Below are positions 1 to 64,000 of a stretch of 64,000 nt of DNA, piece by piece. The DNA comes from Myxococcota bacterium (GTDB taxonomy: Bacteria > Myxococcota_A > SURF-8): assembly GCA_965140415.1 (NCBI GenBank), contig OZ223209.1:1888001-1952000 (forward strand). Reading direction: 5' to 3'. The first letter of the stretch is position 1, and every line of letters begins with the position of its first letter. The translations under genes were made by a program, and so were the position numbers. The notes beneath the pieces were generated by a model. It was not told the DNA's origin. It worked only from the letters and a program-made list of their open reading frames with translations, and ran no database searches.

Positions 1-916
1 ATTGTTTCAGGGTGTCGGATACTTCGGTCGAATCGCTTTTTTGACGTAGTCGCTCGCGCAATTCGGATTCGATATGCGGTGCCAGCAGGCGTTCGTAGGC
101 ATTGCGAATCGACTCGAGCAGGGTGCGTTTCCAGATGGAATTCGGGTTCGTGATGATTTCCTCATCCAGAATGGCATAGATTTCATGGGGATCCACTTTA
201 ATACGCACCGAAAGTTGCTTGTTCTTCAATCCGTGTGAAATTGCTGCAAAACGTGCCGGGCGGATGTCGCGCACCGGTTCGCTACGTCGGTTGAAAGACT
301 CGTAATTGCCGGAGAATTCATTGGGTTCCACCAGTACGTGGCATTCCAGTTCGCCTTCGCGCCAACTTACATCGCGAATGCTGCTGCGAATTTCGGGGTC
401 CATGAAAATGCGTTCGGCGATGATATCCTTAGCACCATCCAATGCTTCTTCCGGGTTGGAAAGCGAGACCGAGCGCCCATAAACCTCAACGATTTCATTG
501 GGTAGCCCCTCTTCGTCCTTTTGCTCCAGAATACGTAAAGCCAGCGGTTCCAGCCCCAGTTCCAACGCCACTTGTCCTCGCGTGCGTCGCCCCTTACGCA
601 ACGGCATCAGCAGGTCTTTTAACTCCATGCGATCAGAGCAGCTTTCCAGTTTTCCGCGCAAATCGTCGGTTAATTTACCTTCTTTTTCCAGTTCGGCGAG
701 GGCATGTTCCTTTTCAGCGCATAATTTCTCGAAGGCGTACACGCGGTCCAGGATATCAAACAGGGTCTGTTCGGACAGCCCGCCGATGTCGTCCGGGCGA
801 TAGCGCACCAGGTAAGGAATGGACAATCCCTGCTCCAACAGCGCTAACGCTTTAGAGACATCCTCTGCGGGTAAAGACAGATCGTTCGCGATCTCGACAG
901 CTACATTTTCCTGCAT
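1..916 (-). CDS. tex: Tex-family RNA-binding transcriptional accessory protein, N-terminal part (runs off window start)
   Basis: Not in the ORF track. My minus-strand translation from ATG 916 gives MQENVAVEIANDLSLPAEDVSKALALLEQGLSIPYLVRYRPDDIGGLSEQ...LMPLRKGRRTRGQVALELGLEPLA...EEALDGAKDIIAERI, matching Tex N-terminal motifs (T.PFIARYRKE.TG.LDE; KRRTKA..A.E.GLEPLA; AL.GA.DIIAE). GAGG Shine-Dalgarno upstream. Confidence 0.85.
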   Translation of the reverse strand, partial: MQENVAVEIANDLSLPAEDVSKALALLEQGLSIPYLVRYRPDDIGGLSEQTLFDILDRVYAFEKLCAEKEHALAELEKEGKLTDDLRGKLESCSDRMELKDLLMPLRKGRRTRGQVALELGLEPLALRILEQKDEEGLPNEIVEVYGRSVSLSNPEEALDGAKDIIAERIFMDPEIRSSIRDVSWREGELECHVLVEPNEFSGNYESFNRRSEPVRDIRPARFAAISHGLKNKQLSVRIKVDPHEIYAILDEEIITNPNSIWKRTLLESIRNAYERLLAPHIESELRERLRQKSDSTEVSDTLKQ

Positions 917-975
917 GAAAACCTCTAGTTCGCCTTCCGATAAGCGTAATTGAGTTTCGGCCAATAAACAAAGCC

Positions 976-1005
976 AGTCTACAGCGATCACGGGCCGTAA
1001 GTCAA
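976..1005 (-). promoter_or_regulatory. Putative sigma70 promoter of tex
   Basis: Minus strand TTGACT-18 nt-TAGACT, about 60 nt upstream of the start codon. Confidence 0.45.
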
Positions 1006-1186
1006 CTTTGGGGCACCGCTTTTTGCCACTTGTAGGAGAAACAGTGTGACTACCCTTTATAGAGATTGCTTTTGAAGTGGCGAGTGTTTCTTTGACTTTC
1101 AGCGTTCGATTTGCTAGCGTTTAGAGCTATGATTCGGTTCAGTTTTTTCGGGAGGAACGACACCATTCCGTGAGGAGGACAAACCT

Positions 1187-2917
1187 ATGCCGCGCTATGA
1201 AGTGTTTATTCCAGCCAAACCAGGCACCGACGGGCAAAGTACCACTGTAGAGGTGGAGGCGTCGAGTTGGCTTTTAGCCCTGCGATCGGGCATGAAAGAG
1301 ATCGGAGAACAAGGCGATTCGTTGGCATCGATCATGTGCGAAAACCGACCGGACGGAACGGTAGTCGTTAAGGATCCGACTTCTCGTCGTATGTTCCGCA
1401 TCAAGGAATGTGCAGAGGACGCCGGGGCGAAAGTTACCAGCGAACAGATCGCTCAGCAGCGCGAGCAGGAAGAAGCCGAAGCGGCTCGTTTGCGTGAGGA
1501 AGCCGAAAAGGCAGCCAAGGAACGTGAGCTAGCGGAAAAGGAATTACAGGAGAAAATCGCCCGCGAGAAGGAAGCCGAAGAGAAGGCGCGCCGCGAGCGG
1601 GAAGAGGAACGCCAGCGAAAAGCCAAGGAAGAGCAAGAGCGTAAAGCCAAAGAGGAAGCTGAGGCTAAAGCCAAAGAAGAAGCCGAACGCAAGACCAAAG
1701 AAGAGGCTGAGCAGAAGGCCAAGGAAGAAGCTGAACGCAAGGCGAAGGAAGAGGCGGAGCAGAAAGCCAAAGAAGAGGCCGAGCGCAAGGCCAAAGAAGA
1801 GGCTGAACGTAAAGCCAAGGAAGAAGCCGAGCGTAAGGCTAAAGAAGAGGCTGAGAAGAAGGCTAAAGAGGAAAAAGAGCAGTTAGCAAAAGAAGAAGCT
1901 GAAGCAAAAGCCAAGGAAGAGACTGAACGTAAGGCGAAAGAAGAGGCTGAGCAGAAAGCCAAGGAAGAAGCTGAGCGCAAAGCCAAAGAAGAGGCCGAGC
2001 AGAAGGCCAAGGAAGAAGCTGAACGCAAGGCAAAGGAAGAGGCCGAGCGTAAAGCCAAAGAAGAAGCCGAGCGTAAAGCGAAAGAAGAAGCCGAGCGCAA
2101 AGCCAAGGAAGAAGCGGAGCGCAAGGCCAAAGAAGAAGAAGAGCGGAAGCAGAAAGATAAGGAAGAGCGCAAGCGGCAGAAGGAAACAGCCAAGAAAGCC
2201 GCCAAAGCTGCCAAGGAACGTGAAGAGGCGGAGCGCAAACTTAAGAAAATCCGTGAGAAAGAAGAACAGGCCAAAAAGGCTGCCGCCGACTCTCAAGAGG
2301 GTAAAAGTCGCGAAATCAAAGTGACGCACTCCCGCTTGACTGCCGCCGAAATCGAGCAGGTTTTCGGCGAGGCAGAGGATATCCAGGAACCTTTCGACGT
2401 GGAAGACGTGTTGAGCGACTTGTTCCTGGACGTTATGGATATTGCCGAGATGGACGAACGCGCGGCCACGGATTTTGTGTTGGATCTGGCCATGAATGCC
2501 ATTGCCGCTGAAGCCGGATCGGTGATTCTGTCCGATATCAACTCGGCGTTGCACGATCTCCACTTTGCAGCTGCCAAAGGCAAGGTGGCCGAGCAGCTTA
2601 AGTCCATCCGCATTCCGCGCGGTCGAGGAATTGTGGGTTTCTCCGTTCAGGTCGGTTGCGCCATGGCTGTTAACGATGTAGACCAGAATCCGAATTTCTA
2701 CCGCGCCGTCGCCGATAAAACCGGCTATACGACACGTTCGATTCTCTGCGTACCGGTTCAGCACGACGAGCGTACCTACGGTGCGATGGAGTTGATCAAC
2801 AAAAAAGACAGCAACCGCTGGACCCCCGGAGAACTGAGTGTGTTACAATTCCTGGCCGGAAAACTTGGCGAGCATTTGAACCGGTTCCACGAAGCGGTGC
2901 CATTGGATCTGAAATAA
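1187..2917 (+). CDS. GAF-domain protein with small N-terminal domain and long E/K-rich charged helical linker
   Basis: GAGGAGG SD before ATG. About 75-aa N-terminal domain, then about 280 aa E/K/R/A-rich, then a C-terminal GAF (AEAGSVIL...LHFAAAKG...IRIPRGRGIVG...VNDV...FYRAVADKTGYTTRSILCVP...GAMELINK). Confidence 0.85.
   Translation: MPRYEVFIPAKPGTDGQSTTVEVEASSWLLALRSGMKEIGEQGDSLASIMCENRPDGTVVVKDPTSRRMFRIKECAEDAGAKVTSEQIAQQREQEEAEAARLREEAEKAAKERELAEKELQEKIAREKEAEEKARREREEERQRKAKEEQERKAKEEAEAKAKEEAERKTKEEAEQKAKEEAERKAKEEAEQKAKEEAERKAKEEAERKAKEEAERKAKEEAEKKAKEEKEQLAKEEAEAKAKEETERKAKEEAEQKAKEEAERKAKEEAEQKAKEEAERKAKEEAERKAKEEAERKAKEEAERKAKEEAERKAKEEEERKQKDKEERKRQKETAKKAAKAAKEREEAERKLKKIREKEEQAKKAAADSQEGKSREIKVTHSRLTAAEIEQVFGEAEDIQEPFDVEDVLSDLFLDVMDIAEMDERAATDFVLDLAMNAIAAEAGSVILSDINSALHDLHFAAAKGKVAEQLKSIRIPRGRGIVGFSVQVGCAMAVNDVDQNPNFYRAVADKTGYTTRSILCVPVQHDERTYGAMELINKKDSNRWTPGELSVLQFLAGKLGEHLNRFHEAVPLDLK
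1619..2146 (+). repeat. 22 x 24-bp in-frame tandem repeat encoding KAKEEAE(R/Q/A/K)
   Basis: Counted directly from the translation and DNA; synonymous codons differ between units. Confidence 0.95.
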
Positions 2918-2960
2918 CGGTCTTAGTTTGAAAGATCGAACGTATTTGTCTGGAGGAATC

Positions 2961-4508
2961 ATGCGATCGGCACAACTGTTCCGTCTGTCATCGATTGTGG
3001 TGCTTGTTGTGGTGTTGGTCCTGTTCGGTTGTGCTTCGCAGCGCGCGGCGCAGCAACGGGAGTTGGGTGCGGGTTATCTGAACCAGGGCGATCTGGTCCA
3101 GGCTCGGCAGGCTTATGAACAATCGCTGGCAGAGGAAGACAATGCATTGGCACATGCTCAGCTTGGGCATATCCTGGCCAAACAGGATCTGTGTCTGGAT
3201 GCTCTGCCGCACCTACAGGCAGGGTTGTCAGCTCCCGATGGTCTTCGCCGGGTACGTTTGGATCTGGCCGCTTGCCATATGAAATTGCAGAACTGGGGTG
3301 AGGCCGCCGAGCAGTTTCTGCTGGTTATCGAAGATGACCCTGCCGATTCAACAACCGCCGTGCAGAGCGCCGATCTCTGGCCGAACCTGGACAACGATCC
3401 CCGGTTGGAAGGTTGGTTAGAACGGATGGTCAAGGCGCAGCCGAACAATCATTATGGTTGGGCCTATACCGGTAATCACTTCTATCGACAGGGGAAATGG
3501 AAAGAGGCGTCTTACTGCTACCGGAAGGCGTTGGAGATCTTCCCGACTTCCTCTCCGGTTCTGATTCGTTTCGCTGCTGCCGAGTCGCGCCAGGGAAACC
3601 TGGAACTTTCCGAGAAGTTATATCTGAAGGCTCTGCAACTGGAAGATTCGTCTTCTGCTCGCTTTGGGTTGGCGGGTGTTCTGTTTTTGAAAAAGCAGTA
3701 TCCCGAAAGCTTGGAACAACTGGCGACCTTATTGAAGGCGCAGCCGGACAATCCCCAGGCTCTGGCATTGGCGTGTCAACTCCATTACATGTTGGGCGAT
3801 CGTGCTGCTGCCTTGCAGGCGGGAATCAAAGCGTTGGAGAAACTGGGTGACAACCTGGCGTTATTGCGCCTTGTTGCCGGGTTGGCATTCGATGAAAAGG
3901 ACTATGCCAAGGCGGCGGAATATTATCACCGTCTGATCGGTATCAACGAAAAAGATGCTGTTGCCTATCAGCGTTTAGGTGTCTGCCAGGCCAAGCTCGG
4001 TCAGGCCAACAATGCCCAGCAGAGCTTGGTGCGCGCCATCATGATCGATCCCAAAATGGCCGTGGCGCATCGAGAGCTTGGGCGATTGTATCGCGATTAC
4101 AAACAGAGTGCTCCCGCCTTGGCGGAGTTGTCTGAAGCCGTGCGGCTGGATCCGAACGACGGTGAAGCGCAACTGCTTTATGGATTGACGTTGTTCGATC
4201 AGGGACAGGCTAGTTACGCCAAGGCCGAAGCACCGTTATTGGCGGCGGTGGAGCGGTTGCCGGATAATCCGATTTCCTACAGTCGTCTGGCGGTTATCTC
4301 TATTTCCAAGCGTTATTTCTCCGAAGGGCTCAGTCGCTTGGAGCAGGCAGTGGAAATGGGTTTCGACGATCTCGCTTTTCTCGAAGGCCCCGGTTTTTTG
4401 AAGGTCAAGTATGGTCCGCGCTTTTTGGCCGTCAAGCAGCGCTTGGAACAGAAGCTCAACGAAGCGGAAGTTCCCCCGCTGGCACCGATTCAACTGGTAG
4501 CGCCGTAG
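2961..4508 (+). CDS. TPR-repeat lipoprotein
   Basis: GGAGG SD before ATG 2961; hydrophobic signal with lipobox LFGC; many TPR-like helical repeats (A..A..LG..L, Y.KAL.L.P). Confidence 0.8.
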   Translation: MRSAQLFRLSSIVVLVVVLVLFGCASQRAAQQRELGAGYLNQGDLVQARQAYEQSLAEEDNALAHAQLGHILAKQDLCLDALPHLQAGLSAPDGLRRVRLDLAACHMKLQNWGEAAEQFLLVIEDDPADSTTAVQSADLWPNLDNDPRLEGWLERMVKAQPNNHYGWAYTGNHFYRQGKWKEASYCYRKALEIFPTSSPVLIRFAAAESRQGNLELSEKLYLKALQLEDSSSARFGLAGVLFLKKQYPESLEQLATLLKAQPDNPQALALACQLHYMLGDRAAALQAGIKALEKLGDNLALLRLVAGLAFDEKDYAKAAEYYHRLIGINEKDAVAYQRLGVCQAKLGQANNAQQSLVRAIMIDPKMAVAHRELGRLYRDYKQSAPALAELSEAVRLDPNDGEAQLLYGLTLFDQGQASYAKAEAPLLAAVERLPDNPISYSRLAVISISKRYFSEGLSRLEQAVEMGFDDLAFLEGPGFLKVKYGPRFLAVKQRLEQKLNEAEVPPLAPIQLVAP

Positions 4509-4533
4509 GGGATCATCCCAAAAGCGATTCATG

Positions 4534-4569
4534 AAAATGCCGGGCAGAGTTGTTGCCCGGTATTTTTTT
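4534..4569 (+). terminator. Rho-independent terminator of the GAF-TPR operon
   Basis: AAAATGCCGGGCA-loop-TGCCCGGTATTTT followed by a T run. Confidence 0.8.
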
Positions 4570-4575
4570 GCAACG

Positions 4576-4601
4576 AAAACGGGGCGGCAAAAGCCGCCCC
4601 G
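4576..4601 (-). terminator. Rho-independent terminator of ftsZ / dcw cluster
   Basis: Perfect stem CGGGGCGGC-TTTT-GCCGCCCCG followed by TTTT on the minus strand, 24 nt after the ftsZ stop. Confidence 0.8.
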
Positions 4602-4624
4602 AGAATCGAAAAGGTGCGAAGGAA

Positions 4625-5893
4625 TCAGACGTTGCCGCCGCCATTCTGTTTGCCGTCTACGCGGCGACGGAAGCTTGGAATCTTGATCTGCTGTTCGTCC
4701 AGATCCGGCTCGAAAATGCGATTGAACGAGTTCGAAATCTTGACCTCGCGGGAATCGTTCATTAACTGCTCCGGGATCGGAGGCGGGGTCGTGGCCGTGA
4801 AGCTATGCGTTTCGTTGCGTTCGCGATTTTCCCGGCGTTTGACGGTTGGAATGTCCAGGTTTTCCATGATCCCGCGCTGACGCGGACGGCGCTCGGGTTT
4901 GTCTTCGTTCGTTTCCGGGAAGCCGGTAGCGATTACCGTTACCTTGACTTCGTCCTGCATGTTCTCGTCAACGACGTAGCCGAAGATGAAGTCGGCGGCA
5001 GGATGCGCACTTTCCTGGATGAAGCCGACAGCCTCGTCCACTTCCTGCAACGTCAGGCTGCTTGGACCGGTTACGTTAACCAGGATGCCTTGGGCACCGT
5101 TGATCTTCAGGTCGTCCAGCAGCGGGCTGCTGATGGCTGCCTGAGCCGCTTCCAGGGCGCGGTCTTCGCCGCTGGCGGTAGCGCTACCCATGATTGCCAT
5201 GCCCATATTGGCCATGATGGTGCGAACGTCGGCGAAATCGACGTTGACGTAACCGGCGGTGGTGATCAGGTCGGAGATGCCGCGCACGGCGTTGACCAGG
5301 ATCTCATCGGCCAGTCGGAAGGCATCCATCATACCGATATTCATGTCTTCGATTTCAAGCAGCTTTTGATTGGGAATGACGACCAGCGTATTGACCGATT
5401 CTTTCAGTTCCTGCAAACCTCGGGCGGCGAGTTGCTCGCGTTTTGGGCCTTCGAAACGGAAGGGCTTGGTAACGACGCCGACCGTCAGAATGCCCATTTC
5501 CATAGCCTTGCGGGCAATGACCGGAGCTGCGCCGGTGCCGGTGCCGCCGCCCATGCCGCCGGTGATGAAGAGCATATCGACGTCTTTGATTTCTTCTTCA
5601 ATGGCCGCGATGGATTCCTCTGCCGCTCGGCAGCCGACTTCCGGGTTGCCGCCTGCGCCGAGTCCACGCGTCAATTCTTCGCCGATCTGAACTTGCAGTT
5701 GTACCGGTGAGCGTTGCAGCGCCTGGATATCCGTGTTGCAGATCATGTGCGACACGTTTTCCACGTTGCGCGCCACCATGGTGGCTACTGCGTTTCCGCC
5801 TGCGCCGCCTACACCGATCACAGCCAGCTTGGCTCCCTTGTAGCTGACCGGATCGAAATCAAACTTCAACCGTTCCTGATCCGTCATGTTCAT
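4625..5893 (-). CDS. ftsZ: Cell division GTPase FtsZ
   Basis: VIGVGGAGGNAV, GLGAGGNPEVG, GGMGGGTGTG tubulin signature, NVDFADV, C-terminal IPSFRRR core peptide. Confidence 0.98.
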   Translation of the reverse strand: MNMTDQERLKFDFDPVSYKGAKLAVIGVGGAGGNAVATMVARNVENVSHMICNTDIQALQRSPVQLQVQIGEELTRGLGAGGNPEVGCRAAEESIAAIEEEIKDVDMLFITGGMGGGTGTGAAPVIARKAMEMGILTVGVVTKPFRFEGPKREQLAARGLQELKESVNTLVVIPNQKLLEIEDMNIGMMDAFRLADEILVNAVRGISDLITTAGYVNVDFADVRTIMANMGMAIMGSATASGEDRALEAAQAAISSPLLDDLKINGAQGILVNVTGPSSLTLQEVDEAVGFIQESAHPAADFIFGYVVDENMQDEVKVTVIATGFPETNEDKPERRPRQRGIMENLDIPTVKRRENRERNETHSFTATTPPPIPEQLMNDSREVKISNSFNRIFEPDLDEQQIKIPSFRRRVDGKQNGGGNV

Positions 5894-5968
5894 TCCTCCT
5901 TTTCCGATCCCATGTCCTTGCGTTTCTTCGTTTCTGTGTTCCCAAAAAAATATAAAACGTAGAAATAA

Positions 5969-7192
5969 TTATACGAACGTATCCCACCAATTCTTCAGTT
6001 TATTCTTGATGCGGCCCATTACGGAGACTCCGCTGCCCGGATAGTTCTGGGCATGTTTGACCGCGTATTGCAATAAGCCTACGCTGCTGGCGTAAATCGG
6101 GTTGCGCACGAGATCGATCAATCCGGCTACTTCGATGGGTGCGGCGCAACGCACGCGCATGTCCATCAGTTCCTCCGCCAGTCGTGCCAGACCGGGCAGG
6201 TTGGTGACTCCGCCCGTCAGTACGACACCCGCTCCCAGTAATTCTTCGACTCCGGTTTTGCGGATTTCTTTGTTGATCAGGGTGATGATTTCCTCGGCGC
6301 GCGCTTCGATGATGTCGCATAAGACCTGCTGGCTCATCTGTTTTACTTCGCCAGAGCCAACGGTCGGAACGTTGATCGATTCGGTTTTCTCCACCATGTG
6401 CGCCATGGCGTAGCCGCATTCCTGCTTGAGCTTTTCGGCTCCGGCCATCGGGGTTCCCAGGCCGACCGCGATGTCATGCGTAATCAGATCGCCACCTAAA
6501 GGCAATACCGAGGTATGGACTACGTTCCCTTTCAGGTAAATGATCAAATCGCTCGTGCCACCGCCGATGTCAATCAGCGCCACACCCAACTCGCGCTCGT
6601 CTTCGCTAAGCACTGCCAAAGACGACGCCAGTGGCTCCAGTACGAGTTCCGCAACGCTAAGTCCAGCCTTGTTGCAGCAGCGCACTACGTTTTCAGCTGC
6701 CGAAATCGCGCCGGTCACGATGTGCACTTTAGCTTCCAGGCGAATGGCGCTCATACCGATGGGATATTTGATGCCTTCCTGGCCATCGACCACGTAATCC
6801 TGCACGATGGTGTGCAACACTTTCTGATTGATCGGAATCGCCACTGCGTTGGCCTGATCCACCACGCGCTCGACATCCTCTTCGGTGATCTCCTTACCTT
6901 CGACTTTTACGATGCCGTGCGAATTAAAGCCGCGAATATGCTGTCCGGCGATTCCCGCGAAAACCTGGCTGATCGCCACACCGGCCATCAATTCGGCTTC
7001 CTGCACCGCTTCACGGATGGAGTCTACGGTTGCGCCGATATCGGTGATGACGCCGTTCTGCATACCCTTGGAAACGTGGGTGCCGCAGCCGATTACTTCG
7101 ACTTTTCCGTTGTCCTTGATTTCGCCCACCAATGCCACCACCTTGGTGGTGCCGATATCCAGGCCGACGATGATTTCTCCCTTACTTGCCAT
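5969..7192 (-). CDS. ftsA: Cell division protein FtsA
   Basis: GLDIGTTKV, IDIGGGTSD, GVVLTGG actin-like motifs; C-terminal amphipathic helix RIKNKLKNWW. Confidence 0.97.
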   Translation of the reverse strand: MASKGEIIVGLDIGTTKVVALVGEIKDNGKVEVIGCGTHVSKGMQNGVITDIGATVDSIREAVQEAELMAGVAISQVFAGIAGQHIRGFNSHGIVKVEGKEITEEDVERVVDQANAVAIPINQKVLHTIVQDYVVDGQEGIKYPIGMSAIRLEAKVHIVTGAISAAENVVRCCNKAGLSVAELVLEPLASSLAVLSEDERELGVALIDIGGGTSDLIIYLKGNVVHTSVLPLGGDLITHDIAVGLGTPMAGAEKLKQECGYAMAHMVEKTESINVPTVGSGEVKQMSQQVLCDIIEARAEEIITLINKEIRKTGVEELLGAGVVLTGGVTNLPGLARLAEELMDMRVRCAAPIEVAGLIDLVRNPIYASSVGLLQYAVKHAQNYPGSGVSVMGRIKNKLKNWWDTFV

Positions 7193-7225
7193 TGTTCCTC
7201 CGCAGCCGCCACCGCTTTATCGCGG

Positions 7226-8080
7226 TTATTGTTTCCCGGTCGGCTTGCTGTTTGCTGTCACGTTATCGGCGTACTTTACGGTTACGCGCTCGGGTTCGTT
7301 TCGATTGTCCAGGTGGATCGTTTCCGCGTGCTGTCCCTGCTGGGCCAGGCTTTTCCACAATTTGGCTGCACGGTCGAGAGCTTCGCTTTGCACGCTTTGC
7401 CCGAAAACCAGCGTACTGGGCAAGTCACCCACCAATAACTCCAAGCCGTTATGGTGATAGCGGATACCCTTAAGCTTAGCCAGCACCGACATCGGGTGCT
7501 CGTTGTATTTCTTTTGCAACTGCAATGCGCGCAGCATCTTGCGTTGCCCCGCTTCCAACGGTTCGAAATCCGAGTTATGCAGTCCTTCGATCAGCACCAG
7601 TTCTTCCAAGCTGGAATCATCTGCGAATTTGAACGGCGTGCCTTCCTGGTTGACGTAATACATCCGGTCCAGCTTGACGCGCGCCATAGGTTGATTTTCC
7701 ACAACTTCCACCAGTAGCGCATCGGGCAGACGACGTGACACGCGCGCCGATTTGATCCAGGGATGTGATTCAACCTGCAACGCCGCTTTTTTGACGTTTA
7801 CATCGAAAATCGGTCTATGCGTGGACAGATGTCCGTATGCCAGAATTTCCGCATTTGGAACGCGCTCATTGCCGACGATGTCGATGGCGAGAACGTCGAA
7901 CCAACCTTGGGCCAGTACGCCACGATACAGTTCCTGCCAGACCAGAAAAACCGCCACGAACACGACATAGATCACAATCAGGGAAACCAGTCCCTTCAGC
8001 GCCGATTCAAACAAGGACGGTTGCACGTCCTGGCGCTTGACGTTTTTCGTCGTTCGCTTGTTGCCCTTGGCGGGCGTCAT
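7226..8080 (-). CDS. ftsQ: Cell division protein FtsQ/DivIB
   Basis: Single TM, POTRA motif (IVGNERV...HPWIKSARVSRRLPDALLVEVVE.QP), position between ddl and ftsA. Confidence 0.9.
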   Translation of the reverse strand: MTPAKGNKRTTKNVKRQDVQPSLFESALKGLVSLIVIYVVFVAVFLVWQELYRGVLAQGWFDVLAIDIVGNERVPNAEILAYGHLSTHRPIFDVNVKKAALQVESHPWIKSARVSRRLPDALLVEVVENQPMARVKLDRMYYVNQEGTPFKFADDSSLEELVLIEGLHNSDFEPLEAGQRKMLRALQLQKKYNEHPMSVLAKLKGIRYHHNGLELLVGDLPSTLVFGQSVQSEALDRAAKLWKSLAQQGQHAETIHLDNRNEPERVTVKYADNVTANSKPTGKQ

Positions 8081-9030
8081 TTGGCGGTCTCCTCGTGGCT
8101 ACTCAGTTCCAACGATGCTCCAAGTAGAATTCGTTCGCACAACTGCTCGAACGAGATTCCTTCGCCCCGTGCGGTTTTCGGCACCAGCGAGTGGGATGTC
8201 ATCCCCGGCATCGTATTGATTTCAATCACGGATATGGAGCCATCTTCACCGACGATCATATCGGTTCGGGTCACTCCCTGAGCACGCACCGCCCGGTGCG
8301 CGTTCTCCGCGAATGCCATACACATACGATATACATCTTCCGGCAACGGGGCAGGGTAGATGTATTCAGTAGAATCTACCAAGTATTTTGCCTCATAATC
8401 GTAGAAATTACCAGAAGGTTTTATCCAAATTATTCCAATTGCTTTTCCATCGAGTACCGTGACCGAAATTTCCATGCCCGAACAGTATTTTTCGATCAGG
8501 ATATAAGAATCTTCCTGAAACACCGATTGTAGCGCAGAGTCAAGCTCTGTCTCGTTCTGAACTATTTTGACGCCTACCGACGAGCCGCTGGCGTTGGGTT
8601 TGATGACCGCCGGATAGTCAAAAGGCAGTTCGATGGGCATTCCGGAAAATTTTTGTTTTTCCAGTAGAATCCAGTCTGCAACCGGAAGATTTTGCGAGGA
8701 AAAGAGCAATTTGGCAATATGCTTGTCCATCGCAACAGCCGAAGCGAGCACTTTTGAACCGGTATAGGGAATCCCCATAACTTCCAAAAGTCCCTGTACC
8801 GCGCCGTCTTCGCCATAGCGTCCATGTAGCGCCAGAAAGGCGATTTCGATCTGGTGATCGGTCAATTGCTGGGCCAGGTCGCGTTGCTGATCGAGCAAAA
8901 CGGCGTTATAGCCGCGCGCGAGCAGAGCGTTGTGAATTGCTGCCCCCGTTTCCAAAGAAACGTTTCGTTCGCTGCTGAGTCCGCCATACAACACGGCGAT
9001 TTTTCGCGTTAGCATCTCTTCGCGTGTCAT
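8077..9030 (-). CDS. ddl: D-alanine--D-alanine ligase
   Basis: GGLSSERNVSL, LHGRYGEDG.VQG, GSSVG, FYDYEAKY (D-Ala-D-Ala type), EINTMPGMT. Confidence 0.97.
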   Translation of the reverse strand: MTREEMLTRKIAVLYGGLSSERNVSLETGAAIHNALLARGYNAVLLDQQRDLAQQLTDHQIEIAFLALHGRYGEDGAVQGLLEVMGIPYTGSKVLASAVAMDKHIAKLLFSSQNLPVADWILLEKQKFSGMPIELPFDYPAVIKPNASGSSVGVKIVQNETELDSALQSVFQEDSYILIEKYCSGMEISVTVLDGKAIGIIWIKPSGNFYDYEAKYLVDSTEYIYPAPLPEDVYRMCMAFAENAHRAVRAQGVTRTDMIVGEDGSISVIEINTMPGMTSHSLVPKTARGEGISFEQLCERILLGASLELSSHEETAK

Positions 9031-9033
9031 GAA

Positions 9034-10464
9034 TCAGCCTTTCATGTCGGAACGTTGGCTAAGCAAATCAAGCAGTTCCGGCGCCGCCTGTTTGACGTTG
9101 CCAGCTCCCAGGGTGATGAAAAGATCGCCCTCGGCGGTTTCCTCACTGGCAATTTTCGCGGCGTCGAACATATTCGGAAAATAGCGTACATCCGGATGTC
9201 CGGCTCCTTTGATGGCTTCGCTCAGACGCTCTGCCGTAATGCCGGGAATCGGCGTTTCTCCTGCCTGGTAGATGTCCGTTACCAGCAGCACATCGGCGTC
9301 GCCGAAGGAGGCGGCAAAGGCGTCGAACAGATCGCGTACGCGGCTGTAACGATGCGGCTGGAATAGCGCGAAAACGCGCTTGTTGAAGTTGTTTTTCGCA
9401 GCACGCAATGTGGCGCGGATTTCCTCCGGGTGATGCGCGTAGTCGTCCACGACCGTGACGCCGCCTACCATGCCTTTGACCTGGAAGCGTCGGTCGATGC
9501 CTTGGAAGCTTGCGATTGCGCTGGCAATGGTATCGAAGGGCAGTTCCAGATCGAGCGAACAGGCAATGGCCGCCAGTGCATTCTGTACGTTGTGACGACC
9601 GGGCAGGGGAACGAAAACTTCTCCCATCGTCTGCCCTTGTACGCGAACCTTAAAGCGAGTTCCCAGCTTTTCGGGTTGCAGATCGAAAGCCGACACGTCG
9701 GCCTCTTCCATCAATCCGTATGTGACGAAACGGCGCGTGATGCGCTCGCGGATTTCTGCAACCTTGGGATGATCCAGGCAGATGACATTGGTGCCGAAAA
9801 AAGGAACGCAGTTGGCGAATTGTACAAAGGCATCCACGAGATTGTCGTAGCTGCCGTAATGCTCCAGATGCTCGGGGTCGATATTGGTGATCACGGTCAA
9901 AACCGGAGTCAAGCGCAAAAAGGAACCGTCGGATTCGTCCGCCTCGGCCACCAGATAGGCGCTTTCTCCGAGCTTGGCGTTGCTGTCGAAGGATTCCAGC
10001 CGTCCGCCTACCAAGCAGGTGGGGTCTACGCCGCCTTCGGATAGAATCCAGGCGATCAGGCTGGTTGTGGTGGTTTTGCCATGCGTTCCGGCAATGGCGA
10101 TGCCTTCTTTCATACGCATCAGTTCGGCCAGCATTTCCGCACGGGGGATGATCGGAATACCGCGTTCTTGCGCCTCGATAAATTCAGGATTGTCGGGGTG
10201 GATGGCCGAACTGTAAACCAGCACGTCGGCAGCACCGACATTTTCGGCGCTGTGGCCGATGAAAATCTTCGCGCCCAATCCACGCAGACGGCGCACGTTG
10301 GCACCGTCGTGAATGTCCGAGCCGCTGACTTCGAAGCCTTGCGTCAATAAAACCTCGGCGATGCCGGACATGCCGATGCCGCCGATGGCCACCAGGTGAA
10401 TCCGTTTGATTTTCGTTTTTAAAAAGCCTTGATTGCGTTTACTCATGATTGGATTCCGTTTCAT
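9034..10464 (-). CDS. murC: UDP-N-acetylmuramate--L-alanine ligase
   Basis: IGGIGMSGIA, AGTHGKTTTT, EADESDGSF, DDYAHHPEEI, FQPHRYSR. Confidence 0.97.
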   Translation of the reverse strand: MKRNPIMSKRNQGFLKTKIKRIHLVAIGGIGMSGIAEVLLTQGFEVSGSDIHDGANVRRLRGLGAKIFIGHSAENVGAADVLVYSSAIHPDNPEFIEAQERGIPIIPRAEMLAELMRMKEGIAIAGTHGKTTTTSLIAWILSEGGVDPTCLVGGRLESFDSNAKLGESAYLVAEADESDGSFLRLTPVLTVITNIDPEHLEHYGSYDNLVDAFVQFANCVPFFGTNVICLDHPKVAEIRERITRRFVTYGLMEEADVSAFDLQPEKLGTRFKVRVQGQTMGEVFVPLPGRHNVQNALAAIACSLDLELPFDTIASAIASFQGIDRRFQVKGMVGGVTVVDDYAHHPEEIRATLRAAKNNFNKRVFALFQPHRYSRVRDLFDAFAASFGDADVLLVTDIYQAGETPIPGITAERLSEAIKGAGHPDVRYFPNMFDAAKIASEETAEGDLFITLGAGNVKQAAPELLDLLSQRSDMKG

Positions 10465-11575
10465 TGCGCGAAGATGCCGTACTAGAAGATAATCCAGCTA
10501 AACGCTTTAGTAATTCAACCGTATCAACCGTTGCCTTTGGGCGTCCGGCCATTTTTGCTGCTTGCCCACGCCGGGTCAATTCTTCGGGATCGGCCAGGCG
10601 ATCCTTTAGAAAAGAAGCCAGGAAATCCGGCGTGAATTCCGGCTGACGCACCATCCAGGCGCCGTCGTTGTCCACAAGTTCCTGGGCGTTGGCTGCCTGA
10701 TGATCGTCGGCGGCGGTAGGTAGCGGAACGAATAACGCCGGGCGTCCGACGATTGCCAATTCCGCGCAAGTGCCTGCGCCCGCTCTACAAATTACGAGAT
10801 CCGCAGCTTGATAGGCCGAGATCATGTCGTCGATGAATGGGGAAACCTCCGCTTGGACGTTCGCTTCTGTGTAGGTTTGTTGCAGCCAGGGAGCGTCTGC
10901 CGAGCCGGATTGATGGTGGACGAACAACCGCTTATGGTAATCGGGCAATTGAAGCAGGGCTTTGGCGACCGTTTCATTGATTGCGTGTGCACCCTGACTG
11001 CCGCCTGTGACTAGTATCCTTATGATATCGGATGTCTTTTCCTGTTTGGTCGTTTCCTGTTCGGCTTGTTCCAGAATGCGTGTCCGTATTGGATTTCCCA
11101 ACCGATGCACTTTTTCAGCAGGGAAAAACGCCTCGGCACGGGCGAAATGCGTGATGACCGCCCGCACTCGTTTTCCTAGAATTCGATTGGTTACGCCGGG
11201 GCGGGAGTTCTGCTCGATAATCGCAGTCGGACGACCCAGAAGCCAGGCCGCCAGCACTAATGGACCGGAGGCATAGCCGCCCACTCCAAGCACCATATCC
11301 GGCCAGAAGCGCAACACAATCCAACACGATTGCAACAGACTAATCGGAAGTTTGATGAGGTTCAATAGTGTTTTAAATAACCCCATGCGCTTTAGGCCGC
11401 CGACAGTAATCAGTGCCAATGGGTAGTTCAATTTCGGTAAAATGCGTGCTTCTATGCCGTTCTTTGTCCCGACGAACAGCAATTCGTGATTGCCTTCTTC
11501 ACTAAGTATTTCAGCTACCGCCACACCGGAAAAAAGATGTCCACCGGTGCCACCGCCTGCGATTAAAAGTTTCAT
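10439..11575 (-). CDS. murG: Lipid II GlcNAc transferase MurG
   Basis: True start MKLLIAGGGTGGHLF at 11575 (ATGA overlap with the ftsW stop); GGYASGP, EQN..PG.TN, GNPIR, GGSQGA, RAGAGT..E. Confidence 0.96.
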   Translation of the reverse strand: MKLLIAGGGTGGHLFSGVAVAEILSEEGNHELLFVGTKNGIEARILPKLNYPLALITVGGLKRMGLFKTLLNLIKLPISLLQSCWIVLRFWPDMVLGVGGYASGPLVLAAWLLGRPTAIIEQNSRPGVTNRILGKRVRAVITHFARAEAFFPAEKVHRLGNPIRTRILEQAEQETTKQEKTSDIIRILVTGGSQGAHAINETVAKALLQLPDYHKRLFVHHQSGSADAPWLQQTYTEANVQAEVSPFIDDMISAYQAADLVICRAGAGTCAELAIVGRPALFVPLPTAADDHQAANAQELVDNDGAWMVRQPEFTPDFLASFLKDRLADPEELTRRGQAAKMAGRPKATVDTVELLKRLAGLSSSTASSRNETESNHE

Positions 11576-12744
11576 CGCCGACCTCCCCGGAAATTGGAAT
11601 AGTTCACGGTATAGCGACTGATATTCAGAAGAATACCTACAGCGGCCAGAGTCGATAGCAGCGCCGATCCACCATAGGAAATAAAGGGCAGAGCCAGTCC
11701 TTTGGGGGGCAGTACACCCAGCACGACGCCGGAGTTGAAGAGGAACTGTAGCGATAACAATGTCGTTAAGCCGAAAGCCAGGTAGCAGCCGAAGGTGTCC
11801 GGCACTCGTAGTGAAATCTGGTAGCCGCGTATCGCCAGCACCGCAAACAAAAACAGTAACAGTGCCACTCCGAAGAATCCGAGCTCCTGTCCCAGTGTCG
11901 CCAGGATGAAATCGCTGTGGGCTTGCGGTAAAAAGAACATTTTCATCGTTCCTTTGCCAAGTCCTTCTCCGAAAAAGCGACCCGAGCCGAAACTGATCAG
12001 GCTTTCGCGTACCTGATAGCACAACAGCGTATAATCCTCCTTTTCACCGAGGATCGTCAGGATCTGATTCATAAAGGCCGTCAAGCGCCCCAGCGCGTGC
12101 GGGAAAATCAACATCATACTGCTGATCAAAGGCAGCAGAACGGCACCCGCCACCAGCAGGTATCGCATGGGTGAACCGGATACGAAAAGCATGGCGATAA
12201 TCGCCAGCAGCATCAAGGCGGTGGTACCGAAATCGGGTTCAATTAAAATCAGCGCCAGCATACCGATGGGAATCAGCAGGTGATTTAAGAAGCCGGAGAC
12301 AAAAGTCTTGTTGCGCTCTTTCTGTTTGCTGACCGAATAGGCAACGTACATAATCAAAATCAGCTTGGCCAATTCGGAAGGTTGCAGATGGAACGATCCA
12401 ATGGGTATCCAGCGGCGCGCACCACCGATCAATCTGCCTACACCGGGAATCAAAACGGCGATCAGCATGATGAGCAGTACTGCCAGCATCGGATAAATCA
12501 GCTTTTCATAATTTTTATAGTTGATGTGGCTCGTGATGAACAACACAACAAAACCGCCAACAACAAAAGCCAACTGGCGATAGAAAAAGAAAAATTCGTC
12601 GCCGATGCGGCGCTCGGCAAAGAAGGCGGAAGAAGAGAAGACCATCACCAGCCCGATGGCAAGCAGCAACAGCGTAACCGCCAACAGGATCAGATCGATC
12701 TGTCGTGCAGCCAGGGTTTGAGATGATGTCTTCCGATTCGCCAT
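11572..12744 (-). CDS. ftsW: SEDS peptidoglycan polymerase FtsW
   Basis: GARRWI, QPSELAK, EPDFGT, LPQAHSDFI, LPFISYGGS; multiple TM helices. Confidence 0.96.
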   Translation of the reverse strand: MANRKTSSQTLAARQIDLILLAVTLLLLAIGLVMVFSSSAFFAERRIGDEFFFFYRQLAFVVGGFVVLFITSHINYKNYEKLIYPMLAVLLIMLIAVLIPGVGRLIGGARRWIPIGSFHLQPSELAKLILIMYVAYSVSKQKERNKTFVSGFLNHLLIPIGMLALILIEPDFGTTALMLLAIIAMLFVSGSPMRYLLVAGAVLLPLISSMMLIFPHALGRLTAFMNQILTILGEKEDYTLLCYQVRESLISFGSGRFFGEGLGKGTMKMFFLPQAHSDFILATLGQELGFFGVALLLFLFAVLAIRGYQISLRVPDTFGCYLAFGLTTLLSLQFLFNSGVVLGVLPPKGLALPFISYGGSALLSTLAAVGILLNISRYTVNYSNFRGGRR

Positions 12745-12754
12745 CGTAACTCGC

Positions 12755-13840
12755 TTAGAGGTTGAATTTCAGTTTCAAGGTGGCCAGTCCCAACAGTGCT
12801 AAAATGATGGAGACGATCCAGAGCCGCACCACCATTTTTTGTTCCGCCCAGCCGCGCAGTTCCAGGGAATGATGGAACGGAGCCATGCGGAACACGCGCT
12901 TGCCTGTCAATTTGAAGGACGCTACTTGAATGATGACGCTTAGCGTTTCCATTACGAAAATGCCACCGACCAGCACCATTAGTAGTTCGTTTTTCGTGGC
13001 GACCGCCACATAGCCCAATGACGCACCCAGGCTCAAGCTACCGACATCACCCATAAATACCGAGGCGGGATGCGTGTTGTACCAAAGAAAGGCCAGGCAG
13101 GCTCCGAAGATCGCACCCGTGAAGATCGTCAGTTCTCCCGACATGGCGATGTGCGGCACGTGCAGGTAGCTGGAAATGACCATGTTTCCGGATATATAGG
13201 CTAATACGGCATATACCAGCGAGGTCGTCATCACCGGACCTACTGCCAGACCGTCGGCACCGTCTGTCAGGTTAACGGCATTGGCCGTGCCGACGATGAT
13301 CAGCGCTCCGAAGGGCAGAAAGAACCAGGCCGGAAGATCCTGAATTGGATGCCACAGGAAAGGAATCGCCAGATCCGTGGTCATATCGGTGTGGGTGAGC
13401 AGGTAAAACACCAATACAAAGGATAGCGCAAACTCGATCACGATTTTATAGGAGCCTTTGAAACCGTCGGTATTCTTTTTGGAAACCTTCAGGTAATCGT
13501 CGATAAAGCCGACCAGGCCAAAACCACCTGCTACCGCCAGGGCGATCCAGGTGACGTGCGTGTCCAGCCGAGCCCACAAAAAAGTGGAAAGAGCTAGCGA
13601 CAATAAGATGATGCCTCCACCCATGGTGGGGGTGCCTTGTTTGGCAAGGTGCGACTGGGGACCGTCTTCGCGGATTGTCTGGCCATATTGATGGTTTTTC
13701 AAGGTACGGATAAACCAGGGTGCGAACACGAAAGTGATTAGAAATGCGGATAGAACCGCCATAAAGGTTCGGAAGGAAATGTATCGGAAAATGCGAAATA
13801 CGGTTTCCGATCCGAAGATTTCATAGAGATAGTAAAACAT
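12755..13840 (-). CDS. mraY: Phospho-N-acetylmuramoyl-pentapeptide transferase
   Basis: KQGTPTMGG, GFIDDY, NAVNLTDGADGL, FMGDVGSL, MAPFHH. Confidence 0.97.
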   Translation of the reverse strand: MFYYLYEIFGSETVFRIFRYISFRTFMAVLSAFLITFVFAPWFIRTLKNHQYGQTIREDGPQSHLAKQGTPTMGGGIILLSLALSTFLWARLDTHVTWIALAVAGGFGLVGFIDDYLKVSKKNTDGFKGSYKIVIEFALSFVLVFYLLTHTDMTTDLAIPFLWHPIQDLPAWFFLPFGALIIVGTANAVNLTDGADGLAVGPVMTTSLVYAVLAYISGNMVISSYLHVPHIAMSGELTIFTGAIFGACLAFLWYNTHPASVFMGDVGSLSLGASLGYVAVATKNELLMVLVGGIFVMETLSVIIQVASFKLTGKRVFRMAPFHHSLELRGWAEQKMVVRLWIVSIILALLGLATLKLKFNL

Positions 13841-13842
13841 GT

Positions 13843-15255
13843 TTACTCGTTTCTCCCCACCCGGTTCTCGATAGCGGCGAAACTACGCTCCATGCGCGAA
13901 CCGCGCGAACCCTTGATTAAAATCAGGTCTTCCGGCAACAGAATTCGTTCGATGGCTGCCTGGTAGTCATCCCAGTTTTCATAGGCTTGTGCCTGTTCAG
14001 CAGACAATCCCGCCTCTTGCGCCCCTGCGACCGTATACTGTGAAAAGCGCCCGAACGCCAGCAATATATTCACTTGATTTTCGACTGCTGCCGCTCCGAT
14101 TTCGCGATGTAATTGTTCCGACTGTACGCCCAGTTCCAACATATCGCCGAGTAAGGCGATTTTGCGTTTGTTTGGTCCCAGTTCTTTCAATAATTGCAGC
14201 GCCGCCTTAGTGGAAGAGGGGTTCGCATTGTAGCAGTCATCCAGAATCGTATAACCTTTATATGTCGTCACCAGTTTCAATCGACGACCCGGAATTTCGA
14301 CCTTGGCGATACCGGCAGGCATACAGCTTGGCTCAACTCCTGCCGCCCAGGCTCCGGCCATAGCACACAGCAGGTTCGAAATATTGTGGCGACCCAGTAG
14401 CGGCAGAGTCACATCCACCCGATCCTGCCCAAGACGCACGGTTGCCTGGAAGCCTTCGGAAGAGGGGCGGATGTCTTCCGCCTGGACATCGGCGGTGGGA
14501 TCTTGCAATGAAAACGTAAGGGTACGCGCCCGGCATTGTTCGCCCAGCATACGTGTATGTGGATTGTCCAGATTCACAATGGCCACGGCTTCCGGTCCCA
14601 GTGCATCGAACAACTCGCCTTTGGCACGTCGAATGGCATCGATGCTGCCCAGAAATTCAAGGTGCGCCGGGTGAACGTTGGTGATCAACCCGATATCGGG
14701 TGCGCCGATTTTCGCCAGCCGTGCAATCTCGCCCAGCGCGTTCATGCCCATTTCCATCACGACGGTCGGTTCGTCCCGTAACGAGAGCAGGGTCAATGGA
14801 CCGCCGATCAGGTTGTTCAGGTTGCCTTCCGTTTTGTGAACCGGGGTCTTTTCCGCCAGAATGGCGGCGAGTAGCTCTTTGGTCGTGGTTTTCCCATTGG
14901 AGCCGGTAACGGCCAGTACTTTGGGCGCTTGTTTCATCCGCCAGAAATGCGCCAGATCGCCCAGGGCGCTCAGGGTGTCATCCACAACGAAGGCTGCCGC
15001 AGTTGGATGAGCTTGCAGCAAGTGGTCCAGATCGTCGCAGCGGGAGACGATCAGGGCTGTGGCACCAGTGTCCAAAGCCTGCGACAGATAGTTGTGGGCA
15101 TCGAAACGGTCACCGATCAACGCCACGAACAGTTCATCGGTTTTCAAGCTACGGGTGTCGGTGCAGACCGATCGCACCATGCCTTGCTGTGCGCCTCTCC
15201 AATGAGAGAGACCGAGCGCCTGTGCGATCTGTTGAAAACTCAGCTTCATGCTCAT
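13843..15255 (-). CDS. murF: UDP-MurNAc-tripeptide--D-Ala-D-Ala ligase
   Basis: TGSNGKTTTKE, NLNNLIG.P, EMGMN..GEI, DDCYNANPSS, GDMLELG, KGSRG.RME. Confidence 0.96.
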   Translation of the reverse strand: MSMKLSFQQIAQALGLSHWRGAQQGMVRSVCTDTRSLKTDELFVALIGDRFDAHNYLSQALDTGATALIVSRCDDLDHLLQAHPTAAAFVVDDTLSALGDLAHFWRMKQAPKVLAVTGSNGKTTTKELLAAILAEKTPVHKTEGNLNNLIGGPLTLLSLRDEPTVVMEMGMNALGEIARLAKIGAPDIGLITNVHPAHLEFLGSIDAIRRAKGELFDALGPEAVAIVNLDNPHTRMLGEQCRARTLTFSLQDPTADVQAEDIRPSSEGFQATVRLGQDRVDVTLPLLGRHNISNLLCAMAGAWAAGVEPSCMPAGIAKVEIPGRRLKLVTTYKGYTILDDCYNANPSSTKAALQLLKELGPNKRKIALLGDMLELGVQSEQLHREIGAAAVENQVNILLAFGRFSQYTVAGAQEAGLSAEQAQAYENWDDYQAAIERILLPEDLILIKGSRGSRMERSFAAIENRVGRNE

Positions 15256-16790
15256 GGTGAGCCCTCTGTATTTTCGTATTTGAGCGCAAGTGCCTCGGCT
15301 GCTTCCTTGCGATCATCGAAGTCGTGTTTGACCGTACCAATGATTTGATAGGTCTCGTGGCCCTTGCCCGCGATGAGAATCACATCCCCTGTACGTCCAG
15401 CATTGACGGCAAAGCGGATGGCTTTCCGGCGATTTTCGATTACGACGAAACTATTTCGTTTCATGGCGGCAGGATCGTAGGGGTTGCCTTCCTGCAAGCC
15501 GCTTTTGCGAACACCTGGAACGATCTGTTCCAGAATTTCAACCGGATCCTCGGTTCTTGGATTATCGCTGGTAATGACGGCAATATCTGCCAGTTCTCCG
15601 GCAACTTTCCCCATTAATGGTCGTTTGCCCTTGTCTCTGTCGCCGCCACAGCCCATTACCACGATTAGCCGTCCAACTTTCAACTGTTGCAGCACTCCCA
15701 GTGCGTTTTTCAATGCGTCAGGCGTGTGGCTGTAATCCACGAAAATATGCAGGCCATTAGGATCGGCGACGCGCTCCAGTCTTCCTGGGATCACCTGAAG
15801 CGTTTCCAAGCCCGCGATGGCGTCGTCGGGGTCCAGCCGACAGGCCAAGCCGATGCCCAGAACCTGTAACAGATTGGAGACGTTGTAATCACCGATCAAA
15901 GGAGACCGCAGGGTATAGGTTTTACCGTTGATTTCGAGTTCCGCCAGTGAGCCCTTGATCGTGACGACATTGTGTGTGCAACGTAAATCGGCTCGCCAGT
16001 CGTCTTTGAGCGAGGTACGCAATACGCGCCCGCTGAATCCTACGATCAGGGAATCGGCTACCGGATCGTCGGCATTGATGACCGCCGTTTTGTGCAGCTT
16101 GGCGCTTTTTTCCAACAACGGTACGAACAATCGCCGCTTGGCTTCCGCGTAGCGACCCATGGTCTCATGATAATCCAGGTGATCGCGGCTCAAATTGGTG
16201 AACAGAGCACAATCTAGCTCAATGCCATCGGCGCGTCGCTGGTCCAGGGCGTGGCTGGAGATCTCGACGAACAGATGCGATACTCCATGCTGCACCATGT
16301 CACTCAACAGTTTCTGAAACGTGATGGGACCGGGCGTGGTGTTGGGTGCGTCCTGAACGATATCGTCATAGCGGTAGTTAACCGTGCCGATGACGCCCGG
16401 TTTCTTACCGGTGGCTTTCAACATGGCTTCCGACATGTAGGTGATCGAAGTTTTTCCGTTGGTGCCGGTGATCCCGCAGATAAATAGCTTTTTGGAAGGA
16501 TGACCGAAAAAGTGCGAAGCCAACGACCCGACGATGTTGCGGGTGTTTTCAAAGCGCGCAAAGGAGATACCTTCCGGAAGATCGGTTTCGGTCTCGGCGA
16601 TAATGGCGGTTGCACCTTTGTCCAGCGCCGATTGGATGTAGCGGTGTCCGTCTGCCGCAGAGCCACGGGTGGCGATAAAGCAGCAACCGGGCTGTACCTC
16701 GCGGGAATCGGTGGTGATTTGTGCGATTTCTGGATCGAGCGAATTGTGCTGCAAAGGTGAAAAGGGTTGAATGAGATCGAGAAACTTCAT
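15252..16790 (-). CDS. murE: UDP-MurNAc-Ala-Glu--meso-DAP ligase
   Basis: Start MKFLDLI at 16790 (GGAGG SD, overlaps the ftsI stop); TGTNGKTS, TTP, E.SSH, DHLDYH, DYSHTPD, DNPR (mDAP specificity), GKGHE.YQ. Confidence 0.96.
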   Translation of the reverse strand: MKFLDLIQPFSPLQHNSLDPEIAQITTDSREVQPGCCFIATRGSAADGHRYIQSALDKGATAIIAETETDLPEGISFARFENTRNIVGSLASHFFGHPSKKLFICGITGTNGKTSITYMSEAMLKATGKKPGVIGTVNYRYDDIVQDAPNTTPGPITFQKLLSDMVQHGVSHLFVEISSHALDQRRADGIELDCALFTNLSRDHLDYHETMGRYAEAKRRLFVPLLEKSAKLHKTAVINADDPVADSLIVGFSGRVLRTSLKDDWRADLRCTHNVVTIKGSLAELEINGKTYTLRSPLIGDYNVSNLLQVLGIGLACRLDPDDAIAGLETLQVIPGRLERVADPNGLHIFVDYSHTPDALKNALGVLQQLKVGRLIVVMGCGGDRDKGKRPLMGKVAGELADIAVITSDNPRTEDPVEILEQIVPGVRKSGLQEGNPYDPAAMKRNSFVVIENRRKAIRFAVNAGRTGDVILIAGKGHETYQIIGTVKHDFDDRKEAAEALALKYENTEGSP

Positions 16791-18538
16791 TTGACCTCCG
16801 CGAAACTTTGAGTCTTGGTGGTGCATACACCCAATAACGGTGCGGATTTCTCCGCGATTTCCTTGAATGCCGGGCCGGCTACGTCGCCGCCGTAATATTT
16901 TTTCCCCATCGGTTCGTCCACCATCACGGCGATTAAAAGCTGGGGATTGTCAGCTGGCAGAAAGCCGACGAAGCTGCTGGTCCAGTAATCGCGAACCTTG
17001 TATTTCGCATTTTTAGCGAGCTTTTCCGCCGTACCGGTTTTTCCAGCAACCGGACAGCCTTCCACCTGCGCCTGCGTTCCGGTGCCGCCTTCCTGTACCG
17101 CAGCGACCAGCATCTGGCTGACCTGCTCGGCGATTTCTTCGGAAATCACGCGGCGTACTTCAACCGGTGGAAAGTCTTTCTTCACTTCACCTTCGGCGGT
17201 CAGCACTTGCTTGACTAGTCGCGGACGCATCAGGCGGCCTCCGTTAGCAATTACCGCAAAGGCGCTGGCCAATTGCAGCGGTGTGACGTTCAAACCCTGA
17301 CCGAAGGAAATGGTGGCCAATTCGACGGGTTGCCATCTTTCCGGTTTGGCCAGAATGCCACGTATTTCGGAAGGGAGGCGAATGCCCGTGGGCTGGGCAA
17401 AGCCGAAACGCAGCAGGTAGTCGTATAGCGTTTCTGCGCCTAATTCCGTTCCGATTTTGGCTACTCCAATATTGCTCGATTTGGCAAGCACGTCAGTGAT
17501 ACTCAACCAACCGTGTTTCTTGGTGTCGTGAATCGTGTCAGGACCGATGGTCAGTTCCCCGAAACCACAGTAAATTTTATCCTGCGGTTTATGCATTTCC
17601 TCCGCCAGTGCGGCTGAAATGATCATCGGTTTCAAGGTGCTACCCGGTTCATAGCTGTTTTCAATGGCGAAATTGTGCAGCCGTTCCTGGGGTATGCCGT
17701 TCAAATCATTCGGATCGAAAGTCGGGTATTGCGCCATGGCCAGGATTGCGCCTGTTTTGGGCTGCATGACGACCACGATCCCGCTTGCGGCTTTGTGTTC
17801 CTTAACCGTTTTCTTGATAACGTGTTCGGCGGCGAATTGCACGCCTTTGTCAATGGTGAGCAGTACATGATCGCCGGTCGGTGGGTCAAGGGACAGATCC
17901 AGCGTTTCCAGCGTGACGTTACCGAAGAGATCCTTCAGGCCCTTCAACTTGACGGCGTCGCTTTGCAGATCGTCATCGAAACTGCGCTCGACCCCCATTT
18001 TCCCATTCAAGTCGATATTGGTGAAACCAAGAATAGGCGCAGCCAGGCTGCCATTGGGGTAGAAACGCTTGTTTTCATCGGAGAGCAGCAGTCCGCGCGG
18101 ACGGTCGTCTTCCGGCAATGCGTTCATGGCGGATTGAAAACGGTCTATTTCTTTCTCGTTTAAACGGCGCTTGAGCCAGACGAAGTAGCGGTCGTAGTCG
18201 ATGCGTGCCAGTCGGTTGGCACGATTGCCGATGGTTTTTTTCGCTACCTGACGAGCGAATTCCTTTTCTTTGGGAGTCATGTTGCGCGGTTGTGCCGCTA
18301 AAGAGGGCACCTGCTTGTTGGTGGCCAGTAAGCGCTTCTGACGGTCGTAGATTTCACCTCGGCGCGGATGGATAACGATGGAGCCGATCGTTTGACGATT
18401 GGCCATGTTCCAGTGTTTTTCCCCATCGACTACCTGAATCGAAAACGCACGAATACCGATCAAGGCCATAAACATCAGCACCAGCGCCATGATGATGCCG
18501 ATTCTCAAATGCGTTTTTCGGTAGTTGCGGTCGAGCAT
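16787..18538 (-). CDS. ftsI: Class B penicillin-binding protein FtsI (PBP3)
   Basis: RGEIYDR, R.YP.G, EPGSTLK (SxxK), SSNIG (SxN), GKTGTA (KTG). Confidence 0.95.
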   Translation of the reverse strand: MLDRNYRKTHLRIGIIMALVLMFMALIGIRAFSIQVVDGEKHWNMANRQTIGSIVIHPRRGEIYDRQKRLLATNKQVPSLAAQPRNMTPKEKEFARQVAKKTIGNRANRLARIDYDRYFVWLKRRLNEKEIDRFQSAMNALPEDDRPRGLLLSDENKRFYPNGSLAAPILGFTNIDLNGKMGVERSFDDDLQSDAVKLKGLKDLFGNVTLETLDLSLDPPTGDHVLLTIDKGVQFAAEHVIKKTVKEHKAASGIVVVMQPKTGAILAMAQYPTFDPNDLNGIPQERLHNFAIENSYEPGSTLKPMIISAALAEEMHKPQDKIYCGFGELTIGPDTIHDTKKHGWLSITDVLAKSSNIGVAKIGTELGAETLYDYLLRFGFAQPTGIRLPSEIRGILAKPERWQPVELATISFGQGLNVTPLQLASAFAVIANGGRLMRPRLVKQVLTAEGEVKKDFPPVEVRRVISEEIAEQVSQMLVAAVQEGGTGTQAQVEGCPVAGKTGTAEKLAKNAKYKVRDYWTSSFVGFLPADNPQLLIAVMVDEPMGKKYYGGDVAGPAFKEIAEKSAPLLGVCTTKTQSFAEVK

Positions 18539-18555
18539 GACTCTTTCTGTTTCGA

Positions 18556-19044
18556 TTATTTCAGTTTCGTAATGTCGGAACTGCTAGGGCGGCGCATGCC
18601 GCGTTTTTCTGCATTTCGGATAATCAACTCCGGTTTCAAATAGGTCGTGATCTGGTTTTGAAGCTTTTCCTGTTGCAGATGCAAACTCTGCTCCTGGCGC
18701 ATTAACTCGGTGATTTTGAAGCGGGTTCGGCGATCGTGCACGACCGAGGACACGTAGACCAGGCAGATCGCAACCAGGGCTACGATAAGGGACACGAAAG
18801 CCAGTCGCTGAATGTTGCTGATCTGAAACGCGCCTTGTGGCTTGGCCACGGGCTTGGCTGCTTGGGCACCGGTATTGCGGCGGGTTTTGGTTTTTGCAGC
18901 GGCGGAGTTTGCATTGGCCAGTCTCACGCGGGTCGTGCGTGTTGCGGCGGTGCTACGTTTGGCCGTGCCGGATGAAGCGCTACGGCTTTTTTTCGGTAGG
19001 CTGATTGTAGCATAGCTCTTTTTCTGCTGAATGACATATTTCAT
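18556..19044 (-). CDS. ftsL: FtsL-like protein with long basic N-terminal tail
   Basis: Position between rsmH and ftsI; about 80-aa basic low-complexity N-terminus, one TM, heptad coiled coil, and a C-terminal A.K.GM..P motif typical of FtsL. Confidence 0.75.
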   Translation of the reverse strand: MKYVIQQKKSYATISLPKKSRSASSGTAKRSTAATRTTRVRLANANSAAAKTKTRRNTGAQAAKPVAKPQGAFQISNIQRLAFVSLIVALVAICLVYVSSVVHDRRTRFKITELMRQEQSLHLQQEKLQNQITTYLKPELIIRNAEKRGMRRPSSSDITKLK

Positions 19045-19991
19045 CGGACACTCCTTTCCGCTACGCGCAGTTTGGCGCTACGGGCTCGGGGATTGGCCTC
19101 GATTTCTTTCTCGCTAGGCAATATCGGTTTCCGGGTCAGCACAACGGCTTCCCGGCGTTTATCACATCCGCAGACCGGCAGGTCCGGCGGGCAGATGCAG
19201 TCGATGGTCCAGTCGCGCATCGTGTGGCGCACGATACGATCTTCCAGGCTGTGATAGCTGATAACTGCAAGCCTGCCGCTCGGCTTGAGTGCATGCAGGG
19301 CCTGGGGTAGCAGTGCTTCCAGGCTGTCCAGTTCTCCGTTGACGGCAATGCGCAGCGCCTGGCAGGTCTGCGTGGCGGCATGAATACGCTTGGGATGAAA
19401 GCGGCGTGGAATCGCTTGCTCGACGATAGACGCCAGTTGGGTCATGTCGTTCAACTCACCTGCCTCCAACGCCTCTTTAAGCGCACGCGCAATGCGGTAG
19501 CCGTTGCGCTCTTCGCCGTAGCGGCTGATTATCGTCGCCAACTGTTTGGTGTCCAGTTGTTCGATCAGATCCTTCGCGCTGTTTCCTCGGCTTTGATCCA
19601 TGCGCATGTCGATGGGACCGGCGAAGCGGAAACTGAAGCCGCGTTCGGGATCGTCCAGTTGGCGGGAAGATAAACCCAGATCTGCCAGGATGCCATCTAC
19701 CGCTTCGATTTCAAGTTCCTCTAGTACCTGGGCCAGCTCGGCGAAGTTGGTTTGAACCATTTGCAAACGTTCGCCATAGCTGGACAGGCGCTGTCGGGTG
19801 TATTCGATTACCTGGGCGTCCAAGTCCAGACCGATCACCCGGCCTGTCGGTGCGGAGCGCTTCAGCATTTCTTCGATATGACCGCCGCCGTTTGCCGTAC
19901 AATCGACATACACACCGCCATCCACCGGTTGCAGCCAGTCCATGCATTGCGTAAGCAACACCGGCTTATGATGCAGCGCCAAACTCGTCAT
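19041..19991 (-). CDS. rsmH: 16S rRNA m4C1402 methyltransferase RsmH (MraW)
   Basis: Start MTSLALHHKPVLL at 19991 (TAATG overlap with the upstream stop); DLGLSS.QLD..ERGFSF, DMRMD, QALRIAVN.EL, SYHSLEDR, NPRARSAKLR. Confidence 0.96.
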   Translation of the reverse strand: MTSLALHHKPVLLTQCMDWLQPVDGGVYVDCTANGGGHIEEMLKRSAPTGRVIGLDLDAQVIEYTRQRLSSYGERLQMVQTNFAELAQVLEELEIEAVDGILADLGLSSRQLDDPERGFSFRFAGPIDMRMDQSRGNSAKDLIEQLDTKQLATIISRYGEERNGYRIARALKEALEAGELNDMTQLASIVEQAIPRRFHPKRIHAATQTCQALRIAVNGELDSLEALLPQALHALKPSGRLAVISYHSLEDRIVRHTMRDWTIDCICPPDLPVCGCDKRREAVVLTRKPILPSEKEIEANPRARSAKLRVAERSVR

Positions 19992-20323
19992 TACATCTGC
20001 TCCAGCGCCTGGCGAGGCGAGTCGAAACAATCGAAGGTCATCGGATAGCCGACTGCCGAGAAAATACTGGACACATAGTGGTTCATGCCCGCCAGTTGCA
20101 AGCTGCCATGTCTGCGACTCAATCGCCCAGCCACCGCAGCCAACAGATCGGCGGTGCGATAGTAAATATGCGAGGTGGCGCTTAAATCGATGACGAGTTG
20201 CCGGATGCCGTCGTCTTCCAGATTTTCCAGTGCGCGACGCAGCACGGGCAGGTCTTGACGGTCGATGACCGATCCTGCCGAAATAATGGCGATTCCCGTT
20301 CGTGGTTGACGAATGGTGAGCAT
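19991..20323 (-). CDS. STAS-domain (anti-sigma-factor antagonist-like) protein
   Basis: 110 aa with STAS pattern I...G.VID......LR..L..L...G...LVIDLS...HI......L......L....G.L.LAG.N.YV..IF..VG; GGAG SD upstream. Confidence 0.8.
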   Translation of the reverse strand: MLTIRQPRTGIAIISAGSVIDRQDLPVLRRALENLEDDGIRQLVIDLSATSHIYYRTADLLAAVAGRLSRRHGSLQLAGMNHYVSSIFSAVGYPMTFDCFDSPRQALEQM

Positions 20324-20395
20324 ACTTCCGGTCTCCCAAGTTCCCAGTCGGTTATGAAAATCGAAAAGGCAATCAAATGAAAAATAGAAAAAATC

Positions 20396-20884
20396 TCAAC
20401 TGCTGAAATGGTGATTGTGCTTGAGCCACACATCGTGCGCTTTGGCGCGCAGCATATCGTCGATGGCTTCAAAGCGTTCCTTGGCCCAAAGTTCCATTTT
20501 CGAGCCGACACCGATCCACAGCACTTCGTTGTTCATCCCGGCCCAATCCCGGTAGAACTGTGGTAAAACCATGCGGCCCTGACGGTCCAGCTTGCATTCC
20601 ATCGCTCGTGAAATGTAACCGATGTACATGGCGTGGATCGCTTCCGGCTCTACTAGTCGGTTTACTTCCTCGCAACGTTGTTGCCATCCGCCCAAAGGCC
20701 AGATTTCGAAATAGCGTTGCTCCGGGTCATGGCCGGGAACGGCGATGATGCTTCCTGCTTCCTCTTCCGAAAGTTGGCTGCGGAAAGAACCGGGCATAAT
20801 CAGGCGAGCTTTGGCGTCGAATTCCTTCGCTACCATCCCCTGAAATAAATAGCCCTGTCGATCGTCCATGTTCACCATCAGCAA
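20396..20884 (-). CDS. mraZ: Division/cell wall cluster transcriptional repressor MraZ (start may be 20878 or 20869)
   Basis: FQG...FDAKARLIMP..FR and LDRQGRMVLP duplicated AbrB-like motifs, IGVG.KMELW; first gene of the dcw cluster. Confidence 0.93.
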   Translation of the reverse strand: MLMVNMDDRQGYLFQGMVAKEFDAKARLIMPGSFRSQLSEEEAGSIIAVPGHDPEQRYFEIWPLGGWQQRCEEVNRLVEPEAIHAMYIGYISRAMECKLDRQGRMVLPQFYRDWAGMNNEVLWIGVGSKMELWAKERFEAIDDMLRAKAHDVWLKHNHHFSS

Positions 20885-20980
20885 ATGGTTGCGCCCCGAG
20901 GGGGAGTGTGTTAAAATCCCATCAATGTATTCGGGGTGTTAGCCCCGGTTTTCAACCCCCGAAGCATCCCCTTTTTTACA

Positions 20981-21020
20981 GAAAGTGGAAAAAAGTGGGC
21001 TAAAGTGGGCTGATATGGGA
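20981..21020. promoter_or_regulatory. MraZ operator: four 10-bp-phased boxes (GAAAGTGGAA/AAAAGTGGGC/TAAAGTGGGC/TGATATGGGA on +)
   Basis: Direct repeats at a 10-nt period with a (G)TGG(G) core, matching known MraZ-binding repeats, immediately downstream of the mraZ -10 box. Confidence 0.8.
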
Positions 21021-21049
21021 ATTATAAGCAATACCCTATTATAGGGCAA
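21021..21049 (-). promoter_or_regulatory. sigma70 promoter of the mraZ/dcw operon
   Basis: Minus strand TTGCCC-17 nt-TATAAT; the palindrome CCCTAT-T-ATAGGG (21034-21046) overlaps the spacer and -35. Confidence 0.7.
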
Positions 21050-21296
21050 GGTCTTTTTGGGACATCGTGTCTTTTTTTTCGTCGCTTTGCTATCTTGTAT
21101 GTCATCGCCAGGGAGGGCACAGGATATTGTGGTGTATAGTGCCTTGAACGGAGGATTTAAAAGCGACATGTAAAGGGCGATAGTCGTAAAAGATTAATAT
21201 CATTAATAATATAGGCGTTTTTAGTGTTGGAAGACCTTGGTTTGTGGTGATCGTTCCCAATCGGCTGGTAGTGTTTGTGAATGGGAGAAAGTGGGC

Positions 21297-23444
21297 ATGG
21301 CTCGTACCGTGGCTGAATACAAAGAAGACATTGCCCGACAGCGAGAGCAAATTCTTCAGATATATCTAACTCATTATCCGAACTACGACACCTCCCGTAT
21401 CGAAAAGGCAATGGATTATGCCGAGTTGTTGCATCGAGGTCAGATGCGTCGCAGCGGCAATCCCTACATTTTTCATCCCTTGGCCGTCACCCGCCTGGTG
21501 GCGGAAGCGGAACTGGATGAAAGCTGTTTGATTTCAGCCATTTTACACGACACGATTGAAGATACAGTCGCCAGTAAAGATGTGATTGCGGATAAATTCG
21601 ACCCGTACATCTCCGATCTGGTTCAGGCGATGACCAAGATCAAGAGCTATTCCGCTGAGCGCCGCGAAGAAGACAAGCGACTGACCTACAAGCGTATCCT
21701 GAAGGCGGCGAGTAAGGATATTCGGCCTTTATTGATCAAGATATATGACCGCTTAAATAACATGCGTGAGATGTCGCATATGCCCGAGGGGCATCGATTG
21801 CGGATTTCACGTGAGACTCTGGAGGTTTACGTTCCCCTGGCAAGGCGTCTTGGCATGAGCCGCGTAGAGCGGGAACTGATCAATCACTCCCTGAAATATC
21901 TCTATGCCAAACCCTATAAGGCGATCAAGGAACGTTTGGCCAAGGAAAGCGATCTACGCGAAGACGAAATCAGCGCAACGTTGGAACTCATCGATTCCAC
22001 CTTCCGCGCCCAGAATATCTGGTTGGAACTGGTTTCCGCCTGGCCGGCGGCTGCGGATTTCTACCAACCGAATATCGGTATTGCCACCGAAGGAGAAATT
22101 GAAGTACAGCTTAACCTGATCCTGCCGGAAATACAGAATTTATACCTGGCCTTGGGGATCATGCATCAGCTCTTCACTCCGGTACCGCTACAGATTCGCG
22201 ACATGGTGGCCAGCCCGATGGCCAACGGTTTCCGCGCGTTGTTGACCAAGGTGGTGATCGGGGGTCGTATCTATCGCGTGTCGATTTCCACGCCGGAAAT
22301 GTATCAGGTCAATCAACGTGGCATCGTTCACAACTGGAAGCAGAATCAGAACCGCCTGTCCGGTTATTACACCAATTACATGCAGATTCTGGAAGAACTG
22401 CTGGCCGACGAGGAAGTGCGCGTCGATGACGTGCTGCGTCAGTCCTCGGTGGATGGTCTGGCGATTTTCTCTCCGCGCAAAGATTTGTATATCCTGCCGG
22501 AGGGCAGCACGGTTATCGATTTCGCTTATGAGATCCACCAGCAGGTCGGTGAACACGCCAAAGAGGCGCTGGTAAACGGTGTCGCTCGACCCATCAGCCA
22601 CGAGTTGAAGACCGGGGATGTCGTGCGTATCATCACCGACAGCAAAGTACATCCGGAAAAGAACTGGGTGGATTTTGCGAAAAGCCCCAAAGCCCGGTCC
22701 AATATCAACAACTGGCTGCGGCGCGAAATGGAGCGGCGCATTGTCGAAATGGGGCGTTCTCTGCTGTTTGCGGAACTGGAAAAATACGGGCGCGATCCGT
22801 TGGTTGTAGTGGAAAGCGCGGAATTTAAGGAGATCTTAAAGCAGCATAAATTCAAGCTGGATGAGTTGTACCGGCGCATCGGATATCGGCAGATTATCGC
22901 GAGTCGCTTCGTTCGCAAGAACGGGATCATTCCGGCGGAACAGATAGACCGGCGTAAGCGCATCGAGCGGCAGTCGATCCGTGACCGTTTGTTCAATACG
23001 TTAAAGAGCAAACGCGGGCAGACCTGGAAGTTCAAAAAAGACGATATTTTCGTAAAATATGCGCGCTGTTGCAACCCGATCTTTGGAGACAAAGTGGTGG
23101 GAGTCTTAAGCGAAGGCAAAGGCGTGACCGTGCATCGCGACATCTGCCCGAATTTGAAAACGATCGAAGCCGACAAGCGTATTGAGGTGGAATGGGACAC
23201 CGAGGGTTTATCCACTTCAGCGCTTTTGAATCTGCATATCGGAGACCGGCAAGGTGTGATGGCCAAGATCCTGAATGTCGTCAACAAGCACGGCGTTAAT
23301 ATGAGTGAATTCAATGCCTATACGGTCGGTCACGAAGCCTTCATGAAAGTTCGGCTGGATGTGAATAGCCAGCGCGAACTGATAAAAATCGTGAACGATA
23401 TTCGTAAAATCGAAGAAGTGATCTCGATTACGCGCGAAGAGTAA
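21297..23444 (+). CDS. spoT: Long RelA/SpoT homologue (HD hydrolase, degenerate synthetase, TGS, ZFD, ACT)
   Basis: GGAG SD before ATG 21297; HRGQMRRSGNPYIFHP, ILHDTIED, DRLNNMR (hydrolase); TGS DFAYEIH..VG...VNG; ZFD ARCCNPIFGD...VHR..CPN; C-terminal ACT. Synthetase motifs are absent. Confidence 0.88.
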   Translation: MARTVAEYKEDIARQREQILQIYLTHYPNYDTSRIEKAMDYAELLHRGQMRRSGNPYIFHPLAVTRLVAEAELDESCLISAILHDTIEDTVASKDVIADKFDPYISDLVQAMTKIKSYSAERREEDKRLTYKRILKAASKDIRPLLIKIYDRLNNMREMSHMPEGHRLRISRETLEVYVPLARRLGMSRVERELINHSLKYLYAKPYKAIKERLAKESDLREDEISATLELIDSTFRAQNIWLELVSAWPAAADFYQPNIGIATEGEIEVQLNLILPEIQNLYLALGIMHQLFTPVPLQIRDMVASPMANGFRALLTKVVIGGRIYRVSISTPEMYQVNQRGIVHNWKQNQNRLSGYYTNYMQILEELLADEEVRVDDVLRQSSVDGLAIFSPRKDLYILPEGSTVIDFAYEIHQQVGEHAKEALVNGVARPISHELKTGDVVRIITDSKVHPEKNWVDFAKSPKARSNINNWLRREMERRIVEMGRSLLFAELEKYGRDPLVVVESAEFKEILKQHKFKLDELYRRIGYRQIIASRFVRKNGIIPAEQIDRRKRIERQSIRDRLFNTLKSKRGQTWKFKKDDIFVKYARCCNPIFGDKVVGVLSEGKGVTVHRDICPNLKTIEADKRIEVEWDTEGLSTSALLNLHIGDRQGVMAKILNVVNKHGVNMSEFNAYTVGHEAFMKVRLDVNSQRELIKIVNDIRKIEEVISITREE

Positions 23445-23678
23445 CCGGTTTCGCTCCTCTTTTCGTTTGACCATCAGACAACCTTGACAAGTACCTCAAG
23501 CTGACATAACCTACCGGATCAAGAGCTTGATTCGCCATTTTGAATAACCCAGTCGTTATTTAGCGCAGTACTTTCGGAAGTATTTGCCAACAGGTGATAT
23601 GCGTTATACACGGCGCTTTCAAATGGCGTTGTCACGGCATACAAGTAGACATTTACCAGTAAAGCAGGAGGTTCGGTT

Positions 23679-26480
23679 ATGAATCGGAATATGGTGGCGT
23701 TTTTCGCCTTTTGCGTTGTATGGCTAGTAGCCGGTTCCGTCGCGGCGACCGAGCCGGGGCTTTCTCTGCAAGGCTTTACCGCCAAATATCCCACTGCCAA
23801 GTTGGATATCCAACAGGGGCAGGTGCGTATGATCGCCAATGTGAAGATTCCGACAACGGAAGCAAAAACGGCCACCCTGCGGGCGCAGTCGTTTTTACAG
23901 GCCAATGCCCGCTTATTGCAATTGGGTGACGTGCAGCGGGATTTCAGCGCGCAGAAGGAACTGACTCTGCGGCAGGGTAAGGTGGCTCATTTTATCCAGA
24001 CCTACCAGGGAATTCCCGTCTATCATGGGGAAATCAAGGTGGTGTTGGATGCAGAGGGCAATGTGACTCGCGTTCACAATCATGCTCGCCGGGTGGAGGG
24101 CTTGTCGCTCGTGCCCGCCATCAGTCCGAACGATGCGATCATGGAAGGCTGGGCGCAGGTTTACGGAGTGGCTGGAAATCAATTGACCGCTCGCGAGATG
24201 GATTCCAAATACGCCCGTCTGCTCGTGATGGGACATGGTGCAGGCGCGGTTTTAGCCTATGCCGTTGGGATGCCGATCGGACTGCCGACCGAGCGCCGGG
24301 TGGCTTTTATCGATGCGCACACTGGCGATTTTCTGGGTTCGATGAACCAGGTCGTGTACGCGCATATGGCGAACGTGTACGAATTCAATCCGGGTGGCGA
24401 TACAAGCAATCCGCAGGCGACCGTCGTGCGCGAGATCGGCTATATGGCGCCGGATCAAAAGCATTGCCTGGGCATGTTCCACTATGCTTATAACTGCATC
24501 GACGAAGGCGATACGTTCAATATTCCGTTCCTGGGCAGTATTCCGCGCTGCACCGAGCGTTACAAAGCCGAAGCCGATGAAAACTACGATTTCGACAAGC
24601 ACGTGCTGCCGGTACTTGGCGATGCCGAAACGGAAGGCGTGTTGGATGATGACTTCTCCGAAGTGCATCTGTTCTACCACGTCGATAAAATCTACACCTA
24701 CTTCCGCCAACTGGCGCAGCACATCGATGATACAGACCCTCCCTTTGAAACGCTGACGGAGCCGGTGCTCAATTGCGTGGCGAACTTCCGCACGTTGGAC
24801 GTCGAGGAGATCATGTCCACCGGCCAGATTCCCACCAACCCTGAACTTGCGCCGTTTAATAACGCCATGTTCGTAACGGGTGGTGGCTTGTTCGGCTTCT
24901 ATCCCGAGCGGGATTCCATCATCTTCGGACAGGGTTCCGGTGTAGACTTCTCCTACGATGCGGACGTCATCTACCACGAATTCACCCATGCCGTCGTGGG
25001 TAGTACGGCGGGACTGGCCTCGACGGCATACGACCAATACGGGGCGGCCACCGATCCGGGCGCGATGAACGAAGGCTATGCGGACTTCTTTTCCGCGACT
25101 TACGTCGGCAATCCCGAGATGGCCGAATATGTGGGTAATTTCCTGTCCGAGGAGAACTATCTGCGCAACTTGACCAACACGAAGAGCTGCCCGACCGACG
25201 TCAAAGGCGAAGTTCACGACGATTCGGAATGGTGGTCTGGAGCTTTGTGGACGGTGCGCGAGCAGTACAAGGCTTCCGATCAGGATCACTGGGACGTCGA
25301 TGCGGCGATTTTCAGTGCTATGATCACCCTGCCTGCCGAAGCTACGTACACCGAAGCCGCAACGGCAACGGTTGAAAGTATGCGCACCTGGTTCGGCGAG
25401 GATGCTGCCACGTTTGCAACTACCACCTTTACCAATCGCGGCCTGTTCAACTGTACTCGCGCAGTGCCCACCAATGCAGGGCAGGCGATCTCCTCCTACT
25501 CCTTCCCCAGCGACAGCAAAACGCCTTCCACTCCGGGCTATTTCCAGTTGGACATTCAAGGCGCTAGCAAGGATTACATCCGGGTTGAATTTCTGGCAAT
25601 CGCGCAGGGCGGCATTATGGGCGGTTCCACGGATGTCACGGTCTTCATCCGCAAGGATCTGCCGGTGACGTTTGAATACGATGGAGATACCGTTACGGCG
25701 ACGGCGGACATGGTGGTGAATCCGGTCAAATTCGGAACGATCATGAACCAGTTCGATCAGTACGTCGGTATCGCGCAAAACGAGGATGGCAGCCCCATCG
25801 GCGGTCATTACTATTTCGCGTTTGGCGTGGCCAGCAGTGGTGGCGGCATGTTCGATATGGGCGGCGGCACACTGTACAACCTGAAAGTGGAATTTTTAGA
25901 CGGCGTTCCCCCCTGCACGGCGGATGAGGATTGTGGCGATTGCCAGATCTGCAACGACGAGCATGCCTGTGAAGATGCCTATGGCGAATGCATGAACGAC
26001 TCAGACTGCGATAGCGGCTATGTCTGTGAAGACAACGAAGGCTGCGGCGGTCATTGCGAAGAAGTGCCCTTAGATGGCGATCTGACGGACGGCGACATGA
26101 CGGCGGATGGCGACAATGCTCCCGATGGCGATGTCGATGGCGACGATTCCGACGGGGATACGAGCGAACCGGACTGCACCGTCAGCGCGGATTGCGGCGA
26201 CTGTCAGATCTGCGTCAGCGGCGTTTGTTTGGATGCCGCGCCCGAATGCGAAGAGGATGAAGATTGCGAAGAGGGCGAAATCTGCGGTGAAGGCGAGTGC
26301 GGTGGTGAGTGTCAGGCGATCGACGGCGATCAGGCCGATGGCGATGAACCTGCCGATGGTGATACCGGCGTCGGCCAGAATGATGGCAGTGGCGGCGGTT
26401 GCGGACAGACCACGGGGTCGGCAGCCTGGCTATTACTGCTGGGCTTTGGATTGCTGCTGCTTCGCAGGCGCTTTGTCTGA
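23679..26480 (+). CDS. Secreted thermolysin-like (M4/M36) zinc metalloprotease with Cys-rich/DGD stalk and MYXO-CTERM-like anchor
   Basis: Signal peptide; FTP propeptide (F.QTYQGIPVY.GE); DVIYHEFTH plus MNEGYADFF plus EVH zinc motifs; C-terminus GGGC...AWLLLLGFGLLLLRRR. Confidence 0.88.
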   Translation: MNRNMVAFFAFCVVWLVAGSVAATEPGLSLQGFTAKYPTAKLDIQQGQVRMIANVKIPTTEAKTATLRAQSFLQANARLLQLGDVQRDFSAQKELTLRQGKVAHFIQTYQGIPVYHGEIKVVLDAEGNVTRVHNHARRVEGLSLVPAISPNDAIMEGWAQVYGVAGNQLTAREMDSKYARLLVMGHGAGAVLAYAVGMPIGLPTERRVAFIDAHTGDFLGSMNQVVYAHMANVYEFNPGGDTSNPQATVVREIGYMAPDQKHCLGMFHYAYNCIDEGDTFNIPFLGSIPRCTERYKAEADENYDFDKHVLPVLGDAETEGVLDDDFSEVHLFYHVDKIYTYFRQLAQHIDDTDPPFETLTEPVLNCVANFRTLDVEEIMSTGQIPTNPELAPFNNAMFVTGGGLFGFYPERDSIIFGQGSGVDFSYDADVIYHEFTHAVVGSTAGLASTAYDQYGAATDPGAMNEGYADFFSATYVGNPEMAEYVGNFLSEENYLRNLTNTKSCPTDVKGEVHDDSEWWSGALWTVREQYKASDQDHWDVDAAIFSAMITLPAEATYTEAATATVESMRTWFGEDAATFATTTFTNRGLFNCTRAVPTNAGQAISSYSFPSDSKTPSTPGYFQLDIQGASKDYIRVEFLAIAQGGIMGGSTDVTVFIRKDLPVTFEYDGDTVTATADMVVNPVKFGTIMNQFDQYVGIAQNEDGSPIGGHYYFAFGVASSGGGMFDMGGGTLYNLKVEFLDGVPPCTADEDCGDCQICNDEHACEDAYGECMNDSDCDSGYVCEDNEGCGGHCEEVPLDGDLTDGDMTADGDNAPDGDVDGDDSDGDTSEPDCTVSADCGDCQICVSGVCLDAAPECEEDEDCEEGEICGEGECGGECQAIDGDQADGDEPADGDTGVGQNDGSGGGCGQTTGSAAWLLLLGFGLLLLRRRFV

Positions 26481-26507
26481 GCGGTAACATAGTAACCGGT
26501 TATTGCG

Positions 26508-26537
26508 AACGGCCACTCATTCAGGGTAGCCGTTTTT
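26508..26537 (+). terminator. Probable terminator between the protease and convergent DUF190 gene
   Basis: AACGGCCAC...GTAGCCGTT imperfect stem followed by a T run. Confidence 0.5.
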
Positions 26538-26568
26538 CGTAGTAAGGTTGTGTTGATATTCGCTTGAA

Positions 26569-26916
26569 CTATTCTTCGGGATGTTTATTGTGACGATAGA
26601 GGTGAACGAAAACCGGTTGCAGTGTAACCAGTCCCTCAGAGATCATTTCGTCCAGTTCCGGCAATAGGGCATCGATGCGCTCCTGCTTGTCTACGATTTC
26701 CACCACCATGGGTAGATCTTCAGACAGGCGCAGGATTTTACTGGTGTGAATGGTGCTGTTGGCACCGTACCCCAAACAGCCTCGAAGAACGGTCGCACCG
26801 GCCAGGCCCAGTTCCCGCGCACGCTCGACGATGACTTCGTACAGCGCCTGTCCCTGCCAGCTGTCGCTTTCTCCGATGAAGATGCGCAGCAGTTTCGCTT
26901 CGGATTGATGAATCAT
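26569..26916 (-). CDS. DUF190 PII-like protein
   Basis: LLRIFIGESD...LYE.IV..AR..GLAGATVLRG..GYG...IH...ILRLSEDLP.VVEIVD; typical partner of crcB. Confidence 0.92.
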   Translation of the reverse strand: MIHQSEAKLLRIFIGESDSWQGQALYEVIVERARELGLAGATVLRGCLGYGANSTIHTSKILRLSEDLPMVVEIVDKQERIDALLPELDEMISEGLVTLQPVFVHLYRHNKHPEE

Positions 26917-26925
26917 CGTTTCCTC

Positions 26926-27303
26926 CTAAGCCATGCGACCCAGTGCGATGCCTGCGAACAAGGCGACGACCCCCAGGCCGTTTTGCAGGATGATGTTTCC
27001 AGCAGCCAGCACGTATTGCGCCTGGCGCAGCAGTTCTCCGGTTTCCAGTACAAAGGTGCTGAATGTCGTGAATGCGCCCATTAAACCGACCATGACGATC
27101 AGTCGCGTTTCAGCGGAGATTTGCAGGCGATATTCGAACAAGGCCCACAATAATCCGGCGATAAAGCAGCCGCTGATATTCACAACCACCGTTCCCCAAG
27201 GAAAGCTTACGCCGTTGATGCGGTACACAAGGCCCGATAATCCGTAACGCGCCAACGCTCCCAAGCCGCCTGCAAGAGCCATCCATACAAATTTCTGCCA
27301 CAT
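26926..27303 (-). CDS. crcB: Fluoride efflux channel FluC/CrcB
   Basis: GGLGALARY, FPWGT..VN..GCF, G.MGAFTTFSTF..E; start MWQKF at 27303 with GAGG SD. Confidence 0.95.
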   Translation of the reverse strand: MWQKFVWMALAGGLGALARYGLSGLVYRINGVSFPWGTVVVNISGCFIAGLLWALFEYRLQISAETRLIVMVGLMGAFTTFSTFVLETGELLRQAQYVLAAGNIILQNGLGVVALFAGIALGRMA

Positions 27304-27344
27304 GAAAAGATCCTCTTTGTTGCTGTCCATTCGTTTCTTTAACT

Positions 27345-27373
27345 ACTATACGCCCGCAGCATCTAAGGGGCAA
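27345..27373 (-). promoter_or_regulatory. sigma70 promoter of crcB-DUF190
   Basis: Minus strand TTGCCC-17 nt-TATAGT. Confidence 0.6.
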
Positions 27374-27397
27374 GCCGTTCATCAGCGACGCTCACAC

Positions 27398-27430
27398 GAA
27401 ACCGCCCGAAGCGGTATCACTTCGGGCGGC
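27398..27430 (-). terminator. Terminator of the glyA-gcvT fusion gene
   Basis: CCGCCCGAAG-8 nt loop-CTTCGGGCGG perfect stem, followed by TTT on the minus strand. Confidence 0.7.
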
Positions 27431-27457
27431 GTTGGATCGCAATTTGTATGAGATCGA

Positions 27458-30400
27458 TCAGGCTTTCGGTTCCGCGGCATAAAGCGCCTCTTCGCGTACC
27501 AGATCCTTGGCGATTGGCTTTTGCGGGAAGCGGTCGATGATTTCAGCCTGTACCGGCAGTACCGTTTTCAGTTTTTCTTCCAGTTCCAGTGGCATTACCA
27601 GTCCCTTGCGACGATTTTCCGGCAGCATCGGGAACACGGCGATTTTGCCCGGTTTGGTGTATTTGCGCAGCACGTAGGCCAGACCGATCTGCAAGCCGTT
27701 CATGTCGGTGGCGCAGGAGGTGACGTTACCGATAAAGTCTCCACGCGAGTTGGCCACCGGATCGCCCGGTTTAAGCGGCTTGGTGCCTTTTTCCGGCACG
27801 CAGAAGCGCACCGTTTCGCGTGTACGTTCAGCTTCGGCTTTGAGCATGGCCTGCTTGCCGATGAAGAAGGGCTTGTGGAATTTCACATAGGATGGGAAGC
27901 CCGCGCCATGCGGCGTCAGGTCGAATGTGCCTTCCAGTTCGTGACCGTACAACGGCAATCCGGCTTCGGTGCGGGTGCTGTCACGCGAGGCCAGGCCGCA
28001 GGGCAACAGCCCGAAGGGCTGCCCGGCCTGCATCAGTTTGTCCCACATTTCCGGGGCGCGGTCGGGATGCACGAAGACCTCGAAGCCCATCTGCTCGCCG
28101 GTGTAGCCTGTGCGTGAAATGACCACCGGCAAACCACCCAATGTGAATTCACCACAGCCGGTGCGCTTGACGGCCAACAGGCGGTCGCGTTGCTCCGGCT
28201 CGATCAGCGCCAGTAACACGTCGCGGGAGCGCGGACCTTGCAGCGCCAAATTGACGCGGCAGTCCTCGCCGTGGGCACGGTCTTTCAGGTTGCGCAGTAC
28301 AGCGGGTTTCAGGATGCGTCGCTGCGGAATTTCGTAGTCGATCAAGACCTTACCTTCGTTCACCGCATTCATCCAGGCCCAGTCTTTATCTTCATTACCG
28401 GCGTTGACGACCACAAGGAAATGCTCTGCATTCAGGCGATAGACCATGATGTCGTCCAGCAGGTGACCGTTGGGTAGCGGCAGGTAAGAATAATAGGATT
28501 CGCCGTCGCGCACCCATTTCGAATAATTGGTGCTTACAAGATCCAGGAAATCGACCGCATTGGGACCGGTAATGTCGAAAACTCCCATGTGCGACACGTC
28601 GAACAGACCGCAGGTGCTGCGCACAGCGCGATGTTCTTCCAGAGTCGATGTGTACCAGACCGGCATTTCCCACCCGGCAAAGGGCACCAGTTTTTTCGTC
28701 AGCTTTTTATGAGTTTCGTACAGGGTGGTTCGCTTGAGTTCGCCTTCCTCTTCCTGCCAGCTGAATTCCGGCAGGTTTTCCGGTTTGTCGAAGGCGTCTT
28801 TCACCAGATTCTGACCGATGAAGTAGGGCTTATGGATGTCGAACCACTTTGTCTGTCCCTTTTCAATCAGTTCCTTTACGGGCGTTCCCGGTTCGGGGCG
28901 CTTGTCCGTTTCACGCAGTAATTTGTGCCCGCCGACTGGATGCTGGGTCCAACTGCGCAGCAATTTGCGTGTTACTTCTTCATGATCTTCCATCGGTACA
29001 ACCAGACGGACAAGATTCTCACCCTTTACCTGGGCCAGAATGACGCCATCGCGCCAGGTTTCGTCTTGCGCCAGAGAGGGAGCGCGTTTGCCGTACAGAT
29101 CGTAAACAAATACCCGGTCGGCTTCGTCGCAATCCTCGCTTGTCAGATCCTCAACGACCGCTGGTCCTTCCACCTTGGCGGTGATGTCAGCCGGTTCGAA
29201 CAGCAGGTAGCCGTCGGCATGGCCGCGCGTCCAGCTTAATACGCGCTGGGCGCGACCGGCGCTGGGCATCACGTAAAACCCGTTGTCCGATTTGTCGTCA
29301 CGCTCGCGGATTCGCATGACCACCACATCGTCTAGCACGTCACCTTCACCGGTCAGCATCAGCGTGCGCAATGCTTCACCGGGTTTGAGAACGGACAGAT
29401 CGTTGGTAACCTGGTTTTGCAGGTGCGCTTCCACGCGTTCGCCTGTCACGCGAATGATGCCGGTCGGAACCGGAATAAACACCGCTTCGGAGTTGACGAT
29501 ATCGTCATCGGCTCCCTCATCCTGGTGCTCTTCCGCCAGGATCTGGTAGTGCGGATAGCCGGAGGTTCGCGTGTCGCGGCCTTCCAACTCGTCCACCAGT
29601 TCGGCCACTTCCCGCTTGGCTTCTTCCAATACATCGAAATGCATTTTGCCGCGCGGCAAGGTGCCGGTCAGACCGTCGTATTTGAAGGGATGGATGTCGT
29701 GCAGGATTTTACTGATCACGTTGGCAAGTCGGGTCAGTTGTTCTTTGGTGATGCCACGCTGGGTCAGCCAGGGCGTTCCCATGCGTACGCCGGTGGCCAT
29801 GGCGGTCAGGTCGTCGCCGGGAATGGTGTTCTTGTTGGCGACGATGCCGCATAATTCCAGCATCCGTACCGCCATTTCGCCGCGCAGTTGCTCGTCCGTC
29901 ACCTTCGGCAGACCCTTCAGATCGGTCAGCAGCAGGTGAGTATCCGTGCCGCCGTAGGCCAACTTCAAGCCTGCTTCGGTTAATGCATTGGCGAAGTGCG
30001 CCGCATTTTCCACGATTTGCTTTTGCACCGCTTTAAAGGATTCCGTTTTCGCCAGTTCCAGCGCCACTGCCAGCGCCGTAATGGTGTTAACGTGCGGACC
30101 GCCCTGCTCGCCGGGGAAAACCGCCAGATCGACCATGCGGGCTTTATCCAGATCGGTAGTCAGAATGATGGAGCCGCGCGGACCCATCAGGGTTTTATGC
30201 GTGGTGAAAGTGGTGACGTCTGCCAGACCGACCGGACTGGGGTAAGCGCCTGCACTGGCCATACCCGCCGGGTGGGCGATATCCGCCATCAACAACGCGC
30301 CGCAACGATCCGCGATAGCGCGGAAGCGTTCCCAATCGGGCGCCCAGGGATAAGAGGTATACCCGGCGATGATCAGGTTGGGCCGATGCTCCATGGCTAG

Positions 30401-31009
30401 TTCTTCGATGCGGTCGTAGTCCAGCTTTTCCGTTACCGGGCTGATGCCGTAGGGAACGATCTTGAAGCGGCGGCCCGACATATGGAATTCCGAGCCGTGG
30501 CTCAAGTGACCGCCGTGCATCAGATCCATGCTTAGAATCGTGTCGCCGTCGTTCAAAAAGGCTTCGAAAACCGCCAGGTTGGCCGCTGCGCCGGAAAGCG
30601 CCTGCACGTTGGCGAAAATGTGGTCGGCGTCTACGCGCTCGTTGGCGAATACTTCCGCCGCGCGCCGGATGCACAGCGACTCGACCATGTTGGCGTAATC
30701 GGTGCCTTTATAGAAACGCCGGTCGGCGTAGCGCCGGTAGATCGACAACTGCCCGCGAAAGTCGGACAACTGCTCTTCGTTCATGTGCGATACCAGAGAA
30801 CTGGGGTAGCCCTCGGCGTAGAGGTTGCCGTATACACTCTGCATCGTCTGACGCACCAGGGGATGACAGAGGCTTTCAGACGGAATCAGGATGAGCCGTC
30901 GTGTCTGACGTTCTTCTTCCATGCGGATCAGGCTGTCAATGGCAGGATCGGCTTTTGCGAGCTCGCCTTCAAAGGGGAAAGTACCAACGGTTTTAATGCG
31001 GTCTGACAT
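27458..31009 (-). CDS. Serine hydroxymethyltransferase / glycine-cleavage T-protein fusion (GlyA-GcvT'-GcvT)
   Basis: N-half SHMT (LIPSES, YAEGYP, GGHLSHG, TTHKTLMGPRG with the PLP lysine, PGEQGGP, GGTDTHL, NKNTIP, GVRMGTP); C-terminal GcvT (KRT.LYE.H, FAGWEMPVWY, LFDVSHMG, RTGYTGE.GFE, RDSTRTEAGLPLYGHEL); AGGAG SD. Confidence 0.93.
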   Translation of the reverse strand: MSDRIKTVGTFPFEGELAKADPAIDSLIRMEEERQTRRLILIPSESLCHPLVRQTMQSVYGNLYAEGYPSSLVSHMNEEQLSDFRGQLSIYRRYADRRFYKGTDYANMVESLCIRRAAEVFANERVDADHIFANVQALSGAAANLAVFEAFLNDGDTILSMDLMHGGHLSHGSEFHMSGRRFKIVPYGISPVTEKLDYDRIEELAMEHRPNLIIAGYTSYPWAPDWERFRAIADRCGALLMADIAHPAGMASAGAYPSPVGLADVTTFTTHKTLMGPRGSIILTTDLDKARMVDLAVFPGEQGGPHVNTITALAVALELAKTESFKAVQKQIVENAAHFANALTEAGLKLAYGGTDTHLLLTDLKGLPKVTDEQLRGEMAVRMLELCGIVANKNTIPGDDLTAMATGVRMGTPWLTQRGITKEQLTRLANVISKILHDIHPFKYDGLTGTLPRGKMHFDVLEEAKREVAELVDELEGRDTRTSGYPHYQILAEEHQDEGADDDIVNSEAVFIPVPTGIIRVTGERVEAHLQNQVTNDLSVLKPGEALRTLMLTGEGDVLDDVVVMRIRERDDKSDNGFYVMPSAGRAQRVLSWTRGHADGYLLFEPADITAKVEGPAVVEDLTSEDCDEADRVFVYDLYGKRAPSLAQDETWRDGVILAQVKGENLVRLVVPMEDHEEVTRKLLRSWTQHPVGGHKLLRETDKRPEPGTPVKELIEKGQTKWFDIHKPYFIGQNLVKDAFDKPENLPEFSWQEEEGELKRTTLYETHKKLTKKLVPFAGWEMPVWYTSTLEEHRAVRSTCGLFDVSHMGVFDITGPNAVDFLDLVSTNYSKWVRDGESYYSYLPLPNGHLLDDIMVYRLNAEHFLVVVNAGNEDKDWAWMNAVNEGKVLIDYEIPQRRILKPAVLRNLKDRAHGEDCRVNLALQGPRSRDVLLALIEPEQRDRLLAVKRTGCGEFTLGGLPVVISRTGYTGEQMGFEVFVHPDRAPEMWDKLMQAGQPFGLLPCGLASRDSTRTEAGLPLYGHELEGTFDLTPHGAGFPSYVKFHKPFFIGKQAMLKAEAERTRETVRFCVPEKGTKPLKPGDPVANSRGDFIGNVTSCATDMNGLQIGLAYVLRKYTKPGKIAVFPMLPENRRKGLVMPLELEEKLKTVLPVQAEIIDRFPQKPIAKDLVREEALYAAEPKA

Positions 31010-31247
31010 GGAAACTCCTTTCGATCAACCCAGCATGTCTTTCGATAAGAAGGGAAATTCAAGCTTTTATAAATCGTTTTCAACGGCCCGAAAGCGCAAT
31101 ACGGAAACCCGGGCCGACCGTTGGCTATGATACCGTTTTAAAATTTCTTGTAAAGGAAGGATTCAGACTATTTCGGACTATTTCGCAGCGTCAAGTTGCA
31201 CTCTTTTTCGATAGGAAAAATAACCTGATCGGCAAAGAAAATGTGGA

Positions 31248-32240
31248 TTACGGACCGCAGAAACCGCGATCCTTGTGCCAGCCCCAGGCATCTGCAACGA
31301 TGCGGTCCAATTCGCTGTATTTACGCTGCCATCCCAGTACGCTGCGGATTTTTCCGCTACTGGCGATCAGTTCCGCCGGATCGCCTTCGCGGCGTGGACC
31401 GATGGAATGCGGCACGCTTTGCTTGCAAACCCGCTCGATGGCGCGAATCACTTCGAACACGGAGTACCCGGTTTCACTGCCCAGGTTAAAGGCATGGCTG
31501 TCGCCGTTTTCCAGCAGGTGATCCAGCGCCAGCCGATGTGCTTCGGCCAGATCGATGATGTGGATGTAATCCCGGATGCAGGAACCGTCCCGCGTCGGGT
31601 AGTCTTCGCCGAAAACGGTCAGTGCCGGAATTTCGCCCGCCATGGCGCGCATGGCGACGGGAATCAGGTGGGTTTCCGGGTCGTGCCATTCGCCCGTACG
31701 GCCTTTGGGATCGGCTCCGGCGGCATTGAAGTAGCGCAGGGCGACGAACTTCAGGCCCCAGGCATTTTCGCAGTCGGCGAAGATCTGCTCCATGATACGC
31801 TTGGACCAGCCGTAGGGATTGATGGGGGCCTTGGGATGTTCTTCCGGGATCGGCACCTGTTGCGGTTCGCCGTAAACCGCCGCCGTGCTGGAGAAGACCA
31901 GACGCCTAACCTCGTGTTTTTTCATTGCGTTTAACAGGTTGATGGTTCCGCTGATGTTGTTGCGGTAGTAGCGCAAAGGGTCTTGTACCGATTCGCCTAC
32001 TGCAATAAACGCGGCGAAGTGCAGCACCGCGTCGAACGAGTTGGAGGAGAAGACTTCCTCCAGCCGGTGTTCGTCCAGCAGATCGGCTTCGTGCAGAATT
32101 CCGGCTGTTGCCAGTTCTCGATAACCGGTGGATAGATTATCCAGCAGTTCCACGTCGTATCCGGCGTCTTTAAGGTGATAGGCGGTTGTCGAGCCGATGT
32201 ATCCGGCTCCTCCCACGACCAGTATATTAGCTGCTGGCAT
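31248..32240 (-). CDS. galE: UDP-glucose 4-epimerase
   Basis: GGAGYIGS, HFAA...VGESV..PL.YY.NN, FSSTAAVYG, YGWSK, LRYFNAAGA, DGSCIRDYIH. Confidence 0.95.
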   Translation of the reverse strand: MPAANILVVGGAGYIGSTTAYHLKDAGYDVELLDNLSTGYRELATAGILHEADLLDEHRLEEVFSSNSFDAVLHFAAFIAVGESVQDPLRYYRNNISGTINLLNAMKKHEVRRLVFSSTAAVYGEPQQVPIPEEHPKAPINPYGWSKRIMEQIFADCENAWGLKFVALRYFNAAGADPKGRTGEWHDPETHLIPVAMRAMAGEIPALTVFGEDYPTRDGSCIRDYIHIIDLAEAHRLALDHLLENGDSHAFNLGSETGYSVFEVIRAIERVCKQSVPHSIGPRREGDPAELIASSGKIRSVLGWQRKYSELDRIVADAWGWHKDRGFCGP

Positions 32241-32266
32241 ACGGTGCTCCTTCCGTTATTTCCAGT

Positions 32267-32295
32267 ATTATAAAAGGGAGAGGCGACATGCGCAA
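32267..32295 (-). promoter_or_regulatory. sigma70 promoter of galE
   Basis: Minus strand TTGCGC-17 nt-TATAAT. Confidence 0.55.
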
Positions 32296-32378
32296 CGGAA
32301 AGCTCGCGTGTTTTCGCCCTTGACATCAAGAGGATTATCAGGGATAACCCCTGACTGGACATATAAAGGAGGTTTCAC

Positions 32379-33503
32379 ATGGCAAAAGCGAAAGTCGCCG
32401 TGTTGCGGACGTCGCCGGAAACGGTAGTGGACGACTACCGGAAACTGCTGGAACTGGCAGGCGCCGATAGTGCGATGGACAAGAATGCAACCACCATTTT
32501 GAAAGATAACATCACCTGGCATCTGGCATTCCCTGGCGTCAACACCACGCCCTGGCAGATGGAAGGCACGATTTTAGGTCTGAAGGATCTGGGATTTTCC
32601 GAGATCGTGGACGTTCACAACCACACGGTTGTTACCGATCCGCACATCGGCGAAGTCAATCTGCATTTCAAAGCGGTGTACGACAAATACGAAATTCCGC
32701 GAAAATTCAACTTCGTGGAAGAGGATATGCACTGGGAGATCTATAAACCACGCGCCAAAATGCACGTGCTGGATCACATCTTCCCGGAAGGTATTCGGGT
32801 GCCGGATTATTTCCACGGCAAGAATATCGTGCATCTTCCTACTATGAAAACGCATACCTACACGCAGTGGACCGGTGCGATGAAAAATGCATTCGGTGGG
32901 CTGCTGAGCCAGAAACGGCATTATACGCATACCTGGATACACGAAACCCTGGTTGATTTGCTGGCGATCCAGAAGGAAATCCATTCCGGCGTTTTCGCCA
33001 CGATGGACGGCACCACCGCCGCAGAAGGCCCCGGGCCGCGCACCGTCCAGCCGCATGACAAAAACGTGATCATCGCCAGCGCCGATCAGGTGGCGATCGA
33101 TGCCGTAGCCGGAAAAATCATGGGATTCGATCCGATGCAGGTCAAATTCGTGCGCATGGCGCATGACGACGGGCTGGGCGTCGGCGATCCGCGTGAAATC
33201 GAAATCGTGGGAGACGAGTCGGTGTTGAAAGAAAACTGGCGCTTCCAGGTTGGTGCGAACTTCGCCACCGGCGCGGGACTGATGCTGTGGCGCTCGCCGT
33301 TGAAAGTCTTCCAGAATTTGTTGTTCCATACGCCGCTGGTTCATGGTTTTGTGGCCGCCAGTGCGATCTATCACGACAAAGTCTGGTACCCGATGAACGG
33401 GGATAAAGTAGTGCAGAACTGGATCAACACTTCGCCGTGGGGGAACCTGTTCACCCAGTATGAACGTGCGGAGCAGATCCCGGATCGTGGTGAACGCGCG
33501 TAA
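32379..33503 (+). CDS. DUF362 domain protein
   Basis: ILK.NI.W....PG.NTTPW, LPTMKTH....TGAMKN.FG, S.D.VAIDA...K.MG pattern; AGGAGG SD. Confidence 0.8.
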   Translation: MAKAKVAVLRTSPETVVDDYRKLLELAGADSAMDKNATTILKDNITWHLAFPGVNTTPWQMEGTILGLKDLGFSEIVDVHNHTVVTDPHIGEVNLHFKAVYDKYEIPRKFNFVEEDMHWEIYKPRAKMHVLDHIFPEGIRVPDYFHGKNIVHLPTMKTHTYTQWTGAMKNAFGGLLSQKRHYTHTWIHETLVDLLAIQKEIHSGVFATMDGTTAAEGPGPRTVQPHDKNVIIASADQVAIDAVAGKIMGFDPMQVKFVRMAHDDGLGVGDPREIEIVGDESVLKENWRFQVGANFATGAGLMLWRSPLKVFQNLLFHTPLVHGFVAASAIYHDKVWYPMNGDKVVQNWINTSPWGNLFTQYERAEQIPDRGERA

Positions 33504-33525
33504 GGTCATTCGGAAAGTATCTCGG

Positions 33526-33556
33526 AAGGATGGGTAGTGATCTGCTCATCCTTTTT
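33526..33556 (+). terminator. Rho-independent terminator after DUF362
   Basis: AAGGATGGGTAG-TGAT-CTGCTCATCCTT plus T run. Confidence 0.7.
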
Positions 33557-33589
33557 CATTTGTGCAGTGGGTAAACGAAAGGAAACGCC

Positions 33590-33775
33590 ATGCCGGTCGT
33601 GAATTTAAAGGTGTTAGGCGAACTGACGGACGATCAGAAACGGGAATTGACGGCTCGCTTTACCAAAGACCTGGAAGAGGTGGCCGGAAAGCCGCCCGAG
33701 TACACGTATGTGATTATCGAGGAAATCCCCAGGAACAATTGGGGTCACAAGGGTGTACTGTTCTCGGACAAATAG
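33590..33775 (+). CDS. 4-oxalocrotonate tautomerase family protein
   Basis: 61 aa, catalytic Pro1, T.DQKREL...T......GKP.E...VII.E....NWG..G. Confidence 0.9.
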   Translation: MPVVNLKVLGELTDDQKRELTARFTKDLEEVAGKPPEYTYVIIEEIPRNNWGHKGVLFSDK

Positions 33776-33885
33776 GGAATGTTTTGGGATATGGGGTTTG
33801 TTGTCGCAACATGAGACAGCAAGCTGCAACGTGAAGTTTCCGTTTATACAAGGTCGCCTCTGGTGTGAAGCGAACAACCCCCATC

Positions 33886-34431
33886 TTATTCGAACGCGAA
33901 GGAAACCTTGGCGGCAAGGGTGATGTAAAGTGGATCGCTCCAGCTGTCGGGCAGGATCAGGTGATATCGCGCTTCCAAGCCTGCGCCGATGCGATCCGTG
34001 GCGGCGAATTGCAGGGCAAAGAGCACATGCCACACGCCTTGAAAGCGCCAGCCTTCGTTATCGACGTTGCGCAGTAACGGTCCGATGCCGCTGCCGATGG
34101 TGACCATCAGAGGTAACAGGTCGATATCGTAGTTCACTCCCGCCGTGGCATCGAGCAAGTACCCCTGTTTTTTCAGATCCAGTTGCAGCATGCTGAAATC
34201 GGTATCCAGCTTAAGATACAATCGGTCGAACAGGCGATAGCCGCCCATCCAGCCGATGTTCATGCCGTGCTGTTCGCCCGGTTCCTTTTTCAGGTAAGCA
34301 TATCCGAGCCGAACCTCGGTCAGCCATTCGGGAGGGTCTTGATCGGCCAATGAGGGACGCTCGGAAAGCACAAGCAGGCCAAACGCCATTAAACCAATGA
34401 GGATGAACTGTGTGATACGTAACGGCATCAT
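33886..34431 (-). CDS. Small outer-membrane beta-barrel protein
   Basis: Signal peptide, alternating aromatic/Gly beta-strands (G.EARYH), C-terminal ...KVSFAFE. Confidence 0.65.
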   Translation of the reverse strand: MMPLRITQFILIGLMAFGLLVLSERPSLADQDPPEWLTEVRLGYAYLKKEPGEQHGMNIGWMGGYRLFDRLYLKLDTDFSMLQLDLKKQGYLLDATAGVNYDIDLLPLMVTIGSGIGPLLRNVDNEGWRFQGVWHVLFALQFAATDRIGAGLEARYHLILPDSWSDPLYITLAAKVSFAFE

Positions 34432-34605
34432 TCTCTCTATGACTGTGATTCAAAAAGCAATGAGTGGAAGTCTAGCCCGGCCCGGCAAACGATGCAAGCC
34501 CAAAGCATCCTATCGAAAATACGCATAAAGCGGTTGACGCAGCCGAAACTCTGAGCCTATGATGTTTGGCGATCCTAATTGTTGGTCTTGAAACGGGGAA
34601 AAGCC

Positions 34606-35478
34606 ATGAAAGTATCGGTGCTGGTGGAAAACTCGGCGGGTGAAAATAGCGATTTACAAGCGGAATTCGGCTTGTCCATGCTGATTGAAAGCGCAGGCAA
34701 GCAAATCCTACTCGATACCGGATCGAGTGGCATCTTTGCCGACAATGCTAAGAAACTGGGGATGAATTTGGGCGGCATCGATCACATGCTGCTCTCTCAC
34801 GGGCATTTCGATCATGGCGGTGGTTTGGACGCCTTTTGCGAGCAGAATCAAAATACACCGGTTATCCTGCGCAAGGGAGCCGATCGACCGAGTTACGGCA
34901 CCATCGCTCCCGCCTTGCCTGACCTGTTGCATCGCAGCGGCATACTGACACGCTACATCGGCTTGGACGAGGGTATTCTAAAGAAGTATGCGGATCGTTT
35001 GCAGTGGATTGAAGAGGATATGGAAGTTTCTCCGGGTGTATGGGCGCTAACCTCGATTCCACGCGATCATCCCATCCCCAACGGCAATCGCTTTCTTCTG
35101 GTCCGGGAAAACGGGCATTACCGGCCCGACGATTTCAGCCACGAACTGGTGCTGGTAGTCGAGGAAGAAGGAGAGGCGGTTGTCTTTTCAGGCTGCGCCC
35201 ATAATGGAATTCTGAACATGCTCGACGCCACCCGGCGACAGCGTCCCGAACTGCCCATCCGGGCGGTGGTCGGCGGTTTTCACCTTAACCTGCCGCGCTC
35301 GGAGAATATGTCCGCCCCGGCGGAGGAAATTCGTGCTTTGGCAGAGGAACTGGGAAGGCAGGTTACGGGAACGATTTACACCGGCCATTGCACCGGTCAA
35401 GAGGCGTATCGCACGATGAAAGAGGTTTTGGGGGATCGTTTGCAACCGCTGCATACGGGGGCGCAGTTCGAAGTTTAA
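34606..35478 (+). CDS. MBL-fold metallo-hydrolase
   Basis: MKVSVLVEN, EFGLS..IE, LLDTG, SHGHFDHGGG, GCAHNGI.N, GGFHL, GHCTG; TTGACG-18 nt-TATGAT promoter at 34534-34563. Confidence 0.9.
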   Translation: MKVSVLVENSAGENSDLQAEFGLSMLIESAGKQILLDTGSSGIFADNAKKLGMNLGGIDHMLLSHGHFDHGGGLDAFCEQNQNTPVILRKGADRPSYGTIAPALPDLLHRSGILTRYIGLDEGILKKYADRLQWIEEDMEVSPGVWALTSIPRDHPIPNGNRFLLVRENGHYRPDDFSHELVLVVEEEGEAVVFSGCAHNGILNMLDATRRQRPELPIRAVVGGFHLNLPRSENMSAPAEEIRALAEELGRQVTGTIYTGHCTGQEAYRTMKEVLGDRLQPLHTGAQFEV

Positions 35479-35491
35479 GCCAGCCTACAAA

Positions 35492-38164
35492 CTACTCTTT
35501 GCTTTCGCGAGTGCGCCGCTGTTTCCAGTCGAACAACAGGTTCAGCGCATCCAATGGCGAAAGGGTATCGGGGGTCAGTCGGTCCAGTTCATCCAGAATC
35601 GGATGCTCCTGGCTCTGGCCTTCTTTGGCCGGTCGCGGCGTGAAGAGCGAAAGCTGGTTGGGATCCTGCCCTTTGCCGAAATGACGCCCAAAGACCGGCA
35701 GTCCGTTTTGATCGTCGCCGCCGCTTTCCAGATTCTCCAACACCTGTTTGGCGCGCTGGACTACATCGCCCGGCAGCCCCGCCAATCGTCCGACCTGAAT
35801 GCCGTAGCTGCGGTTCGTTGCGCCATCGACCAGCTTGCGTAAAAAGATGATCTGTTCTTCCCATTCCTTGACCGCAATATTCATGTTGCGCACACCGCTT
35901 TTCAGCCGCGCCAGTTCGGTCAGTTCGTGGTAATGGGTGGCGAACATCGTGCGCGCGCCGATGCGGTCGTGGATGTATTCCGCCACCGCCCAGGCGATGC
36001 TCAGACCGTCGTAGGTTGAGGTGCCGCGCCCGATTTCATCCAGAACGATAAGGCTTTGTTTCGTGGCGTTGTGCAGGATGTTGCTGGTTTCCGTCATTTC
36101 GACCATGAAGGTACTCAGCCCGCGCACCAGACTGTCGCTGGCTCCAACACGGGTGAAAATACGATCGGTAACGCCTACTTGCGCCTGTCGCGCCGGAACG
36201 AAAGAGCCGATCTGAGCCAACAAGGCGATCAGCGCTACCTGTCGCATGACCGTCGATTTACCGGCCATGTTCGGGCCGGTCACGATCAGCAGTTGATTTT
36301 CATCGGCATCCAGTAGCGTGTCGTTTGGAATAAAGGGTTCGCCCTTTTGCAGCGCTTCCACCACCGGGTGGCGGCCATCGACGATGCGCAGTTCGTCGCC
36401 GTCGGTTACTTCGGGACGCACGTAGTCGTTTTTCGCGGCGATTTCCGCGAAGTTGGCCAGGGCATCCAAAGCGCCCACCGCTCCGGCAGTGATGGTCAGC
36501 GAGCGGCTTTTTTCCGACACCTTTTCCCGCAGCAGTTCGAACAACCGGTATTCCAACTCGTTGCGGCGCTCTTCGGCGTGTAGCACCTGGTCTTCGAATT
36601 CCTTCAACTCCGGCGTGATGAAACGCTCGGCGTTGGTCAAGGTTTGCTTGCGGATGTAATATTCCGGCGCTTTTTCGGCGTTGGCTTTGGATAACTCGAT
36701 GTAATAACCGAAGACTTTATTGTAACGCACCTTCAGGCTGGGCACACCGGTAGCCTGCCGCTCCTTGGCTTCGATGCTCAGGATTTTGTCTTTGCCGTGT
36801 TCCGCCAGATCGATCAACTCGTCCAATTCTGCGGTGTACCCTTTTCGGAACATGCGACCCTCGCGCACCGTCAAGGGCGGATCATCGGCGATTGCGTGAA
36901 TCAGTTCGTCGCACAGTTCCGGTAAAGGATCGATTTTCTTCGTGAAAACGCCGAACAGGTCTTCGCGCTGCGTCTCCAGAAAATCGTGCAGCACGCGCAG
37001 TCCAAGTAAGGCATCGCGCAATGAAGCCAAGTCGCGCGCGTTGCTGCGGTTCATCGTGATGCGCGCCGACAGGCGGCTGATGTCTCCCACATCGTGCAGC
37101 ATTTCGCGCAAGGTATCGCGCAACGGTCCGTGCAAAAACAGTTCTTCCACCACGTTCTGACGCGTTTTGATGCGCGTCAGATCCAGCAGCGGATAGTTAA
37201 GCCACTGTTTCAAGGTGCGGCTGCCAAGCGGTGTGCGGCAGCGGTCCAGTATGCCTAAAAGCGAACCCTGCTTTTTGTTGCCGACGATAGTGCGTTCCAA
37301 CTCCAAATTGGTTTTTGTGGTTTCATCGAGCACCATGAAGTCGTGAATGGCATAAGGAAGCAGCGCAACGATGTGCCCGGCATGTTGTTTCTGGGTGTCC
37401 TGAACGTAGCTCAATAGCGCACCGGCGGCGCGCAAAGCCGAATCCATGTTCTCGACACCGAAACCCTTCAGGCTGTCGGTCTGGAACTGGCGGCAGAGCA
37501 ATTCCTCGGCGCGTTGCAGGTCGTATTCGATATTCGGGCGACGGTTGATGAGAATGTCGCTCTGCTGGATCGACGTACTGGCTTGCAGTTCGATTTCCTG
37601 CGCCGAATCGGGCAGCAGTGCTTCGCGCGGCGTCAGCTTGATCAGTTCGTTATGCAGATCCGATAAAGCATGGACTTCGGTACAGCGGAATTCTCCGGTG
37701 CTGATATCTAACGCTGCCAGTCCGGACCGTTCTTCATCGGGCCAGATGGAAACGAGGTAATTGTTTTCATCGGCGGAAAGATTCTCCTGCTCCAGCACCA
37801 GGCCGGGAGTGACGATGCGTGCCACATCGCGCTTGACCATGCCTTTGGCCTGCTTGGGATCTTCCATCTGTTCGACGATGGCGACCTTGTAGCCTTTCTC
37901 GATCAGGCGCGTGATGTACTGATTGGCGGCATGATAGGGAACTCCGGCCATCGGCACCGGAGATTCGGAGTTTTTATCGCGCGAGGTCAGGGTGATATCG
38001 AGTTCGCGCGCCGCCACGCGGGCATCTTCGTAGAACGTTTCGTAGAAATCGCCGCAGCGGTACAGGATCAGGGAGTCGGGATTGTCCGCTTTGACCTGGA
38101 GAAAATGCCGCATCATCGGGGAGGGTGCTTTGGCAGCAGCGCTTTTTTTACGAGTGGCCGTCAT
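35492..38164 (-). CDS. mutS: DNA mismatch repair protein MutS
   Basis: GDFYETF..DA, PMAGVPYHA, GRHPVVE, TGPNMAGKST, STFMVEM, DEIGRGTST, FATHYHEL, SYGIQV. Confidence 0.98.
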   Translation of the reverse strand: MTATRKKSAAAKAPSPMMRHFLQVKADNPDSLILYRCGDFYETFYEDARVAARELDITLTSRDKNSESPVPMAGVPYHAANQYITRLIEKGYKVAIVEQMEDPKQAKGMVKRDVARIVTPGLVLEQENLSADENNYLVSIWPDEERSGLAALDISTGEFRCTEVHALSDLHNELIKLTPREALLPDSAQEIELQASTSIQQSDILINRRPNIEYDLQRAEELLCRQFQTDSLKGFGVENMDSALRAAGALLSYVQDTQKQHAGHIVALLPYAIHDFMVLDETTKTNLELERTIVGNKKQGSLLGILDRCRTPLGSRTLKQWLNYPLLDLTRIKTRQNVVEELFLHGPLRDTLREMLHDVGDISRLSARITMNRSNARDLASLRDALLGLRVLHDFLETQREDLFGVFTKKIDPLPELCDELIHAIADDPPLTVREGRMFRKGYTAELDELIDLAEHGKDKILSIEAKERQATGVPSLKVRYNKVFGYYIELSKANAEKAPEYYIRKQTLTNAERFITPELKEFEDQVLHAEERRNELEYRLFELLREKVSEKSRSLTITAGAVGALDALANFAEIAAKNDYVRPEVTDGDELRIVDGRHPVVEALQKGEPFIPNDTLLDADENQLLIVTGPNMAGKSTVMRQVALIALLAQIGSFVPARQAQVGVTDRIFTRVGASDSLVRGLSTFMVEMTETSNILHNATKQSLIVLDEIGRGTSTYDGLSIAWAVAEYIHDRIGARTMFATHYHELTELARLKSGVRNMNIAVKEWEEQIIFLRKLVDGATNRSYGIQVGRLAGLPGDVVQRAKQVLENLESGGDDQNGLPVFGRHFGKGQDPNQLSLFTPRPAKEGQSQEHPILDELDRLTPDTLSPLDALNLLFDWKQRRTRESKE

Positions 38165-38180
38165 CGTTACTGAATCCGTT

Positions 38181-39140
38181 TCAACTCGGGTCTACAATCA
38201 GTCTGTGTTTGAGATCCTCAACGAGGCTGTACGGGTCCATTTCGCGTTGTGCCAGCCGTTCGCGCCAGTCCCGGTATTCATCGGAGGCCAGCATTCCCTG
38301 TACCTTCTGATTGAAGGCATCGTAGAGCAGATCGAAAAACTGAAGTTCCGCATTCTGACGTTTGCGCTTTTCCAGTTGTCCGGTTTTTATAAGCCAGTCC
38401 CGATGTGCCTGTACCGCGTCTACAACTTCATCGATGCCTTCGTCTTTGAACGCGATGGTTTTCAATACTCGTGGCTGCCAGGGATCGTCGCCCTGCGGAT
38501 GCACCATTTCCAGCATCGTCTGTACGTCGTTGTAGGTGCGCTCGCAACCTTCGCGGTCGGCCTTGTTCACCACGAAAACATCTGCGATTTCCATAAGGCC
38601 CGCTTTAATGGCCTGGATTTCATCGCCGAGGCCGGGCACCATGACCACGATGGAAGTATGCGCCATCTTGGCGACATCCACCTCCGCCTGACCGACTCCG
38701 ACCGTTTCAACGATCACCGGATCTGCACCCCAGGCTTCCATTACGCGAATGATTTCACCGGTGGATTTGGACAGACCGCCCAAATGCCCGCGTGTAGCCA
38801 GCGAACGGATGAAGACTTCTTCATCGGTGAAATGATTTTCCATGCGCAACCGGTCGCCCATAATCGCCCCACCGGAAAAGGGGCTGGTCGGATCGATGGC
38901 CACCACGCCTACCCGGCATCCCTGCTTGCGGTAACGCGCAATCATGCGGTCCACCAGGGTGGATTTGCCCGATCCCGGATTTCCGGTGACGCCGATGATG
39001 GCGGCTTTACCGGTGTGAGGATACAGGGCTTTCATCTGATCGACGTTTCCTTCGAAATCGTCATCGCACAAGCGCATCAGTCGTGACGCCGCGCGTAAGT
39101 TACCCGCCACTACTTTTTCATATAGCTCCATCGCTTCCAT
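38181..39140 (-). CDS. meaB: Methylmalonyl-CoA mutase-associated GTPase MeaB/ArgK
   Basis: G.TG.PGSGKSTL, AIDPTSPFSGGAI.GDR.RM, SLATRGHLGGL, ETVGVGQ.E, GDEIQAIKAG.ME, NKAD. Confidence 0.95.
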   Translation of the reverse strand: MEAMELYEKVVAGNLRAASRLMRLCDDDFEGNVDQMKALYPHTGKAAIIGVTGNPGSGKSTLVDRMIARYRKQGCRVGVVAIDPTSPFSGGAIMGDRLRMENHFTDEEVFIRSLATRGHLGGLSKSTGEIIRVMEAWGADPVIVETVGVGQAEVDVAKMAHTSIVVMVPGLGDEIQAIKAGLMEIADVFVVNKADREGCERTYNDVQTMLEMVHPQGDDPWQPRVLKTIAFKDEGIDEVVDAVQAHRDWLIKTGQLEKRKRQNAELQFFDLLYDAFNQKVQGMLASDEYRDWRERLAQREMDPYSLVEDLKHRLIVDPS

Positions 39141-39411
39141 CCTAACGAATCAGTCCAAACAGAGGGGCTACTATAGCAAAGTTTCCAGCCTTTGCAAGCG
39201 TACTGAATGCGCTTGTTTAAATCGGTGCAGACTCCTCCTGAATGGATCTTTAATGTCTGTGAAAACAAGTAGATAGAGAATTCTGAATTTTTTTGTTGAA
39301 TTCCGATTTTAAATCATTATCCTCGCGTGGTCTTTTTCCGGGACGCCCTTCAATTGTTTTATTCGGCGTCTCGTGTCTGTCGATGGCGGCTAGCCAGTAA
39401 GGAGGTTCACC

Positions 39412-40287
39412 ATGAAACATCTTCCCGAATCGCTGCGCAGTGTAATTACACGCCTTCTTGCAATCACTATCGGGGCCGGTATCATCGGTTTCGGGTTGAA
39501 TTTCTTCAATATAGCCAATCATCTGGCGGAAGGCGGCCTGGCTGGATTGGCGATCCTGATCAAGTTCGGTGTGGACATCAACCCCGGTTCCACTCTGCTG
39601 ATCATGAATATTCCGCTGTTGATCTGGGGGACGATCGAACTGGGAGGGCGTCAGACCGTGTATACAGTGTACGGAACGGGGGCGCTGGTATTGGCGTTAT
39701 GGATTTTCGACTCCATGCGTATGCCGCTGGGCGATCCTTTACTGGCGGCTTTGTATGCGGGAGTTTGTATGGGATTGGGACTGGGATTGGTCTTCCGTTT
39801 CGGTGGTACCACCGGTGGTGCGGATATTCTGGCGCGTATTGCCAACAAGCGCTTCGGCTGGAGTATCGGCAGTACCTTGTTCGGCGCGGATATCTTCGTG
39901 CTGGCGTTGTCGCTGGTTTATCTCAATTTACAACAGGCGATGTATACGCTGGTGGCGGTGTTTATCGGCACTCGCGTCGTGGATCTGGTGCAGCAGGGGG
40001 CGTACCGCGCCAAGGCGCTGATGGTGATCTCCAACGCGGAAAACGAAATCAGCCGGGCGGTCATCGACGAACTGAATCGTGGTGTTACGATTTTAAAGGG
40101 TGTCGGTGGCTACACCGGACATCAACGGGAGATTCTGTATGTCGTGTGTGCCCGGTCGGAACTGGTGCGCATCAAGAGATTGATCGAAAGTGTGGACCCT
40201 ATGGCGTTTGTGACGGTAACCGACGTTCACGAGGTGATCGGCGAGGGCTTCTCGCGGCGTTCTCCGGCTGTTAGCCAAACGGCTTAG
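39412..40287 (+). CDS. YitT family membrane protein (C-terminal DUF2179)
   Basis: L.EGG..GL, NIPL, GG.TGG.DI, RGVT.L.G.G.YTG..R..L..V....EL..IK..I..VDP.AF......EV.GEGF; AAGGAGG SD. Confidence 0.92.
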   Translation: MKHLPESLRSVITRLLAITIGAGIIGFGLNFFNIANHLAEGGLAGLAILIKFGVDINPGSTLLIMNIPLLIWGTIELGGRQTVYTVYGTGALVLALWIFDSMRMPLGDPLLAALYAGVCMGLGLGLVFRFGGTTGGADILARIANKRFGWSIGSTLFGADIFVLALSLVYLNLQQAMYTLVAVFIGTRVVDLVQQGAYRAKALMVISNAENEISRAVIDELNRGVTILKGVGGYTGHQREILYVVCARSELVRIKRLIESVDPMAFVTVTDVHEVIGEGFSRRSPAVSQTA

Positions 40288-42179
40288 GGGGCTGTTTCTT
40301 CCGTTGGCGTTGGTTTCGCCTGGATGCGGGAAAGAAAGCGCCCTGCACCTAAAAACAGGTTGCGATTGCCTTGCGTTTCGGCTTGATCGTTCTCGAAGTG
40401 AATGGCGATGCGGTTGGGACCGCGCCGCAGCGTGAATTCGAAGGCGTAGCGCACGAACTGATCGCTGACGGCGTCCTGCTCGTCGATCTTTTCTCCATTG
40501 ATCCACAGTTGCATACGCGGGTACTTGCCCTTTATCGCCGTTGCACTGGCGCCGAATTCCAGACGAACCGGACCGGGTACGAACTCTCCTTGCAGGTACG
40601 CTTCGCCGTTCTGATACAAACGCCACTTCTGTTTGCCTTCCCAGGCAGTGGGAAGGAATTTCAAGGTCATGCGCTTTCTAAGGCGGCGAAGTGGAATGTC
40701 GTATCCGAGTTCCGCATTGACGATCGCCAGATTCCCTGCAAGTCGGTAATTGCTGCGATCCTGCCGCCAGGCGGCGGAGGCATAGGGAAAAGCTTCCGTG
40801 AATTTCCCCTGTTCGATCAGGATCTCCGCCATCTGATTCAGGGCCAGCGGATCTTCGGGATTGACTGCCAGAATTGACTTGGCAATGCGCCGGGCTTCGT
40901 CGTAGTGTCCCGAATAAATGCAGTAGTCGCCATAACGCCGTAAAACCTGTTGTTCGGCTGGGATGTTTTCCGCAGGCCGTAAAATCATCGTTTCTCCCTT
41001 TTGGGGGAGATGAACAAAGGGTTTGAGCGTATCCATTACAATATCGATGCGATTACGCGAGCGCCATATTTCCGAGATCCACAGAGCCTGAACCGCATTA
41101 CAGGGAGAAGCCGCTAACAGTTTGGAATCCGGGTAGTTTTCTTCGTTGAACTGGTTTAGCGCCGGGCGAACCTGACCGGCCAACAGCAAACGTCCACCCA
41201 GTTCCAACTCGGCTTGTTGGTCTTTATTGTGTACGTGTTGGTATTGCGCCGCGAACACAGCAGCAAGGGGAGATTCTCCCGCCTGGGCAGCGGCGTGCAT
41301 TGCTTGCACAAGGGCTGAAGATTCAACGAAAGGCAAACCCATTCGGCGAGCGGTGACAAGATCTTCCAATCGCTGTTTCAACTTCGCTTGCACCGAAGCC
41401 GGGGTTTTCTCGTCGCTTATTTTCTGTTGTTGGACGCAGAGACGTGTTTCTGCATCGATTTCAAAGGCGTGCATCAGTGGATCAAGCCAGCCGATAACCT
41501 GCACCGCAGTGAGAATAATGACAACGAGCAGCCATACTTTGGCAGCTTTTAAAAGGTGTGACTGGCAAATTCCGTGTAGTTTTTCTTCCGCTGCCAATGC
41601 CACCGCCGCGCCAAGGAAAAGCGTCCATGCAATTAGTGCATACAGAAAGGGCAACTCTGCGCCTGCGGCAACTGCGGTGCCAGGCATAAGCCAAAGCTGA
41701 TCGTTATAGAGTGAGCCATCAAGGACGAGACTCTGCGACGAAATATTAGGTGGAAACCAAAGAGTGGCAACCCATGCTGCAATTGAGGTGAACACGGCCA
41801 GCACCAGCAAACCTAACCAGAGAAAACGAGAAAAAGGGGAGGGCGATTTGGGCGGTGGACGTAAGCCTGTTAATTGGAGTGCTGTAACAAGAAACACCAG
41901 TAATATCAATGGCCCAAGCCAGAATACGCCGTCCAGGTACCAGCCGCGCCAGCTATGAGCAGCTACGAATGATGCCAATAAGATGTTTGTTCGAAATAGA
42001 AAGAGGGAAGAAAAGGGGGAATGCTGGCTGATCCGTTTCAGCAATATCGCCTGCCCAAAAAGCAACAGTATAAACCAGCCTTGCGCCGGAATGTAGACCA
42101 GTGAAAAAAGGCTGATAGCCAAGAATGCAAAAACAAGGCTTTTATCAAGGCGTTGCATGTTGTTTCCAGGCGTAGTCAA
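40284..42179 (-). CDS. Polytopic membrane protein with TPR region and C-terminal carbohydrate-binding-module-like domain
   Basis: About 7 hydrophobic segments, TPR-like helices, and a C-terminal G.YP.M.L.ING.....V.......Y.F........I.I.F.ND......RNL motif resembling the Ca-dependent CBM60-like module. Start may be ATG 42158. Confidence 0.6.
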   Translation of the reverse strand: MTTPGNNMQRLDKSLVFAFLAISLFSLVYIPAQGWFILLLFGQAILLKRISQHSPFSSLFLFRTNILLASFVAAHSWRGWYLDGVFWLGPLILLVFLVTALQLTGLRPPPKSPSPFSRFLWLGLLVLAVFTSIAAWVATLWFPPNISSQSLVLDGSLYNDQLWLMPGTAVAAGAELPFLYALIAWTLFLGAAVALAAEEKLHGICQSHLLKAAKVWLLVVIILTAVQVIGWLDPLMHAFEIDAETRLCVQQQKISDEKTPASVQAKLKQRLEDLVTARRMGLPFVESSALVQAMHAAAQAGESPLAAVFAAQYQHVHNKDQQAELELGGRLLLAGQVRPALNQFNEENYPDSKLLAASPCNAVQALWISEIWRSRNRIDIVMDTLKPFVHLPQKGETMILRPAENIPAEQQVLRRYGDYCIYSGHYDEARRIAKSILAVNPEDPLALNQMAEILIEQGKFTEAFPYASAAWRQDRSNYRLAGNLAIVNAELGYDIPLRRLRKRMTLKFLPTAWEGKQKWRLYQNGEAYLQGEFVPGPVRLEFGASATAIKGKYPRMQLWINGEKIDEQDAVSDQFVRYAFEFTLRRGPNRIAIHFENDQAETQGNRNLFLGAGRFLSRIQAKPTPTEETAP

Positions 42180-42240
42180 TCAAGCGAATCCTGTTGAAAT
42201 AAGATTATTGAAGTTCCGCAAGCTGATAATATTACTTCAT

Positions 42241-42276
42241 AAAGAACAGGCCGGGCACAAAATTGGCCCGACCTGT
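42241..42276 (-). terminator. Terminator after the giant lipoprotein pair
   Basis: Minus strand ACAGGTCGGGC-loop-GCCCGGCCTGT followed by TCTTT. Confidence 0.6.
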
Positions 42277-42301
42277 CAATATTAGACGTTTTTACATTAA
42301 G

Positions 42302-45300
42302 CTACTGCACATTCAACCATTCACCGTTCTGTCTCCAGAGGTTGAACTGGTACACGTCTCCGGCATGTTCGACAACTCGACTTGAGCCGGTAACGGTGAA
42401 GGTAGGATACTGCGAATCGCCGGCAAAGACACGGAAGGTCAAGTCGGCTGCGATGTCTTCGCATACATACTCGTCTACACAATCTTCGCAGTCGTTGCAG
42501 CAGATACGCAACACCAGGCAGAAGGGCTTACAGTCACAATCGCAGATTTCGCAGTCATCGTAGAACCAGCGGCAATCTCGCACGTAGCCGCAATCTTGCA
42601 GCGGTGTGATGAATTTGGCGGCTACTCCGTACATGCCGTCGCAGGGATTGTCGTGCTCAACGACTTCCGGAGCGATACCGTTGGAACTACTCTGTGTAAA
42701 TTGAGGAATGCCGCATGTACCCCAGTTGGGCATGGGATTGGCCGCGTTGCAGTCGGCATTGGTATCGATATAGCCTCCCGGTTTGAGGAAGTGCAGGTCC
42801 ACGTCGCCCTGGCCGCTCCAGACCATTTCAATTTTGAGAGCTTCATCCTTGAACACTTCGATAGTCACTTCTTCCTGCAAATCCACATTCGGATCGGACA
42901 GGTTACCTTCGTTGTCCACAACGATCAGGCTGACGTAGTAAGTTCCTGTTTGTGTGAAGGTATAGCTTGAGCTTGGGGAAGAACCGACGGCGAAGTTGGC
43001 CGATTGTCCGCCGAGTTCCTGCACGTACCAGCGATACTCGCTGATAGTGCCGTCTGGATCGCTGGACAGGCTGCCGTCGAAACAGGCCGTCGTACCCGCT
43101 TCCACGCGCATACTGGTAGAGAAATTGGGATCGTCGCAGAGCTTGGCGTAGGCTTTGGCCGTGGGAGCCTGCTGCACGAGCACCGTTAGCTGCGAATCGA
43201 GATCCACGGTAGAGGACCAGGCATTGCGCGTATCACGTACGCGCAGTTGAATTTTGTACTCACCGGTGTAGTCGAAGCGTGCCGAAACCAGACCGGCCTC
43301 TTGGGCGGTGCCTTCCGTTACCGCCGAAGTAAAGGTCACTTTGTCGGTATCGTCTACGGTCCATTCGAACCAGGTCAGGCTGTCTTCGGCCACCGCGGTT
43401 TCCGGGTCATCGTCCGGGTCGTAGCTGGACCAGCCGTCCAGGTTGATTTCCTCACCCAGGTTGACCACGATCTGGCGGGTGCCGTTTTGACCTGATGGTA
43501 CTCCCGGAGGCGATTTGACGATGGCCACCGGGTCCGTATTGCCGCTGGAAGAACCGGAGAAGCGATAGTACCAGATCGGGTAATCATCGCCTGCGTCACT
43601 GCCAAGGCAGGCGGCGTCTTTATCGTTGTGGTGAATGTCCAACGTGCGGCTGTCGTTGCCGTCGGCGCTGGGTTTATAGAAGACGGTCACGGTGATCCAG
43701 TCGCCGTTATTAAGTTCGTAACCGGTTTCGGGCCACTCATCCATGGGCGGCTGGATACCGCCTTCCGGGATGTAGATGTCTTCATCGATGGCGAAACCCA
43801 TGTCGATATCGGTGATGCGCACCGGCCCTGTGCCGTTATTGGTCAGTGTCACCAATGTTGAAAGGGGTTCCATATCCGGCATGTAGGTCACGTTCAGCCA
43901 GCGAGCGGCACAGCCGACCGGGGTGATCGTGGCGCTGGTGCTAGTGGCGGTCACGTTCAACTGCGGTGAAATGGCGTTACCAACCAGGCAGATTTCGTGC
44001 GGAGTCAGGGTTGAGTCGTTGCAACTGAAATCGGAGCCGGAGGCATTACTGGCATTACTGCACACGATGATATAGGCGTTGTCTTCGCCGTAGGAGTCGG
44101 GAATGTAACTGACATCGATGCCGAAAGTACCACCTGGCGGAATGGGAGTGGGCAATGGCGGATGCACGATCTTGAATTCGTCGCCGAAGAACGCCGGCAA
44201 CTTGATTTCACCGATGTTCAGTGTGTCCGAGCCGGGATTCGTCAATAGAATCTGCTTGTGCTCGATCCAGCCCCCTTCTTCCAACTCTTCACCGGTCATA
44301 TCGGCGGGAGGTACCTGCACGTCGTTCCAGGTTACGCATTCCGTTGGACCCTGGATCTGTGGCACGATGGCAGTGGCAAAGAGCGGAATCACCGTTTCCT
44401 CGCAATCGCCATCGCGCGGAATGATGTGCAACTCGCCCTGGAAATTACCCTGGCTGGTGGCCAGGAAAAAGACATTGATATTCAGTGCGTCGGAACGAGG
44501 GAGAATCTCCTGCGGTAAACTAAGCGTATTGTCCAGCGAGAAGTTCAGACTGCCGGTGATGTAGGCGTCATCGATGTGCAGCGTTGCCTGTCCCGGGTTT
44601 TTCACGATTACGGTCATCATTTTCTGCGAGCCGACTTGAACGCTGCCGAAGTTCAGATCCAGAGGAGAAATCTGGCAGTCGGGCATGGTGCCGGTGCAGG
44701 TCAGCGGAACCGGCATCAGGTTGTTGTCGAAGGCCAGGTCATTGCTGCGAATGTCCAGGAAATTACTGTAACTTTCTTCGCCTCTGGGACAACATAGAAC
44801 TTCGATGGCGATGGCTTCGTCTTCGGGGTTACATAAACCCGGAGACACTACGTCTGGAATATTCTCTGTTCCGTCGATATCCGGGTCGAGATCCAGGCGG
44901 AAAACATCCGTTTCCGGGTCGGTAACATTGCGTAATACGGCGCTATCTACCTGTAAATCCGCACCGCCACGATTGCAGATCAGCGTGGTCACGCTTTTAC
45001 AGTCGTTTGCGGATACGCTTCCGAAGTTGATCGGCGATGGCTGCACCACCATCTGCGGCACCACACCGATTCCATAGAACGTGACCCGCAAGGGATTCTC
45101 GATATCATCGCGGTCGTCATTATGTGTGATCAACAGTGTGGCTGTATGCTCATCCTGATTGCGGGGCTGATAGACCATCGTAATGGTCTCCGTTTCGCCC
45201 GGAGAGAGCCAGACCTGGTTACCGTTGCCGTTCCAGTCGATACTTTGCTGGTCGATTTCGTAGTTTTCATTCAACGAATCTTCCAGGCGAATGGATGTGA

Positions 45301-46237
45301 TAATCAGAGATTTGGTGTCCGAATCGTTCTGGCGTTCATTGCTGATATTCACCTGCATCAGTTGCGCCTCACCAACCGGCGTCAGACCATACAGGCAGGC
45401 ATCGGCATATTGATCGGGTGGAACCAGGGTCGGATCATCGTCGCATTCGACTTTGATGACCGCGTCACCCTTTTCCTGGCTGCGCAGGGGAATGTATTTT
45501 ACTCCGGCATTGGAGCCGATCAGCAGAATAGCGCAATCCAGACCAGGATTGTCGGGAGCATAGTCGACGGTGATATGGTGTGAATCTTCCGGGGCCAGTT
45601 CTTTTACGTTGTTTGTGCTGGAATAGCCTTCGCGAATCGAAAACTCCGACGTATCGCCGCGCTCTGTACAGTCGGGCCAGTCTGGGAAATCGTCTCTGGC
45701 CTGGTAGGGGATAATGTCGGTGGCGTTGATTTCCAGAATGTCAACTCCGGCGTTAAAGACGGAAATTTCTTTCGAAACCAAATGTTGACGAGGCACTGCA
45801 CCGAAATCGACCTGTGACGGATCGACGCCCAGCACGGGACTCTCGGTGTTTTTATCACCGTCCGTTATATTGTTGTCACCATCGGTGATGCTGTCTTCAT
45901 CGCCGTCCACCGGACAGACGCAACGATTGATCTGGCAGTAGCAACCTGCGCCCAGATCGGCGCAATCGACGCTGCTATCGCACATCGGTACCGCGCAGTA
46001 TTTGCCTTCGCCGGTATCCACGCAAACGCGGCCAGTGCCGCAGTCGTCATCCGTGCTGCATATCCCACCGATGTCGACGTAATTTTCCAATTCGATATCG
46101 ACATCGCCATCTCCCGGATCGGAGCTGCTGCCGTCGCTGGAGCAGGCGGTGAACAGAAGAAGGAGGGAGGCAATTACCATCATCCAGCCAACACCTGCGC
46201 GATTGATCCATTGCATCGATACTGTCCTCGTTTTCAT
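42302..46237 (-). CDS. Giant surface lipoprotein A: DGD stalk, tandem ASH/choice-of-anchor-D Ig-like domains, two PKD-like domains, YfaP-like C-terminal domain
   Basis: Lipobox FTAC; repeats of P...DFG.V......I.N.G...L.I; PKD motifs LDGWSSYDPD and FDGSLSSDPDGTISEYRW...YTF...GTY.VSL.V.DN.G; C-terminal EMVW....DVDLH..KPG. Confidence 0.8.
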   Translation of the reverse strand: MKTRTVSMQWINRAGVGWMMVIASLLLLFTACSSDGSSSDPGDGDVDIELENYVDIGGICSTDDDCGTGRVCVDTGEGKYCAVPMCDSSVDCADLGAGCYCQINRCVCPVDGDEDSITDGDNNITDGDKNTESPVLGVDPSQVDFGAVPRQHLVSKEISVFNAGVDILEINATDIIPYQARDDFPDWPDCTERGDTSEFSIREGYSSTNNVKELAPEDSHHITVDYAPDNPGLDCAILLIGSNAGVKYIPLRSQEKGDAVIKVECDDDPTLVPPDQYADACLYGLTPVGEAQLMQVNISNERQNDSDTKSLIITSIRLEDSLNENYEIDQQSIDWNGNGNQVWLSPGETETITMVYQPRNQDEHTATLLITHNDDRDDIENPLRVTFYGIGVVPQMVVQPSPINFGSVSANDCKSVTTLICNRGGADLQVDSAVLRNVTDPETDVFRLDLDPDIDGTENIPDVVSPGLCNPEDEAIAIEVLCCPRGEESYSNFLDIRSNDLAFDNNLMPVPLTCTGTMPDCQISPLDLNFGSVQVGSQKMMTVIVKNPGQATLHIDDAYITGSLNFSLDNTLSLPQEILPRSDALNINVFFLATSQGNFQGELHIIPRDGDCEETVIPLFATAIVPQIQGPTECVTWNDVQVPPADMTGEELEEGGWIEHKQILLTNPGSDTLNIGEIKLPAFFGDEFKIVHPPLPTPIPPGGTFGIDVSYIPDSYGEDNAYIIVCSNASNASGSDFSCNDSTLTPHEICLVGNAISPQLNVTATSTSATITPVGCAARWLNVTYMPDMEPLSTLVTLTNNGTGPVRITDIDMGFAIDEDIYIPEGGIQPPMDEWPETGYELNNGDWITVTVFYKPSADGNDSRTLDIHHNDKDAACLGSDAGDDYPIWYYRFSGSSSGNTDPVAIVKSPPGVPSGQNGTRQIVVNLGEEINLDGWSSYDPDDDPETAVAEDSLTWFEWTVDDTDKVTFTSAVTEGTAQEAGLVSARFDYTGEYKIQLRVRDTRNAWSSTVDLDSQLTVLVQQAPTAKAYAKLCDDPNFSTSMRVEAGTTACFDGSLSSDPDGTISEYRWYVQELGGQSANFAVGSSPSSSYTFTQTGTYYVSLIVVDNEGNLSDPNVDLQEEVTIEVFKDEALKIEMVWSGQGDVDLHFLKPGGYIDTNADCNAANPMPNWGTCGIPQFTQSSSNGIAPEVVEHDNPCDGMYGVAAKFITPLQDCGYVRDCRWFYDDCEICDCDCKPFCLVLRICCNDCEDCVDEYVCEDIAADLTFRVFAGDSQYPTFTVTGSSRVVEHAGDVYQFNLWRQNGEWLNVQ

Positions 46238-46303
46238 GTTAAACCCCGTATTGCCGCCGATAAACAGAAGGCGGCCCGCTGGCTGCAAATCATAATTCGT
46301 CAC

Positions 46304-49300
46304 TTACATCTCCGGGTAAACATCGGCTTTGAAGCCGTCTTCTCCGTCGTAGCCGTACACGGCATCCCCAGGGGAGCCACCAAAACCGGGACGACCCAGG
46401 CTAAAGGTGTTCTCGCCGTCCATGGTGGGCTGCGAGGTTCCAGCGCGATAGATGCCGATGCACAGACCGCCTGCACCGCCGCCACCCGAGCCGCCGTCGC
46501 CGCCCCAGCCGCCATTGCCGCCCGGACCGCCGGCTTTGCCTTCGTCGTAGCCTTCGCCGCCGGGAGCGCCATCGCCGCCGCGACCGCCTTCGCCGCCCTG
46601 GCGACCGTTGCCGCCATTGCCGCCGTTATCGGTGTTGAATTCGCAACTGATGATAAAGGGTGAACTGTCGTAGAGGAACAGCGCGAAGGAGGAACCGCCG
46701 CCTTCGCCGCCGCCGCCGCCGGTGCCGCCGCAACCGCCGCCACCGCCGCCGCCGCCGGTGCCGCCCCAGTCTTCACAGGTCAACGTGGAGTGGCTGGAGC
46801 CGCCACCGCCGCCGCCACCGCCGCCGCCGCCGTTACCGCCGGCGCTGCCGTGCTGGCCGTCGTTCGGTTCCCACAGACCTTCGGTCAGGTAGCCTTCGTT
46901 TGTACCACCTTCTCCTTGTGCTCCGTTGTAGCCGTCGGAGCCGCTTTGCCCCTGTGAGCCGTAGCTTCCGGTATGTCCGGGACCGCCTTCCGCGCCGCCG
47001 ACACCGCTGCCGCCGGTATATCCCGCGCAGGAACTGCCGCCCGTTTTGCAGGAATAGCCGCCATTGCCGCCGGTCGCATCGCAGTTGGAACGACCACCTA
47101 CGCCGACGTTGGGACGTCCTTCCTTGTTGCAGTAGAAGGTGCTGTCGTCTTCGCGTCCGCTCTGACCGCTGGTGCCGCTGTAGCCGACTTCACCGTTTTC
47201 TCCGCCGTTGAAGGCGTAGGCTCCCTCGCGCCCTGCACCGGCGAAAACACGTACATTTTCAAGTACAAGGCCGTTGCTGCTGCGCGAGTAGATCCCGTAG
47301 CTGCTCTTGTTGCTGTCGGAGCCGTTATCGGCGTAAATCGTGACGAATTGCAGCGTGGTGGGATGCATCAGCAGGTTGGCGTCGAGTCCGACCTGACCAC
47401 CCTGGAAAATGCTGGTATGCGTGATGGCGCGTTTCCAGCCGAGCGGTGCTTCGTTCAACTCACCTGAAGTGACCAATTGGCGATATCCGCCGTAAACACT
47501 AATGGTATCCAGCAGTTGCACGCGCTCGAAGTAGGTGCCTTCGGAAACGTATACGTGGATTTTGCCGGAGTTGATGGCGCTGAACACGCCGGTATTGACG
47601 TTACGGAAGGGATTGTCCATGCTGCCGTCGCCGGTCTCGTCGCTGCCGGATTGGCTGACGAAGATGGCGCGTTCGATCATGCCGTCGATGCCGTCGCAGT
47701 TGCTGTCTTTAAAGTCCATATCCGGCTCGTCCCAGCTATCTTCGTAGTCGCACTGATACTCACAGCCGGGAACGTCGGGCGACAGATCGTACCAGCCTTC
47801 CTCGCATTCGCTAGCGATTCCGAAGACTTCCACGAAGTGGGTCAGATCGTGGGTGCTGGAAGACTTGGCCGGGATGCGAATAATGGATTTATGCTGGATG
47901 CTGTCGCTGGTGCCATGTTCGGTCGGTTCGTAATTCAACGTCAACCGGATGCGTTGATCCCCCGCCAGTGCAATACACCCTGTAAAATCTTCCGTGCCGT
48001 TATCACAACCGCTGGGCAATACCTGTCCGGCGTCGGGATTGGTGATGGAGAAGGTGCCATCCGGTGTGCTGGTGTCGTTTTGCATGTCGATGCAGCAAAC
48101 GTAAGCGGATGTACCCGCCGGACCGCAGTTGTAGATTTCAAAATCCTTGGGAGTGGCGCTCGCTCCGCCGGAACCGGAACCGAAACGAACCACACCGAAA
48201 TCGATGGGCGTTGTGGGTTGGGTGCAGATGGTTGCACCGACACCGGTACCGGCTAGTGGAATCTGGAAAATGTTGTTTCCCGGCGCATTCGATAGAATTT
48301 CCAGGTAAGCCTGTTCGCTACCCTGCCGGTTGGGAAGATAGCTGACTTTGACCTGGATACAGTCGTTGCCGTCGATGGCATCTTCCGCTGTAGGCAGCGT
48401 AATGGGGAGCGTGGCGTCCATGACCTGGTAAATAAAGGCCAGCGCCTCGGGAGGTTCGATACCCACTTCCTCGATGTTCAATTCATAGCCGCCGCAGTTG
48501 CAGACTTCCACATACTCGCTGGCGCGGGTATCCAGGGCGACTTCACCAAAGAGCACCGGGTAGGGGGTGGCGCAGATGCGCGGCTGTACACCTTCGCAAA
48601 TGACATCGATTTCAAATAAGGGATTATTACTGTCGTTGGTTTCGAAGATCAACGTGTTGGTGTGTTCTCCCTCGCGGATCGGGTGACAAGTGATCGGCAG
48701 ATCGGTCTGTTGACCCGGCGCAAGCAAAATTTCACCTTGATCGTTCAAGACACTGTCTTCGATTTCGAAATTCAGATCCTCGGGCGCGTCGAAGCGGAAG
48801 TTTCTCGCGATCATGGTTTTGTTGTCGCTGTCGCCCACACGCCGGTTTTCGATCGTCACCGGCAATGTGCGGAAACTCTCCAGCCGAACCCGTTCGAAGT
48901 CCAGTGGGCTGGGCGGTTCGGGCGTGGTGTAGGCGTGGACTTCACCTTTTTCTCGGGAAACGAGATCGACGTAGAAGCGCGAAATCGGTTCGCCGGTAAC
49001 GATGACTTCCATCGAACCGGTGTCTGCCCCAGGATTATTGGGAGTATAGTGAACCAGCACTTTCCAACTGGAGCCGACCGGCAGGCAGACGGACTGTCCG
49101 TCTTCCAGCACATCTTCCTCGTCGATGTAAAATTCTGCGAATTCTTCCGTATTTTGATCCAGCGCGTAGATGAGGCAGGCTTCGCGCGTAGGTCCGATGT
49201 TTTCGAAAGTGATTTCGCATTCACCGGTCATGCCGAATGCTACCGAACCGAAATCGCAGGGATTGGTGTAAATGACCTGTGGATCGGCGGGCTGCTCCGA

Positions 49301-49786
49301 AATTTCAATGTCTTTGTCGCCATCGACGACTACTGCATCCGTGTCACCGTCGGTGCCATCCAGGTCGCCATCTGTTTCGTTACGCGGGACACACTCGCCA
49401 GTGGTATGGTCACAGACGTAATGCTCGACGTAAATGCAATCCGCATCGGTTTCACAGAATTTCGGACAGGAAGCGTCGTTGCAAAAATCTTCCGGCAGGC
49501 AGTAGCCTTCCGAAAAATCCGATCCCGGCGGTGCGAAGTTGACACAGCGCATGTTCGGTTCGAGGCAGTCGCCCACCATGACGCAGGGAGCGGCGCAGAT
49601 CGGGTCCAGGAAACCGTCTTCCGGTCCGATGCAGGCTTCGCCTGGTCCGCAGGTATCGCAGACATCTCCGGTGATGTCGCCATCGGTATCACCGTCCGTG
49701 CTGGCGGAGTCACCGCCACTGCATCCGGTTAGCACGAGCATGAAGACGATCAGGAAAAGTACTCCCCATTTCTTTACTGCGTACAT
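46304..49786 (-). CDS. Giant surface lipoprotein B: DGD stalk, ASH/Ig-like domains, MopE-like CDG.D motif, DUF1565-like and Gly-rich (PGRS-like) C-terminal region
   Basis: Start MYAVKKWG at 49786 (GGGAG SD); lipobox LTGC; DFG.V repeats; DSNCDGIDG...IFVS..GSD..GDGS..NPF; poly-Gly C-terminus. Confidence 0.8.
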   Translation of the reverse strand: MYAVKKWGVLFLIVFMLVLTGCSGGDSASTDGDTDGDITGDVCDTCGPGEACIGPEDGFLDPICAAPCVMVGDCLEPNMRCVNFAPPGSDFSEGYCLPEDFCNDASCPKFCETDADCIYVEHYVCDHTTGECVPRNETDGDLDGTDGDTDAVVVDGDKDIEISEQPADPQVIYTNPCDFGSVAFGMTGECEITFENIGPTREACLIYALDQNTEEFAEFYIDEEDVLEDGQSVCLPVGSSWKVLVHYTPNNPGADTGSMEVIVTGEPISRFYVDLVSREKGEVHAYTTPEPPSPLDFERVRLESFRTLPVTIENRRVGDSDNKTMIARNFRFDAPEDLNFEIEDSVLNDQGEILLAPGQQTDLPITCHPIREGEHTNTLIFETNDSNNPLFEIDVICEGVQPRICATPYPVLFGEVALDTRASEYVEVCNCGGYELNIEEVGIEPPEALAFIYQVMDATLPITLPTAEDAIDGNDCIQVKVSYLPNRQGSEQAYLEILSNAPGNNIFQIPLAGTGVGATICTQPTTPIDFGVVRFGSGSGGASATPKDFEIYNCGPAGTSAYVCCIDMQNDTSTPDGTFSITNPDAGQVLPSGCDNGTEDFTGCIALAGDQRIRLTLNYEPTEHGTSDSIQHKSIIRIPAKSSSTHDLTHFVEVFGIASECEEGWYDLSPDVPGCEYQCDYEDSWDEPDMDFKDSNCDGIDGMIERAIFVSQSGSDETGDGSMDNPFRNVNTGVFSAINSGKIHVYVSEGTYFERVQLLDTISVYGGYRQLVTSGELNEAPLGWKRAITHTSIFQGGQVGLDANLLMHPTTLQFVTIYADNGSDSNKSSYGIYSRSSNGLVLENVRVFAGAGREGAYAFNGGENGEVGYSGTSGQSGREDDSTFYCNKEGRPNVGVGGRSNCDATGGNGGYSCKTGGSSCAGYTGGSGVGGAEGGPGHTGSYGSQGQSGSDGYNGAQGEGGTNEGYLTEGLWEPNDGQHGSAGGNGGGGGGGGGGGSSHSTLTCEDWGGTGGGGGGGGCGGTGGGGGEGGGSSFALFLYDSSPFIISCEFNTDNGGNGGNGRQGGEGGRGGDGAPGGEGYDEGKAGGPGGNGGWGGDGGSGGGGAGGLCIGIYRAGTSQPTMDGENTFSLGRPGFGGSPGDAVYGYDGEDGFKADVYPEM
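46370..47240 (-). repeat. GGC-rich low-complexity coding tract (G-x-x-G-x-x-G and poly-Gly)
   Basis: Runs of CCG/GCC on + encoding GGGGGGGGGG, GGTGGGGGGGGCGG and GGNGGNGRQGGEGG. Confidence 0.85.
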
Positions 49787-49912
49787 TGGGCAAACTCCCT
49801 TAGGCTGTGGTTCAGCATCGCAGGTCATAAACGACAATTATCCGTTGGTTAAATCTGTTTCCTTCAGGTGATGGTCGCGTCGTGGCTTTCGCGTACACAA
49901 ATACCTTCTAGT

Positions 49913-49942
49913 ACTATATTCCAGATATGGGGCTTTCGTCAA
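49913..49942 (-). promoter_or_regulatory. Putative sigma70 promoter of the lipoprotein B-A operon
   Basis: Minus strand TTGACG-18 nt-TATAGT. Confidence 0.5.
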
Positions 49943-50055
49943 CGTGATTTTGCCTGTTTCGGCAGGATTTATTAGTGAACGAAAATTCACTAAGTGACTG
50001 AAAGAATTGGAGGAATGATACCGTTTCTCCTCCAGTAGTCCGTAGCCATTCTGTT

Positions 50056-50850
50056 TTATTTTCGATAAGAAGAAAGCAACTCGGGCAGAGCGTTCAGCAG
50101 ATGCACCGGTTTGAAGCCGAATTCCTGCTTGATGCGGTCAATGGCAATGCGTGGAAAACGCTGGCTACAGGCATCCGGGTCGACATCGAAACCGATGCCC
50201 AGTTGTGCGGCCAGGGCTTTTAACAGTTCGGCATGGGTCGTATTGCGACCGCTGGCGATGTTGTAAATGCGCCTCTTGCCTTCCAACGAGATGCGCGGCA
50301 ACAGGGCAACCACATCTTCAATGGAAACATAGTCTTTTTCCGAATCCAGCGCACTGCGCAGGCGGATGCGCTTCTTCGTCAAGGCTTCGGTGACAATCGA
50401 ATGCAAAAACGTGTCACTGCTGGGATGATAGCCGAAGACATTGGACAGCCTCACCACGCGCACCTGTTCCTTGGCCGCCATGCACAAGGATTCTCCCATC
50501 AGCTTGGAAATATTGTACAAATCCTCGTCGATGGCCGGTGTAACCTGCAATGTGGCGCGCTCGTCTCCATTGTTTCCGCTGCTATAAACCCGTGTGGAAG
50601 ACAGATACAGCAGCGAGTCGAAATGAGCTTCTACCAGGATGCGGCGCAATTCGCAGACATGCGCCTGCACCGTATCGAACGGTCGCCGTCGAAAATCGGA
50701 AGTGACGCCGATACAGTAGAACACGTGACCCAGTTCACGGTCAGTCAGGCTTTCGTTACGCTCGGGACAGTAGACTTCTTCTCCTGCCTGTTTCAAGCTT
50801 TCAGCCAACCTGGAGCCGATAAACCCCTTTGCACCCAATACGGTGAACAT
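50056..50850 (-). CDS. NAD-dependent epimerase/dehydratase (extended SDR)
   Basis: VLGAKGFIGS, YLSSTRVY, YNISK (YxxxK), RLSNVFG, KDYV. Confidence 0.88.
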   Translation of the reverse strand: MFTVLGAKGFIGSRLAESLKQAGEEVYCPERNESLTDRELGHVFYCIGVTSDFRRRPFDTVQAHVCELRRILVEAHFDSLLYLSSTRVYSSGNNGDERATLQVTPAIDEDLYNISKLMGESLCMAAKEQVRVVRLSNVFGYHPSSDTFLHSIVTEALTKKRIRLRSALDSEKDYVSIEDVVALLPRISLEGKRRIYNIASGRNTTHAELLKALAAQLGIGFDVDPDACSQRFPRIAIDRIKQEFGFKPVHLLNALPELLSSYRK

Positions 50851-51335
50851 CAGTTTCGTTCCCCTTTGACGGTTGCCGGTCGGCCATGGCTGATGGAATA
50901 GGGCGGGAGTTCCCCGACGACCAGTGAATGCGCACCAACCACCGCGCCCTGTCGAATGCGCGCACCATCCAAAATAACGCAGTTGGCGCCGATCCAGACA
51001 TCGTCTTCTATCACGATGCCGCCTTTGGATGGCAAAAAGCCTTGTTCTACAATCAGCCTGTTTTTATAGCGGAAATCGTGGTTCGTGGGTGCCAGGGTGC
51101 AGTTGGCGGCTATGGCAACATGTTTTCCGATGCGGACACCGTTGCCGGTATACATCACGGTTCCGGAATTGATATAGCTGTGTTCGCCAATTACCAGATC
51201 TCCCGAGCCACCCGCCGGTTTGATTTTGACAAAGGAGTCGATCATGACGTCCTCTCCGATATCGATGCGGCTGCCTCGAACCGACTCTTCGATGTCGGCA
51301 AGTTCGGAAATTCTAGCGCTTTTGGCAATACGCAT
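50850..51335 (-). CDS. Hexapeptide-repeat acyltransferase
   Basis: IG.H..I, IVIEDDVWIGANCVILDG..I..GAVVGA.S.V, G.PA; TGATG overlap with the epimerase start. Confidence 0.9.
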   Translation of the reverse strand: MRIAKSARISELADIEESVRGSRIDIGEDVMIDSFVKIKPAGGSGDLVIGEHSYINSGTVMYTGNGVRIGKHVAIAANCTLAPTNHDFRYKNRLIVEQGFLPSKGGIVIEDDVWIGANCVILDGARIRQGAVVGAHSLVVGELPPYSISHGRPATVKGERN

Positions 51336-51830
51336 GGCGTTTTTCTCCCGGCGAAATCTATCAGCTTCGGATGTTTTGACTATGTACGCGGTGTAAAGGG
51401 AAAAGTCAAGCAGGCAAGGTGCGGATGATTAAAAAAACAAAGCAATCCTGCGCACATTGGAGTTGCATGGAGTGACATGGAGCTTCATTTTCGACTGGTG
51501 CTGAAATTCTGCGCTTACACAAACATGACTTATCCAAGCTTCATGAGCCAACAACTTCTTTTCACCCGATTAATCGTTGACAGTCTCTGGGGCATTGCCT
51601 ATCCTGAAGAAAGCAGCTGCGGGCCACGCCACACGAGGAACATCATCTTTCATCGTTACCCGGCAAGGTAGATAGGCCGGAAATTGGTCCTGGTTTCGCT
51701 ATTGTCTTGCCTTAAATGGATTGCCGGTAGAACACCCGCTCAGTCGTTTTTCCTACTTATTCGATCTGATGGGGCCACCGGTAACGAACGTCTGTTTCTT
51801 TTTACGGTGCTTGAAAAGCGGAGTTACGTC

Positions 51831-54800
51831 ATGCTTCGATGTAAACAGATCGTATGGATCATAGTCGTATTATTTGTCGGTTTCGGTTGCACCATCGGAG
51901 GCGGCGATTCGGAGGACGGCGATCAGATCGTGGTGACTCCCGATGGGGACAACTCATCGGTCGACGCCGATTGGAACCAGACGCCCGATGGCGATGCAGA
52001 CCCCGATCCTGTTTTCCCGGAAGATGGAGATCAGGAGACGGATGGGGATGATGTGATCGATGGCGATAGCGATATCGATGCAGACGAAAGTGAAATCGAT
52101 TCTCCGGTGGATGGCGATACGCTGGAAACGGACTCGGATCTGCAACCGGATGGCGATCTAGAACGCTTGGAACAGGATCTGGACTCGGAATCTTGTGACG
52201 AGGACGAATTCGTTCCAGATGGCGATCTGGATATCGAGCCGGAAATCGAAGAAGTCGAATTGGATGAGGAGATTGAAGCAGACGCGGAAGCTGAGTTGGA
52301 GCCGGAAATGGAACCGGAAGCGGATTGGGAGATGGAAACCGATTGCTTCGAGTTCGATTGGGAGCCGGATGAAGAAACGGACGAACCGCTTGTTCCTTGT
52401 TCCAACAATACGGAATGCAATGACGATGTGGTTTGTACGCTGGATATGTGCTTTAACGGATATTGTTATAACCTTATCGACCACTCGCTTTGTTCGCCCG
52501 GTGAGGTGTGCAGTCGTTCACAGGATTGTCAACCCGCTGCCGGGAGATTGTGCGAATCTTGCAGTGTTACGCTGCAAAACTGCCCCCGCTCAAACGATGT
52601 CTGCGCGCCTGCCAATGGCTCGATGAGTGCGTCCTGCTTGTTGCCCTGCGACTCTTACGAAAGCTGCCCGCCGGGATTCACCTGTAACGAAGTGGCGATC
52701 AGTTTCGGTGTGACGCGCTATGCCTGCGAGCCGGATAACCACCTGTGCTGTCTGGATGAAGACGAAGATGGCGCGGGCATCGGTGTGGATTGCGCGGCAT
52801 TCGATTGTGATGAAACAGATGGAGCCATTCGTGAAGGTGTAGCGGAAAGCTGCGATGGTGTTGACAACAATTGCGATGGCTCAACCGACGAGGGCGAAAA
52901 TCTGTGCCCTGCGGCTCATTGTGACGGTAACGGGCAGGATGGATACACGGTCTACGTTGCGTCGAGTTGTGAGGAGGGGCAGTGTTCAACGCCGACCGGG
53001 ACACCCTGCGGTGCTTTTAGCTGTATCGGCGGCGGGAGTGTCGGTGACATCTGCGCGACAAGCTGTACAGATGAGCAGAGCTGCATCGATGGGGCGGCCT
53101 GTCAACAGGGAGTCTGCGTGGCCGTTTTCCAGAACGGTTCCCCTTGTGTGTACAGCAGCAATTGCGAGAGCGGGCATTGTCAGAACGGTTACTGTTGCAG
53201 CGCTGGGGATTGTTGTTCGGCGGTGCAGAATTGCCCGGAAGACTATTCGCGAGCACCTGCTTGCGATACGCCTGAGACTTGCCAGGGATCGCGCCTCGAT
53301 GCGCAGTGTGTTGACTATCAGTGCTCGTCGGTGACGGTTGACGATGACAGCGGCTGCACCGCATTGGAACTGGCACGTAGCTGCGAATGGTTTGCGGATT
53401 TATATTGCAACGGTCAACTCGATCAGGACGTTTTACAATGCCCTGAAACCTGTAGCAGCAACTGGGATTGCGATTCCGGTGCGCATTGCGACGAAATCTG
53501 TGTGGCCGATTTGCCCAATGGCGCAGAATGTGATGAAGTCAGCGATTGCGAGAGTGCGCACTGCCAGAACGGCTACTGTTGTGCCAGCGGCGATTGCTGC
53601 GATCACGCCGCTCATTGCCCGGAGTCTTACGCCGAAGAGGCGATTTGCGACAACCACGTGTCCTGCCAGGGGCATCGACGCGACGCGACTTGCATCGATG
53701 GCAAATGCGGCAGCATCTATGATATCGAGGATGACAGCGCCTGCGATTCGTCCATTGTCAGCAAAACTTGCGGTTACTATCAGCCTGCCACCTGCAATGG
53801 CGACCCGAATCAGAGCGAGCCGAGTTGCCCGACTTTCTGCCAGTCGGATTCGCAGTGTGTCGAGCAGGCGCATTGCGACGGCCAGTGTCAATTGGATTTT
53901 CCCAGCGGTTCTCCCTGTGATGAAGACAGCGATTGCGAAAGCGGACATTGCCAGAACGGATTTTGCTGCGCGGCGGGGGATTGTTGTTACAGCGCCGCCA
54001 ATTGTCCTGCCGGTTACAGCCAGTCGCCCGTCTGCGATGATACCGCGACCTGCCAGGGGCATCGCAATGAAGCGGCTTGCGTGAACAATATCTGCCAGAC
54101 CGGCTCCGCGCTGGATGACGATCGCGGTTGTACCGGCTCTGTATTGGCAAAGAACTGCGGGTATTATCTGCCACGTTACTGTAGCGGTTCCACGGTTCAA
54201 AGTGAACCGCAGTGTCCCGTTTCCTGCACCGGTGATTCGCAGTGTATTGGTGGGGCTCACTGTCAGGGAGGCTTGTGCGTACCGGATCAGGGAATCGGCC
54301 AGGTTTGCAGCGGTACGGATCAATGCAGCGATGGATTATACTGCATTGACGGCGTCTGCTGTTCGAGTGTCTGCGACGGATTGTGTCGGCGCTGTGATCT
54401 GCCTGGGCGCGAGGGAATCTGCTCCAACATCGCATATGGCGACGATCCCGACTTGGAATGTGGCCTGGTGACCTGCGGTGGATATTACTATGGTTGGGAA
54501 GACAACATCTGTTATCGGGCGGCCAACGTTTCCGGTGCGGATGTTTCCTGTAACGGGCAGGGCTCCTGCCAGACGGCGGCGGATCTGTGTTTATCCCAGC
54601 CGCGTGGCGTGCAGGAAATCGTATGCAACGAAACCTGTCAACAACCGGATACAGGCACCTGTACAGGAACTTCTATCGGAGAATGCAATAATTTGGACTT
54701 GGGAAATCTGACCTGCGGTACGGGTGCTTGTCAACGCACGGTGCCTGCTTGTGAAAACGGCGCGGCAAATGTTTGCGTACCGGGAAATCCGGGAAATGAA

Positions 54801-55292
54801 AGTTGCAACAACATCGATGATGATTGCGATGGCGTGGTAGATAATCATATCAGCAGTGCGGAAGATAATTACGAACCGAATGAAACAGCGAGCACCGCTT
54901 ACGATCTGGGTACCGTGGCGACCGATGCCAATCAGGAAAGTTTCCCTGGTACGATCTATCCGGCTGGGGATGTAGACTATCTGATGTTCTATGCACATGA
55001 AGTCAGTAGCATTTGTGTCCCGTTTACTAATGAGTCATTCACTATCGAAGTGTTGTTGACGCCGCCCACCGGTGAAGACTGCGTGGACTACGATCTGGTA
55101 TTGTACGATGCCGATGGCAACTATCTCCGCTCCAGTTCATTGAGCGGCTGTGCTACTGAAACGATACAATACACTTGGGCGGGAGTGTGTACGCAAAACG
55201 ACTCTCGCTATTTCAAAGTGAGAATTCGTCCCTGGGAAGATGCCTGGGAGTGTGAAAGCTACACGTTATTTGTCGATTGGTGGCAGAACTAG
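51831..55292 (+). CDS. Giant Cys-rich surface lipoprotein C: acidic DGD stalk, MopE-like motifs, three long Cys-rich repeats, C-terminal PPC-like domain
   Basis: Start MLRCKQIVW at 51831 (GGAG SD); lipobox GFGC; DCDE......GVAESCDGVDNNCDG.TDEG; E.CNNIDDDCDG; D.YEPNE....A, GDVDY..F, DYDL.LYD. Confidence 0.82.
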   Translation: MLRCKQIVWIIVVLFVGFGCTIGGGDSEDGDQIVVTPDGDNSSVDADWNQTPDGDADPDPVFPEDGDQETDGDDVIDGDSDIDADESEIDSPVDGDTLETDSDLQPDGDLERLEQDLDSESCDEDEFVPDGDLDIEPEIEEVELDEEIEADAEAELEPEMEPEADWEMETDCFEFDWEPDEETDEPLVPCSNNTECNDDVVCTLDMCFNGYCYNLIDHSLCSPGEVCSRSQDCQPAAGRLCESCSVTLQNCPRSNDVCAPANGSMSASCLLPCDSYESCPPGFTCNEVAISFGVTRYACEPDNHLCCLDEDEDGAGIGVDCAAFDCDETDGAIREGVAESCDGVDNNCDGSTDEGENLCPAAHCDGNGQDGYTVYVASSCEEGQCSTPTGTPCGAFSCIGGGSVGDICATSCTDEQSCIDGAACQQGVCVAVFQNGSPCVYSSNCESGHCQNGYCCSAGDCCSAVQNCPEDYSRAPACDTPETCQGSRLDAQCVDYQCSSVTVDDDSGCTALELARSCEWFADLYCNGQLDQDVLQCPETCSSNWDCDSGAHCDEICVADLPNGAECDEVSDCESAHCQNGYCCASGDCCDHAAHCPESYAEEAICDNHVSCQGHRRDATCIDGKCGSIYDIEDDSACDSSIVSKTCGYYQPATCNGDPNQSEPSCPTFCQSDSQCVEQAHCDGQCQLDFPSGSPCDEDSDCESGHCQNGFCCAAGDCCYSAANCPAGYSQSPVCDDTATCQGHRNEAACVNNICQTGSALDDDRGCTGSVLAKNCGYYLPRYCSGSTVQSEPQCPVSCTGDSQCIGGAHCQGGLCVPDQGIGQVCSGTDQCSDGLYCIDGVCCSSVCDGLCRRCDLPGREGICSNIAYGDDPDLECGLVTCGGYYYGWEDNICYRAANVSGADVSCNGQGSCQTAADLCLSQPRGVQEIVCNETCQQPDTGTCTGTSIGECNNLDLGNLTCGTGACQRTVPACENGAANVCVPGNPGNESCNNIDDDCDGVVDNHISSAEDNYEPNETASTAYDLGTVATDANQESFPGTIYPAGDVDYLMFYAHEVSSICVPFTNESFTIEVLLTPPTGEDCVDYDLVLYDADGNYLRSSSLSGCATETIQYTWAGVCTQNDSRYFKVRIRPWEDAWECESYTLFVDWWQN
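53133..54293 (+). repeat. Three 128-130-aa Cys-rich tandem repeats (units start at 53133, 53517 and 53904)
   Basis: Each unit starts .G..C...S.CES.HCQNG(Y/F)CC..GDCC....CP..Y.....CD...CQG.R..A.C....C......DD..C; a divergent fourth start lies at 54294. Confidence 0.9.
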
Positions 55293-55371
55293 GATGACTA
55301 TGGAGAAGCTATCGGAATGTAAGCAACCGGGAGAATTCATCATCGTGACTGTTTGGCCTGCCTGAAAACCG

Positions 55372-57099
55372 ATGTCCATCAACCTGATGCATTGTGAAAA
55401 CGGTTTGTATTTCCGTTGTTTGGTACGGAGCGTGCTGTGGTGTGTGCTGATCGGCTGTTGTTGCATGCATGTGGAGATCTGTCATGCACAAAAATCAGGG
55501 TTTCCCTTCGATCCAAACGAGCTGTCGAAAAACGCATTGAACAAGGAAAATGTAAGTAACTTCTCCGAACAGAATGAACCGCTAAAGGATGTATTCATCA
55601 AAGGAAACGTTTGCGTAGAGGATGCGGTTCTCGTCGATCTGATTCGTCCGATGAGCAAGCAGCAGTTTCTTTTAGGCAAGGCGACTATGATTCGTAAGCG
55701 CTTGCTTGAGTATTACATGGCCAAAGGCTATCGGCTGGTGCGTGTGTGGACGAAAATTCACCGTGGCAAGATCTATGTGTCCATCGATGAAGGACGCTTG
55801 GAAAAGATCATCATTCGGGGACGCGACCCGCTACAGACGTCGCTGATGCATTTAACCATCAAGCTGCCGTTCAATGTGTACAATCAGTATGTAATGGAAG
55901 AGGAACTGGAGAAGCTCAAAAAGCGATTCTGGGTCAAGCATGTTTCGGTGCAATTCGACGAATCCCCACCGGTAACGCATGCCGGTTGGCAGCTTTCGGA
56001 TCAGGAGTTTGCATGGTTTCCCAAGGCCGGGGCTTATGAAATGCACGTGTTGCTCGGCATTCATAAACTCAGCGATGGGCCGGGCTTGGAATTGCGTATG
56101 GAATCGTCTTATGGTGTGGTGCCGGAAGCCTTTTACCGCCATAGTGGGTTCTTTTTCGATGAAGGGGATGATTTTCGAATCGGACTGGCTAGTGGCTATT
56201 GGGTCCGCAAGAGTCTGAACACCGGTGATTACGGGGTGGATTTTACGTATGTCGGATTGAACGCAACCTACGATTTTCCGAAAATCGCGGATCTATTACA
56301 GTTCAATCTTGCGATTTCGAGTGAGTTGAGCAAATACCAGCGAACGGATTTACCCTTGGATAGTTATTGGGATTTTTCCAATCAAGTCGTTTTAGGGATG
56401 CAGTTCGATGTGTACAAAGGTTTGAATCTGGGGATTGGCGTTTGCGGCGGTCATAAAAATGTCTTTTCAATTGAAAAGGTGGTGGGAAAAGACTTTTATC
56501 TCAATCCCTTTCGACATTGGCGATTTTCGGTGCCGCTTACGCTGGAATACGACTGGAGCGAAGATGAGATCCGGCGGGATCGTCACAGCAATTTCAGTTT
56601 CTCCTTTGTGCCGTACCTGGTCGATGTCAGCATCTTCTATCGTTTCGATGCGAGTTATCAACACCTGTTCGATTTCGGGTATCACGATTTGTGGTTGAAG
56701 GCTCGCACTGTGATTACCCTGGAACCATCGGTGTTTTACGATGAAGTCCCGCTGGCCGGGAAATTGTTGAGATCCTTTTATAGTGAAAGCTATTACATCG
56801 ATAACGCCTCGTGGTTGTCGTTGGAGTTTCGTGGTTCGATCTACCGCGATATCTGGAAGTTGTCTATCTATCACGATTTCGCACTCTTTCGTAAAATCTC
56901 GCACGATCCTAAAGCGCTACAGAACGCCAATTATCGCATGGACGACGAGTCGACTTCGTTGGCCTGGGCGAATTCTTTCGGTCCCGGCGTGCACTGGTTG
57001 ATATTGGACAGTTTCCAACTGGATCTGTATTGCGCTTTCGGCTTTGCGCCAAGCGGTTTTGCGGTAAATCCTTATTTTCGTTTGTTGAAGGTGTTTTGA
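55372..57099 (+). CDS. Omp85-superfamily-like outer-membrane protein (POTRA-like N-terminus plus beta-barrel)
   Basis: L..V.I.GN.......L, L.EYY..KGY....V........V.IDEG.L..I POTRA pattern; aromatic-rich beta strands; C-terminal YFRLLKVF beta-signal. Confidence 0.65.
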   Translation: MSINLMHCENGLYFRCLVRSVLWCVLIGCCCMHVEICHAQKSGFPFDPNELSKNALNKENVSNFSEQNEPLKDVFIKGNVCVEDAVLVDLIRPMSKQQFLLGKATMIRKRLLEYYMAKGYRLVRVWTKIHRGKIYVSIDEGRLEKIIIRGRDPLQTSLMHLTIKLPFNVYNQYVMEEELEKLKKRFWVKHVSVQFDESPPVTHAGWQLSDQEFAWFPKAGAYEMHVLLGIHKLSDGPGLELRMESSYGVVPEAFYRHSGFFFDEGDDFRIGLASGYWVRKSLNTGDYGVDFTYVGLNATYDFPKIADLLQFNLAISSELSKYQRTDLPLDSYWDFSNQVVLGMQFDVYKGLNLGIGVCGGHKNVFSIEKVVGKDFYLNPFRHWRFSVPLTLEYDWSEDEIRRDRHSNFSFSFVPYLVDVSIFYRFDASYQHLFDFGYHDLWLKARTVITLEPSVFYDEVPLAGKLLRSFYSESYYIDNASWLSLEFRGSIYRDIWKLSIYHDFALFRKISHDPKALQNANYRMDDESTSLAWANSFGPGVHWLILDSFQLDLYCAFGFAPSGFAVNPYFRLLKVF

Positions 57100-57740
57100 T
57101 GACAAGGTGGTTTTCCGGACATTTCATGTGCTGTAGTAGACGGTTAATTCTGGCCGTTTTCATGCTGATGCTTTGGAGTCAGACGGCGGTTGCAACGGAG
57201 GTCGTAGAGATGCCGCTAAACCCACCTCGCGACCAGTGGCTGGATAAGCTGACTTTCGTGCCCAAATTCAGTTACCAGTTTTTCATGCAACAGGAAAACA
57301 CCACGCTTACCGTACCGATGCGCCACGGCGCTCAGTTGCAGTATGATATCGACGTCGGCGATCAGGGATATGTTGGAGAATTCGCCCCGTATTTCTCCGT
57401 GCAGTGGCCCGATAGTGGCGATGTGTTGCTGGGTGGCGGACTGGTTTTCGATCTGGTTTATCGTTTCGATTTCGAAGGAATCGCACCCAGTTTTGGGGTA
57501 GGTATGCGTTTGGGGTATGTGCATGCGGATGACTTAGGGCATGGATTGGATATCTACGGGCGATTTCCTGTCGCTTGTACTTTTTATCTTAGCCCGGATT
57601 TCGCCATCCATCTGGAAATTGGTGTTTTATACGGTATCACCGGCTTTTGGATCGCCGATGCTTCAGGCAATGGCGATAAGGAAATTCACTTCGTCGATGG
57701 GTTCGGAGTCGATGCAGGCATCGGCTTCCGCTTTCCTTGA
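57099..57740 (+). CDS. Small outer-membrane beta-barrel protein
   Basis: TGATG translational coupling; signal peptide ending AVA; alternating beta-strand pattern, ends GVDAGIGFRFP. Confidence 0.65.
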   Translation: MTRWFSGHFMCCSRRLILAVFMLMLWSQTAVATEVVEMPLNPPRDQWLDKLTFVPKFSYQFFMQQENTTLTVPMRHGAQLQYDIDVGDQGYVGEFAPYFSVQWPDSGDVLLGGGLVFDLVYRFDFEGIAPSFGVGMRLGYVHADDLGHGLDIYGRFPVACTFYLSPDFAIHLEIGVLYGITGFWIADASGNGDKEIHFVDGFGVDAGIGFRFP

Positions 57741-58064
57741 AACTTTTCTCTTTTGCTAACATTTCTTTTTTTTACTACTCCTGCCGATTTTCATCTTAAC
57801 AGTATACTGAGAATACACATAAACCTAATAATATCAATGCGATATGCAAGGCATTGCTATTGTCATTCATAGGGTCGGAATCCATTTTCGGTTTTGTAAA
57901 TTAACCGAATCTGAATTTGCCAATCATAATATCCGAACATACGAACCCCATTCTAGCCCCATCATGAACGACGGAAAAAGCAGCAGATAGAAGCTGCGCC
58001 GAGTTCAGAAATGATCGAATCACGAGTGTTGTAGCTTGGTTTGATAATTAACAAGGAGAACGAA

Positions 58065-59429
58065 ATGAAAAAGAATGGTTTAATGGTTTTGCTTTTACTG
58101 TCGATGTTGCTGATGGCCGTGTCCTGCGGTGGCGACGATGAGGGTGACAACAACAACAACGACGGCGGCATCGCACAGTGCGACGGCGATGTCTGCACGC
58201 TTTCGGGTACCATCACAGAGGATCTCACGTTGACCTCCGATATCCAGTGGGTGCTGCGTGGTATGGTCGCGGTTGGTGACGATGTAAACCAGACCATCCT
58301 GACCATCGAACCCGGAACCACCATTTACGGTGAAAGCTCCACCAACGGTTTTTTGGTGATTACCCGCCATTCCAAAATCATGGCGGAAGGCACGGCGGAT
58401 GCGCCGATCGTGTTCACCTCTTCCAAGGAAGTCGGTAGCCGATCTCGCGGAGATTGGGGTGGCCTGATCATCAACGGATTGGCGCCGGTCAACGGATGCG
58501 AAGAAGAAGGCGTGGTTTGCGAGTCCTTCGGCGAAGGCGGCACGGGTTGGTACGGCGGCGACGATGCGGCTGATAACAGCGGTGTGTTGCGCTACGTGCG
58601 CGTGGAATTTGCAGGAACGATCATCAGCCCGGATAACGAGTTGAACGGAATTGCATTTCAGGGTGTGGGCAGTGGCACCACCGTGGAGTACATCCAGGTT
58701 CACATGAACAAAGATGATGGCGTTGAATTCTTCGGCGGCACTGTTAACGTGAAATACGCGCTTGTGACCGGTCCGGCAGACGATTGCTTCGACTGGACCG
58801 ACGGCTGGCAGGGCATGGCCCAGTTCGTCGTCTTGCAACAATATGATGATGCGGGCGATCAGGGTATCGAAGCGGACAACAACGCTGAAGACAATGCTGC
58901 AACGCCGCGCTCCAAGCCGACCCTGTCCAACTTCACGATCATCGGATCGCCGGATTCGGAAGCCTCGGATCTGGGTATGCTGTTACGCGAAGGCACCGGC
59001 GCCAACATCAGCAACTTCATCGTGACCGGTTTCAACGATGCCTGCTTGGATCTTGATCACACCGAAACCTTCGAAAACGCGATGAGCGGCGATACTCTCA
59101 GTGGTGAGTTGACCATCACCAACAGCATTCTCGACTGCGTGACCAACTTCAAGATGGATAACGAAAAGGACGAGGATGACAACGCCATCACCGATCCGTT
59201 CAGCGTTGAAGATTTCTATAATGACCAGGACGGCAACCAGCTTACCGATCCGCAGTTGGCCGATGCGATGAATCAGGCCGCTCCGGACTTCAGCCCGGCT
59301 TCCGGCTCTCCCGCTCTCTCCGGCGGTCAGGCTCCTTCCGATGCGTTCTTTACCGAAGCTTCTTTTATCGGTGCCATCGGTTCGGATAACGACTGGACCC
59401 AGGGCTGGACGACGCACGATCAGAACTAA
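58065..59429 (+). CDS. Acidic lipoprotein of probable beta-helix fold, from a family often found next to TonB-dependent transport genes
   Basis: AAGGAG SD; lipobox AVSC; LTIEPGT.I.G, A.GT..APIVFTS, GDWGGL.I.G.AP.N, YGG....DNSG.LRYVR.EFAG, NELNG....GVG.GT, DDGVEFFGGTVN, W..GWT. Confidence 0.8.
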   Translation: MKKNGLMVLLLLSMLLMAVSCGGDDEGDNNNNDGGIAQCDGDVCTLSGTITEDLTLTSDIQWVLRGMVAVGDDVNQTILTIEPGTTIYGESSTNGFLVITRHSKIMAEGTADAPIVFTSSKEVGSRSRGDWGGLIINGLAPVNGCEEEGVVCESFGEGGTGWYGGDDAADNSGVLRYVRVEFAGTIISPDNELNGIAFQGVGSGTTVEYIQVHMNKDDGVEFFGGTVNVKYALVTGPADDCFDWTDGWQGMAQFVVLQQYDDAGDQGIEADNNAEDNAATPRSKPTLSNFTIIGSPDSEASDLGMLLREGTGANISNFIVTGFNDACLDLDHTETFENAMSGDTLSGELTITNSILDCVTNFKMDNEKDEDDNAITDPFSVEDFYNDQDGNQLTDPQLADAMNQAAPDFSPASGSPALSGGQAPSDAFFTEASFIGAIGSDNDWTQGWTTHDQN

Positions 59430-59462
59430 GGATCGTTATTGTAAGTGACTATGGACAGCAAT

Positions 59463-59496
59463 ACGGCTGGCGGATCAATCGCGATCCGCCAGTCGT
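59463..59496 (+). other. Intergenic 14-bp stem-loop without a poly-U tail
   Basis: ACGGCTGGCGGATC-AATCGC-GATCCGCCAGTCGT. Confidence 0.7.
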
Positions 59497-59537
59497 GTCG
59501 TAACGAACAGGCTGAAAGCATGCAAAGCAGAATGGTT

Positions 59538-60317
59538 ATGTTTCAACGGTTTCACAAGGTTGCCTGGTTCTTCCTTGCATTTGCGTTTCTATTCACTACT
59601 TCAACGGCAAAGGCAGAGGAGCTTTCGGATCTGGCGGAGGCGTTGGTGAAACTACGTGGGGAAGTGGAAACGCTTTCGATGAAACTAGAGCAGCAGAAAA
59701 ACGATCAGGCGGATCGCCTGCGCTCATTGGCCAGACGGAAAACCGATCTGGAAGTTCAGATTCAGAAAGAAGAATTTCGCATCAAGCAGATCGGGCAGTC
59801 GCTGGAACGTCAGCGTGAATTGCTGGCGAAGGACAAAACGACAGGCGATACGCTTCGTCCCACCGTTCAGGCCTCGATCAAAGCCATCCGGGAATATGTC
59901 GAAGGCTCGCTTCCTTTTCAGAAATTCGAACGCTTAGCCGCCTTGGAAGAATTGCAACGAAAAATGGACAGCGGTCAGTTAAGTGAGCAACGCATCCTAC
60001 AGCGCTTGTGGGCATTCGTGGAAGATGAACTTCGCCTGACGCGCGAAAGTGGCTTGTACCGACAGAGCATTCAATTAAACGGCGAAGACAAGTTGGCGGA
60101 AATTGCCAGGGTCGGAATGATCATGCTTTTTTTCCAGACTTCCGATGGCGTCTGCGGTATGGCGAAACGCGAGAATTCAGGTTGGAGGTACGTAGCCGTC
60201 AGTGAGCCAAAGCCACGGGATCAGATCTTAACCCTGTTCGATTCGTTCAAAAAACAGATACGAAACGGGTACTTTGTGTTGCCTAATGCACTGTCTGAAA
60301 AGGAGGGTGCATTATGA
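59538..60317 (+). CDS. DUF3450 (TtpB-like) periplasmic coiled-coil protein
   Basis: Signal peptide, coiled coil, LPF...ER...L..L, E.E..L.RE.G.Y...I.L.G.....E..RVG...L.FQT.DG; first gene of a TonB2-type cluster. Confidence 0.8.
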   Translation: MFQRFHKVAWFFLAFAFLFTTSTAKAEELSDLAEALVKLRGEVETLSMKLEQQKNDQADRLRSLARRKTDLEVQIQKEEFRIKQIGQSLERQRELLAKDKTTGDTLRPTVQASIKAIREYVEGSLPFQKFERLAALEELQRKMDSGQLSEQRILQRLWAFVEDELRLTRESGLYRQSIQLNGEDKLAEIARVGMIMLFFQTSDGVCGMAKRENSGWRYVAVSEPKPRDQILTLFDSFKKQIRNGYFVLPNALSEKEGAL

Positions 60318-61747
60318 AAATCTGCATGAAATGGGTCTTTCTGTTCGTTCTGTTAGTACACTCTCTGCCTGCATTAGCGGCGGATAAAGCCGATCTACAG
60401 GCGGCGTATAAAAAGGAATTTGCATTTTTAGATGCCGAGCGTCGCAACATGCAAATGCGATTGAAGAAATTGCAGGACGAAGGCGACGAGCGCATTCGGT
60501 CGGCGGAACGGGAGTTGAACACGCTACAAAGCAAACTATTGGGACTAAGCGCCCAGGCCGATGGCCTCTCGGATCGCTTATTGGAGCTGGATAGGGACAG
60601 TGAGCAGGTAGGAGAAAAGCAGGAAACGCTTTTAGCCGTGTTCCAACAAGCGCAGAGAAGTTTGGCAGAATACGATGTCAAGGTGCAGGAACTGGATTCG
60701 GAAAAACCGGAATTGTTGTTGGAAAATATTCCGGATGTCTATGCCAAGGCGGCTGTACTGCTTGGCCAATTGAACACGGTACGCCGCCAGGAGGGTGAAT
60801 TCTTTCTTCAAGACGGAACCCTGGAAAAAGGCGATCTGATTCTGATCGGAAATGTGGCCAGCTATGGTGTGGGAACTCGCGGTGCCGGTGCATTGGCTCC
60901 GGTAGGTGATGGTCGCTTGAAAATCTGGCCTGAAGCAACTGAAGAAGTCGCGCGTGATTTCGCGGCGGGTGAGATTCCGCAGACATTGAACATTTTTCTG
61001 TACGACACAAAAGAAAAGAGCATCGAACCAAAAGAAGGCAAGACCGCGCTGGCCGTTATCGAAAGCGGTGGGGTGATCGCCTGGGTAATCGTCTTCATGG
61101 GTTTGATCACCCTGGTGCTGGTGCTGTTGCGTATCCTGTTCCTCTCTCGGGCTGCATCGAATACCGATGAACTGATAGCACGTGTTTCTCCGCTGATCGA
61201 ACAAGGCTGGCGCGAGGAGGCGATTGAACTGTGCAAGCAACGCAGAGGCGCCACGGCGAGGGTTCTGGTCGCAACGATCAAGCACCTGGACACGGAGCGG
61301 GAAAATCTGGAAGACATCGTTTCCGAGCAGATTTTGCATGAGACGCCGTACCTGGAGCGTTTCGGTGCGATCATTCTTGTGCTGGCCGCCGTGGCTCCGC
61401 TAATGGGTTTACTGGGTACCGTGACCGGAATGATTTCCACCTTCGATATCATCACCGAATTCGGCACCGGCGATCCCAAGATGCTCTCCGGTGGAATATC
61501 GGAGGCGCTGGTTACCACCGAATTAGGTCTGATTGTGGCGATTCCAGCGTTATTGTTTGGCAATCTGCTAAGCGGGTGGGCGAACCGGATTAAAGTCGGT
61601 ATGGAACAAGCCGCGCTGAAACTGATTAACGTCTATGTGCTCTACGGCGAACCCCGTAGTCAGATGGTTGGGAAATCCGAGAAAACGAATCGTACAGATA
61701 AAACGGTTTCCGTAGAGACGTCGCAAGGTAATGGGGCCGGTGCATGA
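60314..61747 (+). CDS. TtpC-like MotA/TolQ/ExbB proton-channel protein with large periplasmic N-terminal domain
   Basis: Signal peptide plus coiled coil; APLMGLLGTVTGMI.TF..IT.FGTGDPK.LSGGISEALVTT.LGL.VAIP. Confidence 0.9.
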   Translation: MKICMKWVFLFVLLVHSLPALAADKADLQAAYKKEFAFLDAERRNMQMRLKKLQDEGDERIRSAERELNTLQSKLLGLSAQADGLSDRLLELDRDSEQVGEKQETLLAVFQQAQRSLAEYDVKVQELDSEKPELLLENIPDVYAKAAVLLGQLNTVRRQEGEFFLQDGTLEKGDLILIGNVASYGVGTRGAGALAPVGDGRLKIWPEATEEVARDFAAGEIPQTLNIFLYDTKEKSIEPKEGKTALAVIESGGVIAWVIVFMGLITLVLVLLRILFLSRAASNTDELIARVSPLIEQGWREEAIELCKQRRGATARVLVATIKHLDTERENLEDIVSEQILHETPYLERFGAIILVLAAVAPLMGLLGTVTGMISTFDIITEFGTGDPKMLSGGISEALVTTELGLIVAIPALLFGNLLSGWANRIKVGMEQAALKLINVYVLYGEPRSQMVGKSEKTNRTDKTVSVETSQGNGAGA

Positions 61748-62355
61748 CGGAGATTTTTACCAGGCTGTTCGACTATTTCGGTCAGGGCGGTTTCGTCATG
61801 CCACCGCTGATTCTTGGCACCCTGGTGCTCTGGTATGCGCTGGGGTATCGCTTCGCCACACTGAAACGCGGTAACGCTCGCAGCGTCCGGGTGCTGGTTG
61901 AGCGCTATTCTAGCGGATACGAGCGCGAAGCCAAGGGAATCATCGACCGGGCTGTGCGGCTGGGACTTTCCATCAAAGCCAACCGAACCGAAGAACTGCG
62001 CAACTATCTGGACGAAGCCTTCTATCCCTTCGTGCGCGATATCGATGCCTACGCCGTGCTGGTAAGAGCCATCGTGGTGGCCGCTCCCTTAGCCGGATTG
62101 CTGGGCACCGTTACCGGTATGATCGAAACTTTCGATTCACTGGGAGATATGTCGCTGTATTCGCAGTCGGGAGGCATCGCAGGCGGAATATCCCAGGCAT
62201 TGTTTTCCACTCAGATGGGTTTGGCAGTGGCTGTACCGGGTCGAGTAGCGGGGCGTATTCTGGACCGTAAGCAGCAGACGCTGGTGCGGGAACTGGAGCA
62301 GATCAAGGATATTCTGTGCACAAGTAGTGATGGTGGGAACGAGAGGAACGTATGA
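61744..62355 (+). CDS. exbB: ExbB
   Basis: QGG.VM.PL, APL.GLLGTV.GMI.TF, GGIS.AL..TQ.GL.VA.P. Confidence 0.9.
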   Translation: MTEIFTRLFDYFGQGGFVMPPLILGTLVLWYALGYRFATLKRGNARSVRVLVERYSSGYEREAKGIIDRAVRLGLSIKANRTEELRNYLDEAFYPFVRDIDAYAVLVRAIVVAAPLAGLLGTVTGMIETFDSLGDMSLYSQSGGIAGGISQALFSTQMGLAVAVPGRVAGRILDRKQQTLVRELEQIKDILCTSSDGGNERNV

Positions 62356-62762
62356 AATTTCGAGAAACCAAGGAAACCGATGCGGGGATCGATATCTCAC
62401 CGTTGATCGATATGGTGTTCATTCTATTGATCTTCTTCATGGTCTCCACAACCTTCGTTAAGGATATGAAACTGGATCTGGAACGACCCTCCGCTTCCAG
62501 CGCCATGCAGGCCTCAACCAAAGCGCTGCGTGTGTTTATCGACAGCGGTGGTGATATCTTTGTGGATGGTACGCCAGTGCGTCCCTACATGTTGCAAAGT
62601 CGTGTACGGGATTTCGTAAAGGGCAGCACGGCTAAGACCGTATTGGTCGTAACGGATCGCCGGGTGGCTGCCGAGCGGCTGATCGAGGTGGTGGACCAAT
62701 GTCGCCTGGCCGGTGCAACGGATGTGGGAGTGGCAACGGAAAAGGAAGCGGGACGTGGTTGA
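62352..62762 (+). CDS. exbD: ExbD
   Basis: IDISPLIDMVFILLIFFMV.TTF (conserved TM Asp), V.V.D..R.AG. Confidence 0.93.
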   Translation: MKFRETKETDAGIDISPLIDMVFILLIFFMVSTTFVKDMKLDLERPSASSAMQASTKALRVFIDSGGDIFVDGTPVRPYMLQSRVRDFVKGSTAKTVLVVTDRRVAAERLIEVVDQCRLAGATDVGVATEKEAGRG

Positions 62763-63429
62763 GTTGCAGCGAAGTGAAGCGGATCGAGTGCAGGCCGAAA
62801 AAATGCGGCGCAAGATCGTTGCGATTTTGTGGATGCTGTTTGGTTCCTCCATGGTGTTTGCCCTGCTGTTGCTTATGAATGAATACATCGAAGCTCCCAA
62901 GCCGGATTCTTCCAAAACGGTATCGTCATTTAAGGTGGAAAAAAGAAAGCCACCGCAACCGCCAAAGCAAAAGACTCGACCCAAGCGCAGAAAGAAAACC
63001 CGGCGCAATCGCGCACCGCAGGCTCCACTGCCTCAGTTGGGAGGCTCCATTGCAGGACTGTCACTGGGGATACCCGACTTCGATGCGTCCGATGTGAGTC
63101 AACTCGTCGGTGGTGGACTGGGTAATGTGAAGGATGTCGTGATGACGGAAGACGCCGTGGACGATCCTCCGCGTGCACGTACGCGATCCGAGTTGGTGTA
63201 TCCCAAACGAGCAAGGGCAAAAGGGCAGGAGGGATACGTCACACTTAGCCTGCTCATCGATGCCAATGGCGAGGTCGTGCGCGTCAAAGTATTGGAAGCG
63301 CAACCAAGTGGCGTGTTCGAGGAAGCGGCCATCGAATCGGTAAAACAGTGGAGTTTCGAACCGGCGACATATAAAGGTGAGGCGGTGCGCGTGTGGGCCA
63401 GGCAGACCATCCGCTTCGACTTGAGGTAA
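62755..63429 (+). CDS. tonB: Energy transducer TonB
   Basis: N-terminal TM, Pro/Lys-rich linker, YP.RA...G.EG.V.L...ID..G.V....V....P..VFE.AA...V.QW.FEPA...G.AV; GTG start at 62755 inferred. Confidence 0.9.
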   Translation: MVELQRSEADRVQAEKMRRKIVAILWMLFGSSMVFALLLLMNEYIEAPKPDSSKTVSSFKVEKRKPPQPPKQKTRPKRRKKTRRNRAPQAPLPQLGGSIAGLSLGIPDFDASDVSQLVGGGLGNVKDVVMTEDAVDDPPRARTRSELVYPKRARAKGQEGYVTLSLLIDANGEVVRVKVLEAQPSGVFEEAAIESVKQWSFEPATYKGEAVRVWARQTIRFDLR

Positions 63430-63433
63430 ATGG

Positions 63434-64000
63434 ATGATGAGGAAGATGGGTAAAGGTTATGCAACCATAGTATTGCTGACGGCGTTCATTTTGTCGACGA
63501 TGCTGTGTTTCGCTGCATGGGCAAAAGAAGATGAAGCCGAACAGGAAATCGACTACATCGCCTTGGCCGCGTTGTTGATCAAGGATGGCAACTATGACCG
63601 TGCTGAGAATGCGTTGAACCATGTTGATGAGAAGGATGAAAACATCGATCTGGCTCGTTTGCATACTCTGCGGGGATTGTTGTTTCTAAGCCGTAGCCTG
63701 TTCAAGGATGCGGCAAGGCGTTTCGACCTCGCTTTGGAGTTGGGTAGCGCCGACACGTTTTTGCATGTCTACGCGGCGCAAGCGCGTTATGGCATGAAGG
63801 AATATCAAAAAGCTCTGGATCATCTGCATCTGGCCAAAGATGCTGCAACGAGTTCTCCCGGTCTGTTTATTTTGCAAGCTCAGTGCTATTGGAAACTCGA
63901 AAAGCATGAAATAGCTTGGAGCCTGCTGGAGCAGGGAGAAGAACGATTTCCCGATGCGGTGGGGATCGCGCGTCAGAAAGTGTTCTACCTGATCGAACTA
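63434..64000 (+). CDS. Exported TPR protein (TtpD-like), truncated by the window end
   Basis: Not in the ORF track. My translation gives MMRKMGKGYATIVLLTAFILSTMLCFAAWAKEDEAEQEIDYIALAALLIKDGNYDRAENAL...YAAQARYGMKEYQKAL..., open to the end; signal peptide plus TPR helices. Confidence 0.8.
   Translation, partial: MMRKMGKGYATIVLLTAFILSTMLCFAAWAKEDEAEQEIDYIALAALLIKDGNYDRAENALNHVDEKDENIDLARLHTLRGLLFLSRSLFKDAARRFDLALELGSADTFLHVYAAQARYGMKEYQKALDHLHLAKDAATSSPGLFILQAQCYWKLEKHEIAWSLLEQGEERFPDAVGIARQKVFYLIEL

Follow-up and report, generated by a model that had tools for sequence, protein, structure and literature searches.

Within the window, by which we mean the whole 64,000-nucleotide stretch of DNA analysed, positions 21297..23444 of the + strand (stop codon included) encode a long RelA/SpoT homologue (RSH) of 715 aa, P0001, that contains a pseudo-synthetase domain; we predict that its sole activity is the hydrolysis of (p)ppGpp. 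The surrounding ORF is uninterrupted (21237-23444, + strand), and the ATG at 21297, which gives the 715-aa product, agrees with the N termini of the orthologues in alignment; a Shine-Dalgarno-like GGGAGA, read from the sequence, is located 8 nt 5' of this ATG (21283..21288, + strand). Scanning the flanks of the gene for promoters and terminators gave chance-level results. The divergent mraZ gene (20396..20884, - strand) is the first gene of an mraZ-rsmH-ftsL division cluster, and the divergent mraZ-rsmH neighbourhood is retained at three of eight related loci; the mraZ call is based on NCBIfam MraZ models scoring 61-66 bits, all under their curated cut-offs of 98-168. A MYXO-CTERM-type sorting signal, suggested by eye in a downstream protease, was rejected, as no NCBIfam model matched at E <= 0.001.

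The hydrolase (HD) domain of P0001 spans aa 38-187 (21408..21857, + strand) and matches Pfam HD_4 (PF13328) at 115.2 bits. Its motifs are canonical, reading HRGQMRRSGNPYIFHP, LHDTIEDT and DRLNNM, with the residues H46..Q49.R51..G54.P56Y57..H60P61, H84D85..E88D89 and D151R152..N155M156, and the alignments showed that they are invariant or nearly so across the P0001 clade. The metal-ligand and catalytic residues of such domains are, we assume, R44, H53, H77/D78, E81/D82, D144 and N148 in RelSeq numbering. The third HD motif of the clade is unusual, reading KI[FY]DR where KLADR is usual. Over nine P0001 orthologues, the mean pairwise identity of the HD domain was 59%, compared with 61% in the ordinary single-copy Rel of Myxococcota.

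The adjacent synthetase (SYNTH) region presents the opposite picture. It spans aa 196-350 (21882..22346, + strand) and matches RelA_SpoT (PF04607) at only 28.1 bits, where the gathering score is 27, over profile positions 32-108 of 113, leaving the first 31 positions of the model unmatched. Four degenerate motifs were located at aa 247-258, 265-276, 298-317 and 326-332: GRxKxxxSxxxK is replaced by SAWPAAADFYQP (aa 247-258), the D...R strand by EGEIEVQLNLIL, RFKDYIAxPKxNGYQSLHT by QIRDMVASPMANGFRALLT and E(V/I)QIRT by YRVSIST. Three independent alignments, one by phmmer to PDB chains and two by MAFFT, confirmed each of these readings. All three agree that every ATP, Mg and catalytic position of the domain, which we take to be R241, K243, K251, D264, R269, K304, H312, E323, Q325 and R327 in RelSeq numbering, is replaced in P0001. 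Identical replacements were found in 21 of the 21 aligned members of the clade, which excludes chance or sequencing error.

The pseudo-synthetase is nevertheless kept as a fold, with an AF2 pLDDT of about 90 over aa 240-345, and the modelled N-terminal domains superpose on those of RelSeq and S. aureus Rel with TM scores of 0.87-0.90. N310-G311-(Y/F)312 and D302 are still present in it and aa 301 is still basic, and because N310-G311-(Y/F)312 and the basic residue are retained, some nucleotide binding by the domain is possible. The same remnants and the preserved fold might be taken to mean that the synthetase is active through a non-canonical site or in a shifted register, a reading that we regard as very improbable: the ATP phosphate-binding, Mg2+ and catalytic Glu positions all carry non-conservative substitutions (A, P, gap/E, N, R, S, S), and they do so clade-wide in all three alignments, to which the unmatched start of the Pfam model adds a further objection. 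A shift of register that would restore the catalytic residues was sought in the phmmer-to-PDB and the two MAFFT alignments, and none was present. The domain has clade-specific conserved motifs of its own (WPxxADFY, PMANGYRALET and NWKxNQNRLSGYYTxYM), and its identity among the nine orthologues was 39%, against 54% in Rel.

The pseudo-synthetase is common to 17 homologue clusters sharing 41-62% identity and to nine of nine genomes of the same order, indicating that the synthetase loss is ancient and maintained, and is neither decay nor artefact. The idea that P0001 is a bifunctional Rel in recent decay (an incipient pseudogene), or a product of misassembly, gained no support from anything we found and can in practice be set aside, since the ORF is intact over 715 aa, the same replacements recur in all 17 clusters, the gene is present in all nine same-order genomes and the pseudo-synthetase has conserved motifs of its own. 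Close homologues with intact motifs, another possible sign of recent decay, did not appear among these clusters and genomes.

Downstream of the pseudo-synthetase, the Core linker that leads to the TGS domain (aa 351-385; 22347..22451, + strand) lacks about 8 residues relative to its Rel counterpart. Measured as the stretch W347..P393, it comprises 47-48 aa in the P0001 clade, compared with 53-56 in Rel, 51-58 in the clade of the partner protein described below, and, for the two E. coli proteins, 55 (SpoT) and 57 (RelA); the AF2 model, with a pLDDT below 50 for aa 365-385, does not show this short Core as structured. The regulatory domains follow in full. The TGS domain (aa 390-447; 22464..22637, + strand; Pfam TGS, 61.0 bits) contains H414, a histidine present in every one of the 22 sequences aligned. 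The helical (AH/RIS) and zinc-finger/conserved-cysteine (ZFD) domains (aa 464-624; 22686..23168, + strand; Pfam RelA_AH_RIS, 28.0 bits) include C591, C592, H613 and C617 of the ZFD, all invariant in the alignment, and the ACT/RRM domain (aa 644-713; 23226..23435, + strand; Pfam ACT_4, 41.9 bits) is likewise conserved among the aligned homologues. The full-length AF2 model reached a TM of only 0.42 against the compact tau-state structure 7qpr, with a pTM of 0.56 that makes its domain packing unreliable. The preliminary description of this locus, made from the sequence, had listed the hydrolase motifs, the TGS histidine, the ZFD and the ACT domain as retained and all four SYNTH motifs as replaced; each of these observations was borne out, the latter in the register first given, and the motif states and Pfam scores support its proposal of a hydrolase-only long RSH.

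That proposal implied a separate synthetase elsewhere in the genome. Listing the other RSHs, as the same description had advised, showed that the genome has exactly two RSH genes (PF04607 matched two of six candidates and PF13328 two of eight), and profile searches with these two models found no small alarmone synthetase or hydrolase. The sole other RSH gene, at about 373 kb, encodes P0121, which thereby supplies the anticipated partner. Its SYNTH motifs are intact (GRTKHYYSIYRK, DLVAFR, EDYIAMPKPNGYQSLHT and EIQIRT), it scores 141.6-145.8 bits against the same RelA_SpoT model that gave 28.1 bits for P0001, it exceeds the TIGR00691 cut-off of 499.2 with 693.6 bits, and its regulatory domains are complete. 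Its HD domain is altered, with the R of the first motif changed to S/K, ED to V-E and N to V. Overall, this domain is still high-scoring (HD_4, 133-137 bits), with changes at particular residues only, and P0121 may retain some hydrolase activity. Identity within the partner clade was 39% for HD and 51% for SYNTH, reciprocal to the values for the P0001 orthologues (59% and 39%), where the baseline set by single-copy Rel is 61% for HD and 54% for SYNTH.

The hydrolase state of the partner is graded among the relatives: the HD motifs are fully canonical in G001 (HD_4, 160.4 bits), partly eroded in the present genome and gone in G003, G005, G006, G008 and G009. Because the decay of the partner HD varies among genera of the order and one relative looks intact, the loss of the synthetase in P0001-type proteins appears to have preceded the loss of the hydrolase in the partner.

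We propose, with a probability of about 0.8, that P0001 is a long RSH acting solely as a Mn2+-dependent (p)ppGpp 3'-pyrophosphohydrolase and is paired with the synthetase P0121. The HD domain would perform the hydrolysis chemistry, while the former synthetase domain would persist as a folded, non-catalytic pseudo-SYNTH scaffold; this scaffold, acting with the shortened Core and the regulatory domains (TGS, helical, ZFD, ACT), probably determines or tunes the conformation in which the hydrolase is active, much as A. baumannii SpoT does. P0121 would make the alarmones, and the two proteins would form a RelA-like/SpoT[Hs]-like pair that divides the synthesis and degradation of (p)ppGpp. The analysis establishes the domain content, the motif states, the number of RSH genes, their conservation and their distribution; what the two enzymes do, that the pseudo-SYNTH and Core are regulatory and that the P0121 hydrolase is inactive are inferred from sequence.

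Two other functions might be suggested for P0001. First, its HD domain may have switched substrate, for example to (p)ppApp or NADPH as in the Mesh1-type reports, so that P0001 would not be the cell's (p)ppGpp hydrolase; the KI[FY]DR replacement in the third HD motif would fit, and a (p)ppApp hydrolase (7smg) and Mesh1-NADPH (5vxa) were among the structural matches. We consider this switch unlikely, given that the canonical Rel/SpoT HD motifs are all intact, that HD conservation (59%) is near that of Rel (61%) and that, with a partner lacking key hydrolase residues and no small alarmone hydrolase in the genome, some enzyme must remove (p)ppGpp. Second, P0001 might be mainly a non-enzymatic regulator or sensor of the ribosome, tRNA or a nucleotide, with negligible hydrolysis in vivo and a bifunctional partner. 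The conservation of the regulatory domains and of H414 is compatible with such a role, as are the 133-137 bits still scored by the partner HD and the canonical HD of the G001 partner. We think it quite unlikely, however, as the strict conservation of the HD catalytic motifs over an order-level clade is hard to explain without catalysis, and the partner HD motifs are clearly destroyed in five of five other lineages and in most same-order genomes.

The closest relatives of P0001 come from metagenome-assembled genomes (MAGs) whose record titles name Myxococcota, Myxococcales or Deltaproteobacteria, and the trees of the P0001-type (a) and partner (b) copies are congruent within the order. A lineage-specific duplication of the partner as the source of P0001 was rejected: an AU test disfavoured the a+b clade (delta lnL 145.6, p 8.9e-117), in a comparison where the groups were chosen after viewing a tree and long branches are present. 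Similar hydrolase-only long RSHs were found in SAR324, Kofleriaceae, Nitrospirota and Chloroflexota genomes, and a hydrolase-only protein paired with a synthetase-intact, hydrolase-decayed one in all five genomes tested from other lineages. In a tree built without the SYNTH columns, in which long branches meet (according to a warning of the tool), the a-clade joined the SAR324-like sequences (94) and then the Kofleriaceae-like and Nitrospirota-like sequences (98*), with Chloroflexota apart; a tree of the CTD only leaves the hydrolase-only groups unresolved. P0001 belongs to a wider, multi-phylum set of hydrolase-only long RSHs, of one or more origins, and the loss is not confined to this lineage. 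The earlier suggestion of an independent origin in a Myxococcota-like lineage is supported, with a refinement: P0001 is not a SpoT orthologue and its relatives are of Myxococcota type, but the loss did not occur within this lineage alone.

Going further, we tentatively suggest, at somewhat less than even odds, that there is an old, multi-phylum, Rel-derived family of hydrolase-only proteins with paired partners, that full division of labour had at least three origins (this family, Chloroflexota and Moraxellaceae), that the synthetase was lost first here and that the N-G-Y G-loop could sense guanine nucleotides allosterically. The members of the proposed family are this Myxococcota order, Kofleriaceae/Haliangium-type Myxococcota, SAR324 with allied 'delta/lambda' lineages, and Nitrospirota; their HD domains share KI[FY]DR and their pseudo-SYNTH domains a remnant reading [WY]P..AD[FY], and each would be paired with a long RSH in which synthesis is kept and hydrolysis is being lost. 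Public records label the P0001 homologues 'bifunctional (p)ppGpp synthetase/hydrolase' or 'GTP pyrophosphokinase', labels that are probably wrong on the synthetase part.

P0001 scored 450.4 bits against the curated NCBIfam subfamily model TIGR00691, under the cut-off of 499.2, a shortfall that fits the eroded SYNTH domain, and in the recommended classification with subfamily HMMs it remained far under the cut-off of the NCBIfam SpoT equivalog NF008303 (329.7 bits against 947). In phmmer searches, the A. baumannii SpoT chain 7qpr scored 217.6 bits, lower than the bifunctional Rel chains (282.3 and 256.3 bits), and E. coli SpoT fell outside the P0001 clade, with separating branches of 100* and 98*. 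The trees include E. coli SpoT and not A. baumannii SpoT, so that for the independence of P0001 from Moraxellaceae we rely on the pairwise scores, on the differing substitutions and on where E. coli SpoT falls. Judged by these comparisons, P0001 is not a member of the SpoT family, although it would resemble Moraxellaceae SpoT[Hs] in its way of working.

As hydrolase-only proteins, the small alarmone hydrolases Mesh1 and RelH would share their HD fold, motifs and function with P0001, but they are single domains of about 180 aa without regulatory domains, whereas P0001 has the whole long-RSH architecture. Plant RSH1, a plastid protein of eukaryotes, is a long RSH reported to be hydrolase-only owing to a substitution in its synthetase domain; it carries a point change, in contrast to the erosion of all synthetase motifs in P0001. 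E. coli RelA[hS]/SpoT[HS] likewise consist of two long RSH paralogues dividing labour, and P0121 resembles RelA in having a pseudo-HD beside an active SYNTH. However, E. coli SpoT keeps all synthetase motifs, unlike P0001, and E. coli RelA has wholly lost the HD motif, whereas in P0121 H..HP, HD and D-R are still present and only some residues are missing; the trees place both E. coli proteins apart from their functional analogues in this genome.

Extra Rel-derived long RSH copies within single genomes are also represented by RshA-RshD (Atkinson et al. 2011, PMC3153485), where RshD is reported from four organisms of delta-proteobacteria type and the HD of RshB has diverged. These groups are labelled [HS] and none is described with a dead synthetase in the portions of that paper available to us; P0001 was compared with RshD by description only. 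In a supplementary table of Jimmy et al. 2020, Ardenticatena maritima is entered as 'Rel[H],ActSpo2[H]' (PMC7229694), and this Rel-subfamily entry with the hydrolase domain alone detected corresponds to the phenomenon of the Chloroflexota loci here; 'Rel[H]' is a table label that the main text, as available, does not discuss, and four organism names looked up in the supplement gave no entry for this Myxococcota lineage. Full-text searching, with bioRxiv supplements and subscription journals outside its range, found 'pseudo-SYNTH' in four records only (the paper on SpoT-Ab, one on a nanobody together with its preprint, and a preprint on A. baumannii RNAP), and within the same range it found nothing on Myxococcota.

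The nearest functional parallel is Moraxellaceae SpoT[Hs], of which A. baumannii SpoT (7QPR; PMC9974481) is the experimentally characterized precedent. It is a long RSH whose HD looks active and whose pseudo-SYNTH is dead but still present, keeps all C-terminal regulatory domains and coexists with a synthetase-only long RSH; moreover, 7qpr was the best Foldseek match to the P0001 model by E-value (8e-35). The two differ in that P0001 reads PMANG(Y/F)RALxT where the aligned SpoT-Ab stretch is different, and in that the relatives of P0001 are Myxococcota-type MAGs. As far as the accessible text of the two sources extends, complete subfunctionalization in bacteria is described for Moraxellaceae SpoT only (PMC3153485, PMC9974481), the word 'complete' being applied in PMC3153485 to Moraxellaceae only, and this case has been used to argue that long RSH catalysis is tuned by conformational constraint (PMC3153485, PMC9974481). 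Such a split, with the degrading site kept in one copy and the making site in the other, has so far been studied in Acinetobacter and its relatives only. Another, unrelated lineage that has reached this end state, together with pairs in at least four other groups, would provide natural replicates, which show the recurring traits of hydrolase-only long RSHs (a pseudo-SYNTH fold, a short Core and conserved regulatory domains), and the relatives with an intact, partly eroded or absent partner HD form a graded series of subfunctionalization. In this series the synthetase appears to have been lost first, the reverse of the order given for Gammaproteobacteria in the consulted parts of PMC9974481 and PMC3153485.

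P0001, a long RelA/SpoT homologue (RSH), is encoded on the forward strand of the window (21297–23444) as a 715-codon open frame followed by a stop. The ATG at 21297 was favoured over a TTG at 21237, from which a longer frame is possible, because GGGAGA precedes the ATG (21283–21288) and the orthologue starts align there. By Pfam, P0001 has the complete long-RSH architecture: the hydrolase domain (HD) profile HD_4 (115.2 bits, aa 38–187), RelA_SpoT (28.1 bits against a gathering score of 27; aa 275–349, profile positions 32–108 of 113), TGS (61.0 bits), RelA_AH_RIS (28.0 bits) and ACT_4 (41.9 bits). It scored 450.4 bits with the NCBIfam RelA/SpoT subfamily model, under the cut-off of 499.2, 329.7 bits with the SpoT equivalog (cut-off 947) and 222.7 bits with the RelA equivalog (cut-off 728).

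A single motif register was obtained from phmmer comparisons with solved Rel, RelA and SpoT chains and from two MAFFT alignments. In this register all four synthetase motifs are replaced, as the preliminary description had claimed: GRxKxxxSxxxK reads S247-AWPAAADFYQP-258, the D..R strand E265-GEIEVQLNLIL-276, RFKDYIAxPKxNGYQSLHT 298-LQIRDMVASPMANGFRALLT-317 and ExQIRT 326-YRVSIST-332. The replaced residues include what we take to be, in RelSeq numbering, R241, K243, K251, D264, R269, K304, H312, E323, Q325 and R327. The same description held that the hydrolase motifs and regulatory domains were kept, and this was borne out: H46-RGQMRRSGNPYIFHP-61, H84-D85-TI-E88-D89 and D151-RLNN-M156 are canonical, TGS H414 and the ZFD residues C591, C592, H613 and C617 are invariant in 22 aligned sequences, and the ACT match is retained. 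At HD motif 3 (window about 21738–21764), every hydrolase-only long RSH aligned reads K-[IL]-[FYL]-D-R, in contrast to K-L-[AC]-[DE]-R in ordinary Rel and in the SpoT and RelA of E. coli; the former motif partly follows from the search pattern, and three synthetase-intact proteins carry it too.

P0001 lies divergently upstream of the start of a division/cell-wall cluster (mraZ, rsmH and an ftsL-like gene; 18556–20884, reverse strand), an arrangement kept in three of eight related loci; promoter and terminator scans around P0001 were at chance level. A 933-aa ORF (23679–26480, forward strand) follows directly downstream. It carries a fungalysin/thermolysin propeptide motif and matches the M36/M4 metallopeptidases weakly, an HExxH site included; its C-terminal part has Asp/Cys-rich repeats and a tail that is hydrophobic and rich in Arg. 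It matched no NCBIfam model.

Among 5.8 billion protein clusters searched, 17 matched P0001 at 41–62% identity and at least 629 bits. The synthetase-motif replacements are common to all 17, and the next matches were ordinary Rel proteins at 31% identity and 396 bits. The predicted synthetase loss is, from these homologues, old and maintained. The particular family of P0001 is rare: a 158-aa query from the dead synthetase domain (pseudo-SYNTH), run against 401 genomes of the phylum, gave matches of at least 72 bits only in the window's genome and eight same-order genomes (all others ≤59 bits), and a profile of pseudo-SYNTH plus Core, the linker to TGS, found only 6 of 1.84 billion representatives at E ≤ 1e-30, with 2573 at E ≤ 1e-10 that were mostly ordinary synthetase domains. 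By their titles, the eight nearest public loci come from MAGs of Myxococcota, Myxococcales or Deltaproteobacteria. The sources of clade members such as P0003 and P0009 call them 'bifunctional (p)ppGpp synthetase/hydrolase' or 'GTP pyrophosphokinase', names that the motif states of these putative hydrolases contradict.

A separate synthetase had been predicted elsewhere in the genome, which is a single contig of 5.98 Mb with a marker-gene completeness of 93.7%. Exactly two RSH genes were identified in it (2 of 6 PF04607 and 2 of 8 PF13328 candidates), and these searches returned neither a small alarmone synthetase nor a small alarmone hydrolase. The other gene encodes P0121 (728 aa; about 371.8–374.0 kb, L001 371803–373935, reverse strand), which has every synthetase motif (RelA_SpoT 141.6 bits; TIGR00691 693.6 bits) and all regulatory domains. 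Its HD still scores 133–137 bits; motif 1 reads HGQKKSKLGDAFLVHP, GQxRxSG without its Arg, motif 2 reads LLHDAQVEN, with E-D replaced by V-E, and motif 3 reads DRLQVM, with Val for Asn. We infer with moderate confidence that the P0121 hydrolase is inactive or weak.

Among 30 related genomes, two long RSHs were found in all nine of the same order and in G010 of another order, and the remaining 20 gave one long-RSH match each at E ≤ 1e-20. Decay of the P0001 orthologues ('a') and the partners ('b') is reciprocal: across the same nine genomes, mean pairwise identities were 59% (HD) and 39% (SYNTH) for 'a' and 39% and 51% for 'b', compared with 61% and 54% for 15 single-copy Myxococcota Rel. Constraint on pseudo-SYNTH is therefore relaxed, but not absent; the helical domain shows the same 39%. 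Pseudo-SYNTH carries clade-specific motifs (WPxxADFY, PMANGYRALET and NWKxNQNRLSGYYTxYM) and was modelled by AF2 at a pLDDT of about 90, and the N-terminal half of the model superposed on the catalytic fragments of RelSeq and S. aureus Rel with TM 0.87–0.90. The stretch from pseudo-SYNTH to TGS (W347..P393) spans 47–48 residues in the 'a' clade and is longer in Rel (53–56), the partner clade (51–58) and the E. coli proteins SpoT (55) and RelA (57); a shorter Core is associated with hydrolase specialisation in the accessible text of Tamman et al. (PMC9974481). AF2 confidence was low in the P0001 Core, and the tau-state of A. baumannii SpoT (7qpr) was not reproduced (TM 0.42).

One pseudo-SYNTH pattern is common to all 'a' proteins, HD decay of the partner varies by genus, and the 'a' and 'b' topologies are congruent within the order. 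From these patterns, we infer that the synthetase of 'a' was lost once, early, and the hydrolase of 'b' later and repeatedly. The partners form a graded series: HD motifs are fully canonical in the closest relative, G001 (L071, G001:C2:773012-775150; HD_4 160.4 bits), partly eroded in the window's genome and G002, and gone in G003, G005, G006, G008 and G009. Two other genomes of the phylum, G012 (L091, C77:39743-41647) and G028 (L106, C20:78926-81034), each yielded a single long RSH, in which the synthetase is intact and the hydrolase motifs are degenerate; other HD_4 matches there were weak only, in frames of 467–573 aa.

The 'a' clade (n = 21, including the divergent G007b and G010a) was monophyletic on a long stem (SH-aLRT 100), with E. 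coli SpoT and RelA outside it. A clade uniting 'a' with 'b' proteins from the order was rejected by the AU test (delta lnL 145.6, p = 8.9e-117), for groups named after the tree had been seen and with long branches present; subject to these caveats, 'a' is not a recent duplicate of 'b'.

A genome-collection scan with two peptide patterns, a sample biased because both came from the 'a' clade, also picked up long RSHs in MAGs with the labels SAR324, 'Deltaproteobacteria' and Lambdaproteobacteria (L014–L021, L025, L046), Nitrospirota (L055, L056, L059), Haliangium/Kofleriaceae/Polyangia (L038, L040, L042, L044, L050, L060) and Chloroflexota, Ardenticatenaceae and others (L024–L054, L063). In this pattern-biased sample, HD_4 scored 73–150 bits in all 37 full-length proteins, and RelA_SpoT reached at most 78 bits or gave no match in 34, being intact (127–143 bits) in only three. 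HD motifs were canonical and synthetase motifs lost, with group-specific replacements; representative matches included further hydrolase-only proteins (P0123–P0128, P0132, P0134). Five groups were sampled with one genome each: in 5/5, another long RSH with an intact synthetase (133.6–142.8 bits) was present, and all five partners (L111–L115) have degenerate HD motifs. Without SYNTH columns, the SAR324-like set was nearest to the 'a' clade (support 94) and the Kofleriaceae-like and Nitrospirota-like sets joined next (98*), a grouping with long-branch joins flagged by the tree tool, and the Chloroflexota set fell on the Rel side; a CTD-only tree left the grouping of these sets unresolved. Kofleriaceae-type and 'a' proteins both have the [WY]P..AD[FY] remnant and SP[LM]ANGY.AL.T, which suggests common ancestry within Myxococcota. 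At least two origins of the hydrolase-only state besides Moraxellaceae seem likely.

In the accessible text of Atkinson et al. 2011 (PMC3153485), subfunctionalisation is complete only in Moraxellaceae, and the extra long RSHs RshA–D are labelled [HS]. Jimmy et al. 2020 (PMC7229694) list 13 long-RSH subfamilies, and their supplementary table gives Ardenticatena maritima as 'Rel[H],ActSpo2[H]' and Haliangium ochraceum as 'Rel[HS]'; the phenomenon is thus on record as a label, with no discussion in the accessible main text. Full-text literature outside subscription journals and preprint supplements yielded no hydrolase-only long RSHs of Myxococcota.

The feature seen in P0001 is real, and the preliminary reading of P0001 as a hydrolase-only long RSH is supported, its activities being predicted from sequence. 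P0001 is best described as a Rel-derived long RSH, putatively hydrolase-only, that has a pseudo-synthetase and a synthetase-specialised paralogue as its partner. phmmer scores were 282.3 bits with 8fr8 (a Rel chain annotated as RelA), 256.3 with B. subtilis Rel and 217.6 with the A. baumannii SpoT chain, the protein characterised by Tamman et al. 2022 (PMC9974481). P0001 is predicted to work like this Moraxellaceae SpoT[Hs], but is best regarded as its analogue and not its orthologue, and the order of losses proposed here would be the reverse of that described for RelA/SpoT of Proteobacteria in the accessible parts of PMC9974481 and PMC3153485.
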